Positions 1-62,748 of a stretch of 62,748 bases of DNA are shown here, piece after piece. A model generated the notes under the pieces. That model was not told the DNA's origin. It did no database searches and saw only the letters and a list, made by a program, of their open reading frames with translations. Position numbers and translations under genes: made by a program. The stretch comes from Klebsormidium nitens (lineage: Eukaryota > Plantae > Klebsormidiophyceae). Location: assembly GCA_000708835.1 (NCBI GenBank), contig DF237478.1, positions 1 through 62,748 of the forward strand, given 5' to 3'. Every line of letters starts with the position of its first letter. Positions within the stretch are counted from its first letter, which is position 1.

Positions 1-259
1 CTTAGATATCTGGTCAAAACTTAGAACGACCGTCCAGCTAGGTACTTAAGTGCACGTGCTATTCGATGGACGTCAATGCTGTATGATCCGTGACAAACGG
101 CCAATCGGGCCGGGGGTCACCAAGTATTCATAGTTTGACTCTGTAGATCCGCTTATATACTACAAGCTCAATTTTGACTCTTTTTTTGCTCTTTTCTCTC
201 TTTTCTCTCTTGGACTCTCCCCGTATTTTTTGGATCTTGACTATGTCGTTGTTATACTC

Positions 260-490
260 GGCCCCGGAACATGGATTACTTGATCCCCAGTATTCCGTAT
301 TCCATTGACAAGGTTTCAAAAAGGCAGTATTCCGTATTCTAGGGTGCTCAAGTAATCTGTATTCCGTTTCGCAAATGCGGCTTTTGACATTTTGAAAGGT
401 ACGTATCAATTTGGGTATCCCGGATTCTTCCGATCCCAAATATGGGTATTCCGTATTCCGATATTCCATGTTCCGGCGCCTATTAGACTA
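260..490. mobile_element. hAT-like non-autonomous element (MITE)
   Basis: Imperfect inverted ends (GGCCCCGGAACATGGA from 260 vs TCCATGTTCCGGCGCC ending 480), exact 8-bp direct repeat TTATACTC at 252-259 and 491-498, several internal GTATTCCGTATTC motifs. The right end reads 5'-TAG on the minus strand; the left end lacks the outer 10 bp. Confidence 0.6.
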
Positions 491-2992
491 TTATACTCCA
501 AGAGCTCGGCGATATTGCTGGCTTTGCGTTGAACCGCAGCGGCTGATATGAGTCCACCAGAGGGCGGTGCCCCCGAGGGCGAACTGCCTCCATTGGGGGG
601 ATATCAAACTCGGAAGTCGAATGATACATGGATACTATCGTGGAGCTCGACTGAGTGGTATAACTCGCTTATTGCTCAGTCCGGACATCGCCGCATTGCG
701 CCGTCAAACCTGGCCGGGTCAATGAACCTAGCAACGATGTTCTGTAGCATATCCGAGCCTCCGTGGCGGTACTATCCGATTATCAACGACATCTTCTCCT
801 CACTTCAATGGTTCAATGGTTCGGTATCGAAACATCCGAACATCTTGTTAATGATATAGCTCATGGCGAAATGAGGTTGAGCGAAAAACTTTGACGGACG
901 ATTGAAAGAGTGGGACCCGGGCCTGTCACACGACTCATGAGTCCAGGATGAGGCTATGGACTTGGCTCGACTAGGAGTACTCCTACCGTACATACCAAGC
1001 AATAGCGATCAGGAGCAATTCGAATAGGCAACACTCACAGCTGCGATCCGTGCTCGATCCGTGCTCGGTAGAGGATCATGTATGCCATGGAAGCCTATGG
1101 CCAGTATGGCCCGCCGGTGTGGCTACGGCATTTGAAAAGAGAACAATATCATCTGAGTAAGAATTTGAAGCCTAGGTCCTAGCTCATGATCCAATGATCA
1201 ACGGGGATTGTTTTCAACGATCGAGCTGCGTTGCCACGCGGCCGAACTTTCCTCACGTGAGCGAACATAAACCGGTGAGTCGGCGGTGACCGGTCAACGT
1301 CAGGCCCGGGGGCCCAGTGAGTAAACCAGTGACTCGTGACTCCCGGCGAGTGAGGGCATGTACTTGACGGTACAGTGATCGGGATTCGGACACCGTAGTT
1401 TTCATATTTTAGAGCCGTCAGATCTTGCTTTCAGGGAAGAATCGGGGGCTGAGCGCCGAGTGCGGACCGCCCGCGTGGCAATCGAAGTACTGTACGATGT
1501 ACTAAGTAGGTACTGAGTCCAACACCGTCCAACACTGACAGCGTCCCGACTCCCGAGTCCCGACGCGATGGCGTCCCGGCCGGTTCCGATGGTGGACAGT
1601 CTGCTTCTCCGGGGCCTTGTACGGGCTCTGCTGGCACCAAATTGAGTACCACTGGCACTGGCACTGGGCCACTGATCAACATGCTGCCCTCTTGTTTTGA
1701 ACTACGCCGACGGTCAGACTTGGTAGACTAAAACCGCTCTAGAAAGCGCTCTTCCGAATGCAGGTGCTTGGATTACTACTACTACTAGCTAGTGGCCGCA
1801 AGAACGAGCTTCAAGAACGGTAGTAGTCTCCGTCCAGATCTGGAAACGGCCTGGGTGGATCAACAACACTGTAAGGACTCTTGGGGGGTGCAGCTGCACC
1901 AGCTTGGTGACCAGCAGCGGGAGGTTTGCAACCGCAGGGTGTGTGGTGAGTGGTGTGCAAGCAAATTAGAAAGTTTGCTTTGTCTGTGATCAAGCACACA
2001 CTCTCTTCCCTGCTGGTTCCTTCCTTCTAGGGGCGGTATGGTGCTGGGAGCATCTGCGTTGTTGGTTGTAGAATGCAATGCTGTGGCTGGCAATGCTGTT
2101 GCCCTTGCTTGCTGCTCCAGATCTACCCGTCTGCTCTTGTTTCTGGCGGGGTGCTGGTTTGAAAGGTCTCCTCTGCCTGCCAGTGTCCGCTCCTCTGCTG
2201 GGTGTTGCTGGCAATGCCGTGGCTTTCTCTGCTGCTCCCCCTTTGCTGTTCCCCACCTTGTCCCGTGTTGCTGCGCCACCACTGGGGTGCTTCAGTTCAC
2301 ACCTGTGTAGAGTCGAAGATCTGCCTGGCCCGCCAGTCATCAAAGCTGTGTACCGGAGTTTGTGTTTGAAGCGCCGTTGCCCAATGGTCCATTAAACAGG
2401 GTACGTTGTAAAGGTCGCACCTTTAGTATCAGACATAGCCTCCACACCTGAGGCTACTTGCTAGGAAAGTGTTGGTCTTTACGAGTGCTCCTTTCTTATT
2501 CACTAGAGGCGCTACACCCTCAGGCTCAGAAGTCCCCAAAACATCTTTCCACCTGGTTGGGGTTGAAAAAGGTGATTTAGCCAACTGCAAATTGAGTGAT
2601 GTGGCAGTCTCCAAAACGGGGGTTCAGCACCTATCACTTTGTACTCAACAACGAGATTGCCCCTCAGCATTTTCCAATTGTAACTTGATTGTGGGCCAAT
2701 GAGCGAGCGTTATTCAGGATCAAAGGCCCTTTGATATGCGCGTCCAAGTTCTTTCAGTTTCTGGATCTCCAGGTCTGTGGGAGGTACAAGCTTCTCCTTT
2801 TGCCGGAGGAGTGCCCGGGCACCTCCTGGTCTAATGCGCCAACTTTCCATAAGTACAGATCTAACCACGGGACCGCCTTTGCACAGAGCCTGCCTTCTTG
2901 TTTGGTCTTGGTGGTGACTCGTGCGTGGTATCGCCTGTCTACGACCTGAACTTTGTGTGCTCTTGCTGCCTGATTCTCCTGCAGTCGGTGCC

Positions 2993-5900
2993 ATGTGGCG
3001 TCATCCTTTCCGCATGGTGGCGCTGCTGTGCGTGTGCCTGAGTGCCGCTCTCCCTGTTTGCAGGTGGGTGGATGCCCCGCGCCATGGCTGCCGTCCGCGG
3101 CGTGCGGTTGGTGACGTTCCTCTCTCTGCTGCTCTTGGCGGCCGCTCAGCCCAACGCCCCTGCGGCGCAGCCCGCCCCCGCCACCCCCGCAGGTAACCCC
3201 CCAGCGTGACCACCACCCAGGCCGGCCGGCAGCAGGTTGCTGCAAGGTGCCACCTTTTAAGTTTGCAGGTTCAACCAAAAAGGCGCCTTTGCGTCAAGCC
3301 TGGGAAGGTGCTGGACTGTGCTGTCGACTGGTGGAAGCGGCTGCGTGAGCCGTGCGGAGCTCTCAGCAACTGTATCAGCTGGTCTCTGAACGTGCGCTTG
3401 TTGTGTGGTGCAGCCACCCCTGCCCCTGTCCAGGTAGTACTGGACCCTCCGCTGAATGCGCAAGGCAACCCTGGTCTGCTGATCTGCCCCGGCATCCTGA
3501 TAGACTACGTCATCAACAGCCTGACGTTCGTGCCGAACCCGAGCGGGGACGTGTATGCGTTTGATGCCACGGTCTTCTTCCAGAACATTGGCAACGTGAA
3601 TCTGGTCAGCTGGCAGGTCAGCATTGGCTACCAGTGGAACGAGCTCATCACCAGGGTCGGCAACCTCACGCTGCCACCCGGCGCTGCCACGCCCCTCCCA
3701 GGTACGCCGCTCATGCTCTCCCCGCCTGCTGGCTGCGGCCGCCTGCCCGCTTCCGGGTCCCTCTGAGCAGGGCGCTGCCCCAGGTTGGCTCTGCTGGGCA
3801 TGTGGCCCCGCTGCTGCTGCTCCCAGGGGCTGCGTGCGCAGGGCCCCTTGGCTGAGCCCCACGCGCTCCTCTGGTGCAGGCAACTCCACGCTCTTTGGTG
3901 CGCCACGGAACTACACGACATTACTGAGCGCCAAGAACGCAGCGGGCGACCAGAGTCTGTACACGACGCAGGCGCAGCTGGTGGGCACGGAGACAGGCGC
4001 CGTCAACGCTTCCCAGGCCCTGCCCGCGTACGTGCGCATCACCGCCCCCGGCGTCACCTGCCCGCCCGCCTACGTGCTCTCGCCCACCAACCGCAGTGAG
4101 TGCCCTTCGCATCCTTGCGCCTCTACGAAGTAGGGAGTCTAGGGCTGCCATTGCTTGCATGAGCAAGCAGCGGTGCCATGCACAGGCTGCAAGAGAGGCA
4201 AGAGTCTGGCTGTGAGGTGAAGGGGGGGACTTGACGCAGCCAGAAGCCGACAGTCTGAGTGAGGAGACAGTCTGAGTGAGGAGAAACCATAGAAGGTGCT
4301 GCACTCGAAGTGCCCCAGTAGCGCTTTTAGGAGAGTACTTTTGCACTAGAGCCTTGCGTAAGACATGGCTGAATCCCGACACCGTTGACAGTACCACATC
4401 AGCGCTATGCAAGGGGGTTTTAGTGGGCCTGATTGAGTGCATTAGGTGAGGTCGATTGGCGGGGGCACAAAATGAGAGGGCCTTTATCGTGAAAAGGAGG
4501 TACGTAGTTTGTAGTAGACTACTGCAAGGTCAGGTGGGCTCCGTTGGTGGGACTGGTGAGCTTTTACACTAGAGGTCAGAGTTCGAGGGCAAGGAACGCA
4601 GCAGTCAGCAGCCTCTTGGGGACCCCTCTTCGATTCGTTCCTCTTTCAGACATTCGAAGTCTACGTCAATATGCCTAGGGGGTCGGAAAGGGGCTCGCAG
4701 GGGGGGCCTTCCACCTCCTCTTTCCCCGGGCCTTGTCAGTCCTTGGTCATGGCAGTCCCATCCATCACATCTTGCTGCCAGTCACATCAGCACTGAGGCC
4801 AGGAAGGGTCCATCCGTGCAGACTCGTGTTCTCATTGACCTTCTCTCCTAACAGACCCCCTTCAGCGGCCCTCATCTTGTCGCAGTATCCACAACCCAAC
4901 CTTCTTTGTTGTTGCCTCCCCTCTTTGATTCGACTCCCCTGGCGCCATGGCCTGCCAGGCCCCCTGCCCTGTGCGCGCTGCCCTCACCCGCTGGCTGCTG
5001 TGTGCCGTGCTTGCAGGCAACGTGGTGCGCTCCTGCTGCATCACCCCCTCCACGGCTCTCACCGCCCCCGTTCCCGCCCCGGCCCCGGCCCCGGGCCCCG
5101 CCCCTGGTCCCGCGCTGCCCGTTGCCGCCCCCCAGAACGTGTCGCAGTGCCCCGCGGGCGTGCTGGTGGACTACGCCATCAGCAGCCTGGCCGCCATCCC
5201 GGGCCAGGACGGCGCCTACCAGTTCAACGCGCAGGTACGCGCAGCACGAGGGCACTGCCCCGCTGTGTGTCATAGAGGAGGAAGATTGCCTCGTCATCTG
5301 TCGTGTCTAGGCATTCACCCGCAACACATCCAGATTCCGTGCAGGGAACGAAGTGGCTGCTGGAACAGCTTTCAATCTAGATTGTAGGGGTAACATGCTG
5401 GGGTACCCCTTCAACTTCAAGCGCCGCAGGTCTCTTCCTGATCTCTTGCTGGTCCGCAGAGGGGCATGCGTTCTGTAGGGACTACTCCTGAGGTGCGCTC
5501 ACGAGCCCTCTGCCGCCCTTGCGCCGCCCGCTCTCACCTGTTGCTGCTGTGCGCTTTGGTGCAGACGACTTTGGCCAACAACGCGGGCAAGGCGCTGGAG
5601 GGGTGGGGCCTCTCCTTCCAGTTTGCGCAGAACCAGCTCATCAGCACTGTCAACAACATCCAGGTCGCGCCCGGCTACTCCTTACCGGCACCAGGTCAGC
5701 AGCGGCCGCCCCTGTGCGCTCACTCACCAGGGCTGAGCTTTCGCCGTGGCCGGTGTTGCCTGCTGTCCTGTCGCTGCCCTGAACACATGCGCCCACTAAG
5801 CGGCAGCTTAAAGACGGGCTGTTGAGTGTGGGGGGCAAGGATGGATCGCAAAGACTCGGGTTGCTAAACAGGCACTCCTCGAGCACCCCCGTCTGACCAT

Positions 5901-8900
5901 GCTCCTTTGGTGCACACAGGCAGCGGCACGGTGTTCGTCCCCCCTGCGGGCTCGTACGTGAACACGACGGCGCAGGCCGCGGGCAACAGCAGCCTGTACA
6001 CATACGTGGCATCGTTTGCGGGCAGCGAGGTCGGCGCGGCCACCGCGCGCGAGGCGCTGCCCACCGGCATCGACATCGGCGTCGCAGGATTGACGTGCGA
6101 CCCCGCCAACTTCTCCTACCCCGTCAACACCAGTGAGCCCACCGTCACCGCCCCCCCACCACTGCTCCCTCTCGCCACTCTTGGGCCCCCTGCGTGCGAC
6201 TGGAAAGGCTCGTGCGGCCCGCTTGCTTGGGCTGCCTGTTTGTCACACACAATTATCGGTTCTTGTTTTTGCTGCCTCTATACTCGTCCTTTCCCCGGCT
6301 GTCTTCCCCTCCCCTCACCGGCCCTCCTTGGTGTGTGCAGCCAACCTGCTGCGCGCGTGCTGCCTGCCGGTGGCCCCCCCCGTGCCGGCGCCGCCGTGCC
6401 CCGGCGTGACGGTGGACTACAGCATCGCGAGCCTGACGGCCATCCCGGACCCGTCCAACGCGGCGTTCAAGTTCAACGCGAGCGTGGTGGTGGCCAACGT
6501 GGGCAGCCGCGTGCTGCCGCCCTGGACGCTCACCTTCGGCTTCCAGAACAGCGAGATCATCGCCACCACCACCAACCTCGTCGTGCCGCCCACCACGCCC
6601 CTCCCCGCCCCAGGTCAGCGCACAGCCCTCTGGCGCCCGCACGCCGTCCCTTTGACCGCTCCTCTCACCGGACCTATCCGCGCATCCGGTCTTGGCCTCC
6701 TCTCCTGCCACCGCTGCCTGAGCGTCGCAGATGTAGCCCCTGTGTTGTCCCGTCTCATGTGGCCTCTCCGCATACCAGACGCTTCAATCATTCAGATGGG
6801 TGGTGCAGGTAATTCGACGGTGTTCGGCGCCCCCCCCAGTGCGTACACGTTGCCGTATGCCGCGCTGGTGGCGGGTGACATCAGCAAGTACGCGCTGCGC
6901 GCCTCCATCGAGGGCACCGAGTTCAGCGCCACCACGCCCAAGGCCGCGCTGCCTTCCACCATCAGCCTCAACGCGCCCGGCATCGCGTGCAGCCCCGCCA
7001 ACCTGACGGCCGCCACCGGCTCCGGTAAGGCCCCCGCCTTCAGCTCCGCGCTGCTGTCTCCCTGGCTCAGATCCCCGCCTCTGCCTGTGCGTGCGCTGTT
7101 CCTGTCTCCCCGCCTGCTCGCGCGTGCGGTGTGCCTCACCCCCCCTCTTCTTTTGCAGGCGCGGCGCTGCGGCAGTGCTGCGTGGAGGTGGCTTTGCCCC
7201 CGGCCCCCGCGCCGTTGCCCCCGGCCCCAGTGTGCCAGGGGGTGCAGATCAACTACACCGTCCTGTCGCTCACCCCCATCCCGGACCCCACCGGCACCGT
7301 CTACGGCTTCCGCGGCCTGGTGAGCCTGCCCCCCTCTCCCTCCGCCCCCGCTGCCCTTCTTCCTGTCGGCCAGACAGGTGGCCTGCCTGCCATCCCACGT
7401 GACCCCCCTCCTGTCCGGTCCTTGACGTGGCTGTCCATGGCGCGGTGTGCAGCTGACGGTGGCCAACACGGGGACGCGCGACCTGACGGGCTACCAGGTC
7501 CGCCTGGCGTGGCGCAACGGCGAGGTGATCAGTGAGGTCAGCAACTGGGACCTGGGCGACCAGTACCTGCCGCGCCCCGGCAACATCACGGTTTTCATCA
7601 GCCCCGCGGCGCGCCCCTTCCTCTTCACGGCCGTGGAGGCGGTGGGCAACGCCAGCATCTACTCCAGCAGCGGCACCATCGAAGGCACCCAGCGCGGCGC
7701 CGCTACTCTGGCGCAGGCGCTCCCGGGGGGAATCATCCTGCAGGCCGCCGGCTACGAGTGCCCCGACGGCAACATCTCCTTCCCCTCCCGTGAGGCCCTG
7801 CTCCCCGCACCGCCTGCCCAGGCAGCCGCGTCGGCCGAGGATATGTTCCTGCATGCTGGCTGCTTGGTTGTAATGGAATTCAGCCACAAAGCATTGGGAG
7901 TAGGCTTGTGAGACAACCCGGAGTGGTCTCCTCACCTGCCCGTGCGTGCCTGCGTGCAGCGACCAACAACAGCGTGGTGCAGTGCTGCTCCGAGATCCCG
8001 CTGCCGCCCGCGCCCGCGCCGGCCCCGCTGCCGTTCAGCAGCCAGAACTACAGCGGCATTCTGCTCAACTGGGACATCACGAACGCCAACGCGAGCACGT
8101 ACCAGGTGCAGATCCGCGTGACCAACCAGCAGCGCTACACCTCCATCAACGGCGGCTGGGCCGTCGGCTGGATCTGGCAGAACAACGAGTGAGCGCACCA
8201 GCCGCGCTCTGGCCCCCGCTCGCCCCGCCCGATCGTACCTGGGCCACTCTCTCGGGGTGTCACTTCAGGAAGCTGTTCTGAGATTCTTCTCAGCGGGACT
8301 GTGGTTAGTCAGCAGCGCCTCCGGGAGCCTTGCCGCTCCTCTTGCCGCGGCTGCCCTGTCTCCCCTGCCTTCGGCTGACTCCCCTTGTTCCGTCGTTGCG
8401 GCGCAGGTTCATCTGGAACATCGTGAACGGGTACGCGGGCAGCTTCGGCGACTGCACGACGCACCCCGCGGTGAACGACTACCCCAGCTTCGGCGTGCAG
8501 GTGGCCAACAGCCAGGGCAGCTGCGCGAGCGCGCCCAACCTGATCCAGAACACGGACCAGAAGGGCATCCTCACCGGCCAGGGCATCAGCGTGCAGAACA
8601 GCACCGCCAACTTCACCGTCCTCGTCGTGAGTCAACTCCCGTTGCTGATTAGTCACCGCTGACGATCACCTGGCAAGGAAGACTGCTGCTGCAGCTACCG
8701 CGCCTCTCTGCCTTCCCCTTGTCTCTGCCTGCCGGCCCTCCCCCGCTGTCCTGCCACTGTCGGAGCCCCGCCCAACGGCCGCCTTCCGCCGCGTTACTGA
8801 CTGCCGCCGCTGTGTGGTTCAGGGCAAGCCGGCCCGCCAGTTTGCGATCTCGACCATCATCGTGCCCCAGAACTTTTCCGTGGGCCTCCCCGGCTGGGCC

Positions 8901-10245
8901 TGCAACCCGCCCCTCAAGGTCGCCGGCCGGAACGTCCCCTTCGGCACCATCTCCGGCCAGGTCATCCCCGCCTACGGTGAGCGCGCCGCCCCCGCCCCCC
9001 GCGTCTTCTCAAGCACGGCTGCCGCAGGGGGCCTGCGACTTGGGCCAGCAACTGATTCTCGTTTTACGAGCGGCCTGCCTCCGTCTGGCTGTGCGGCCCT
9101 GTCGCTGACGCGCCCCCTGCCTGGCTCTGCGCAGCGTCGTACAACATCACGTGCGGCCCCACGCAGCCGAACGCGACGCTGCCCAAGTGCTGCGTCAGCA
9201 TGTCGGCCTTCTTCAACCAGACGGTGGCCCCCTGCAAGTCGTGCGCGTGCGGCAACTGCCCCGGCAAGGGTGGGGCGCCCACCGCGGCGCCCGTCCCGTC
9301 CGGCACCGGCTTCGTGCCTGCGCCCGGCACGTGCAACTTCAACAGCAGCAGCCTGCCCACCGTGGCCAGCCAGGTCGCCCTCGGCGTCGAACAGGCGGGC
9401 CGCGTGTACCCGGCCCCGCTCACGGGCCGCTGCTTGGACGGCTGCCCCTCCAACCTGCACTTCGACATTGTGAGCGCGGGCGACGGCGGCTGGACCGTCA
9501 AGATCGTGGCGGCCAACCGGCTGCCCGTGGACCTTGCCGACTGGATGCTCGTCGCGGAGCTGCCCGAGCTGAACTACCTGCAGAACGTCTACTCCGTCAA
9601 CTGGCGCCGCGACACAGGTAAGCGGCCCGTCTTAGCCTGCAGCGCCTCGTCCGATTGCGCTGAACCCCTTCGTAGCTTGTTTTTGGATTGTTGAGCTGTA
9701 ATGTCCGTGTTCACAAGGTCGAAATGTTGGGTGCGTCTTGTATGAAGTCGACACGCACCGGCCTGCTTTTCTTCTTCGGTTGTCTATTTGTGGATCAACA
9801 ATTTAATGAGGGCACCGAAGTCGTGTGCAACGAATGCAAGTGAGGGCTGCCGCGTGCGCACTGACCGGCGGCGTGTGCGTGTGCAGGCGCGGAGCGGCCC
9901 ACGATTTTGTTCTCGGGCGTGAAGGGGTACAACGACCTGGTGCTGGCGGCGGGGAACATCGAGTGGGTGCTCGGCTTCAACTTCACGGGCAACTCGTCGC
10001 TGCGCACCACGCTGCTGGGGACGGGGGTGCAGCGGCTGGCAGAGGCCAACTCGAACTCGTTCCCTACGCGAATATGGTTCAACGGAGACGAGTGCGAGAT
10101 GCCAGACCGGTCGCTGTGGCCCATCAGCCTCGCGCAGTACAACAACCTCACCAGGGTCTCGCCAGCTGTCCGGGTGGGCGCGAGCAAGATGCAGGCCATG
10201 CTGGCAACGATTTTTGCAGTGTTCCTTGGTATTGTGCTGTCATAA
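2993..10245 (+). CDS. COBL: COBRA-like (COBL7-subgroup) GPI-anchored cell-wall protein with four tandem N-terminal CBM2-like modules, about 16 exons, roughly 1200 aa
   Basis: Signal peptide MWRHPFRMVALLCVCLSAALP after the acceptor at 2984. COBRA core motifs GWAVGWIWQNNEFIW, PKCCVSMSAFFNQTVAPCKSCACG, FPTRIWFNGDECEMP. Hydrophobic C-terminal tail AMLATIFAVFLGIVLS-stop (GPI-signal-like). Canonical GT-AG introns give a continuous frame at the junctions checked. Confidence 0.9.
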
Positions 10246-11730
10246 ACAGAGTGTGTTCGCTGCCCGGGAGTTGCGGGGCTTCTGCTGGGCCCTTACCGGC
10301 GCAGTCCTGTCAGCCTTGCTCCTATAAGTCGACTTTGCCGGTCCACAGCCAATTGTTTCTCAGTAGCTAGTCAAGTTGTAATTTATACGCAAAGGCAGCG
10401 CGTTCAGCAAACTAGGAGTAGATTTGAAGCACATACTCGACGATCAGTCATTTCAGATTTCAATTCGGATCGGGCAAGCCGCTTTTGTGTATGTCTGACC
10501 GGGCTGAGCCGAGTATTCGACTTGCATTGAATGCCAGTCCGATTATTGAGCGCCGACCAGCATGCAGCTCGTCGCTGCAGCTTGCGCCGACCATGAAATT
10601 GGTCACTAAGTGTCTTTCGCGCGTGAATGCAAAATTGCTTTTTGCATCACATCGTGATGCTTAGACACTCAATCATGAGCCCATGTTGCGCGTTCTGACT
10701 GATCACAAACAAACATGGAGCTCGTTGTTGTTGATATTCGAATGGAAAAGTGGCTCCTCCGTACTAACGTTTGAATAACACTAGCTGGCAAGTAGATGCT
10801 GTCAGCAACGTGCTGCGCATGTACCGGATGCGCAGTTTCATGCCCTCTAAAGCTGCACATGTACGTCCAAAATCAGCAAAACGTCCATATAGTGATCGCC
10901 TATACATTTGCATTAATTCCGTACGTCATGATTCATGCATATATGTGGGGCCCCGGCACTGTATATAGGTTGCATGCTGCTCAGTGTCTCGAGATCATGC
11001 GTACGGTAAGGCGAATTTGAAATTAGAGACCATCATGTTACAACCGCTGCATGCTCTCTATCATGTGGCAACACAACATGCAACGCTTTGGGGCACGCGC
11101 AATATACAACGGTCATGCATACCAATCTTCCCAAATGGTCGAGATATTGGATTGAACTTTTTCCGTCTCATGTCGTGCTCAGTCTTGCAACATGCAACAT
11201 GGTTCGTGCACATGCTCCTTATTTGCAGCTATATACACAAACGTTTTGCGAAGTACGGTGTGGCTCACCAAGACACAGCCTGACTTTTCAGCGAGTTGCC
11301 ATGGAAGATTGCACTTGGTGGACCACCCATTAGGTACGAGCCACCATGGAGGAAAAACCCCATACATGTTTCAAGTTGGCATAGAGAAAATTGTGCCGGT
11401 TATGCATATATGTAGCCACTACATGCAAAGCAAAGTAGCAAGCCAGGTCCTTAGCAGACCTCTTCCGACTGACAAGTGCACTGGAATCTACGGGGAGCGT
11501 CAAGCTGGGCCGCTTGCTACGTTGCATCTCTAGGGTAAAACATGAATCTCCTGTACAGTATGCTGCCAACTCAATTCGTATCCAATGAATAACAATCGTT
11601 TGCGATCCTCTCGAAAACTTTATGCTTTGGCAGCAGTAAGCGGCCAACCTGTGTGTGCATTCCCCTTCAGAAAGCACGGCATACCTGAGCCCGTTGGATT
11701 GCCAATGGTGAGCACGGCCACATTTCGTAG

Positions 11731-14039
11731 TCACTCAGGCATTGGCAAGGTGCCTCCTTTTTCAATGATCTTCGACTCAATCTGGGAAAAGGGAAGAAAG
11801 CCACAGTCTCTATGGATGTCCCCGGGTTTGCAGCAACGTTCAAGGATTTTAAACATCTGGATCTGAATCAGCTTCTCATCTATGACAAACACAACCTTTC
11901 AAACGCTTCCTCCCAATAACCTTGCGCCACATTCATCCAGGCGAGATGAGATAGCGTTCACCCTGAGGAGAGCGCAACAAACGATCAGAGCCCTGCCAGC
12001 AATAGGCACTCACATCTAGAAGCTCCCCCAGCTTCGCTTTGAAGAGCGCAAATTCCTGCTTCACCTTCTCCAGGGAGGCTTTGCACCTGTAGCAGGGGAA
12101 CACACCAAGAATTAGCTGTCATCGCGTGCTAGCAAGATCCTGCAAGCATTGGCGGTGCCCGCTGCAATCCACTGCGAGCCCCCAAAAGCAAAGGGGCACG
12201 GCCGCAGCCTGTACCCCGGCGCAATGAGCGCATCTGGTGGAGCAGCAGCCGCGACTCACCCGGGTGCATCCTCTTTGTCGCAGCACAGCCGGAAGCTCTT
12301 GCAAACCTCGGTTACGCGGTGGGCTCCCACACTGCAGGCCAAGAACCATACGCTCATCAGACACCGGCCCAAGGTCTTTGGTGGGAGAGTGAAGGGAAGG
12401 GCAGGCCCAGGACCAATGCAGCCACCCAGAGACCGCTGCTGAATGGCGAACATTCAGAGAATGTTCCAGCAATCAAGGAGGGGTGTGTTCCCACGCCCTG
12501 CACCAGTCGACCAGCGGGGGGCCTGACGGCAGGCGGGGCCTGCAGTTCCAGTTTGTGCAACGAGTGTGCTCACCTTGAGCTGCTCCCCTTAAATTGGTGT
12601 ACGTGCGCATCCACTTGCTTGTAATCTATGGGTTCCGTTTTCCTGCAACAAGCGGACAACCCAAGCATGAGGTCATGCGGCAGTGTCAACCGACGGTCTA
12701 CAATGGATGCCAGCAGCTGGAGCAGATCGGTCCAAACATTGTAAGCAGCTGCTTCTGACTTAGCAGTAGTGCATCAAAGAGCAACAGTGACAAAAATGGT
12801 AGACCCCAATTACACAGGCAGGCAACCCAGTATTGCTGCGTAGATTGCTTGTACGTTGACAGGCTAGCTGCTTGCTTCTTGTGGTCAGCGCTGCTGTGGG
12901 AAGCTTACACTTCTTTCGATAGCTGGTCCAGCAGCTTTGTGGAGTCCTCAAAGAACAGGTCGACAACCTCCTTGACAAAGTCCTGGTTGCTGTCGTCTTG
13001 CAACTGCTGGAGCTGAGTGAACTGCTCATCCAGCACCCCCTGAGAGGCACACCAAAAGAACTCAGATCAGCACAAGAAAGACGCGGGGTGAAAAGCATAC
13101 CACCAGTTGCCCATGCCTGTTGTAGTCACCTGGTGTCAGAATCTTTCAAGGTGACAACGCACCAGGAAAAAGGTGGCGGATCCGCAACGCAACATAATGC
13201 ATAGCAGCAGCGGGCCCATTCCAACTCCCTACAGCCTTGCCAATGTGATGGTGCATCAAGTTTGCAGCTTGGCAACAAACCGGCGCCCAAAGCTTGACAA
13301 GTAGCTGAGACAATAGAACAGGCAATTAGGAGGGCTTGAGGGTGACAGTGGGAACAGAATTGAATGGGATGGCACATTCTCCAGCATAATCGAGCACCGA
13401 ACTTCTTGATTTGTTGACAGCAAAAGCTCCTTCCAATCAGGAACAAACCTGTTTGTGAATGAGACATGCACGCTGCCACCTAAAACTAGACCACTGCAAG
13501 AGGCATTCGCAGATTGTGCTCAGTGTGCACGAGCTGGGCCTCTAACAGTTCCGTCGATCATAACAACTCTGAATTGTGAGTTTGCAGGCATTTGAGTGGA
13601 ACGTCCTCTTGACCTCTGTTCCATATTCGACTTGCGTTTACCAGCGATGATGTAACAGAACTGATACCATCTTTTACCAGTCAGCCACATCCTTTCTCAC
13701 CGCATGCTTACAGTAACTCGCCAAAATTAGCGACTGGAAATACACGAATCAATCTGCACAAGCGAGAAGATATCTTCCCACAATCTGCGCTTATAAGCAC
13801 AATCATGCAAGCCAGAAGCGTAAATGCACGGGAGGTGTGAAAGCACCTCAGGGGACCCTTTGTCCGCCATGCAATCCCAACCATGGCCATCCACTTACAT
13901 CGTCCAGTAGCTTTGTTCTGAATTCTTCCAGGTACTCCTGCAGTTCCTCCACGCTCTTCTCCTCCAGTACATCGGCCTTCTTGCTCTCTGCTCCGTCCAC
14001 TTTCCCCTGCTTCTGCGGTGTCATGCTTTTCTCACTCAT
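11731..14039 (-). CDS. AHP: Histidine-containing phosphotransfer protein (HPt/AHP family)
   Basis: Spliced exons give GVLDEQFTQLQQLQDDSNQDFVKEVVDLFFEDS, DYKQVDAHVHQFKGSSS (phospho-accepting H-Q-x-K-G-S-S motif), VGAHRVTEVCKSFR, CKASLEKVKQEF and the terminal IESKIIEKGGTLPMPE-stop. Confidence 0.95.
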
Positions 14040-14750
14040 GGCAGCGAACCACAACACAAACTCAGCGCATCCGCGCACAATCACCTAAAGCAGATTCACT
14101 TTATATGGCCTCAGTAGCATGCGGTCTGCGCAACAGGCAAACAGCGGTGATGCCGCCTCTGCAACAGTCCCTGGGCCGCTATGCGAAAGTCTAGGACTAT
14201 AGCGACAGAGGCCGCCTATATTCAGTACAAACAGGCGGTCCTGCTTCCCTGCAGACGCAGCACTGGATGCCTGTTTTGGAGGATGGTCAACCCTCTATGC
14301 ATCTCATCCATTCACCATTGGCACTGGCAGGGGCCAGAGAGCAAATCGACAGTTGGGAAATATTTATCAGTACGTATATTAGCCGAGATAACAATAAGGT
14401 AACCGCATTGGGACGGATAGGGTTAGCCTGGTTTTTAGGGTGGGTGCGGGTGCGGATCAGGTATCTTCTTGGGTTAGGGTTCTTTTGTTAGTCAAAGCTT
14501 ATTATTTGATCTTGACTTATAAAGGATACTCTTTCTTGAGTGTGATTTACCTCTTAGAGGTACATATCATCTCGTACATCTGCACCCGTTCCCAGTCACC
14601 AGTTCGATGATGGAAATTGAGTGACCGTCGATACAGGTCCTACCCACTTACCCAGTTGCCAAGTTCGAGAAAGGACGAATCCAAGCCACATAAAGGTACC
14701 ACTCTGGGGCAATATGCCAATAGCGTATACACGGGGCTCGTATATAGGTA

Positions 14751-14837
14751 GGCAGGTACCTTACCTATACCGGTACCTAGGCTACCTTACCTATACCGGT
14801 ACCTACCGTAGTACCGTAGCCTGGGTACCTTGCCCTG
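14751..14837. mobile_element. Possible minimal hAT-like relic in the AHP/TIM21-like divergent promoter
   Basis: GGCAGGTACC at 14751 vs GGTACCTTGCCCTG ending 14837 (CAGGG-type end on the minus strand); flanks TATAGGTA / TGTAGGTA (7/8); internal exact 23-bp duplication TACCTTACCTATACCGGTACCTA at 14757-14779 and 14783-14805. Confidence 0.3.
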
Positions 14838-14946
14838 TGTAGGTAGTGGGGAACCTAAATCGTCTTGATCACGGATATGTACAGGCTGCACGCACCAGTG
14901 GGCAAACAGCTTGGAGGGTTCGGGGGCAATCTTGGGACGCTGCAGC

Positions 14947-17900
14947 ATGGGATCGCTTCAGGGCATCCGATTGGTTGCGTCTGCCTTGAGATCTACGCGT
15001 AGCTGGCCTGGCTATGCTGGCTTCGGCCAGATCACTCCGTTGTGGAAAGAGCTTCCGCTGAGGAGCCCAGCACTGGGTCTGCCCCTGCCACCAATCACTG
15101 CAGAATTGCATGTGCGCACATGGGCCTTCAGAGCACTGTCATCCTCCGCCGTCCAGGCGCAGAGCAATGCAATCAGATTCCCAGCAGAAACAGCATTCCA
15201 ATGGCACTCTGTCGCCCCTCACATTGAAAGTAAATCACATTTTCTCCAACAAGCCATCACGCCCGCCATTCTTCCCATTCTCAACAGTGCCACCTCGAGC
15301 GTTGTGCAAGAGGCTTCTCTGAAAGTTCCACACTGTGGCGATGGGGCGCCGCTGCTGAGCAGACCCTTCTCTACGGCCCCCGGGAGCTGCGCTCCTCTGC
15401 TCCTGCACCCTTCCTGCCCTGCCCTCTCCCTGCCCATCCTCTCTGCTGGCCTGCCCCCTGGTGTCAGGCAGACCGCTGGCTGGCGCTCCTTTTCTAGCAG
15501 CCCGGCCCCCAGCGAGCAGCAGGGATGGGCGCAGCGCCTCCGCAGCCAGACGCGGTCTGCGGTGGCCCAGCCGCGCAATGTGGCCGCCGGGGTGGCGGAG
15601 AAGGGGGCCGCAGCCTTTGACTCCCTCACAGGGGCGGGGGCCCGCTACCGGCATGCCCTCGGGCTGCAGGTGAGGAATAGCTCGTGAGCTGGCCCATTGT
15701 TCATCCCATGCTGCCACCACGGTGCTGCCAGCATGGGAGCTGTTCCGCCTGATCCTGTGTTCTCCTCATCTTGCATCTGTCCCCAACTTCGCAACTCCTG
15801 CTTATTCGTAGAGAAGTTGCGGAGAAGAGGTGCCCCTGCTTTCGGATGCTTTGTCGTTTACTACAGCTGTTCCAAACATTGACCATGTCAATTCTTTCTC
15901 CCCCGTAACGTCATGTCTCCTTGAATTGTCCAGTCCCACCTGCCACCACCAATCCTTTTCCTTCGTGTTCTTCTCCAAGATGTCCCTGTTGATTCCCTCG
16001 ACCTTTCAAACGGGACAATCGATTGCAGCGGGCCATTTCTTGTAGATCTTTCACGTTTCTCCCCTGGGTTTCTTGTGACGGTTGGTCCAACCTGTGCTCC
16101 AGGTGGCTGGCTTCTGGAACCGCAACAGCCTGCTCCTGTACGGGGCCCTGGGCCTGGCCGTCGTCCTCATCCTGTGGCGGGTCATGTTCTGGCTGGCCTC
16201 CATCTTCCTCAACTTCTCAGGTGACCCCACGGTCAGGATGATGACCCAGATCTGGCGCGGTCCGACGGTGCATCCCCCAGAGCGCTTCTGGTGAAAAGTC
16301 GAACCTTGACGGCGGTCCCCAATTCAGGACGAGCAGACCAAGAGAATACGGCCCCAAAACCTGATTGCAGGAACCTGGATATTTTGACTCGGATGCATCC
16401 ACTGACCCGCAACTGAACGGCTCATCGTTCGATCTCTCAAATATGCTACGTTCCGTTTTCACAGAATGGATGGCCAATCTCGGGTTCCTGGCGCTGGCTA
16501 GTTCCATGGTTCTTATGACGGTAAGCTTTTCGATACCCTGCGAAAAATTTGACTAGGAAAGCAGGCAATGTGTTGAAACTCATACGGCCACTCAAAAGTG
16601 CACGCAGAAGCTTCTAGCTACTAAGTCGCAGCGTCAATCCTCAAAGAGCTGCCACCTTGCACGTCGTAATGTGTTCTGGTACTCAAGATGAGGCAGACTC
16701 GTGTAAGGCGATGAAAGTCGACAACAGGAGACTTCGGAGTTCAATGGTGCAGGGGAAGCAGACGTGTGTCAAGCTTACTCGGTGTTGTCCACCTTTTGCC
16801 GGGAGGGCAGCTGCCGCCCTCGTCCTCCCCCTGCCAGTGACACCGCCGTCTGTTTTGTTGCTGCCAGGGGCTGTACCTGCGGCGCCGCATGAGCATCAAC
16901 CCCGACTCCGTCTACCGCCAGGTCATGCGACAGGTGTCGCGCTTCACTCCCGCTCCTCTGTCAAGGTTCCGACATTCTTAACTTTGCAGCCAACAATATA
17001 TGGTCATCGCTGTCATCCTCCGTCTCCTCGAAAGTCCAGGGAGGCCCGAGCGCAACTTGAAAGCTCTCTGGAAGGTCGAACATTGCTCAAATCGATGGCT
17101 CTTCTGTAAGAAGGCCTCCAGTGCAATCCAATCCGTCAGTAGATTGTGTCTTTGTATGTTGCGGCGCCATCAGTGAAGCAGATTCCGGTTGGTTGGTGAC
17201 GGCATAGGACGCCAACCGCCTGGTCCTTTGCGTCAGATCCAGGATTGATTTTAACGGCCCCGCCTTTTCCCTTTCCCTGCAGGTGAACACCTTCCCGTCG
17301 GCGCTCGAGGTGCTGGGTGCCCCCCTGACCGGCTCTGACGTGCGTGCATACGTCATGTCGGGGGGCGGCATCCGCATAAGGGGCCTCACCCCCAAGTTCT
17401 CCACCAAGCGCGCGTACCTCATCTTCCCCGTCCGGGGCTCCGAGCGGCGCGGCCTCGTGTCGGTCGAAGCCAAGAAGCGGCACGGCAAGGTGAGAGCAAG
17501 GGGCCACGCGGCGAGCAGGGCCGGCAGGAGGCGGGGGACGACCGCTCGTGGCTGCCGTGATCGTCGAATTCGGCTCGAGATCTGGTTCCATACCCCACCC
17601 GTTCGTTTGCAAATTTGAACGACTGAACTGGATGATGAGAGATATCAAAGTCTCGTCACCCTGTTTAGGATTCCCCGATGTTTGTTCCATAACGCATGCC
17701 GCAAACAAAACACGGATGAGCTGGGGTCTGGCAGACGCTATGCCACAGAGGCGGTCGTGTCCGCTCCGGCTGACGCGCGCCCCCTCGGCTGCGGTGCGTG
17801 CAGTACGAGTTCAAGCTGATCTCGGTGGACGTGCCGACCGCGGCGGGCGCAGCGGAACAGCGGCTGTACCTCGTGGGTGACGCGGCCGCGTACCAAAAGG

Positions 17901-18642
17901 CGGGCACGCTCATCAACGAGCTGCGAGACCCCATCATCAAGGTCAGCACCGATCGGTCCGGAGTTGCGGGATAGTAGTCAATGGGATTTGTTAAACTAAC
18001 CTAAGCTCGTTGCCTTGGGACGGGACAGGATGCGGAGCAGGCACATTTGATTAGGGTTTCTTGCATTAACGGCAGTACTCCTTGAGCCCCTAAATCTCTT
18101 GACAATTGAGGGTTATCTCAGCAAGACAACGCGGGAAGTGCGCCGCGCGCCGGGAGGACGAGGCCCACCCCGAGCGAGGGAGTCACACCTGAGTCGCCGC
18201 AAAAGCAGACCATCAGACTGCGACTGCACGGCCGTGCTTCTCGTGTCCAGGCGGACATGGGCGACAATCGTCGCACCTGGCTTCAGTATGATTTGTAGGG
18301 TGTGTGCATGACGCTGACTTCTGCTTTCGGTCCCTTTTGTTGATAGCGACTTTAGGGACGTGCATGCCTTGTGAAGGACTGCGGTGCGTGGCCTTGTCCA
18401 CTGCGGCAGGCGGCAAGGGCCGACTGACCCGGTGCCGGGCTGCGGCGCAGGCCATGTCGATGGAGCACCAGTTCGAGGAGGAGGACGACAAGGAGGACGA
18501 GGAGGAGGCGCGCGCGCGGCGCGACGCGGAGGCGCAGCAGTTCCAGGAGCAGCTGGCCAGGGAGGCGGACCAGCTGGCGGCGGAGGCGGCAGCCAGGGAA
18601 CAAGAACAAGAAGCGGCCAGGGCCGACAGCAAGGCGCGGTAG
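14947..18642 (+). CDS. Mitochondrial inner-membrane TIM21-like protein (plant type), multi-exon
   Basis: Long Ser/Ala/Leu/Arg-rich presequence-like exon 1; TM exons (LLLYGALGLAVVLILWRVMFWLASIF; LGFLALASSMVLMT); then SINPDSVYRQVMRQ, LEVLGAPLTGSDVRAYVMSGGG and AYLIFPVRGSERRGLVSVEAKK/YEFKLISVDVP, as I recall them from plant TIM21-like proteins. Confidence 0.75.
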
Positions 18643-19543
18643 GGACGTGAGCAGGGGCCGGGGGTTAGATGCAGGGCAGACGTGACGGAGAAAAGGTCGA
18701 GTGGTTAATCGTCAGGCATGAATAGGGAAAGTCAACTGAAGGAGCCAAATAATCAATTAATTTCGGTGAACAGAGGTTCTTCGGGCTCCTCACCTTGGTG
18801 GTTTAGATTGGAGTACCTGCTGTCTTGCTTGGGCTTGAAGATTTAAGGATTGAAGACAGTCAGATCAGTAAGCGGGCCTTCAGTCGAGGACTGCTGAGTC
18901 TTGCGCCTCCTCGTGTACTTGAGCCACCGGCCGCTCAAGGCCAAAAGTGCACTTGGCACAGTCAGCGTATGAAACAACTTCATGAACCCCATGGCACGGG
19001 CTGCTTTCATAGGGCACTCCGGACTTGTGCAAGTGCGACGAAATTTCACATATGTAACGCTTTGCAACGTCGGGCTCGACATCGAGCTATAAAACAGTAT
19101 TATCTACAGCAATGACGTCTAGATAAGGTTGACATCCAGCGTCGACCAACTAAGTTAGCTGCTAATTCTATATACCGCATTGGTTGAATGTCATATGCGG
19201 CCAATGGCACCTCAGATGCACGATAACGCTGCAATCATCTTAGGCTTAGGCTTAGGCTTGTCATAAGTTGATAGAAGCGGACATCTTCAAACACAACAAT
19301 TGTGTGCCGTGAGAAGCCGCACTGGCTACGGCGTCACGAAAAGAGACCATCATCCAGTCTAGTCCTAGCGCCAGTAGCGCGTTACGGTTCACTCGTGTGC
19401 AGCCCACGCGGTCTGCCCTGCATATAAGCTTGCCCCAAACCAATATCCTATAGCGTTCGCACATAAGCGATGCGCAGGTCCCACCTTGACTGCACCCACC
19501 GGTGGTGGTGATGGGACTCGGAGATCAACAGCAATCGACGCTC

Positions 19544-22016
19544 ATGGCGGCTCCCATGGCGGCTCTACGTCGGCTTTCCGGCTCTTCTGTCGCTGCGGGA
19601 CTGGGGAAGCTGCTTACTGCTAGCAATGATGCAAAGCACCTGCCGCTGGGTGGCCTCCTGTTGCGTTGGCCGCCATTCAGCACAGGCAATGCTGTGCCAG
19701 TGGTGCACACGGGTGTCCTACCGCAGGGGTGGTCTCACTACTGTGCTCAGGAGTCAAGCTCAGTGGCACATCATCGGTTACAAAGCTGGCAGAACCCCCC
19801 ATCAGCAGTTGTGGACACGCTCTTGGGATGGCGTGTGCAGCAGGGTCAAGATGGGCGCCCCTTGACTTGTGCGACTCTTGGAAGCAGCTACTCTGAGTTG
19901 GAGTCCCAGTCACTGCCAGCGCCCTCCCTACTCCTGAATCTAGCAGCAGGGCGCCACTGCTGCACCACTACGGAGCATGATTGCGCTGCTGAATATCCTT
20001 TTACTGGTGGTACAGCAGCAGAACTTCAATCATCAGGCGCGCAACCCCCCAATACTCATTTCCACTTGAAGCAGAGCAGAATCCTGGCCCGCACCCCTGC
20101 GGCGTGGCTTAGTTTGTCGCCCGGTTTGCACGTGCGGCACTTCAGCCAGGACGTGCGGGCCAAGCCCCGCGTGGCGCAGGTGCGCACCTTGCGGTTGGCG
20201 GCGCAGAGCGTCAACACGGTGGTGGAACCATACAAGAAGCCGCGGGTGCTGCCGCTATGGAGGTGAGGGGCCAGCCTGTGCATCCAAGTGTGAAACTTGA
20301 TGATCAGCGCAGTACTTCTTTCAACTGGCGTCTGCTCGTCTCGTCTGACCCGTTGCAGAGCTGGGTGGTGGGGTGGTGGAGCAGAGTCTGCAATGCTGGT
20401 GACTGGCTGTAGCAGCTTGCCACGGCCTTCACTCGCAATCAGTTATATTGAGGCTTTGCTTGCACAGGCGGTGGCTGACGCTGGAGGGCTGGCGCGTGCG
20501 CAAGGACAACATACTGAGCTACCTCAAGACGGGGTACGCCATTGCCAAGGTGAGCCTCAGGGCCCTGCTGTCGTTCTCTAGGCTCTGCAGCACAGCAAAC
20601 CATTCTGCGGTGTGAAGGTCGCCAGGTGCCGCTGGCCTCATGCCTTCTGGGGGCGCCATCTTCTTACTGGAATTATTGCACAAAGACAGATGCGTCGAGC
20701 GCTTCGCTGCTTGTACAGACCTCCTGGGTGTGGCCTTCCTGTTTCTCCAATCCGCTGGCTGGTCATCGGCATAGGCTTCCCTCCGACCCCGTCCTCCCCC
20801 CCACCGGCGCAGGTGAAGCGCGCCATCCCGGGATACAACGTGCCGCTGTTCTTCCGCGACGTGACTCGCCTGTACCTGGCCATCAACCGCGCGTTGGCGG
20901 CAGGCGACACGGGCGTGCTGCGCGGCCTGGTGACGGAGCGCACGCTGGGCCAAATGAAGCAGGAGCTCGAGGTGCGCCGCCGCGGGGGCTGGGCCTCCGT
21001 CGCGTGGGACCTGCCCGACCCCGCCGCCATGCAGTGCCGCACCGTGCACGGCAGGATGGTGAGTGCGCACCACAGCTAAGCCCGACAGAAGGGGAGCAAT
21101 TTCGAAGTGGTATGCGGGGCGCAAACCTGGTTTGCCGGGTGTGGCAGTCTGATCCACTTGGTACCGTGGGGCGCGGCCGCCTGCTTGCCGGCCTCTCTGT
21201 CAAGTAGCCTGCCCTCGCAGCCGTTGTGGCTGCAGAGGAGCTGGACCCGGCTGGGGGCCCTCTGCGGCTGGTCGGGTCTGTAGGAGTAGAAGTTCCGCAA
21301 AAGCACTGTACGCCTACTGTGGGTGGAAAAGTTTGTACCTGGCTTTCTCACTTCCCCAGTCTGTTGCTGTAAGTGCAGTCCGATTACACATTTGTACTTC
21401 TGTCCCGCTGATTTCGCTTGCTCCTCTGCCGTTGGCTGGGTGCTGACTGCGTTGCGGGGTGCGCTATGTGCAGGTGGGCGTGGACCCCAAGAACACGAGC
21501 CTCGCGTTTGCGCAGGTCACCGTGCGGCTGCGGAGCCGCCAGAAGTTTGCGGCATACGACCGCAAAGGCCACCTGCTGGCGGGCAGCCCCGAGCAGGAAG
21601 TAAGTACCGCACCCGGCACCTGCCAGTGTCTTCCGTTCCCTTCGACTGCACTGCCGGAGGTACCACTGTGGTCTTGGTCGTAAGTGTTTTGGGGGATTAG
21701 TCCGCCCGTCTGCAGAAAACAGCCTGGCGGGCGTAGCGGTGACACGTCGAATCGCACAGCTTGTTGTGCTCCTGTTCATCAGGGGGGCTGAGGCCCTTCT
21801 GCTTCTCGCCGCTTGCTTTGCCGGCGCGCCTCCGTGCCAGCTGCGGCTGACGCGCAGTGCGTGTGGTGTACGGTGCAGCTGGAGGTGGAGGACCACTGGG
21901 TGTTTGAGCGCGCGCTGTGGATCAAGGACGCGCACTGGCGCCTCTGCGGCCGCCTCACTCTGGTACGCTGCCCTCCTCGAGAGCTGCCACTCGGTGCTCA
22001 GTCTTTAGAAGGATGA
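19544..22016 (+). CDS. Tim44-related / mL45-like mitochondrial protein, multi-exon
   Basis: Exons give LYLAINRALAAGDTGVLRGLVTE, AFAQVTVRLRSRQKFAAYDRKGHLLAGSPEQE and LEVEDHWVFERAL..WRLCGRL, the Tim44 C-terminal domain pattern. Start could instead be ATG 19511; the 3' end is uncertain (possible donor near 21963). Confidence 0.8.
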
Positions 22017-23553
22017 AATCCCTTGGCGCGCCTGCGGAGTGGCTTAGGCACCGCTTTCACCGTTCTTGTCTACTTTATGGCCCGCTGAATAAAAATAGAA
22101 GAAAAGCAACACTCTGCCGAGTTGACGTAACTCTTTGTACACCCGCCTGCTCCATGACGCATTGTGAGATGGTCCACCTCACCTCCTCCGTTGCTCTCTG
22201 CAGTGACCTTGGCCGGGTGTCGTGGGTCGCAGCTAGCTCGAGCTACGGACGATACATTCAAGGCTCTTCAAGCGGATGGCCTTGGACCGAGGGGTATAAG
22301 TGGAGATCAGGAGCGATGTACCTTGAGAGAAGTCTCCATAAGAAGGACACACGCCATGACACTCACTCACGGCGCTGGCAGGGGGGTCCGTAAGGTGAAC
22401 TGCGGGCGCAGCGCCACTTGAGAGATCAGCTGTTGCAGGGGCTCCATTGTGCGAGATTCGAGCTGCTGGCATACTTTGGGACGGGCTCGAGCTGAAACGC
22501 TCAGAGATCAAGTGTCCTTCATCGATCTTTTACTGATGGGCATGTGAAGATGCAATGCCCATAGAGTCGGTGCATGACGCGAATATTTTCTTGGCATATC
22601 AACCTAGGATCCAGTGCAGCCCGCGTGTCTATGCAGTGGCCTCAACTATTGCATGTGTTTCGTAAACATGAACGCCCACAAGCGCGCGCCATCACTTCGG
22701 ACCCGTTTCCAGTAACAGTCAGTCACACATATGCAGTGACGGCGGCCGGAGCTGCATGTGAGGAAGCACTCGTACGGTCCTGAACTAAAGCTGTAAGCAA
22801 ACAAACTTGAGGAAGCTGCCGGGTACTAGCTAATCGCCGCAAATAGGCTAGGCTACGGCCAACCGAATGCATGCAATCTGATTGAAATCACATCTGCATA
22901 GAGCCGGCCGCGGGGCTCATGTGACGTGTGCTGGCCATGGACAACACGCGACCGCTCAATTAACTATACAGATTGCAGAGATAATGGCCGCCCGGTCATC
23001 ATTATATACGCACATAGGTGATACCAGCTAGGCAGCTAGCTCAGCATGGGGACCTCAAGTTCGAGCCACCTGTAGATGCTCCAGCATCATGACGCGGAGG
23101 CAGCATGCAATTTGATGGCGGCATAAAGCCATGTCTTATTTCAGTGACCGTCCGTCGAGTCCTTTACTGCTAAAGTTGCGCGTCCAAACACCATTATCAA
23201 TAGAGCTGCATAATGCGCAATATCGATTTTGCGCATCCTAAAACGTGGATTAGCAGAGACGAGTTCAACAGCTCATGCAGGTTCGATAGTCTTTTGCAAT
23301 CTCAAACATGCTTGCTTTGCTCAAACCAAGGAGAGAGAGTCGGACCGACCATCTCATCACCACAGGCACCATTTGTCGAAGAAACCTGGAATAAGTAGTC
23401 AATGTTATTCAAGGGTGCGAGCCTGACATTGCAGGCTACGACATGACTGTGACACAGTCTTGGAACCCATATACAATTTGTATGTGTCACTGCCTCCCGA
23501 GATCCCTAGTGCTCCAACACCAGTATACCTTTGCAAGCTCGTGTCAAAGCTCG

Positions 23554-26500
23554 TCAGTGCCACACCCCCCCTGCTCCGAGCCCCCCCCTCGCAGTGTCCT
23601 CCAGTCCTCCGAAGTGTCCCATGTCATCGGCCCCAAACGTGTCCCGGAACCACGCATCCATGTTATCGCCGTCCCTGACCCCGTTCCTGCCCCCCCCATC
23701 TCGCACGGCCCCTGGGTCCAATCCTCCCGCGTCAAACTGACCCGATCCTGGGAACCAGTCCCCCCCCCCCGCACCGTGCTCTGCCTGCCCCGCCTGCTCC
23801 GGGCTGCGCTCCCGCTCCAGGTACCCCCGCCACGACATGTCGTCCTCGAGGCCCCCCATGGCGAAAGGATCAAATTCGGCCGGCCTGCCCCGCGCTGCGC
23901 CTGTGTCGCCACATTCCCCCGGCCCAAAGCCAGGGGGGTGGCTGTCCCCACCCGAGGGGCCCACGCCCCCGCCAAACCGGTCGTAATTGGAGCCTCCAAA
24001 CCCGTTCCTCGGATCAACAGCATCCGTCTGTCTGGCCAACGTGGCCCCTCCGCCCGGCAGACTGGCAGCACCGTATCCTGCCCCCCCAAAGCCGTTCCTT
24101 TGCTCTGGCGGCGCTGCGTACAGGTCTCCCCCGCTGCGGCTCGCGAAGTCCCCCCAGCGCGCGGGGCTGGACGTGCGGTTGGTGCGCTGCCCCTTGGGGT
24201 GGCCGCTCGCTGCCACCTTTCGGGGGGGCCAGCTGGGCACGAGGCCCTCGCCCCCACCGCGCCCCGCCTCCGCGTACCTCCTAAAGCCCGGCCCCCGCGA
24301 CACCTCCGAGTTCGAATGTACAAACGAAGGAAGCCGGCGCCCTGCTTCCGAGCTTGCCCCCGGCTGAGCGCCGAATCCCGGAGAGCGCGGCATCGAGAAC
24401 GCTACGCTGACCCCCGTGTCGAAGGCGGGCGCTGCTACGAAGCCCCCCTCCAGTGGCGGGGGCCCCGCCCCATGCCGCGGCTCTGCCAGGCCCGGAACTC
24501 GCGCCTCCCCCCAGTACCTCTCCCCCCCGCCCCGTCCCCACAGCCCCTCCCCCTGGGCGGCTCCCCCCGCATGTGCGTCCGCAGTGTGGGGGCTGCTTTG
24601 CCGCTGCCCCTCCGACGCCGGTGCCCCGCCTGATACGGACGGCCCGTCTGCCGCCGCAGCCGCTGCCAGCAGGTCGTGCAAGCCCCGCGCCTCGAGCTGC
24701 GCGGGCCCCTGCTCCGCGGCGCCCCCCGCCCCGCCCCACCCGTTGGCGCTCTTCTTGTCTGCCGGCCGCGCCGCCACCACGAGGTCGTCGTCGTCGTCGC
24801 TGTCGCTGAGGTCGATCACCAGGTTCTTGCCCGTGCCCCCCTCGTCCGCCGCGAGCGCCTTGTTGACGTCGCTCTTGCGGTCGCTACTGCCCCCATCCGT
24901 ATCAGTCCTCGCCAGCTTCGCCGGCCGCTCTGCCGTTCCATTCTCGTGCCGCTCGATCTGCCACGCCCCCTGCGCGTCCCCCCTGTCCCGCTTCAGCCGG
25001 ATCTTCAGGATGCCTGACCCTCGCCGGCCCTCGTCCTCCTTCTTCACCACCGGCGCCGGCTGCTCCTCTGGCGGGGGCGCCACGTACGTCGTCTCCTCGG
25101 GCTTGTGCCACCGCGGCTGCACCCCCCCCGCCGCCTTCTTGGCGTCTCCGCTGAGAAACGCGCGCCAGGCGCCGTCGGGCGCGATCTCGAGGTCGGTGTG
25201 GTCGCTGTCGTGCTCGGCGCTGAAGACGGCGAGCACGCGGTGGAAGTACGGGTCGATGATGAGATCGTCCAGGCTGCAGTTGTGCAGGCAGTGCGGGCAC
25301 TGCCACTTGCGCGCGCGCCGGTTCATCTCCACCAGCGTCGGCAGGTCGAAGCACGCCAGGTGGCTGCACGACCGGAAGCGGCCGGGGACCTGAATGCGCA
25401 CGCCGCTCATCTGGGGAACAAAAGAGGCATCCCGTCAGACTCCACTGTGCCAGTCTGCGCTATCTGACGAGAAAATGATCACTTCTGCTTGAAACACCTC
25501 GTGTTTCCTGTGAGCTCCGTGACTTGCCACTCGCAGCAAGCTGACTACACGGGCTGTGTACAGCGCCACACAAGAACCCAATAAGCCTCGGCACGGGTAC
25601 GCACCGGGTCGCGCACGGAGACGGCCGACTGCAGCGTCATGAGCTCGTCGTCGCTGTCGTCGGCGTCGCCCCCACTGCCGGCCACCACCCGCTTCACCCG
25701 CGCCAGCGCGTCCTCGAAAGTTTCGCCCTCCTCCGGCCCAGGGACGCGCGCCATGATCTGCACGGTCACAACGGCCGCAGGTGAGACGCTCGCTACCGCA
25801 GGGTATCATCTGAAGCGGACATTCATGCTACAGCCGAATGGCGCTTGAGGCATCCTGGTGAAGGCCAACGAAGCAGATACTTGCCCTAATTCGGGAAGAG
25901 AGGCGAATCTCGTAGGAAAGTAGAGATGACGGCAGCCCTCCACTAAGCTTACAAGATCTTAAGGGCCGTCCGCCTTTCAGGGGAGGAAGAAAGGAAAGCA
26001 CGAAACGGGCGGTCAGCGGCATGACGGGAGTGGCTGTGGCGGAGTCTCACCTCCTCCAGAGACCGCTTCTCGATGATGCGTACGCCCACACAAAAGGGCC
26101 GGTCATCATACGCGGACAGGGAGAGCCGGTTGAGGCCATCGCGTGCCACGGTGGCAATCTGCACAACCACCCAGGGCGAGTCAGGCGACGTCGATTGCAG
26201 CAACGGCCACTGCCACTTCCTGGTGCGTCTCACTGCAGCCACATTCCGCTTGCTCGGGCTAGGCAACCAGCAACCGACTCCGCAATTGTCAAAAAGAGCA
26301 GGGGCAGCACGAATTGAGCCACCCACCAACCGTATGGCCATGCTGAACGCTTTTCAACAGCCAATGTGGACACTGTGGTTAATAGACCGCTCAGCTTCAG
26401 CAATCCAAACACACTGCGTTCACCACGTATTGAATCGCTACCTCCACAGATATCACTCGCTTCACATTCCCCCGATTCGATCGCTGCTTCCCGCCGTCAG

Positions 26501-27723
26501 GCTAGCGACATTGGCCCGAGAGAAGCTGGCACTACACTCACGCTGGGAGTCTCATCCCGGCCTCCTACGCCTAGTTTCTGCTGGCCCTGCCGGCCCGTCA
26601 CGCGCACCACCATGCCGTTTATGCGCAGGTCCGGATACGCGGGCCAGTGGCACCGGTACGGCACGGGGTCGTTCAACAGCACGCTGTACACCTGGAGCCA
26701 CGCGCAGCGCCGTCAGACGACCGTCGTCAGACATCGGCAGCTTGCATGTCACACGTCGGGCAGTGTCTGCCGAGCAGCATTGCTGCTTGGCCAAGACATT
26801 CAAGGGGCAAGCGTGGTTTGCCAGGCGCCCTCGCAACAGACAACAGAAGGACGATGACGTGGACAAGAGCTTTCCAATCAGAGTTTACGGCAGCCTCCAT
26901 TAACTCTATTAGACGCTTTGAACACTCTCACACAGCAAGGGCCTGCCCAACGTGCTATCACTAGCCAGAACCGAACACTGAAATCCCCATGACACGCTGT
27001 CTCAAACGCAGCTTATACTTCCGCACAAATGCATCAACAAGGAATCGCATGCCCCCACCCCCGCGTTGTGAAACGTACTTGCAGGTCGTGGTCCGGGTTG
27101 AGCAGCATTTCCCGGTGCGCGGCCGACAGCTGGAACGTGCGTTCCACCTGCTGCATCATATTGTCCCCGCGCACCGGCGCCACCAGCGGCGGCCGCAGCT
27201 TGGCCGCAGGGAGGGGCTGCGCGACGGCCACCGAGAAGGGATCCCCCTTGGCCAGCCGGCATGCCTCGCAGCGGAACTCCCCCAGCGCGGAGGCATCGTC
27301 GAGGGCCACGCACTTGTTGTGCTGCCACACGCGGCAGTCGCAGCACTGCGCCATGGCCCCCTGCGCCACCAGCGTGTGGCACACGCACCGCACAACCCCC
27401 TCGCGCTTGGGGGGGCGCGGTTCCCTCTTCTCGGGGGTCCTGGCGGCGCCCCCCCGGTGCCAGGCCTGCCACACGTCGTCCACCGCGCGCTCCACCGCCT
27501 CCTTGCTCACATGGCGGGAGCGGCCCATGGCCGCAATGGGGAAAGAGTCCCAGGCCTCCCCGTCGGAGGGGGGCGCCTCGAGGGCCTTGGCAATGCGGTC
27601 GAGGAGCACCGCCTTGGCGCCCACGCGCGGCAGGCCGAGGCGCGCCAGCACCTCCTTCAGCTCCTTCAGCCGCAGCTGGGGCAGCCGCCCCTGCACAAAC
27701 ATGGCGGACCGAACCTGAGACAC
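23554..27723 (-). CDS. SIZ1: SIZ1/PIAS-type SUMO E3 ligase (SAP, PHD, PINIT, SP-RING, SIM, long low-complexity tail)
   Basis: SAP: LRLKELKEVLARLGLPRVGAKAVLLDRI. PHD: VRCVC..CCDCRVWQHNKCV..FRCEACR. PINIT exons at 25910-26750. SP-RING: GRFRSCSHLACFDL..KWQCPHC..LIIDPYF. SIM-like LVIDLSDSDDDDD. The true first exon was not resolved. Confidence 0.92.
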
Positions 27724-28814
27724 GAGCGCCAGGGGGGGCGAAGCGAGGGAGTGCCCACTTTGTCAAGGGATGCATATCTAAGATGTCAAGGAGCATTGCC
27801 CGACGACCACGAAATTGAGCCGAGGAGGGGATCAAGGCGCGTGCCAATGACCTGATCTAGCGGCTCCAGACCTTGAACAACTCTGCTGCATGCAGTGACC
27901 TTGCACTAAGAATTTTCACCAATGTCTAACACTATGTTGCTCGAAGGCAACCTACCCCATACTTGGGTAAACCCTAAAAGAGGTCAGAAAGGTTGGACAG
28001 AAGCAAGCAATCAGTAAGTGCGGCCTCGTCAAAAGCCTCAAACTTAGCGAGACATGATCTGTGCAGTCGACTACAAGATCTGAAACACCCCAACAAGTTG
28101 CCCGCTGGTTTAGATTTGCCTCGTCCAACCAAACTCCCGAGTGTGCACGCTACTCCAGGTGAGAACTTTCATTAATGTCTTCAGGATGAACAAGCCAGTA
28201 CGCTGAGAAATTGATTCAGGTGGATGCGGCCCAGTGATAAATCGAAAATAGTAATCCAAGCCACGGCAGGAGGGCTGGTGGGCCGCGCGGTCAAGAGAAG
28301 CGACAAGCCAATCAAGTCGGACGCCTGTGACCTCAAGAGGTCTGGCATGACCTTTTGAAGATTTGTGGTCGTAAATAGAACACCCGAAGCCCACAACCCG
28401 GCGGTAAACAATCTCAGAGTAAACCTTACTTGAACAGTGTGCAACATCCTACAAGATGTTTAGGCAGCCAACCTGTCTAAGTGAGTCTGCAAAGACTGGC
28501 ACAAAAGTGCATATGATGCACCCTCATGCAGCTCGATGGGAAGGCCCCAGCAATCTAGCTCCTCAGATTAGGGACCCAACACTGTCTAGCAAAACACCCA
28601 AATGGGAAGTCTCCTGTAATCTGCGTGGGATCCCGCACGAAGCAGAAGAGGCTCACCTGGACTCGACCATCCAGGCTTTGCATGCTGCAAACTTCCCGGG
28701 GCTACTCTCACGAGTCTGACTGCTCCCTTCAGACAGAGGACGTCCTGTAAGAACGTTGACTGCTGCGTGTCAAACTAAGATGTCAACTGCTGATAAGGTA
28801 ACCTCGTAAGCCAA

Positions 28815-29525
28815 GTGGCGGAACCATGTCGGCGAAGTAGCCGCATCCAAGAAGTGCCCGACGCCCCTAACAGCTTGCAAGATAAGAGATTCACACTGGC
28901 AGATCAGAGACTGCTTCTAGCAGGGGTCCCGAGCTTTGCCCCGTCCTTGCCGCTCTTTGAGTATGCGTACTTTATCCCAGAGAATCTGCATGATGGCGCT
29001 TCGGCCAAAACCATTTTGACGGTCTCCTTCAAGGAGTCCTTCCGCAGCCCCTTCACAGATCATGTTCCTGGCCAGCTGTAGGCCCTATATAGAGGCATTA
29101 TTTGCAGGTTGCTCCTGAAACTAGGCAACGGCGAGTATGTTACTTGACGGTAATGGTTTGAAGACCTACAGTAGTGACTGACAAACAGGCGCGGCCGCCG
29201 CGCCGCGGCCGCCGTGTGTCGGACAGTCACAGTGGGTCACACCCCTGCAGTCATGCAGTACGCACGCTTCTGGGGCTTTGACACCACCGTCCTTTTCTTT
29301 CCCCAGTTGGCAGGCTGTGTCAAGACAAAATTCGGGAACGCGACGACGCCCTCACTTTACTTACCTGAGGGCGTCGCCAGCAAAAGTTTAGGGTCCGCAT
29401 TTGCGGTTGCCAGAGAGCATTTAATGCTAACCCCATCGGACGATCCAAAGGGTCAAAGTTGGGGGCTGCCCCCATCGATCGACGGTTCGAACTTTTTCTG
29501 GCGGGTCCAAGAGCGTGCGTACTGA
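28815..29525 (+). other. Possible small spliced gene or relic, product unknown
   Basis: Two protein-like ORF blocks (28815-29081, 29214-29525) plus a 27-nt segment (about 29108-29134) bounded by TTTGCAG and GTATGT. No family recognised. Confidence 0.25.
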
Positions 29526-29548
29526 CTGCCTGGCATGATATTAATTAA

Positions 29549-30190
29549 GGTGGTAAGACGGTATTCGACAGTGGGAGCATGTTCAAAACCCTAAAACTTG
29601 ATGTAGACATCATGGATTTGCATTCCGTTTTTTCGAGGTGGTTAAGGGCATTGAGAAGCATGTTTGAAGGCCCCTCGAGCTATGATACAACATGGTAGAG
29701 CACAACGAAGCTCTAGAGAAGTTGGCAAAATGTGCAGTTTTCGCTGCAGGACCCCGCCGGCAAAACGGCTCCATAGGNNNNNNNNNNNNNNNNNNNNNNN
29801 NNNNNNNNNNNNNNNNNNNNNNNNNNNNNNNNNNNNNNNNNNNNNNNNNNNNNNNNNNNNNNNNNNNNNNNNNNNNNNNNNNNNNNNNNNNNNNNNNNNN
29901 NNNNNNNNNNNNNNNNNNNNNNNNNNNNNNNNNNNNNNNNNNNNNNNNNNNNNNNNNNNNCCCTACGGAGCCGTTTTGCCGGCGGGGTTCTGCAGCGAAA
30001 ACTGCACATTTTGCCAACTTCTCTAGAGCTTCGTTGTGCTCTACCATGTTGTATCATAGCTCGAGGGGCCTTCAAACATGCTTCTCAATGCCCTTAACCA
30101 CCTCGGAAAAACGGAATGCAAATCCATGATGTCTACATCAAGTTTTAGGGTTTTGAACATGCTCCCACTGTCGAATACCGTCTTACCACC
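29549..30190. mobile_element. Kolobok-type non-autonomous DNA transposon with long TIRs
   Basis: 29549-29777 and 29961-30190 are reverse complements with about 3 mismatches; termini GGTGG...CCACC; TTAA on both sides (29545-29548, 30191-30194). The centre is an N gap. Confidence 0.75.
29778..29960. other. Assembly gap (183 N)
   Basis: Run of n between the two inverted-repeat arms. Confidence 1.
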
Positions 30191-31035
30191 TTAATAGCGA
30201 CCGCGGGGATTCAACCTAGCCTGAGACCGTCATTTCTTTTACCACAAATCAGATCGAGCGGCGCAAACTTAGGACCTGCGCTGAACCCTAAAACTCGCCT
30301 TGACCCGACTTCCGGTTCAAAATTTGAATCAGCCGGCATGGACGCACATGGGTACAGCCCATGAATGACCCCCGTGACCCAGGCCCTGCAAATGAATGCC
30401 GATGTCTGGTGCAGCTGAAGACCGAGTGGTAACCGACGGGGACTATGATTGAATGTTTAGGCCGGTCGAACCAGCGCGGTATACTATGGACCGGGCAATT
30501 AAACCAGTCGATGTACAGTCTGTGATAGTGCCCGGTGGTCTAGCCGATGGTATAGCTAAATTAGCTCTCAGCCTACAAAGTTGAGCTAGGGCCGAGCCGC
30601 CCCTAACACCAAAGTTCCGACCTACGACAGGTGGCGGTCTGTGAATGGATCTTATCCTGCAAACGAATTTTGCTGAAATGCCCCGACCACTTCTCCATCA
30701 AGCAACCGGTGTGGAGTTAGGGGCGGGGTTGCAAGCTACTTTAACAACGCTATGAAACCGGTAATTCTTCGACTTAACTCCGTACATGAGTTGGAAGAGT
30801 TTTCAGAAGTTTTGCATGTTCGCCAACAAATGGACTCACAGTATTACCATCTTGCACCACAGATTACATGTGTAACGTGACAGGTGCAGGCTGGCAGAGC
30901 AAAGCCTCGATCGGCTGCGATGGCCAAGCCAAGGTTGATCTCAGTCAATGTACATAAGCTTGACAATGTTGATTGTGACAAATTCACACAGCTGTACATT
31001 TGGTGACAACCGCGTGCCCAAAGATAAAATGCGCC

Positions 31036-34000
31036 CTATTTGTTGATAGTCCTCAGTTCCCAAGTTCCTGCACCATCTACTAACCGGAGTTCCATACTAT
31101 GGTAGGGAATCAAACCCGGTCGCTGCACACAAAGAGGGGCAGCGTGAGTCATTAAGCAGTACGTGTGAAATCCAACGATAAGAAAGGCCGTGGCTTCTTC
31201 ACGCATTTCGGCAGGCACGGAACCGTAAAGATGCTCTCAACACGCGAGCAGGCGAGGCAATGGAGCCATTTAGAGATATTGAGGGATGTATCCTTGTCAA
31301 CGAAGAGGGATGTATCCTTGTCAACCACCACCCGGTGCCCCGCACAATTGACGGGTGTGCGCGCGCACCTGTGAGATGGTGATGACGGTGATGCCGAGCG
31401 TCTGCGCGGTGCGGTACAGGTACTCCTCCACCTCCACGCTCGTCGCGTTGGTGCACTCGTCCAGCACGCCGAACTTAGGCCGGTGGAAAAACAGCCGCGC
31501 CTGCCACACAAACCCTCACGTCACCGACTGTGCGAACGCTTTGCTCAGCACAGGCCTGCGTCTCAAGATAACATCACGCGGACTGCTTTATGAAGGGTGT
31601 CGCAACCCGGAAATAATGCTTTCTGCAGAGATGGCAAACATCGAGGAGTCGGCCCTCCTGTGCGCGGGGCTATCTCACCATGCCGAGCCGCTGCTGCTCC
31701 CCGAGGCTGAGCATGTCCTCCCAATTGGCGGTCGCGTCCCAGCCGCCCTCCCGCTGCAGCAGGTACGCCAGCTTCACGTCCTCCAGCACCGCGTGGAGCC
31801 GCTCGTCCAGCGCCGCCACCGGGCTGCCTGCACCCAGCACCCCCGCGCAAGTGATGAGCATCCACTATGAAAGCTGAGAGGAGGACGATGTTATCAAGCC
31901 TTGGGAGTGCCTCGAAGACCCGCTGACTTAGCTGCAGACGTCCAGAGTCTAGATCGACTGATGTGCCCAAAAAGTGGCACGAGCAGCGGCAGTACTAAAA
32001 TATTTTAAGCTGGTACACAGGAAATCAATTTCGAAAGTAGTCGAGAGTCTACTCGGCAAGCGAGCTCTACAGCTGATCCGCATAAACAGTCTTGCAAAGC
32101 GCCATGCTCGTCGTGTCTCAAGCCTTGCCACCGGCTGGCAAGACCAGTCCGTCGGGCGCACCTGCGGTGGCCCCGCCGCCGCGCCTCTCCTCGGCCTGCT
32201 GCATTTCGGCCGCGGCCTCGTCGGCGGTGAGGGGGTAGATGAGCTGGTCGCGCAGCGTGCCGACGGCGGTGTACGGCTTCTGGGGCACGTAGAAGATGTC
32301 CTTGCTCAGCCCCGTCGCCGCGTTCACACCCGGCTTGGAGATGCGCCCCGACACGAGCGGCCACAGGCCGCCCAGCACGCGGAAGATGCTGCTCTTGCCG
32401 CTGCCGTTGGGGCCTGGCCAGGGGAGGTGAAGCGATGGCGGATAAGAGAAAGAGACAGGATAGCGACGGAAACGGGAAGCAGGGACTGGAGCCGGAGGGC
32501 AAATCGGGGAGCTTGGGAGGGTGGCCGCAGTAGTTGCCAGAGATCAGCATAGAGGCTTGATGAGCCGGGGACTGTGCATCAGCATAAACAAGAGGGTTTG
32601 ATCATATCTGAGGTCTGAAAGCTGCCACCCGCACACGAATACGATATTCAACACCAAGCAACGCTACCGCACCCAATGCTATCGCCCACCCCGCCAAGGC
32701 TCACCCGTGACGAGGACCGCATTGCCGGGGCGTATCCGCAGCGTGAGCTTGCGCGCGAGCATCTTGCGGTTGGGCGTCACGACGTCGACTTGCGTGAAGG
32801 CAATCTCGTCCTTTGGGGAGCCGCGCGTGGCGTACAGCATCTCGAGGGCGGGCCCGCGCGACGCCTCGATCAGCTCGAGCGCGCTGGGGGAGGGCGACAC
32901 GTGCGCGAGCGGCGCCTCCTCGTCGTGCTGCGCCTCCTGCAGCAGCTCCAGCAGCTCCGACACGCGGGTCACCCCGCCCGACAGCTCCAGGAACCGCCTG
33001 CACCAAGCACAGCGGGAGAGTCGGCGCTATTTGCCAGGAGTCGTAAAAAGTCGGGAAGCGACAGAAACGAAATGCTCGATGAAAAGACTCAGTTTTGTGC
33101 GCTCGCTTGTTCCGCTTACAACGAAGCGGTGAGTAGGGAGGTCCTAAGAAACAACTCGCTTCGTCTGCTGTGACGGTGATGACGAGAATGATGTTCCAGA
33201 CTTTCCGCTTCCAGAAAACAGAAATACATATGGCTTTCGGTTCTTTGCGTAGCAAAACAACATAGCAAGGCGGCTCTTCGCCGGTCCATCTCTCTTCAAA
33301 AAGCCCAGATATTGCCAAGAGAAAAGAAGATACGATTTCCGCGTTTGGGCTTTCCGAGGGCATACGCTTTCTGTTCGTGATCAAGGAGCGAGCCTGCAGG
33401 AGGCATAACATACGGCTCAAGGACCATCTCCTTTCCAAGCCCTCACGCCCAACACTCTCTCAAACCCGCTCGCTTCTGGCTGTACCTGTAGAGCTCGAGG
33501 AGGTCCCCGAAGGCGAGGAAGGAGTGCGACACGACGGAGGCGAGAAAGCGCAGGTCGTGCGCGAGCGCCCCCTGCACTGCGGTGTCGGCGCGGTCGCCGG
33601 GGTGCCCGAGCGCGTACATCAGGCTGAGGCCCCACGTGACGTTGTGCGGCAGCTGCTTCGTCACGAACTCGTCCACCACGCCAAACGCCCACCGCACGCG
33701 CAGCAGCGTGCGCGAGTGCGACAACAACGAGCTGAACCGGCCCTGCGCCACACCAGGGCGGAGGGGCGGTTAGCGGGGGTGGGGAAAGGGAGAAGTCTCG
33801 AGTAACTTCGGGTTTAGGTTTTAGTTTGTTTGAGCCCGGAGACTTTATTTAACTCAACATACACCCAACTCGACATTACATCGAGACTTATCGGAAAGGG
33901 CGGCCTTTGTAATTTGGGCTACGAAATACAGGAGGGAAGCGGAGAAGGGAAGGTAAAGGGGAAGGGGAAGAAAGCAGGCGGGCATACGAGCAATATCACC

Positions 34001-37000
34001 ATTATCGCGGCTAAGCCAAGAGTCGTGGAATAGGCAGAACGAGTTCAGGTGGCAGGCAGTGCTGAGGCGCTTTCAGCAACCGGGAGCACCCAGCGAGGCA
34101 CCACCTCTCCACAAGGTTTTGGCGCAGCGCATCGCATGTGCAATCTCTCAACGTGAATGGCGGCCTTACCTGCACCATGGCCTTCTCCCTGTCACCGCCG
34201 CCGAAGAAGGCGACCGACTCAGCGTGCGTGCGTAGGCGGGAGTGCAGGAAGCGGTAGGCGCCCTCCAGCGCCTGCTCCTTGCTGGTGAGCGCGCCCAGGT
34301 TGGGGGTGATGGCGCGCAGGAAACCAAAGCCCAGGATCATGTACGCGTACCTGCAAACAGGCGCACAACGGCCTCAGGCGGCGAGAGGCCGTACAGGTGT
34401 CCGTTCTCGGTCAATCATCGTGGCAGTGGACCTTAAAACCCTAGCACGGATATGTAACACATCTGCAGATCTTCCACGCACGACCCGCCTTGGCCTAAAC
34501 ACCGTTCCACAATCTTCAAGCCGCCCAAACAAGCGCTCGCACACGGGGTTTCAAAACTGGGCAGAATAGCCCATCGACCCCAGAGCCACGCTCGCACGGA
34601 GTACACAGTGTGATCGCTCACAGGAGGCCAACGCCGGTGCGGCCGGTGAGGGCGTGCATGCGCGCGGTGAACCATGCGATGTCGACAACGGGCTTGACCA
34701 TGGACGTGACGAGGCCCGCCAGGTCCTGGCACAGCTTGTCGACGTCCACCGTCAGCCGCTGGTCCGCGTCCGGTACCGTCTCTACTAAGTGGGTCGCCTT
34801 GTAGAACGCCAGGTTGCGGAAGTAGAACCCGGACAGGTGCTCCGTCAGACGCCGCCGCCACCCCAGCGCCAGCTTGTTCGTCAGGTGCCTGGAGACACCG
34901 GGGAGCAAGCCGCGTCGATGTATAGCAGCAGACTCGACAAGAGTACGGGACCAGGTTTGGAATCTGGGGAATTTCTTTGGCAACTGCTTATGGAGCTGAG
35001 AATCGTCTACGAAAACAAGGAACGGATCGTTGGGCATGCCTGAGCAGGCAGAAAGGGCTGCTGCACAGCCGAAGCGCAAAACGGCGAATAGGACGGGCTA
35101 GATCCGATGAGCGGGAATAAGGTTCGGCCGAGCACCGAGAGACTCTCAATGTGCACAGTGCGGAGCTTGCGATTCAGACAGAGAGGTCTTATCATTTGCC
35201 TTCACTGTCAACAAGTAGGTCGGATTCGCACGTTGTCGAGACGACAATGCGGTCGCCTTTCTTCTCCCGAAGCCCATCCGTTTCCAGAAAACCAAAAACA
35301 CAGCCGGTTTCGCTCGTTGCGCAACCGGCTCCGCGTCGCCCTACCTGAGCGAGGGTGCGACGATAGCAGACGCGAGGCTCTGCAACACGCTGATCCCGAT
35401 GAGGCGCGCAAAGGCGCGGCGGTCCTGCTGCAGCACGTTCTTGACGGACGTCCCGTTCAGGCTGGCGATGCGGTCGCTGAGCGCGGTGCGCGCCACCACG
35501 AGCCCCGCCAGCGCCGCCATGCGCGCGCCCTGTCCGTCCAGGACACGTGGCACCAGGATGCGGAACAGCGTGCGTAGCCGCGCCCACGTGGGCCGGGGCT
35601 CCGCTCTGGGAACGGGGACGATCGGGACCAGGGCCAGAGGGTCGGGGGCGGGCGAGCAGGCCAGCAGACGGCCGCGGTAGTTCTTCTCGACTTCCTCCTG
35701 CATGAGGGGAGGGGCGGTCAGGGCGCGATGCGGTCTTCCAAATCAGGAGGACAGGAGGCTTCTCTTGACAGACAAGAGCAGGAGCTGCATGAGGAGCGAA
35801 AGTATAGAGAGCGAGAAGTTACGGCACCTTTGTCGTGGCTCGATCAAACAAGAGTGAGCGAGTCAGACCGGGTGAGCGAGTCAGACCGAGTGAGCGAGAC
35901 ATGCAGACTGGGAGGACAGGGCGGTTCGACAATCTGCAAGATCTATCAAGGCAGGGGTGTGACATTCCGTCGTCCATCCTTGAAACGCTGCGCTCACTTC
36001 TTCCTCCAGCTTTCTGAACGAGAACGCCTTGAGGTTGTTCTTGGCGTCCGCTTTCCGGTCCGAGAGCGCCAGGTCGTCGCCCGCTCCCAGGCCGGCTAGC
36101 TTGGGGGACGTCGACGCGAGGCCGCTGCCGGTAAGCGATGCGGTAGAGGAGGAGCGCGAGACGCCGTCCTTCTTGTTGTGCACGCTCCAGCCGCCCTCCC
36201 CGTCGAGCGCGAGCACGATGTCGTGGAACGCGACCAGCGCGGGGCGGTGCGAGATGGTCACGCAGCTGGTGCCCATCTCGCGGACCTGGCCGTGGGGCAG
36301 GCCAACGATGAGGCGGGGAGGAGACGGTTGGGGCGGACAGATTGGCGAGAGACTGACCCCTCAAAACTCTGACCAATCATTATGAAACAGGCCGGAGAAA
36401 ATGCAGCTCAAACAGCAATGGTTTCGCAGGAGGATGAGCAGGGGCCCGGCAACCCGACGCGCGGTTTGACACTCGAATGGACTCGCTCGACATGCTGCGA
36501 AGACGATTAAAGGGCAGTCGTTCGATCCTCGTCGCGCTGTCAAGCTGTACCGCCAGTCTTCTCGCGCCCCTGGCGTGGCCTCACCTTGTGGCAGAAGCGC
36601 TCCTCCATGTCGGTCGTGACTGCGCTGGTGCACTCGTCCTGCACAGGGCCCACACACAGTGAGCTGACTGCACATCAGATGCTCCAAGCACTCTAATCAG
36701 CTGTTGCAGAGTAAAAGTGCTGCACAACAATCGTACAGCAAGTAAACGTGAGCAACAGTCAGAGCAGCACATAGGAGACAAGCTCAATCCCTTCCTCGAG
36801 TCTCCTTGCAGCGACACTACAGGGTTAGCAATCCCCAGATTGCGCACATTCCGGCCCGCCCTGGATTGTGTCCGTGCCTCACCAAGATGGCAAACATGGG
36901 CTCGTGGTAGAAGAGCCGCGCCATGCCCAGCCGCTGCTGCTCCCCCAAGCTCAGCTCCTGGGGAACACAGGAAGGCACTCATAATCAGCGCCAAGTTCAC

Positions 37001-40000
37001 GAGGTCTCCAGACACGGGCCCCTGAGTACACCACAGAAGCACCACCCCAGCTATCGGTTGAAACTCAAAAACCTCCTCCGTATTGATTGGTGAGGACCTG
37101 GTGGTGATGCCAAAGCTCCATGGCCACGGCAACCTAGAACTTCTCCTCTCAATCCTGCTTCACGAAGTAGGAAGCCCTGAGCCACTCCAAAACGGAACGC
37201 CGAGCCCCTCTATTGTGGGATGCAAGCAGCGTTCCGTCAGCAAGAGCTGCGGGTCTGCCGTACTGTGGTGTGCTTGCGCTGACCTCCCCCCAGTTGACCT
37301 CCTCGTCCGGCCCGTAGCGGCCGAGCAGGTACTCGAGATCCACCATCGCCAGCAGCTCCTGCATGCGCAGCGCACTCAGCGGCTGCTCCTCCTCTGCCGC
37401 CGTCAGCGGGTAAATCAGCTGGTCCCGCAGCGTGCCTGCACCGCACCGAGAAGCTCAAACACGCGCGGTCTAGCTTGGAAAAGACCTTCCCTGCGGATCT
37501 TACATTTTGCTTGGCTCTCCACCTAATGAGCTGATTGGATGGGCGCAAAGCTAAGTGCCATGCGACGATTTCAGGAGTGCAGAAAGAAACTTGCACTTTC
37601 AGGCCTCCTGCAGTGAGCACAGCCGAACAACGGATGCGAGAAATACAGTGGCGGAAACTTTGTACCGCCATGGACGCCCCCGAATGTGCTGAAAAGCCCA
37701 CCCGGCAACATCCAGGACAACTGGAGCAAACAATCTGTGCGCGGTGCCCCTCACCGACTGCGGTGTAGGGCCGCTGCGGGACGTAGAATATGTTTTTGCT
37801 GAGGCCGTCAACGTCCTTGCTGCCCGGCTTGTGGATGCGGCCTGCGACGAGCGGCCAGAGCCCCCCCAGGACCCGGAAGAGGCTGCTCTTGCCGCTGCCG
37901 TTGGGGCCCGTGATCAGCAGGTTACTCCCCGGCTCCACGTCTAGTGTTAGGTCCTCCACCAAAACGGTGCCCGCGGGGGTGACCACCTGGAGGGAGAGAC
38001 CAAAAGCCTCAGCTGACAGGTATGCGGGCAGCGAGGACTCCTTTACTGGTCAACAAAATGTGCTTGACTGTTCCCTGAGTGGCTTTACAGCCTGAAGCGG
38101 TCCAAAGTGGTGGCTGAAATGTCGGGCTCGGAACGTGTGCGCTTTTCGTATGATATCGGAAGCCGAGCACCAGCGGAGGATCCACTTCTGTTGGACTGGA
38201 TTCGTGTAAGTCGAGCTTGAGATTTTTGAAGAATTTGGATACCCTCGACTTCTTCTCGTCAAAGAAGTCGGTATATCGCAACAGGAGGCTACCAGGCTCA
38301 GGACGTCAAGCTTGGGACGTCAGAATGCGGAAAAATCATTTGGACGACATGCGGTCCAGCTGCCCTTCGCACTTCTTCATCTTTGGAACGACTTTCGCAG
38401 GCCGCTGGTCAGTAGTCCAGCGAGATTGCCCTCGAGCCGGGCTGCGCAAGTTGCACACGGTAAGGCAATCAGACTTAAGAAGCGCAGGCTGCACCTTGAC
38501 ATCTTCGAAGGCGATCCTGTTCCCTTCCACGAATCTGCTGCCCGCCCCTTCCAGCTCCGCTTGCCCGGCCTGCCGCAGCTCCCGAGCCACCGACATGAGC
38601 TCCTTGATGCGGTCAGCGTACCCACTGCAGAGTCACAAGAAGCATGGCAGCCTTCAACATCCTTAGGACCGCCCGTCAGCAGCGGAGTTGAATGAGGGAG
38701 GATCTAAACAGAAAGAAAAGCTTGGAGGATGGCGTTTAAGTAAAGCGCGGGTTTCTCTCGTGTTTCTCTCGATCGTAAATTCAGCAAGAAAGCCTGTCTG
38801 TTTCCTCGACCCAAGTCTGTAGTCACACCTCGTCTTCGTTCGTCGACCTCGTAAGCAGGCTAGCCATCAAACAAGCTACCGCCCAACCCAAAGTGGCTCC
38901 AATGAACTCTTCGCCGCGAAACAATCGTACCTTCATTTTGCCTTGGCCTTTAGAAGCGCATCGCACCCCTCCGGCGCCGCTTTTTCGCCGCCTCACCTGA
39001 GCCTGGCGAGCCGGCGGGAGCTGCCCGCGAGCGTGCCCACCGCCCCGAACAGCGAGATGACGACGCTGGTGTGGTACCGCATGTTGCTCAGCATCTCGGC
39101 GCGGCCCAGCGTGTCGCTGCTGGGCCGTAGATTGCCTCCGAAGAACGGCCCGATAATGAGCACCACCGCCCACGTGGCCCCGCAGTACTTGAGCACGAAG
39201 TCCTGGATGCAGCCGAACCACCACTGCGTGTGCAGCACCGCCGAGTGGTGCCGAATCAGTTGCCGGAAGCGCGCGCTTATAGTAGAAGCCTGCGGGCGAC
39301 AGTGAAAGGTGCACGGGTGGGAGTTTATTCAGCGCAGACCTGACTCCGCTTTTGTCGCTCCATCGAAGAAGGTGCGAGAGGCAAGCATTGAACAGCATAC
39401 GAGGAGCTCCTTAAAACCTCAAAGCTTTCGAGACTATATCTCCTCATTTCGACGTCCAAGGAACACAACGACGTACAATCTGCTCGGAACTGCCTTCGCT
39501 GAGCAGGCGACAACCAATCCTGAACGACGGAAAGGGACCGGATCGGAGGAACCAAGCAGAACCACGCCGGCAGGTTTGATCTTCCGCTCCATTGCAACGG
39601 CACCTCGGGGCTCACCTCCCTGTCCTGCCCCCCATAGAATGCGATGCTTTCCGAGTGCGTGCGTAAGCGTGCGTGCAGGTGCCTGTAGTCGCCCTCCAGC
39701 TGTTGCTCCTCGCCCATCAGCTTTCCGAACGGAGGAGATAAACCACCCGTGATCAGGCCTGCGCCTGCGGACAGGAAGATGCGCCACGTGTCGAATTCCA
39801 GGTTCTCAATTGCTCCGTAGCTAAGCAGAAGCATTCAATAGCTAGCTCTAGGACTCCGCTGCAATGATTTCCAACAGGCAGGGCTCAAAAATGACGCAAG
39901 AATTACGGAGATCGCCTACAACATCCCCAAGACTGACAATTGTCACCAGATACGCATTGAAAGCTTGAACACTTTACAGCAGCTTGGGGACGAACAGCGG

Positions 40001-42464
40001 GGCCCACGAGAACGCTTTTCTTACCCAGTACATAGCCCAAGATGCCGAGTGCGTATTTGACGCCCGAGTAAGAGCAGAGGCGGTAGGTATAGAAGGAGCC
40101 ATCAATGACAGCCTGCACGGGTAGACGTGTGTGTTCACCAATTCGATTCGAAACCGTCCGGATCCGACACCCTCCTGAAATTCGAGTTCAGTTCGTAAAT
40201 CTCCAACGCAAAGCGAATTCGGAGCAGACAACTCATTGATCATCCTCTGCGTCCAAGCGACAGAATTCAACTTGATGAGGCTTTTCAATATCTGAGAATG
40301 ACAGTTGCTGATTCGAAGATCAGTACGGCCCTTCGAGGCATCTGAATCCCGCGCAAAAGGACCCACTTCGAACAGACACGATCCGCAAGGCCCAGGTGTA
40401 CGAAGTTTCTGCGGGCATGGGGCTCACGTTAATGCATTCGACGAGCAGGTCGCTGAGCTCGGTGCAGAACTTGGGGATGTCGCTGGCGAAGCGCTGCTCG
40501 GGGTTGGTGACCACCTGGTGCACGTGGCTCATGCGGTAGTACGTCATGTTCTGGAAGTAGTCCCCCGTGATGCGCTCCGTCAGGGTCTGCCGCCACGCCA
40601 GCTGCAGCCGGCCTCGCAGATACCGGGTTGTTGCGTCCTGCACAAGTATCCGCTTATCAGTGTGTGGTTGATGATACCGCCGTCTGGTCCCACTCAAGAG
40701 GGAGCAAACGGTAAGGGTGCAGTTGTAGGGGCAAAAGCGAGACGTTGTAGCTTTACGCGCTTTATAGAAGGACTTACACTCAAGGTTGTGTTCGTCGAGC
40801 AGCCGCAAAGTGCGTATGTCAGAGAAGCATGTGATCGGCTCTGGTTGTGGATCCGATGCAAAGCCTATTCGGCTAGAAGGTGGATTAGACGATATTAACC
40901 CTGAAAACGGACAGACATGGGCAGCTGACAATAGACGCATGCGGGCATGAGCGATTGAACACTTACGATGAGCGACTGGGAGAAGCAGAGAATGATGTTC
41001 TCCGTAATGAGGCGCACAAACTGGGGCACTTGCTTCAGAAAGGCCGTCTTGAAAAGGAACCCTTGGACGCGTGCTAGCCGGTTGCTTAAGGCAGTGCGGA
41101 GAACCTGCAGGAGAAGAGGAATGAGCTCCATTAGCACTGCCCTAATCAGCAAAGCCTGCTTTGGTTGCCCTTGGGAAAAAGTGACTCGAGCGCCCAAACT
41201 CCAACAAAATACTTTGTTGCGTTCTCACGCAACAGTTGTTGCCCCATCCTACATCAGCCTGAACATCAGATCCGATCAACATCTACAAGCCACCATTCGC
41301 CTGCAGCCATTGATATCAAAGGATAGCCAAATAAGATTGATCTTGAGCAACAAAACCAGGCTAATCTCCATGTCAGCAGATAACGCAAGTGCTGTAAGAA
41401 GGTGATCTACACAGGGACTTTATTGGGGCAGGTTCACCACCACCCCATCGGAAGTTGTCATGATGCGGTGATCTTCTGGCAGAAACTCCAGTCAAAGTAT
41501 ACAAAGCCATGTGGTTGAATCAAAGCATCCCATACAAGTCCTTGCCAGGAAGCCTGCGCAATGGCCACTAGAGCTTTTGAGGTTCAAAGGAAGTTTTACG
41601 AAGGGGGTAGTATTTTGAAAATGGTGGAAGAAGTGACCCTGCTGGGTTCAAGCTACGAATGTTGATGAAACGAGTACTCACTGCAATAGCGACCAGTTTC
41701 ACCAGGTTGCCCATGCCCCTGCGGCCCATCTGGGCAAGCAGTATGCCACCCAGGTACGACACCGCTGTAATCCCCCCCTTCCGCCTGCCCCCACCCTTCC
41801 TACATGACGCAGAATGTTTGCATATCAGCAATTGGTGCTTAGATTCATGTCAGTAAGGTTTGGCCCTGGTTGACTAAGACAATCTCTTCAAAGGACAACT
41901 ACAAACGGGCGCCGTCGACCATCTTTGCACACTTCAACAAGAAAAATAAACCTGCTGACAGATAGTTCCTGCTCAGGAACTTCAGATCTCGAATATACCA
42001 CAGCATTGCGAGCTGGGACAACCACTGAAACGCAGTCTCCTCAGCATAATGGTTAAACTGACCTACCTATGTGGCTTAAATGGCGCCCTAGCTCTGATCC
42101 ACCTCTGAATGGAGATTATCCAGAAAAACAGTTGTTATAGGGCGCCCCCTGCCTTTTCACAAAGGAATGTCATCAACGTTAACTTCCAAGTACAGCATCA
42201 CATTGAAACTGTGCTACTTGCTCAGCCATGAATAAGTAGGGTTTTTGAGTAAACTTACCTTCGGCTGGATGATCCCAATGCATGTGGCTTTCCCAGCCCT
42301 TTCTCCCCACCCTCGCTTACAGCAGCTTTCAACTTCGCAACTCTCCTGGCCTGTGCTGCCTTCTCTTTGGCAAGGTAGTAGACCAACCCCCCACTGGCGG
42401 CTACGCCTAAAACAATGGCTGCAGACCGCCTTCTTCCGGCGAGCATCTTCTGTAAAGTCGCCAT
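31036..42464 (-). CDS. ABCD1: Peroxisomal ABC transporter D family, full-size TMD-NBD-TMD-NBD (COMATOSE/PXA1-like), many exons
   Basis: Two Walker A motifs GPNGSGKSS (about 37885-37915 and 32390-32420), two signatures [12 protein letters not shown](R), [10 protein letters not shown] / [18 protein letters not shown] and [12 protein letters not shown]-like [14 protein letters not shown] and [15 protein letters not shown]-terminus [28 protein letters not shown]-stop. Confidence 0.96.
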
Positions 42465-42648
42465 CCGTCCCCGCTGCCAGTTTACTATACTGCCCTGGGC
42501 CCGGCGGGTCGAATCAACAGCCCTGCATGGGCGACCCTCACCCCCTCTGCAAAGCGCAGGATGTACTCGAGTTGCACAATCCCAATGGCTCAGCGCTGGC
42601 AGGCTCCACCATGAAAGCCAGCGTCAGGAACCACTCGCGCCGAGAGCG

Positions 42649-42729
42649 CGCGCATGGTTTCTTTTGACTCCGGTTTGCACATGATGCGGCATGCCCAAAC
42701 GCGCATGGTTTGTTTTGACTCCGGTTTGC
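42649..42729. repeat. 30-bp direct repeat pair upstream of ABCD1
   Basis: CGCGCATGGTTT(C/G)TTTTGACTCCGGTTTGC at 42649-42678 and 42700-42729, one mismatch, 51-bp period. Confidence 0.9.
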
Positions 42730-44059
42730 GCAATGGCTTAGATTTAACTTATTTTAAATTACTATTAAAAGACGGGATCCCCAACGAGTCGAAAGCTTGG
42801 TGTTTCTATTCACAGCACTGATGTCAGCATCATGGCTATCTTTGCAAGGGAGCATCATCATTCAGTGTGCACTCACGAGCTCAGAAGCAGCTCATGGGAG
42901 TCAAGGGCGATTTGATCAGCATACTAGTAGTCCTTTCAAAAGGGTTCCAAAAATTCAATGCTGCTTCAATGATGCGTATTTGCCATACATATAACAGTGT
43001 TTTTACTGCTCACATGCACAAGCATGAAATGATGCCCGAAATCATGATGAGACTTATCGTAAGAGACATACAATCAGTATGGACAAGACACCATGTATTT
43101 GCTTTTATAATTTAGAACCTAGTCGGAATTCTGTTCAAAGGATCATTACTGCCCCAAAGAAATCAGATGATACAACATTACATACCATGCTAGAATCCGT
43201 GAATTCGACGCTCTAATTTTGTGTCCCTCCCATCCTCCGTATCTGCCAATGCTCAACGTGCAACAACTTTGAAGTCCGTGTGAGAGCCAAATCGGATGAG
43301 AGGAATCTAAACCCTATTACATGCCATTGCATTTTGATTGCAAAACGATCATTGTATACGCTCCCGGCAACTTTTAATTTAGGACAAAGCTGCGCTAGGC
43401 GCATCGATTTTTTGAAAAGCACTTCAGTAATATGTTTCAGGCCGGTACTGCTAGTAGGACTTTCATAGGCCGATTGGAAACTCTCGATCTTCGCGGCCGC
43501 TGTGCCTCTTATGTTTTAGCCGACAATCAGAGCCTATTACGCCGACTGTTATGTACCGGCGCATTATACTTTTCAGCCACCTTCATAAACTGATGCGAAA
43601 GGATTCACCAGCCAAAACTAGAAAACTAGTGTCCTCCATGGATCGGCGAACAATCAGAAACGAAAATGACAATGCCAAAAAATCCCCTCTGTCAAAGAAA
43701 ATCGACAAGATGCATGGGGAGTTGTCCATGTTATGTAAAGTCCATGAGCGAGCTTGGCAACAGATCACCATTCACTTGTGAGAACTGTGAACAGCACAAA
43801 AGCGAGAGCTGAAAAAGCTACCCGAATCAGAACTTTCACATGAGAAGCGAATCTATCATTTGCAGATTTTTAGTACGTGGGCAGCTTGGCGACCCAGAGC
43901 ACTTACAATTGAGAGGATGTCCTGACTTGTATAATGCTTTGTCCCAGGAATTTGAAAACTCCAGGGAATAGCGTCCTCTCGAAGTTGTAGATGGATCAAA
44001 TTGAAAAGATTGTATGCGGAGCTAGACTTCAGCAGTTACACTCTTGGAACCTACAAATT

Positions 44060-44893
44060 TCAGTGCTTTGCTGAGGCTAAAGGAGCATTTTCCGAGTGCT
44101 TTCCAGGGGGTGGGTTAGGCGTGGCAGTTGGGGTGGATGTCGCTGTGAGGGCGGCTGGATCGGACTTCTTTTTCCCACCTCCGGTTGCAGCTTTATATCC
44201 CCCATAGATCAGAAGTCCCCATCCGGCAAGCGATAAGAGCACGAACTGCAGATAAGGCAGGTTTCAAAGGACACCAATCAAAACTGCATTGGTCTGTCTG
44301 CGATATCAACTTGGACTTACAACCAGCACATTGGAAGGACAAACAGCAGTCATCGCACAGCTACCAGTTTATTTCTAAACCAATGCCCTCACCTGTTCTT
44401 CCTTCCAATTTCCAGGATTTGTTGGCTCCTTCCAAAAATCTGCTTTGCTAGATTCATGACCGTGAGCTCCTGCAAGAACGTGCATTCAGATCAAAAAGTG
44501 TGCAATTTGACGAGCATATCGCCAGTCCAATCTGCTGAAGAGTCCAGACTGAAGTGTAAACGCTGTAGTCACCACTTTTTGAGCGGGGTTATTTTCAAGG
44601 GCCAGAACAGAGGGCAGAGTACTTACACTGCTTACCATGGATCAGCACTGAAATACCTGGTAATGATCCATACAGGTGAATGGCTAGGCAACACATAAGA
44701 TTGTTTTTTGGTGAAAAGACTTCATATAGGGAGAGATACTGAGATTCTTGGTACCTGCAGCATGCATGGAAAAAGAAATGGATGCAAACTCACCAGCTGC
44801 AAAGCTTCTGGTTGGAACAAGGTGGTTCGTTTTCATCAGAGGCGTGGAGAGGCGCAGCTGCCTGGCAGCCGTCTGAAACAGTACTTGAGACAT
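44060..44893 (-). CDS. Small single-TM mitochondrial protein of a conserved plant family (FWKxPxxPxxWKEE motif)
   Basis: Presequence MSQVLFQTAARQLRLSTPLMKTNHLVPTRSFAA; exon DFWKEPTNPGNWKEEQ (about 44393-44439); last exon FVLLSLAGWGLLIYGGYKAATGGGKKK. Middle micro-exon(s) unresolved. Confidence 0.8.
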
Positions 44894-46241
44894 GATCGCT
44901 TGCTGCCACCACAACCTGCAGGCTTGATCTCACTTCCCCGCTCGAATGCACTCTTCTTTTAGAGTAACTTGAAGGGATGCTGAGCTTTGAATATCTCAAT
45001 GCCCTCTCAATGTCTGCTCAAACCCTCAATTGCAAATAAAACGCCGCTTGCAATCAAAAGAATGAGAAACGATGAGCCGTCCTAAAACCGTGTTTGTACA
45101 GAGGCTAAGGCGGCACCAGCCACCAGCGTTCGATTCTATAGATCCGCAATAGCAATGTGGCCACCACCAATGGCAACAAACCACCCTCGGATCACCCTGC
45201 CGCCCCTCCAAGTTTTTAAATCCAGTATATCGAGTAGAAATGTCTGATTTATTCATGACTTGTGAGTTTTGAGTCTTGACTCGAGTCTTGCCAGGGCCGC
45301 AAGACTCGAGTCAAGAATCTACGATGTGATACTGAACTTCGCCTACAGATCGCCGGGGACCAAGGTTGCCGGAAGCGCGGAGCGAAGTACCGAGCTGAGC
45401 TACCGGGTAGCCGGATGGCTTTTGGACGGGGTATAGTGGTCGGTTTGCTTCTCAAGAGTCTACCGGGAGGTCAATCAAACTTAAATTGTACCGATTGGTA
45501 AAATTACGGTAGGTAACTGATGGCGACGAATTCTCTTTCATCCACCGTGCCCTGAGTTGTAAAGTCCGGCGACAGAGGGATACCCATATTCGCGTGGAAA
45601 GGTCGCTCAATTGAGACCTCCCGGTAAGACATTTTCGACGGCCTTGCCAAACGCCCGTAGATTCAGTTCGATAAAGTGCTGTACGTGCTAATCCGTCAAA
45701 AAATTCTGCCGCACTTGCCCGCGCTCCCGTCACCAAATTCACCGGTTTCGACGATAAACGGCCTTTTATGTAGAAACAGGGCAATATTCTAGGTATGGCG
45801 TGTGCTGAGAAGTTCAGTAATAACTGATCGATATTCCATGGGATTCTGCAGGATTATTTCGCGCAAAAGTTGCAATCGCTTTTCATGTCGCCCCGAATAT
45901 AGCCGTTTCAACCCACCCGCATTCACGCGTCAATCGGTTCAGACTTCTTGTCATATCTGGTTGAAACTGCCGGGAGCCCTTGCGGAGGTCCCCGGCAGAA
46001 GAAGCGGTAGGCATTTTGGGCAACCTCGTGATACCTCAGGACGAGCTGGACGTGGGGATTCAGCTATCGTCAGCCGCCTTTTATAATTTATTGAATCCCA
46101 TATGCCAATAAAATACAGCATTTTCGAAAACAAGCTGCCCGAACCAATTGAAGGAGAGACACGGAGTCCTTCAAGGAGTGTTTTGAAAGTTGACCTGAAA
46201 GTCTTCAGCTCGTGTTGTCTTTCAACTTCCAACTTCAAGCC

Positions 46242-48333
46242 ATGGCGCAAGCAGCCACTCGGTCTGTACAATCTTTGGTAACGTCTTCCTTGCTGCGTTC
46301 GAAGCAGGCTTCTGCCTATTCAGAACGCCAGCTGGGAGGCTGCAATTCCCAGGTGCTCTCTTATCCACGCCGCCGCTCGCTGACTTCCAGTTCTGCACGC
46401 AGCGAGCAGCCCAATTACGCATCGCCAAAAGACTACAGCTCTCCCAAGGACTACAGCTCGCCCGCAAGCTCAGACCAGCGTCGATCAGCGCCACCTGCAG
46501 AGGGTGCAGCAAGTTCTGGAGGATCTGCTCCAAGTTTTTGGGAGTATCAGGCTCCTCGCGATTACAGGTTGAGCATTTCACCTGCCTTGAACATGTTGCA
46601 TTACCTCCAGGCCATCGATTGCAGGATCAGCCTACGGTGCTTGTCTGCACTCTGTTCTAGAATTGCCGTCTATGAAGATGATGATTGATTGTTGGATGGA
46701 GATCAAACATTGGGGCCTGATACAGAAGTTTGATGCATCAAAGGGCAGGAGGATATCTGATAAGCAAGGGGGAAGATAGGCCCCTTGCTTCCTCAGGCCA
46801 GTCCATGCAATATGTGCAGTGTCCTTCTGATGCTGTTCAAAGTTGATCAACCTGTTCATGAAAGATGCATGTAAGTGAATCTTTCACATGCATGCTGTTC
46901 GGACACCTTGCAGGTCCCCTGGCAGCTACAAGTCTCCTGGTGATTACGGCAGCCCTGCCCCGTACGGCCCAATAGACAGGGCCGGTAGCATTGGAAGCCC
47001 AAAAGGCGGGGTCCGTAGCATTGAAAGCCCAAAAGCCGGGGCCAGTAGCATTGAAAGCCCAACAGGCGGGGCCGGTGGCAGTGCAAGCCCAACAGGCGGA
47101 TCCGGTGGCAGTGCAAGCCCAACACGCGGATCCGTTGGCAGTGCAAGCCCAACAGGCGGGGCCGGTCAGTGCAAGCCCAACACGCGGGGGAGGTGTCAGT
47201 GCAAGCCCAACAGGCGGGGCCGGTGTCACTGCAAGCCCAACAGGTGGGGGAGGTGGCAGTGGAAGCGGAGGCAGCGGCGGTGGGGACGGCAGCATGGGGG
47301 AAGGGCCTGCAGGGGGAGGAGGCAAAGCCAAAATGTCGCAGACTTTGACCATCTTGTACGCTGCACTGGTGGCAAGTGAGGTTTTGCTGTTCCTTTCCTG
47401 CTGTCATTACTGGGTGAAACGTTCAAACAGAACCTGTTCACTGCTGGTCTTTGCTACAATACCTTCTCAAGAATCAAAAACGGTAGGAGGTTTCAGGGGA
47501 TGGCGAAACAGACTTGAGAGATCTTCATCTCTTTCAACCGTTTGCCAGCATAAAAATCTATTCATGTGACTGTTAAGTTGACCAGCTGTTTGCCTTCTTT
47601 GTGGCAAAGCACACTTATGGCCAGATTCATTTTTGGGGAGGATGCCGTGGCCCCCAACCCACTGCTTGCAACCAGACTGGATGGAACTCTGTCTGAACGC
47701 ATTCCAGTGTGGGTGGCTGATTGATTGTAGATCTGAAGCAACTTCCAAGCAACTGCGCTGGCAAGACACAGCTCGGAAGGTAAACGCATTGAACTTGTCC
47801 TAATTGTTTCGCTTGTTCATAATGCAGTTGGGGGTGTGGTCGCCTACATGAAGAAGGGCAGCAAAGACTCGCTGATTGCAGCGTCTGTATCGTCCATCCT
47901 GCTCGTCTCCGCAGCTGCGCTTATTGGGTCCAATCACGTACTCTATGGTTCGATCCTAGGACTTGGTGAGGATTTCCGTCCTTCTGTTGGTGAGATGTTT
48001 GTAAAAGCTGGCGCAAGTCCAGCATCTTAGTGCAGCTCTCTGCGAGTCATCATTGATCATTGTTCGCAAGTTTCTTGGATTGGCATCTGAGTTAGTCATC
48101 GATGCCGCAGGCTCTCTTAACTATTTTCGTCGCCAAATTGCTAGCAAACTGCCAATCCTTCTTGAGGTAAAGAATTGCGATCCGTTCTTGCAGCTGTGTC
48201 GGGGGCCCTTCTATACGTCATGGGTTCCCGTTTTCTCAAATCAAGGAAAGTAATGCCAGCAGGTCTTGTTTCTGCCATCTCGCTGATTATGAGCTTTGGA
48301 TACTTTCACGGGATACAAAAGGCATTTCACTAG
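46242..48333 (+). CDS. FAX: Plastid fatty-acid export (FAX) / TMEM14 family protein, with an apparent frameshift in exon 2
   Basis: Transit-peptide-like exon 1, Gly-rich linker, then KMSQTLTILYAALVAIGGVVAYMKKGSKDSL and ALLYVMGSRFLKSRKVMPAGLVSAISLIMSFGYFHGI-stop, typical of Tmemb_14/FAX. Confidence 0.88.
46981..47248 (+). repeat. Coding minisatellite, 9 x 30 bp (AGGSASPTGG-like)
   Basis: Units start at 46981, 47011, 47041, 47071, 47101, 47131, 47161 (28 bp), 47189 and 47219. Confidence 0.95.
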
Positions 48334-49839
48334 TTTGGAGTTCGTGCCTTCTTTGTACAAAGACGGGACTACAGGGCAATTAAAGGCACAATAGACCCAC
48401 ATGCTTTTGTAAAATTTTTACTATCAAGCTAGCAGTTCTAAGTAAAGAAGAGCAAGTAGAAGTCCATTCAATGGTTAGTGTGACCCTTCAAGGTTGTCCA
48501 AGTCAAATAATGTGGCCTATGTCCGATCATGATCAAAACTAAGCCGGGCTTCTGCGGAACATATCTCCACGTGCGAAGTCCACAATCGGTCATTAGGATC
48601 AGCACTAATTTCGGCTCCTGCATATGCACAAGGGTCAGCACCCAAATTCAAAACCTAGTGTCTCCCAGCTAGACACTCAAGCACTGGTTCTAAAAACACC
48701 GCGACACCTAGAAATCGCCGGGTGGCCAGGTCTAAATCTTAGCTAAAACATGCTGGCCCCATGGTACGTGTTACGCATATATAAGGGCCCCCCGCGAATT
48801 CGCTCGTGAATCCGTTAAACGGATGCACGAGATCAAATTAGTGATCGAGGATCATGCATGATGATGGCGCATATAGTAGGTATTGTACGATATATAAGCA
48901 CAATGGTATATACGGTAATCAATTCAGGCTGCATTCTATCAGCGTATAGTAAAGACTAATTTTATCGGATCTCGTATAATAATTCGACCGCGTCTATTGC
49001 ATACCAACTCGAGGATCGACCCACCATTCCACCCTGCGTGACAGCTGCACGTCTTTACGTACCTGGCATGGCATGTGAATTGAAGTATACCATGATGCAT
49101 GATACACATGCAAGCGCGCAGCGATCTGATGGCCTCTTACGCATGCATGGGAGAACTCCCATGGTGGCCGACGCAATCATTGAATCACTAGGTACATTCA
49201 TTCAAGTGGCCACCGTCTTCTTGTCTTTTTGTAGTACCCATTATTAGATCAATGCACACGAACGCTCTAGCAAACCTTCAAAAACCAGCTTCGAAGACGC
49301 AACTCAAAAGCTACTTCATTCCAAAACGTACGTACTTGATACTTGGCACGATCGTACTAGGCCCAACGCCGCATCCATACCTCCAAAAGTCTGGCCACAG
49401 CCAGTGACTTTGATGTGTCAATCAATCACTCAGGCTTATACCTACCCGTTTCTGACTACCTAAAACTCTTGCGGCAGGCGGCTGCCACCCGGCTAGGTCA
49501 AACCTTTCTGTGCTTACTTTCAATTCAACAAGTGTAGACGGTACCTTACCATGACACAAGTAAGCGCCAACGACTGCAATCTCAAAGACCGTTATTTGAT
49601 TTAAAAGGAACGCAATTCCAAGGACTCAAGAAACCTCCCCGGTTGTTATGCAGCCGCTGCCAACCCCAGCAGTATAGAAGCTTCAAAGAACTTCTGCCCG
49701 CAGGATTGTCCGCATGCTTCCATTGAGCGAAAGATACTGGCGTTGAGTAGCTCAAACGGTACCAAAGTCGAGTCTCGCTAAAACGAGCGGTATTAGTACA
49801 CTGATTAGTGCAGTTGCATTTTGAGACCGTCTTGAAAAG

Positions 49840-52800
49840 CTAAAGGGCATGCTCTCCAATGGTCCGAGCCGCCAGCTTGTGTTGTGTGGCATAGTTGTAC
49901 CCTTTTGCGCCATCCTTGACGTCCATCTCGGGGGGATCATTCAGGAAGGCCCAATTGGATCTTCTCCACCTAACAGAATCCACCAACAAAATAAGTCAAG
50001 TGCAAACCTTATCCTGAGCATCAGCTCAAATCTAAATGAGCTCCCTACTAGATGGCCAACGACTTGTTGATTAATCTAAAAGCTAGAGGAGAGAGTTGCA
50101 TGGTTTTATGTCTCTCAGATTGGTACGCCGTCATGATCCGCATCTAGTCAAAGCATCCAACCAACAGGTGGAGAACACAACCTTTGTCCAAAATCGTTAC
50201 AGATGGAATCAAATGGATGCTTGCAATGGTGCAGGAAGTCAAACTCACCATGCTTTTCGGGCAATTGTAACCTCCTGATTCTCATCGCTGTCAAGAACCC
50301 CTCCATCCAGGATACTGCGTGGTGAATCACTCTGCCGCGGACTCATAGTCTGCACAGCAATAGCTCTCATGGTTGTCATACTTGTCAGTACAAACACGAC
50401 AAGTCTGACTTGGTAGCTTGAGACCAAGCTGTGACCAGATTGAGGGAATCCGAGAAGAAGATCCTGCTAGGTCAGTGTGATCTGTGTTCATCGTCTGATA
50501 CTGTGCAAAAATACGTATGAAACATCACTCGGTTGTAGTCATAATGACAATCTATCTTAAATCCGCGCAACTGGATCCAGTTCAATACAATCTGTCAGTG
50601 AAAGCCTGAGACCCTGAACTACCTAGAAATGCAAATCATCCGCTAGCAGGTTAGCCCTGCTTCCAAATTGAAGATGTGGGCCTGCTTTCAGAAACCCGAT
50701 CAGTATAAAGACGTTGATGAGGTCGGAGTTCCGCAAACCACTGTTACAGACTATCAAAAACTGAATAAGCGAGGCCTTTGGTTGTCCATCCCACTCTCTG
50801 GATGTCACAGGCATTCAAGACTGTGTGAAGATGAAGCACGGCTTTGGTAGGTTTCCAGGGTGCTTCAAAGTCTCACAGCTTACCCGGTATGTCTTCCTAT
50901 CCTATTCAACTCCTGGTCCCTCTCTTGTAGCTTCACTACAGAGTTGAGATTTCTTTGCAGGTCATAGACTCTGTTTGATTACCCCGTTCGATTCCCCGTT
51001 TGATTCCCAGTCACCAATGAGAAACTATGTATATCCATACCTGGCTCCTCCGCATTGCCTCTTGCGCGTCCTGCTCTGCACTCTGCCCTTCCAGGGACTT
51101 ACGATGCAGCTCGCGATGGAAGGCATCAATCTCCTGCCGGGTGGCTGACATGCTCCGCCGGTACGCTGCACGCATGGGGAAGGAACCGGGCATGAGAGTC
51201 AAGAAAGATGAAGCCCCCTGTTGCTAAGACAACTTGTGTTCTCTTAGCATCAGCTCTGTGATTGAGGAAGGAGCACAACGACTGGAATGTTACTGCAATA
51301 TACTGGTGTCCATCGCCCCTACATCATAAGATGGGGGGATTTAACGAGATGTCCCCTTGCAGCCGTCCAGAATTCTGCAGAAAGGAAGAGTTTTGCAAGT
51401 CTCGAACAGACAATTGGGTCAAGCACCCTTTTGGAAACTGTACGCCCACAGTCCATACCATCTTCCATGTCAAAAGCTGTTGTACTCGCTCTCAACTTAC
51501 AAGAGTATATCCCCTGGTGCGCCAAAGCCTGGCCATGTACGACAGAACTGACAAAATGCCCAGCTGCAACCAACCAGACTGTCCTAGCCAGCTTCACCTC
51601 CAGTATAGTTTCCCAGCTGAGTGCTCAGGCCCTCTAGGATAACCAGATTGGGATAGGTCGTGTGGAGTCCAGACCTTCAAGAGGAACTATAGACTGCACT
51701 AGTCCCACTAACTATCCAGGCGCCGACAGCTTGCAACGGCATACCACCAACATCGTAGCGATGCGATGGCCCACTCCTGCTCCATCAAACGCCTCAGCAC
51801 AACCACCACTCAAAGCATCGCATGAACACAACCACCACTGCTGGTATCACCAAACCTTGCTGCAATAGCACCTCAGGTCATGAGACCGAGGGCAGACTTT
51901 GCAGACCGCACATGTTGCAGCTCCCATCAAGAGAACTGGTTTTCATCAAAAGTTAATTATAACGTGTGAGACCTTTCAAGGGAAATAATTCCTAACCCTG
52001 GAGCAACAACTTGAGAATGTTGGAAGCTCAAAGTTTTAAGCAGGATCCACAATCTCACTGGGGGAAGAGCTGCTGCCGGTGAAGGTCTCAGCCCAGCCCG
52101 GCCCAGGAAGAGAACCCATGACGCTGGTCGATCAAGACGTCGCCACCCGCAATGCTGGTCAAATGCTGCTTGTTGCAATGGAGTCAGCTGGGGCCAGCTT
52201 TGCTAGACAAAAGCTGCTGAGTCCTCACATGTGTAGCTTAATTTGCGCTCCCCTCACATCTGAAAGAGAGAAGCAATTGAAGCAATGGATGCTGGCGTCC
52301 CACAGGCGGCCTTTGATTGATGAAGCCGAAGAATCGCCCGCATTGCGCATTCAAAATTAGGGTTTCAACTTTGCGATCAGCTTTCTGGATAACTTTTGAA
52401 ATCCTCTGCAGTTTGCTTCTCTCTTTCCTGTACTTTTCCTCATAAACAAGATCTGGAGGGTCGGAAGTCCTCATCGACGGCGCCGATGAGCAATGTCCAT
52501 GTCAGCTAAAGTGCATGAAGAGGACTCTGCTTTTCAAGATTCTAGAATCTCGGACGTCCGAGCAGACGAGAACGCAGGCTCCGAGTCCTTGGCCGTCCGG
52601 TCTTCTCCGACTCGGGCTCCAGTGTCCAGCTCTGTCCGCAGTGCCAGCAGCAGAGCTAGCCAAGTTCCTTCAGGCTTCAAGTTCAGGCTTCAAAGTTCAA
52701 CTAGGTGGTCGACAGACTTGAGTTCTTGTCCCATTTCCACAAAAGCGGCACAATGGCGGCGGCAAGCGTGTCCTCCCGCATGTGCGTGGGCAGCATTCCG

Positions 52801-52982
52801 TGCCAGACTAGCTTCAATGCGAGCATTCGTGCCAGCAGTGCCCCCTGCTCATCCTTGCCCATCCCTGTGTGTGGAAGGAAGCAACGTGTCCAGAGTCTAA
52901 GCTCTGCTAAGTTGCTCGCTGGCAAAGCAATCACCTTTTCGAGTGCCAGGCCAGTGGCCAGTGGAGGGGGGCGCACCAGCAT
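49840..52982 (-). CDS. Uncharacterised multi-exon gene or decaying gene with coiled-coil segments
   Basis: Splice-bounded exons at 51041-51165 (AYRRSMSATRQEIDAFHRELHRKSLE), 50249-50349 and 49840-49969; the last two join in phase to ...EVTIARKAWWRRSNWAFLNDPPEMD..YNYATQHKL-stop. Upstream ORF blocks at 52238-52474 and 52701-52982. A full model could not be closed. Confidence 0.4.
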
Positions 52983-53899
52983 CAGGGCCGCCCTTTCTTC
53001 TGCTGAGTAAGCTTTGTCGCTATTTGTCTTCCTCTCCCGTTAATTGTCTGTCTCCATCAAACCTTGCCAGATAAATGCTCTCCTGTCATACATTGCGCCT
53101 CTTTGTTCCCGTACTTTCTGCTCTGATTCACGTATCACTTCTGCGCGGAAGCTAGGAACCGTCATGTCAATATCTTTGCACTTATTGACCGGCAGCAACA
53201 TTTATAGAAGTCATGCACAAAATGTGGGCGCACTAAAGAGCCGTCCTCAAGATCTGTGCAAGGTTATTTCTGGAGCATTCATGCTCCATTGACCATCAGG
53301 TTCCGTTTGCAATGTGCGAGGAGGCACTCAGCACGTGCAGATCCTGCACGCTGGTCTCTCACACTCTAGTGAAGTCTGTGTAAACCAGGTTCCTCTTACG
53401 TTACTGATTAATCAAGCAAGCCTGCAGCAATGGAAATGTTCAGTGTTTGTTACTTTATCCAGCTTGATCCACCACTTTTTCGCATCCTGCTCACCTCTCA
53501 GTGCGGATCCTGATCATGACCTGCACAGCATAGCAGATATGTTTCCGGTCAAGGGACTGAACGGACGTCATTCTTAATCGTATCCTTGGAGAAGCTGCAC
53601 AGAGGTTGCCTGATGACGCAGGCCTCATTCCAACCGTAGTCTGCGCGTTAGGTCCTGCAAGTGGCTCTTCAGTGCTGACCAGCTTTGGATGTCTTGGACA
53701 CTCACATCGCCAATCAGCAGTGAGCCACCGGTGGTGAAGTACGTCGTTTTACGGTTTCGTCAGTGCCGCCTTCCGTCTCACAGGACCCAATCGATCTGAC
53801 ATTCCTGCCAGTAGTGCAGACTGATCAAATCCCCTTTGACAGACGCATACCTGCCGCAGACGCCGGGAGTGCGCTCACACATCCTTTGCACTTCCTCAG

Positions 53900-56800
53900 G
53901 GCCGGCATTGCAACCTCCGACGTTGCTGGGCTGAGCAGCAAGTATGGCATTCCAGGTTCCGTGTCAATTGAGAAGGGCGAGGGCGGCAGCACCAAGGTGG
54001 TGCTCAAGCATGAGTCGGGCGCAGAGGCGGACGTGTACCTCTTTGGGGCCGTGGTCACTGCGTGGCGCCAGCCAGAGTGAGCCCCCAGCCGGAGAGAGCT
54101 CGATAAGGAGAACGTAGCTTGAAAGAGGGCTGTGGCAGAGGTGGACGTCTTCTAAAGATGTTGGGAGGATGCACTGGTCTGGCTAGGTGTGACCGGCAAG
54201 CATGATCAGGACTGGAACACTCGTAAAAAAGTACAGAGCAAAAGGATATGTGCATGCTTGTTTTGGATCCAGGGGCCGCCACTCACGAGGCTATCAACGT
54301 CACACTTCAGGGCAAGGCAATGAGCTCTCCATAGGCTCGATATAGTTGCGGCATGAAATCTCGTTCTTGAAGTGACCCCTCTCGGAGAGCCCCGATCGAA
54401 GGAATCTTCTCTTCTTTGCAGCGGCAAGGACTTCCTCTATGTCAGGCCCGACGCAAAGTTCGACGGGTCCAAGCCCATCAGGTGAAGTACGCTTCGTGCA
54501 AGCATATCCTCTATCGGTAGCAGCAGCGTAGGTCCTTCGTCCCACATTTTGAGCCAGGGAAAGACATGTGCCTGTCAGGGATTGCGCAAACGGCATGCCG
54601 GTTGGCGTATCCACATCGCAGACGTCAATAGTAATGCATGCCCGGTCAGTAGATTCGAACATTTGCAGAGTCACATTTTTAGTAGGTGGCACAGCTGCCG
54701 GACTTTCAAAGACTGACCAAAAGGTACCATAAATCACAGCCACGAAAGACTGTGGGTGTGGTAAAACATGAGGCTTCGCAATATAAGGAAATCCCCCTCT
54801 TCGGAGTTTTATACAGCAGATTAGGCATGCCTGAAGTTTTGCTACTGTGGTTTGGCACACCTATATCGAATGTGACATTCTTCTCTCCTTACTTCTTCGC
54901 TGGGCACGTGCCAAGTTCGTTGACAGCCCTCTGCCCTCTTCTCTGCAGTGGCGGCATCCCGCACTGCTTCCCGCAGTTTGGCCCTGGAGAAATGCAGCAG
55001 GTGGGTCTGTCTTCCAGTCCCTCGCCAAAGAGCGACTTGGTGGATTCGTAGCTGCCTTCTGCTTATATGCGCCACATTGGCATCGTTTCAGTTTACCTGG
55101 CTGCCTGTCGTGCAGCCGACCTTGGGATGTTTTGCTTTGAATCGCTCACAATGTCTCCTTCTCCACTTAGAGTCCTCAAAGGTCTGCCAGTGCCCGTTTG
55201 TCGCGTCTACCTTGCACTTCACGCATATCCCTCTGGTATCTGTGACACTCAAGCACTTCCACGTTCAGTGCATTGCTGGCACGTTTTCTGAGCCGACCAC
55301 GAGAAGCCCGTGTCCCTCTCTCCTGCAGCACGGCTTTGCTCGCAACCTGGACTGGGCCATTGTGTCAACGTCTGCTGACGCCAACCCCGACGACCCCGAG
55401 CCGATGCTGGAGCTGCTGCTGACCGACAACGAGTACACGCGCAAAATGTGGCCCTACGAATTCGCTGCGGTCTATCAGGTGCGCCTATCGATTGCAGTTC
55501 CAATGATGTTATGCCCCAGTGTGCAGAGGACGCTTCTCTTGGGCTATGCAGTGCTGTCGTGACCTGCTGTAGGACCCCAGCCGATTCCGAGCAGCTGGCC
55601 TCTGGCTCTCAAGAAGCGCCCAGAGACGTTGTCGTAGTCCTGTTGCAATTCGTGGGGATCGTGCCTATACCGACCCTTCCAAACCTGATTTCCGAGCAAA
55701 CGGTTCTTGCATTTGTAAGCCGCCCAGCTTTAGACGCTCCGCTGCCCGCGCCTAGTTGCGAGAGCTCTCTGTGACACTCCTCCGGCGCCTTTGGCTCAGG
55801 TAACGCTCAAAGCCGAGGCCCTGGTGGCATCTCTGCGCATCATCAACCTGGACACCCAGCCCTTCGACTTCACCGCCGCTCTGCACACCTACTTCCGGGT
55901 AAGCAGCCCGCAGGGGCCCCCAGTGCCCCCCCACAACCGGCCTATATCAAGCCTCAAACTGTGGGCTGAAATTGGAAGGAAGCCCTGGCAGGGGCCTCGC
56001 TGAGCAGAGGTCCAATCTAAAATTGCGAGCCTTATGGACACCGAGACTACACCGTCCACAATAGGGAGAGTTTTGTATATCCCCTGGGTTCGGGAGTGGT
56101 TGTTGGTGTTCTCTTCTGTGTAGATGCTGTATCATACTAGGGACTGCTTGTTCAGGAGGCCGTGTGTGGAAGAGTGCGCTGGAGCGGCCTTGGTCAGCAG
56201 TGCGAAAGTTGACAGAGTGCCAAGGCGGTTTATTCGTCATCTCCAGACTGTTAGCCGCTTCCGCTTCCCTTAGTTCGCATCCGCGTTCACTGGGAGTTAT
56301 CTAGGCCAATTAACAAGCCTATCTAATCCGAGGACTACCAGCTGTCAATCCGCGGAGAAGATGCTGGAAAAGAGTTGGCGCAGTGCGGGTTCGCGTGAGA
56401 GCTGCCTGTCGAGACCAACTTTGACACTAGTTAACCGGGTCTATTCTCTTGGAAGTGGGCATCCTTGAGCTTCTCTTGGACATTCGGCACCTTTCTCTTC
56501 TTTCGATGCAATTGCGCTTGTAAGCTTCAATGTGCCTTTTTATGACAAGGCTGGTGCACGGCCTCGGTCTCGTCGTTGGCACTTTGTGATCCTTACAGAG
56601 TGATCATCGTGTAAGTGACGGAATCATTGGGTGCAAACTCCTGAGGGTGCCACGAAGTGGTAACTTCTGCGTAAGCTGAACCCTGGCCATGGTCTCAGCG
56701 GTAAATTTCAAAACCTGTTTCGGACCTGAAGTCGACCCCGGCAGTCAAACCTTGAACAGTGACCATCGTCTGCTCCACCTTGTGCAGGCCGCCATTGACA

Positions 56801-58090
56801 AGGTGAAAGTGTCCGGCTTGAAAGGCCTGCAGAGCCTCAACAAGGACCCCGACCCGAATAACCCCATCGAAAGCAAAGAGACCAGGTGAGCGCGCGCTAT
56901 GCTGGGCTCCTGGCGAGAGGTGCCGAATAGTATTTGGAGATTTTTGACTCCTTCTAGTTTGTTGCAACTAGCACTTCTGTCGGCAGGGCGGAACGGTTGC
57001 GCCAAGAAAGTGCGACAGCAGAGCTGGCAGGTTGGCGGGTGCAGATCGAGGGTTGGCGGAGTGGCAGATCAAGGGTGGCCGGGTTCAAGCTCCGTCTGAA
57101 GGCATCAAGACTGGATTTGTACCGCGCAGCGAGGACCGTCGTGTTTGCCCTCCAGCTAGCCAGTTTTGCAAAGGTGCACCCATTGACCGCTCTTCATAGG
57201 CGGTGAAAGTTGTGTATCCAAAGGCTCGAGCTGCCGCTGTTTCAAGCATCTGCTTCCCCGCATACCCTGACGCCGTCGTTCCGGCCCGCGCAGGGACGAG
57301 GTGACGTTCCCCGGCTTCGTAGACGTCATGTACAAGGACGCCCCCGAGGAGCTCATCCTGGACTCCGGCCTCGGCTACTCCATTGCGCTACAAAGCACCG
57401 GGTGAGCGCCGGGCATCCAACACGGAAGACCTTGGCGCGAGCGGCAACGGCCTTGCTTTGGGCTGACAGTTTCCTAAAGCGACTAACATCGCGTCTTTGG
57501 CACAGGACAAAAGTGGACCTTTGTGAGGACCTTTCTGACAGCAGTGTCCAAAGCACTATGCGTTTGGGCGTCACCGCGGTGCATGTGGGCTTCGTTATCG
57601 CCAAGATGTGCCGTTTGAGAGTGTCGGCATCGGCCTTCTGTGTGCAGGTGGAAGGACGCGGTCACATGGAGCCCGTACAAGACCATGGAGTCCTGCTACA
57701 AGGAATTCGTCTGCGTGGAGAATGCACAGGTAAGAACGACTCTACTCGATGCGCGACAGCTTCCTGCTTGTGTCCAAGCACCGGTCTCCAATCGACGACA
57801 TTTTAGACGCCTTCCTGTCGAACCTTACAATTATCATCACCTGCGTGCACGATGATTACCCTTACTGTTTCTGCACTGCTTGAAGGCAGAGTTTGAAGGC
57901 TTAAGTTCGTGGCTGTCTGAGTCTTTGTGGATGAGAAACGTGAATGCCAAACGGGACGATCAGGGGAAGCGGTATGTGAGAGGACCAAGAGATCCGCATT
58001 GAATCTGCTCCTTTTGCTGCGCAGCTGGACCCGGTGGTGGTGGAGCCGGGCAAGTCGTGGAAGGCGGAGCTCAGGCTGCAACCACACTAA
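53900..58090 (+). CDS. Aldose 1-epimerase family / glucose-6-phosphate 1-epimerase (probably plastid-targeted); 5' exon unresolved
   Basis: Exons give VYLFGAVVTAW, KFDGSKPISGGIPHCFPQFGPG..QQHGFARN, FDFTAALHTYF, DAVTWSPY..FVCVENAQ and VVVEPGKSWKAEL; catalytic His/His/Glu motifs of the family are present. Confidence 0.92.
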
Positions 58091-60252
58091 CGGCCGGCAG
58101 GCCGGACAAAATCTCTTTTTGTTTAGACACCAAACGAGCATTCTTTTGGAAAAAGATTCAGTTGCCCCTTGTACGGCAAAAGCTGGCCGGAAAAGGTCAA
58201 TGCGAGAGTAGGCGCGCTCGGTCATAACTTTAAGACGTGTTGCTAGAGAGTCGGGCACATGGCTCAAAACTTTCGGTTGGTGGCAGTCCCCAACGTTGCT
58301 AGCTTACGAGCCCTGACTTGCGAGGCCGGGCTTTGACGAAGTCTTCGGGTGCTTACTGAAGCCGCATGAATTCTTGTACTGTCTAAACGAAACTCTATCA
58401 GCCGGCATGGCCCGTTTCGCACGGTGCTCATGCCACCATCGCTGCATGCTACAAGTTCAAAGTAGGACTCAACTTCGAAAGGACATCGCGGTGTGATCAC
58501 GCTGTCCGTGTTTATGAATATTTTGGCATGAAACAGATGGGTCATGCAATGTGACGTTTGTATACGAGCTCTGCTGTTTCCTTCGCATGTTGCTCGCCTC
58601 ACAAAGACGTGGCATACACAGACTTAATGTGCATGCCACCGATCGACCGATCGAGTGTGGCCCTCAGATTTGAGAGCGGCATTGAGCTTCCCGCAGCTTC
58701 TTTCTCCTGCATTCGACATCACGATCGATCCTGTATGAATCTGCAGAGTCCTGCGCGGCTTTAATAAGCTGTGAATAGGATACTCCAATTGACGTCCGGC
58801 CGAGCCTGACAAATTGGACTCGATCATATACTTTACACAGCTACTACCTAGATCAGACAAGGAAATTCACTGGCTGCAATCAAGTTCGATCGCTCGGATC
58901 TGTTAAACTCCTTTAAGATTTTAAGAATGATGTGAGATCATTGATTGACAATGCGAGCCGGATCCCGGCCTAATTGTGGGCGGGATTGACCCTATGCGAA
59001 GTTCGTACTCCAGATGAGTCACCAGAGCTTCGCTAGTGCTGGCACGTACATATACCCGTCCACAACCAGCCCACGGGCAAAGCGCACAGTCGCGCTAGAA
59101 CCGTAGGATGCCAAGATGGCCGCCGTCGGCGAATTTGGGGCGTTGAATGAATTAATTCGGCAAAGATCTGATAAATGATAGGCCGAAATCGAGGAGGAAG
59201 AAGGTCATTGTCCAGCGCCTCTCTTTGGAGGAGCTATTTTGAATTTGAATTCTATGGCGGCAGGCGCCTAGCGGCTTAAAACCAGCCGCTGATCTTCGCT
59301 ACAGCGAAGGGTGACCATTAGATCTGCAAGGTCGCCGACTGTGGGCCATCGATATGGATTGCGCAGGGTCCCGGGTGGCTCCTGAAATGGTCAAAGGCTG
59401 GTAGGGTGCATGGCACAGGTCAAAGACCTGCAGCATCAGATTGGTGTGGTCCACCAGCACTCAAATTTGCCTCCAAGTTTTGCGTTGCGCCATGCATACT
59501 TGACAATACGACCGAGGTCTCCACCGGAGCTTTTGTCCAGACTCCAAGGGTTGTGGCCTCTACACAGGACCTAAGGTGAGTGAAACATGCAGACAATGCA
59601 TGTTTTTGGTATAAGCCTTACAGCCTGGCAGAACACATCGTCCCATGCTTTGTTGTCATTGTCATATCAATTGTTGGTGCATGGGCACAAGCTTCTGGAT
59701 GTCCTGTCTACGTCAGTTTCCTTGCCGAGTCAGTTTCCTTTGAGGTGTCAGCGCAAAGAACTAGAGATTAGATGCATGTCAGAGGCAGGTAAGGGTAGGG
59801 TTGACATGCTCATTTGTTTCTGTGGCAGAGTTTGGCTCCTGTGCTTGCTGCTCCTCTTGTGCTGGTTGGCTGCTGATGTTGCTTGTGGATTTGATGCTGC
59901 TTGTTGCACTTGGGTCACAGCTTGCGTGTGATGTTTGTGAAGCCGCGTGTTCTGGTTTTTGCGAGAAGAAGCATGGTGCTACTTATTTCATCTACTCTAA
60001 GGTCTGGCTGCTGATCTTTTCAATACTGCAGTCTCCTAGACATATGCTTCTGGATTGTGGTTGACAGTCTGAAAGGAAAGCTGTCCAGATGGGCAACGGA
60101 GTCTGGTTGGTCAAAGAGGCATTCAGCACGGCGAGCTACTCCTCCAGTGACAAGTGCGCCAAGCGGTGCTTTCTGATTGATTCAGGATTGATAATCTTAC
60201 TGATTTTGTGTTCTCTCGCCTGCAGGTATCCTCAATTGCATTCTCTGTCAGC

Positions 60253-61383
60253 ATGGCAGGCGGCTTGGGGAGGCGCAGGAGAAAAGAGCCAAGCTTTGCT
60301 GATGACCATCAGCGTCGCCCTAAGAAAACCAAGGTTGAGCTAAAAGAGCTTGCTGACAGGCGTTTGGGACTGGTTCTCACAGAGCTTCATGGCAGAGCCT
60401 TTGCCTTTTGTCCAGTGGATGGGAAGAAGCTTGTGGGAGCCTCAAAAAAGTGTCCCCAGTGTCAAGTGAAATACTTGAACTCTTATCTCTCACAAGCAGG
60501 GCCCAGCAAGTTTGCCTGTTTGTACGACGCTCGGGACATAGCTTCCTTCTGGAGAAGAAAGATCTTTTGGCGTCTGGGGGGCACCAATCATTCTGGTGTG
60601 CTGTGGACCACACAGCCTTTTGTGCCTCTGCCTGCTTTTGAGGCCATCTTTTCGGAGGATTGGGAGCAGGCTGCAGTGAAGACAGCCACTGTAGAGACAC
60701 ATGTCAGAATTTTGGAAACAACAAGAGGGGTCGTTGAGTTCTGTGCATTCAATCTTGTTAACGAGAAGCGAGGCAATGCCTGCTGCAAGCTGCTGCCTAC
60801 AGGTGAGGTTTTGGTGGTCGTGCCTCCAGTTGAGGTCACCCATACATATAGCATTGAAGCCTCGGGGGCAAGAGTTCACTTTGTCTACGGCTGGGTGAAG
60901 ATGACAGTTGCTGGAGTGATCAGCAGAGCAGAAGACATGTTAGAGCCGGCACAGGGGTGGGATCACGTAGAGAAGTGGATTAGAGACAGCGTGTTGGACA
61001 TGCAGGATCTGGAGATGGGAGTGTCACCAGAAATGGTTGAGGCTTCAAAGGCTATTCTCAGGTCTGAGTATGAAAGTGACGAGGCTGCTCGGCATGCACG
61101 GTCTGAGCGAGGTATGAGGGACGAGCACATTGTCATGCCGCGGCCGGAGCCAAGGCCGCAGGAAGAGAGGAGGCGCAGACAAGCAGCTGAAATGCATGCG
61201 GGGGGCTTGGAAGATGGTTGGCATAATCTGCCAACAGATGAAGGTGAGGGGGCTACTTGGAGCACGTACGACATTCTGTCTTTGCATGGCAATGAATTGC
61301 GTCTCCTGCATTCTGCATTGCATTGTGCCAATCTATCCGAGCCAGAAGTGCGTGCGGACCAAGAATGCAAGTACGATACATAG
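60253..61383 (+). CDS. Orphan 376-aa protein with basic NLS-like start and CPxD-x(11)-CPxC zinc-ribbon-like motif
   Basis: Uninterrupted ORF; ATG 28 nt after a strong acceptor at 60225, with a matching upstream donor GTGAGT at 59576 (5' UTR intron). GRRRRK..RRPKK, FCPVDGKKLVGASKKCPQC. No family recognised. Confidence 0.6.
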   Translation: MAGGLGRRRRKEPSFADDHQRRPKKTKVELKELADRRLGLVLTELHGRAFAFCPVDGKKLVGASKKCPQCQVKYLNSYLSQAGPSKFACLYDARDIASFWRRKIFWRLGGTNHSGVLWTTQPFVPLPAFEAIFSEDWEQAAVKTATVETHVRILETTRGVVEFCAFNLVNEKRGNACCKLLPTGEVLVVVPPVEVTHTYSIEASGARVHFVYGWVKMTVAGVISRAEDMLEPAQGWDHVEKWIRDSVLDMQDLEMGVSPEMVEASKAILRSEYESDEAARHARSERGMRDEHIVMPRPEPRPQEERRRRQAAEMHAGGLEDGWHNLPTDEGEGATWSTYDILSLHGNELRLLHSALHCANLSEPEVRADQECKYDT

Positions 61384-61671
61384 CTTCCACTTGCTTGTCC
61401 CCCCCTTCAGTGCACGCCCCAGAACGCGCACGTGCGGACATTCTGCACTCGTCATTAGGGGGTTTGTACTGACGGGGGGGCTGGCTGACAACCGATATGC
61501 CGACAATTGACAACATACAGCACTCTTGGCGCATGGCACTGTGGCGCGTGCATTCAGAAAGTGGATTACAATGCCACTTTCTACTCTCGTACAATTGTTT
61601 TTTGTCTCTTGTTCTCAGCTATTGTTGCTTCTCGTTTCCGAGTTGCTTCATAAAACTAACTTTTTTCCAAA

Positions 61672-62748
61672 CTAAATCGGCCTTGCGAAAGCGGAGATTC
61701 TTCCCGCGCGGCCTCTACCCCTTCTTCCGCCGCCAGCGCCCCGCGCGCCAGTAGCGCCCGTGCCCGTGCCCGTGCCCCTGCCCGTGCCACCAGCGCCCGG
61801 CGCGCCTGTGCCTGCACGCTCACTAGCGCTTCTGCCGGTGCCCCTGCCAGCCCCCCTGCCCGCCCCCCTGCCAGCAGCGCCGGCGCCCCTTCCTCCCGTA
61901 GCCCCCGTGCCGCTTTCCCCCACTGCGCCCGGGGGATCAACTGAGGCAGGCCCCTCCAACTCGGCCTGGGAGTCGCCCGCCAGGCCTTCCAAGCCCTCCG
62001 GCGTCCGGTTCTCCGACTCGACCCTCAAGCGAGCGTTGCTCTGCTCACCCGGAGACTCCTCCGAGTCGACAGAGGCGAGTTTCTCCACCATTTCGACGTA
62101 GCCAGTGTAGACCCGGGCGATGTCCGGACCGAACTTTTCGAGTTTGCTCTCAAGCTGTGCTCTGCTCCGGCTTGGCAGCTGCCCCCTCCTCTCAGCTCAC
62201 TCGATCGCCTGCTCTGCAACCTTCTCCCCGTCCCCGATGAACCGCCTCTCGTTTCTGCTCAGTGGCATTGCGACCGTTTGCTCCAAAGCTAGCCGTTCCC
62301 TCCCCTTCGCCATCACTTGCAAATTGCGCCCCTTCTGTTGCCGTTCGTCTACCAACCGCCGATTGGTGAACAACTGCATATCCGTCTTTCCCTCTTTCAG
62401 CTTGTGCTCGACAAACTGCTGTGACATGTCACTGAAGCTGACGGGGAAGCGGCGCACCATGTCAGGTACGTGCACCATCCCCAGATGCATATAGAGTGTG
62501 GCCAGGTCCGCCCCGAGCTGCGAGCTGAAGCTGTACACGTACGCCGCCGCCCTGTCTTGGACCACGATGCTTTTGGCCAGCCGTTCGCCGTCGTCGCTAG
62601 GGTTGTTGAGGGGGCGGAGGAGCTCGGCGTATAGAGCTGCGAGGTTGTCCCAGATGATCCTCGCGTCAGCCCGCTTGCTGGCGTCCGTGATGGCGATGTC
62701 GAGGAATGCGTTGTATGCAGTTGGATGCAGGAGAACGCGAGCTTCTTT
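61672..62748 (-). mobile_element. C-terminal part of a RAG1/Transib/Chapaev-like DDE transposase, truncated by the window edge, with an in-frame TGA at 62197-62199
   Basis: The frame from 62748 reads KEARVLLHP..WDNLAALYAELL..QDRAAAYVYSFSSQLG.DLATLYMHLGMVHVPDMVRRFPVSFSDMSQQFVEHKLK. T-x-Y-x-H-x4-H-V-P..S-x-Q-x-x-E matches the H-H zinc ligands plus catalytic Glu region of RAG1 (TNYFHKTLAHVPEII..ASEGNESGNK, from memory) and Transib/Chapaev. Confidence 0.75.

What the first reader, a model, noticed from the sequence alone, without database searches (positions are those of the whole stretch)
59576..62748. Tail-to-tail pair: RAG1-like transposase plus an orphan partner gene (ProtoRAG-like layout in an alga)
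Seen: a minus-strand ORF with the RAG1/Transib C-terminal catalytic motif ends at 61672, and a plus-strand spliced 376-aa ORF ends at 61383. They are convergent with 288 bp between stops. Known: RAG1/RAG2 and lancelet ProtoRAG have this convergent two-gene arrangement, whereas Transib and Chapaev elements usually carry one gene. Inference: this may be a two-component transposon with a non-RAG2 cofactor, in a lineage where I know of no RAG-like element. The partner shows no kelch or PHD signature, so it would be an analogue, not RAG2.
Basis: partly seen in the sequence, partly recalled or inferred. Interest (0 to 1): 0.85.

Follow-up and report, generated by a model that had tools for sequence, protein, structure and literature searches.

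The report
Two-gene RAG1-fold transposon, broken copy
The window ends in a truncated, stop-interrupted copy of a roughly 6-7 kb cut-and-paste transposon of the alga Klebsormidium, whose cutting enzyme folds like the immune recombinase RAG1 and is always paired with an unknown partner gene, although that fold is shared by the whole CACTA/Chapaev/Transib transposon group.

Summary
A 376-aa plus-strand ORF (60253-61383, unspliced) faces a minus-strand ORF that ends at 61672, with 288 bp between the stops. The minus ORF is the last exon of an 850-950 aa transposase. It keeps the Y-x-H-x4-H-x-P ... E motif that maps to RAG1 H937/H942/E962. It also has an in-frame TGA at 62197-62199, and exon 1 is lost at the contig end.

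The two genes form one unit. In 11 other loci, four of them K. nitens scaffolds (named the window's own genome by earlier scan notes), partner and transposase lie tail-to-tail. Their divergence co-varies (rho 0.94), and both are under purifying selection. Similarity starts abruptly at a CACAACCAGCC terminus, at 59061 in the window. Complete copies are 5.9-7.2 kb.

A model of the full-length K. nitens homolog matches RAG1 at Z 21, BbRAG1L at 19 and HzTransib at 17.6. However, CACTA and Chapaev models match about as well, no Pfam family reaches threshold, and the flanking duplication is 2 bp (4 of 6 copies), not 5 bp. The partner is not a kelch propeller.

I read it as a distinct lineage of the known CMCT (CACTA-Mirage-Chapaev-Transib) clade, not a ProtoRAG relative. 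A cofactor role for the partner is inferred, not shown. Earlier follow-ups of this scan reached the same reading on other DNA of this genome (s1-316222, s1-326889).

The parts
59061..59072 (+). Partner-side terminal inverted repeat (CACAACCAGCCC); left end of the element
   Evidence: Similarity among 9-12 loci starts abruptly here, with no similarity upstream. Pattern and nhmmer profile hit at 59061, E 3.3e-12. The same ~12 nt occur inverted at the transposase-side end of complete copies.
59061..59585 (+). Conserved non-coding subterminal leader, with CCGTNSG boxes at about +41 and +63 from the end
   Evidence: About 70-77% DNA identity to other copies, although synonymous sites are saturated, and stops occur in all frames. 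No Rfam match.
60253..61383 (+). Partner gene, 376 aa, single exon: basic N-terminus, C-x2-D/H ... C-x2-C zinc ribbon, orphan alpha/beta domain, three-helix C-terminal part
   Evidence: Homologs at 29-70% identity are always linked to the transposase. pN 0.18-0.50 against pS about 0.75-0.8. No Pfam match. AF2 pLDDT 59 with no fold match. Small RNA-guess contigs lie at 60681-60870 and 61008-61262.
61384..61671 (.). 288-bp spacer between the two convergent stop codons
   Evidence: Coordinates.
61672..62748 (-). Last exon of the RAG1-fold DDE transposase (C-terminal about 358 codons); exon 1, which carries both catalytic Asp and the CxxC, is missing beyond the contig end
   Evidence: 72-73% aa identity to K. 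nitens KFL_002680090 residues 615-865. Exon 2 of homologs starts at E-A-R-V-L-L-H-P, one codon from the window end. dN/dS is 0.11-0.23.
62407..62487 (-). ZnH2-type His-x4-His (62485-62487, 62470-62472) and catalytic Glu (62407-62409)
   Evidence: Found by regex in the window and in 28 family proteins. The distant family member P0058 aligns to RAG1 922-970, placing these residues on H937, H942 and E962. Sub-threshold PF12940 hits cover profile positions 546-601.
62197..62199 (-). Premature in-frame TGA (Arg CGG in K. nitens); this copy is broken
   Evidence: The DNA contig X1 record 3 covers 61895-62419 with no differences. The annotated model P0007 splices around it into another frame.
61675..61920 (-). 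Arg/Gly-rich low-complexity C-terminal tail ending in ...ARPI
   Evidence: Translation. The same kind of tail and ending occur in P0065, P0067, P0009 and P0014.

Best explanation
Window 59061-62748 is the partner-side two thirds of one copy of a 5.9-7.2 kb cut-and-paste DNA transposon family of Klebsormidium.

Anatomy of the family:
- Termini are 5'-CACAACC...GGTTGTG-3', with inverted repeats of about 12 nt.
- CCGTNSG boxes lie about 40-45 nt inside each end, and the two subterminal leaders differ from each other.
- Two convergent genes are encoded. One is an 850-950 aa, two-exon DDE transposase with the RAG1/Transib-type architecture: RNase H fold, second Asp followed 19 residues later by CxxC, then His-x4-His and Glu. 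The other is a 350-376 aa partner with a basic N-terminus and a zinc ribbon.

Inferred mechanism. The transposase binds the CAC ends, excises the element and reinserts it with a 2-bp stagger. The partner is an element-encoded accessory factor, acting in end recognition at the subterminal boxes or in assembly or regulation of the transposase, as TnpA does for En/Spm or RAG2 for RAG1.

What is shown:
- gene linkage and orientation;
- element ends;
- the fold of the transposase;
- conserved catalytic and zinc residues;
- purifying selection on both genes and their co-divergence.

What is inferred:
- the cleavage chemistry;
- the 2-bp stagger (4 of 6 copies);
- any role of the partner.

This particular copy is inactive, because of the premature TGA, and is truncated by the assembly. 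[quoted passage not shown] It is not a ProtoRAG/RAGL element.
For: Linkage:
- Partner and transposase are convergent in L001-L006, L008-L011 and L013 as well as the window.
- L007 and L012 are cut by contig ends.
- Four of these loci are K. nitens scaffolds with different flanks.

Co-divergence and selection:
- pN of the two genes across 10 loci correlates at Spearman 0.94, p 5e-5.
- pS is saturated at 0.62-0.82.
- Transposase dN/dS is 0.11-0.23.

Ends:
- Conservation begins abruptly at CACAACCAGCC.
- 13 partner-side and 7 transposase-side ends were found by profile.
- Six bounded copies were recovered.

Flanking duplication:
- 2 bp exact in 4 of 6 copies.
- 0 of 265 mismatched pairings reach 4.

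Fold (AF2 core pLDDT above 85):
- Foldseek's top 49 PDB hits are all RAG1, BbRAG1L or HzTransib, with E down to 1.9e-10.
- VIA-align gives Z 21.2 over 379 residues at rmsd 3.6-3.9 against mouse RAG1 533-979, 19.2 for BbRAG1L and 17.6 for HzTransib.
- The next best are the P element at 10.5 and Hermes at 6.

Residues:
- D348, D429, C448, C451 and H553 are invariant in 8 full-length proteins.
- The H/H/E motif is present in all 28 sequences that span it.
- The motif maps to RAG1 H937/H942/E962.

Clade placement:
- Atlas models of RAG1 (TM 0.55), CACTA Transposase_21 (0.49-0.51) and DUF1280 (0.47) all match.
- DUF1280 corresponds to Chapaev and clusters with RAG1 (PMC3985635).
- The CMCT definition is C(2)C plus H(3-4)H, CA..TG termini and 2-5 bp duplications (PMC12730594).

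Decay of individual copies:
- a stop in the window copy;
- a stop and a frameshift in L002;
- a frameshift in the L009 partner;
- a stop in the L010 partner.
Against: - No copy was caught moving: there is no empty site and no polymorphic insertion.
- The copies seen are all old relative to each other (saturated dS), so current activity is unproven.
- The 2-bp duplication fails in L009, which has a 3-bp GTC, and in L010.
- No HMM-level similarity to any described transposase family reaches threshold, so placement rests on fold, motifs and termini. No phylogeny was possible.
- The partner model is poor (pLDDT 59). Nothing shows that the partner binds DNA or the transposase, so it could be cargo.
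- Transcription evidence is thin: four small contigs at depth 2-4.5 in runs only guessed to be RNA.
Confidence: 0.8

Rival explanations
1. The partner is cargo rather than a transposition cofactor. It would be a gene carried because it helps the element in another way, such as countering silencing, as proposed for the TET/JBP genes carried by KDZ, Plavaka and EnSpm-like elements in fungi. The transposase alone would suffice for cutting and pasting.
For: - Carriage of non-transposase genes by CMCT and KDZ elements is documented (PMC12730594).
- There is no detectable DNA-binding fold beyond a small zinc ribbon.
- No interaction data exist.
Against: - Linkage and orientation are kept across lineages down to 29% partner identity, with tight co-divergence and purifying selection.
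- No stand-alone homologs were found.
- The basic N-terminus plus zinc ribbon fits a nuclear nucleic-acid-binding protein.
Confidence: 0.3
2. The pairs are domesticated, immobile host genes: a multigene family derived from a transposon and kept for a cellular function. The window copy would then be a pseudogene of that family.
For: - Every copy seen is highly diverged from the others (saturated dS) yet under purifying selection.
- Copy number per lineage appears low, and DNA depth over the element is not above that of the flank (14.5 against 19.3).
Against: - The CACAACC ends and about 500 bp of non-coding subterminal sequence are conserved in every lineage while the flanks are unrelated. That is expected only if the ends are still used.
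- 2-bp duplications are intact in 4 of 6 copies.
- Copies carry stops and frameshifts.
- Contigs repeatedly break inside the element, and a 95%-identical variant contig exists in the same DNA run.
- A candidate 324-bp non-autonomous derivative exists.
Confidence: 0.1
3. It is a true member of the RAG-like/Transib lineage, sister to or inside Transib/RAGL, and the orphan partner replaced or preceded RAG2.
For: - Best PDB matches are RAG1, then BbRAG1L, then Transib. The core is colinear with RAG1 533-979, and more residues align to RAG1 (379) than to Transib (336).
- The only sequence-level leads are RAG1 and Chapaev.
- The layout is convergent and the ends are CAC-type.
Against: - No CMC-type transposase appeared among the solved-structure matches, so RAG1 may win the PDB search by default.
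- Against predicted models, CACTA and Chapaev-type proteins match about as well.
- The duplication is 2 bp, not 5 bp.
- Beyond CACA the terminus does not follow the heptamer.
- No Pfam RAG1 model reaches threshold.
- The partner is not a propeller.
Confidence: 0.12
4. These are two unrelated host genes that merely sit next to each other, with the conserved synteny reflecting orthology.
For: Both are annotated as ordinary hypothetical genes in K. nitens.
Against: - At least nine paralogous transposase genes exist in K. nitens.
- The pair recurs at unrelated sites, and similarity ends exactly at the inverted CAC termini.
Confidence: 0.02

Closest known systems
CMCT clade of DNA transposons (CACTA/EnSpm, Mirage, Chapaev, Transib, plus Plavaka, ESTA, Lanisha; Kojima 2025, PMC12730594)
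   Same: [quoted passage not shown]
- 5'-CA..TG-3' termini.
- Duplications in the 2-5 bp range.
- Some lineages carry a second gene.
   Different: - No Pfam model of any named lineage reaches threshold.
- The terminus CACAACC and the orphan partner gene match none of the lineages described in the papers I could read.
RAG1 / RAG1-like (ProtoRAG, RAGL) and Transib transposases
   Same: - Overall fold, with Z 21 to mouse RAG1 and 17.6 to HzTransib.
- Spacing from the second Asp to CxxC is identical (19 residues).
- His-x4-His lies 20-21 residues before the Glu.
- The ends start with CAC.
- The two-gene layout is convergent, as in ProtoRAG.
   Different: - The duplication is 2 bp instead of 5 bp.
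- There is no significant sequence similarity.
- The partner is not a kelch propeller and has no PHD.
- No heptamer/nonamer with 12/23-type spacing was found: the inner box sits only 3-5 nt further in at one end than at the other.
Chapaev (Pfam DUF1280), placed with RAG1 by Majorek et al. 2014 (PMC3985635) and in the Transib superfamily by Kapitonov and Koonin 2015 (PMC4411706)
   Same: - Nearest named clusters by language-model features (0.94 and 0.92).
- Weak DUF1280 hits in 2 of 22 family members (E 0.0019).
- RAG1-like core.
   Different: - The hits are below Pfam threshold.
- No Pfam zinc-finger model matched the N-terminal exon, so there is no sign of a Chapa or RING domain.
- The papers I read describe Chapaev in animals.
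- They describe no obligate second gene.
CACTA / En-Spm two-protein system (TnpD transposase plus TnpA subterminal-repeat binder); this comparison is from my own knowledge
   Same: - Two element-encoded proteins.
- Repeated short boxes in the subterminal regions.
- CAC-type ends.
- Predicted structures are similar (TM 0.49-0.51).
   Different: - No Transposase_21 or DUF4218 hit.
- The ends are not CACTA.
- The duplication is 2 bp, not 3 bp.
- The partner is unrelated to TnpA as far as the tests go.
- The genes are convergent rather than products of one transcript.
Lanisha (Maumus, McDaniel and Carey 2020, Repbase Reports; moss Ceratodon purpureus; GenBank MT647524)
   Same: A streptophyte cut-and-paste lineage said to resemble EnSpm and placed in CMCT.
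   Different: Unknown. Neither its sequence nor its description was reachable with these tools, so identity with this family is not excluded.

Membership tests
RAG1/Transib superfamily | RNase H-fold DDE core with a ZnC2 (CxxC after the second Asp) and ZnH2 (His-x4-His before the Glu) module | tested here: met
   D348, D429, C448, C451 are invariant. H702, H707, E728 of P0064 and the window equivalents are present. They map to RAG1 H937/H942/E962 through P0058. Z 21 to RAG1 533-979. The window itself holds only the His/His/Glu part.
RAG1/Transib superfamily | Significant sequence similarity to the RAG1/Transib core (Pfam PF12940 and PF26100-family models at threshold) | tested here: not met
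   No hit for the window fragment or for P0064. A profile of the family against PDB sequences found nothing. Only sub-threshold PF12940 hits occur in the distant members P0054 (23.4 bits, cut-off 25) and P0058 (15.9 bits).
RAG1/Transib superfamily | 5-bp target-site duplication | tested here: not met
   0 of 6 bounded copies have an exact 5-bp repeat; 4 of 6 have an exact 2-bp repeat. The sample is small.
RAG1/Transib superfamily | Termini resembling the RSS heptamer CACAGTG / Transib CACAATG | tested here: inconclusive
   The termini are CACAACC, so only the first four bases agree.
RAGL / ProtoRAG | RAG2-like partner (six-bladed kelch propeller, often with a PHD) | tested here: not met
   No kelch or PHD Pfam hit in 12 partner sequences. 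The AF2 model is alpha/beta plus a helical part. Best PDB Z is 5.2, on the helical part only. Atlas TM is at most 0.26. The model confidence is low.
RAGL / ProtoRAG | Convergent transposase and partner genes inside the inverted repeats | tested here: met
CMCT clade (PMC12730594) | [quoted passage not shown] | tested here: met
CMCT clade (PMC12730594) | 5'-CA..TG-3' termini and 2-5 bp duplications | tested here: met
   CACAACC...GGTTGTG in all bounded copies; a 2-bp repeat in 4 of 6 and a 3-bp repeat in 1.
Chapaev | Pfam DUF1280 (PF06918) at threshold | tested here: not met
   Best E 0.0019, in 2 of 22 members, below threshold. Atlas feature scores of 0.94 and 0.92 are leads only.
CACTA / EnSpm | Transposase_21 / DUF4218 domains, CACTA ends, 3-bp duplication | tested here: not met
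   No Pfam hit. The ends are CACAA and the repeat is 2 bp. There is only a structural resemblance, TM 0.49-0.51.
Plavaka | Termini TGT..ACA or CATCA..TGATG (PMC12730594) | tested here: not met
   The termini are CACAACC. No Plavaka model is among the Pfam hits shown.
Lanisha | Similarity to the Ceratodon reference element MT647524 | not testable with these tools

The most novel reading that the evidence does not exclude
The orphan partner is an obligate subunit of a RAG1-fold transposase: a functional analogue of RAG2 with an unrelated fold. That would mean the two-subunit organisation of RAG-type recombinases arose more than once, or predates the split of the Transib/RAG and Chapaev/CACTA lineages, and that it exists in the plant lineage.
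Probability: 0.25. Interest if true: 0.8.

Novelty: new variant of a known kind. Interest (0 to 1): 0.5.

Why it matters
RAG1-RAG2 is the textbook case of a transposase that needs a second element-encoded protein, and how that partnership arose is still debated. Here a RAG1-fold enzyme in a streptophyte alga has kept one unrelated partner gene, in the same convergent layout, through divergence deep enough to saturate synonymous sites. That gives an independent system in which to ask what a second subunit does for this class of enzyme.

The finding also adds an unclassified lineage, with defined ends, to the CACTA-Mirage-Chapaev-Transib clade, and it explains several hypothetical genes in the Klebsormidium annotation. 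The window copy itself is broken and truncated, so its value is as one more member of the family.

Tried and rejected
- Spliced partner gene starting at 59576. Rejected: all homologs start at M-A-G-G (60253), and the upstream block has stops in all frames.
- 5-bp duplication. Rejected.
- 12/23-like asymmetry of the ends. The inner CCGTNSG box sits at about +41 on the partner side and +44 to +47 on the transposase side. The difference is only 3-5 nt, so this is not claimed.
- A second terminus in the window at 26162 (CACAACCACCCAGGG). The end profiles do not support it at E up to 1.
- RNA joint 62072^62399 as an intron that removes the stop. It has no GT..AG on either strand, comes from a single contig at depth 2.2, and would delete conserved residues, so it is not accepted.
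- Scan of metagenome contigs for more copies. The first alignment was too diverse; the second found no relative.
- A profile search of the word-indexed protein database found no organism beyond Klebsormidium and unnamed JGI/Logan contigs. Cluster look-up gave no taxon for the distant relatives.
- Rfam on 58900-62748: nothing.
- Subterminal k-mer enrichment gave only AAATTT.
- Extending the window to the right: impossible, because the window end is the contig end.

Full report
**What is in the window**

The ORF listing and a six-frame translation show a plus-strand ORF, 60208-61383. Homologs fix its real start at ATG 60253 (M-A-G-G...), which gives 376 aa in a single exon.

On the minus strand, one frame is open from the window end 62748 to a stop at 61672-61674, apart from one TGA at 62197-62199. 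The two stops are 288 bp apart. The 'spliced' structure and the 59576 start are not supported. The in-frame stop was missed.

That stop replaces an Arg codon (CGG) of the K. nitens homolog. It is present without differences in a contig of a DNA run. The public gene model for this locus (P0007) avoids it by splicing into another frame.

**The minus ORF is the last exon of a large protein**

tblastn aligns it to K. nitens KFL_002680090 (P0064, 946 aa) at 72-73% identity over residues 615-865. The alignment runs straight through the stop. The homolog has two exons, and exon 2 begins E-A-R-V-L-L-H-P, one codon from the window end. The window therefore ends in the intron. It lacks exon 1, which carries both catalytic aspartates and the CxxC.

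An exhaustive HMMER search with the fragment found 57 cluster representatives. Almost all are short gene calls.

**The two genes are one unit**

The partner has six database homologs at 41-70% identity, including K. nitens KFL_002680080. I fetched the contigs for all partner homologs and for six transposase homologs.

tblastn of both proteins against all loci shows the partner and the transposase tail-to-tail in L001-L006, L008-L011 and L013 as well as the window. L007 and L012 are cut by contig ends. Four of these loci are different K. nitens scaffolds. K. nitens holds at least nine transposase paralogs.

Non-synonymous divergence of the two genes from the window copy co-varies across 10 loci (Spearman 0.94, p 5e-5). 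Synonymous sites are saturated (pS 0.62-0.82), while pN is 0.18-0.50, and transposase dN/dS is 0.11-0.23. These loci are related, so the correlation is not a set of independent events. Individual copies carry stops or frameshifts.

**Element ends**

Upstream of the partner gene there is a block of about 500 bp that is alignable between copies (about 70-77% identity) but has stops in every frame.

In a multiple alignment of nine loci, similarity begins abruptly at CACAACCAGCC, and nothing aligns outside it. In the window this terminus is at 59061.

The same roughly 12 nt occur inverted beyond the transposase start in complete copies. Profiles of the two ends recover 13 partner-side and 7 transposase-side termini.

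Bounded copies:
- L001 8949-16156 (7208 bp)
- L002 6542-12967
- L009 2151-8306
- L011 8897-14885
- L013 8554-14484
- L010 73-7622, less certain

Both ends carry a CCGTNSG box about 40-47 nt inside, and otherwise the two subterminal regions differ. The box offset between the ends is only 3-5 nt, so I do not claim a 12/23-like arrangement.

Flanking direct repeats are exact at 2 bp in four of six copies (GA, CG, TT, AG), at 3 bp in one copy (GTC), and never at 5 bp. None of 265 mismatched pairings of left and right flanks gives four matches.

**What the transposase is**

No Pfam family and no PDB sequence matches the window fragment, P0064, or a profile of the family.

An AlphaFold2 model of P0064 residues 140-840, built with 22 homologs, has a core pLDDT above 85. 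Foldseek's top 49 PDB hits are all RAG1, lancelet BbRAG1L or HzTransib, with E down to 1.9e-10.

VIA-align results:

| Target | Z | Aligned residues | rmsd |
|---|---|---|---|
| Mouse RAG1 (533-979) | 21.2 | 379 | 3.6-3.9 |
| BbRAG1L | 19.2 | | |
| HzTransib | 17.6 | 336 | |
| P element transposase | 10.5 | | |
| Hermes | 6 | | |

In eight full-length proteins D348, D429, C448, C451 and H553 are invariant. D429 to C448/C451 is the same 19/22 spacing as RAG1 D708 to C727/C730; the RAG1 numbering here is from my own knowledge.

The motif Y-x-H-x4-H-x-P ... Q-x2-3-E is present in all 28 sequences that span it, including the window. A distant family member, P0058, aligns by phmmer to RAG1 chains only (the top 15 PDB hits, E 0.03-0.27). 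That alignment places the motif on H937, H942 and E962. P0054 and P0058 hit Pfam RAG1 below threshold on the same profile region.

**Why this is not specifically RAG-like**

No CMC-type transposase appeared among the solved-structure matches, so RAG1 may win the PDB search by default.

Against predicted structures of the ESM Atlas, the model matches these about equally:
- chordate RAG1: TM 0.55, 444 residues
- plant CACTA proteins with Transposase_21/DUF4218: TM 0.49-0.51
- a DUF1280 cluster: TM 0.47

By language-model features the nearest named clusters are DUF1280 (0.94, 0.92) and then RAG1 domains (0.90). The window fragment alone gave RAG1_ZnH2 at 0.89. Weak Pfam hits in family members are DUF1280 (E 0.0019), RAG1 (0.0036) and DUF1258 (0.11).

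The literature gives the frame:
- Majorek et al. equate DUF1280 with Chapaev and DUF1258 with Mirage, and place DUF1280 with RAG1 (PMC3985635).
- Kapitonov and Koonin put Chapaev inside the Transib superfamily (PMC4411706).
[quoted passage not shown] Its members share C(2)C and H(3-4)H motifs, CA..TG termini and 2-5 bp duplications (PMC12730594).

The element meets every one of those clade features. It meets none of the lineage-specific ones that I could test.

Lanisha, from the moss Ceratodon, could not be compared. RAG-like elements in the pelagophyte Aureococcus and Transib-like proteins in plants are already reported (PMC9435367). Plavaka-like CMC elements are reported in streptophyte algae (PMC13519894).

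**The partner**

It has these parts:
- a basic N-terminus;
- a zinc ribbon, C-x2-D/H ... C-x2-C, with weak zinc-ribbon Pfam hits in single members;
- a conserved alpha/beta domain of about 200 residues;
- a three-helix C-terminal part.

The AF2 model is poor (pLDDT 59). It finds nothing in the PDB (best Z 5.2, on the helical part only) or in the Atlas (TM at most 0.26). Atlas feature hits to MYND fingers (0.89) are leads only. It is not a kelch propeller.

Its function is therefore inferred from context alone. Strict linkage, co-divergence, purifying selection and the absence of stand-alone homologs favour an accessory role in transposition. Cargo remains a live alternative.

**Reads**

Contigs of a DNA run cover the stretch. 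They break at 59088-59117, just inside the terminus. They become fragmentary from 61780 onward. One 101-nt contig differs at five positions (62431-62445). Together these point to closely related copies in the same sample. Contigs of the related loci also tend to end inside the element.

Runs guessed to be RNA show a strongly covered host exon at 58018-58479. Over the element they show only four small low-depth contigs, all inside the two coding regions. One non-canonical joint (62072^62399) is not an intron.

**Verdict**

The ProtoRAG-like framing is too specific.

This is a distinct two-gene lineage of the CMCT clade with a RAG1-type fold, CACAACC ends and a probable 2-bp duplication. The window holds a broken, truncated copy.

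Other follow-ups of this scan reached the same reading on other pieces of the same genome (s1-316222, s1-326889). I saw those notes only after my own end and duplication analysis.

Noticed in passing
window 58018-58479: An exon covered at depth about 150-570 by contigs of three runs guessed to be RNA, spliced at 58018. It is a highly expressed host gene ending about 580 bp before the transposon end.
   Followed up: no
window 29544-30195: A 326-nt inverted repeat, 99% complementary, with zero spacer: a perfect palindrome of 652 nt. It may be an assembly artefact or a hairpin-forming element.
   Followed up: no
window 46959-47296: About eleven tandem 30-nt units (60-90% alike) inside overlapping ORFs on both strands.
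   Followed up: no
window 32329-32414 and 37823-37908: An 86-nt direct repeat at 86% identity, 5.5 kb apart, inside minus-strand ORFs. Read on the minus strand it encodes a G-P-N-G-S-G-K-S-S Walker A motif, so these are probably two paralogous ATPase domains.
   Followed up: no
window 62072/62399: One low-depth contig of a run guessed to be RNA joins 62072 to 62399, skipping 326 nt that include the premature stop. There is no GT..AG on either strand. It could be a deleted copy or an artefact.
   Followed up: partly
window 62431-62445: A 101-nt contig of the DNA run differs from the window at five positions, pointing to a second copy about 95% identical in the same sample.
   Followed up: no
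L010:73-396: A 324-bp unit bounded by a transposase-side-type end (TACAACC...) and an inverted partner-side-type end (profile E 5.7e-7). It is a candidate non-autonomous derivative of a related subfamily, with no flanking repeat. It makes the left boundary of the full-length L010 copy uncertain.
   Followed up: partly
L001:16862-21386: Right next to the K. nitens copy lie a gene with a weak KDZ transposase hit and a gene with a D5_N (primase-helicase) domain. This may be the KDZ element with replication genes noted elsewhere in this scan (s1-270328).
   Followed up: no
L003:7097-7693; L005/L006:5459-9315: Retroelement genes (RVT_1; gag-type capsid and aspartic protease) lie directly outside the partner-side end of two copies, so the insertions sit in repeat-rich neighbourhoods.
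   Followed up: no
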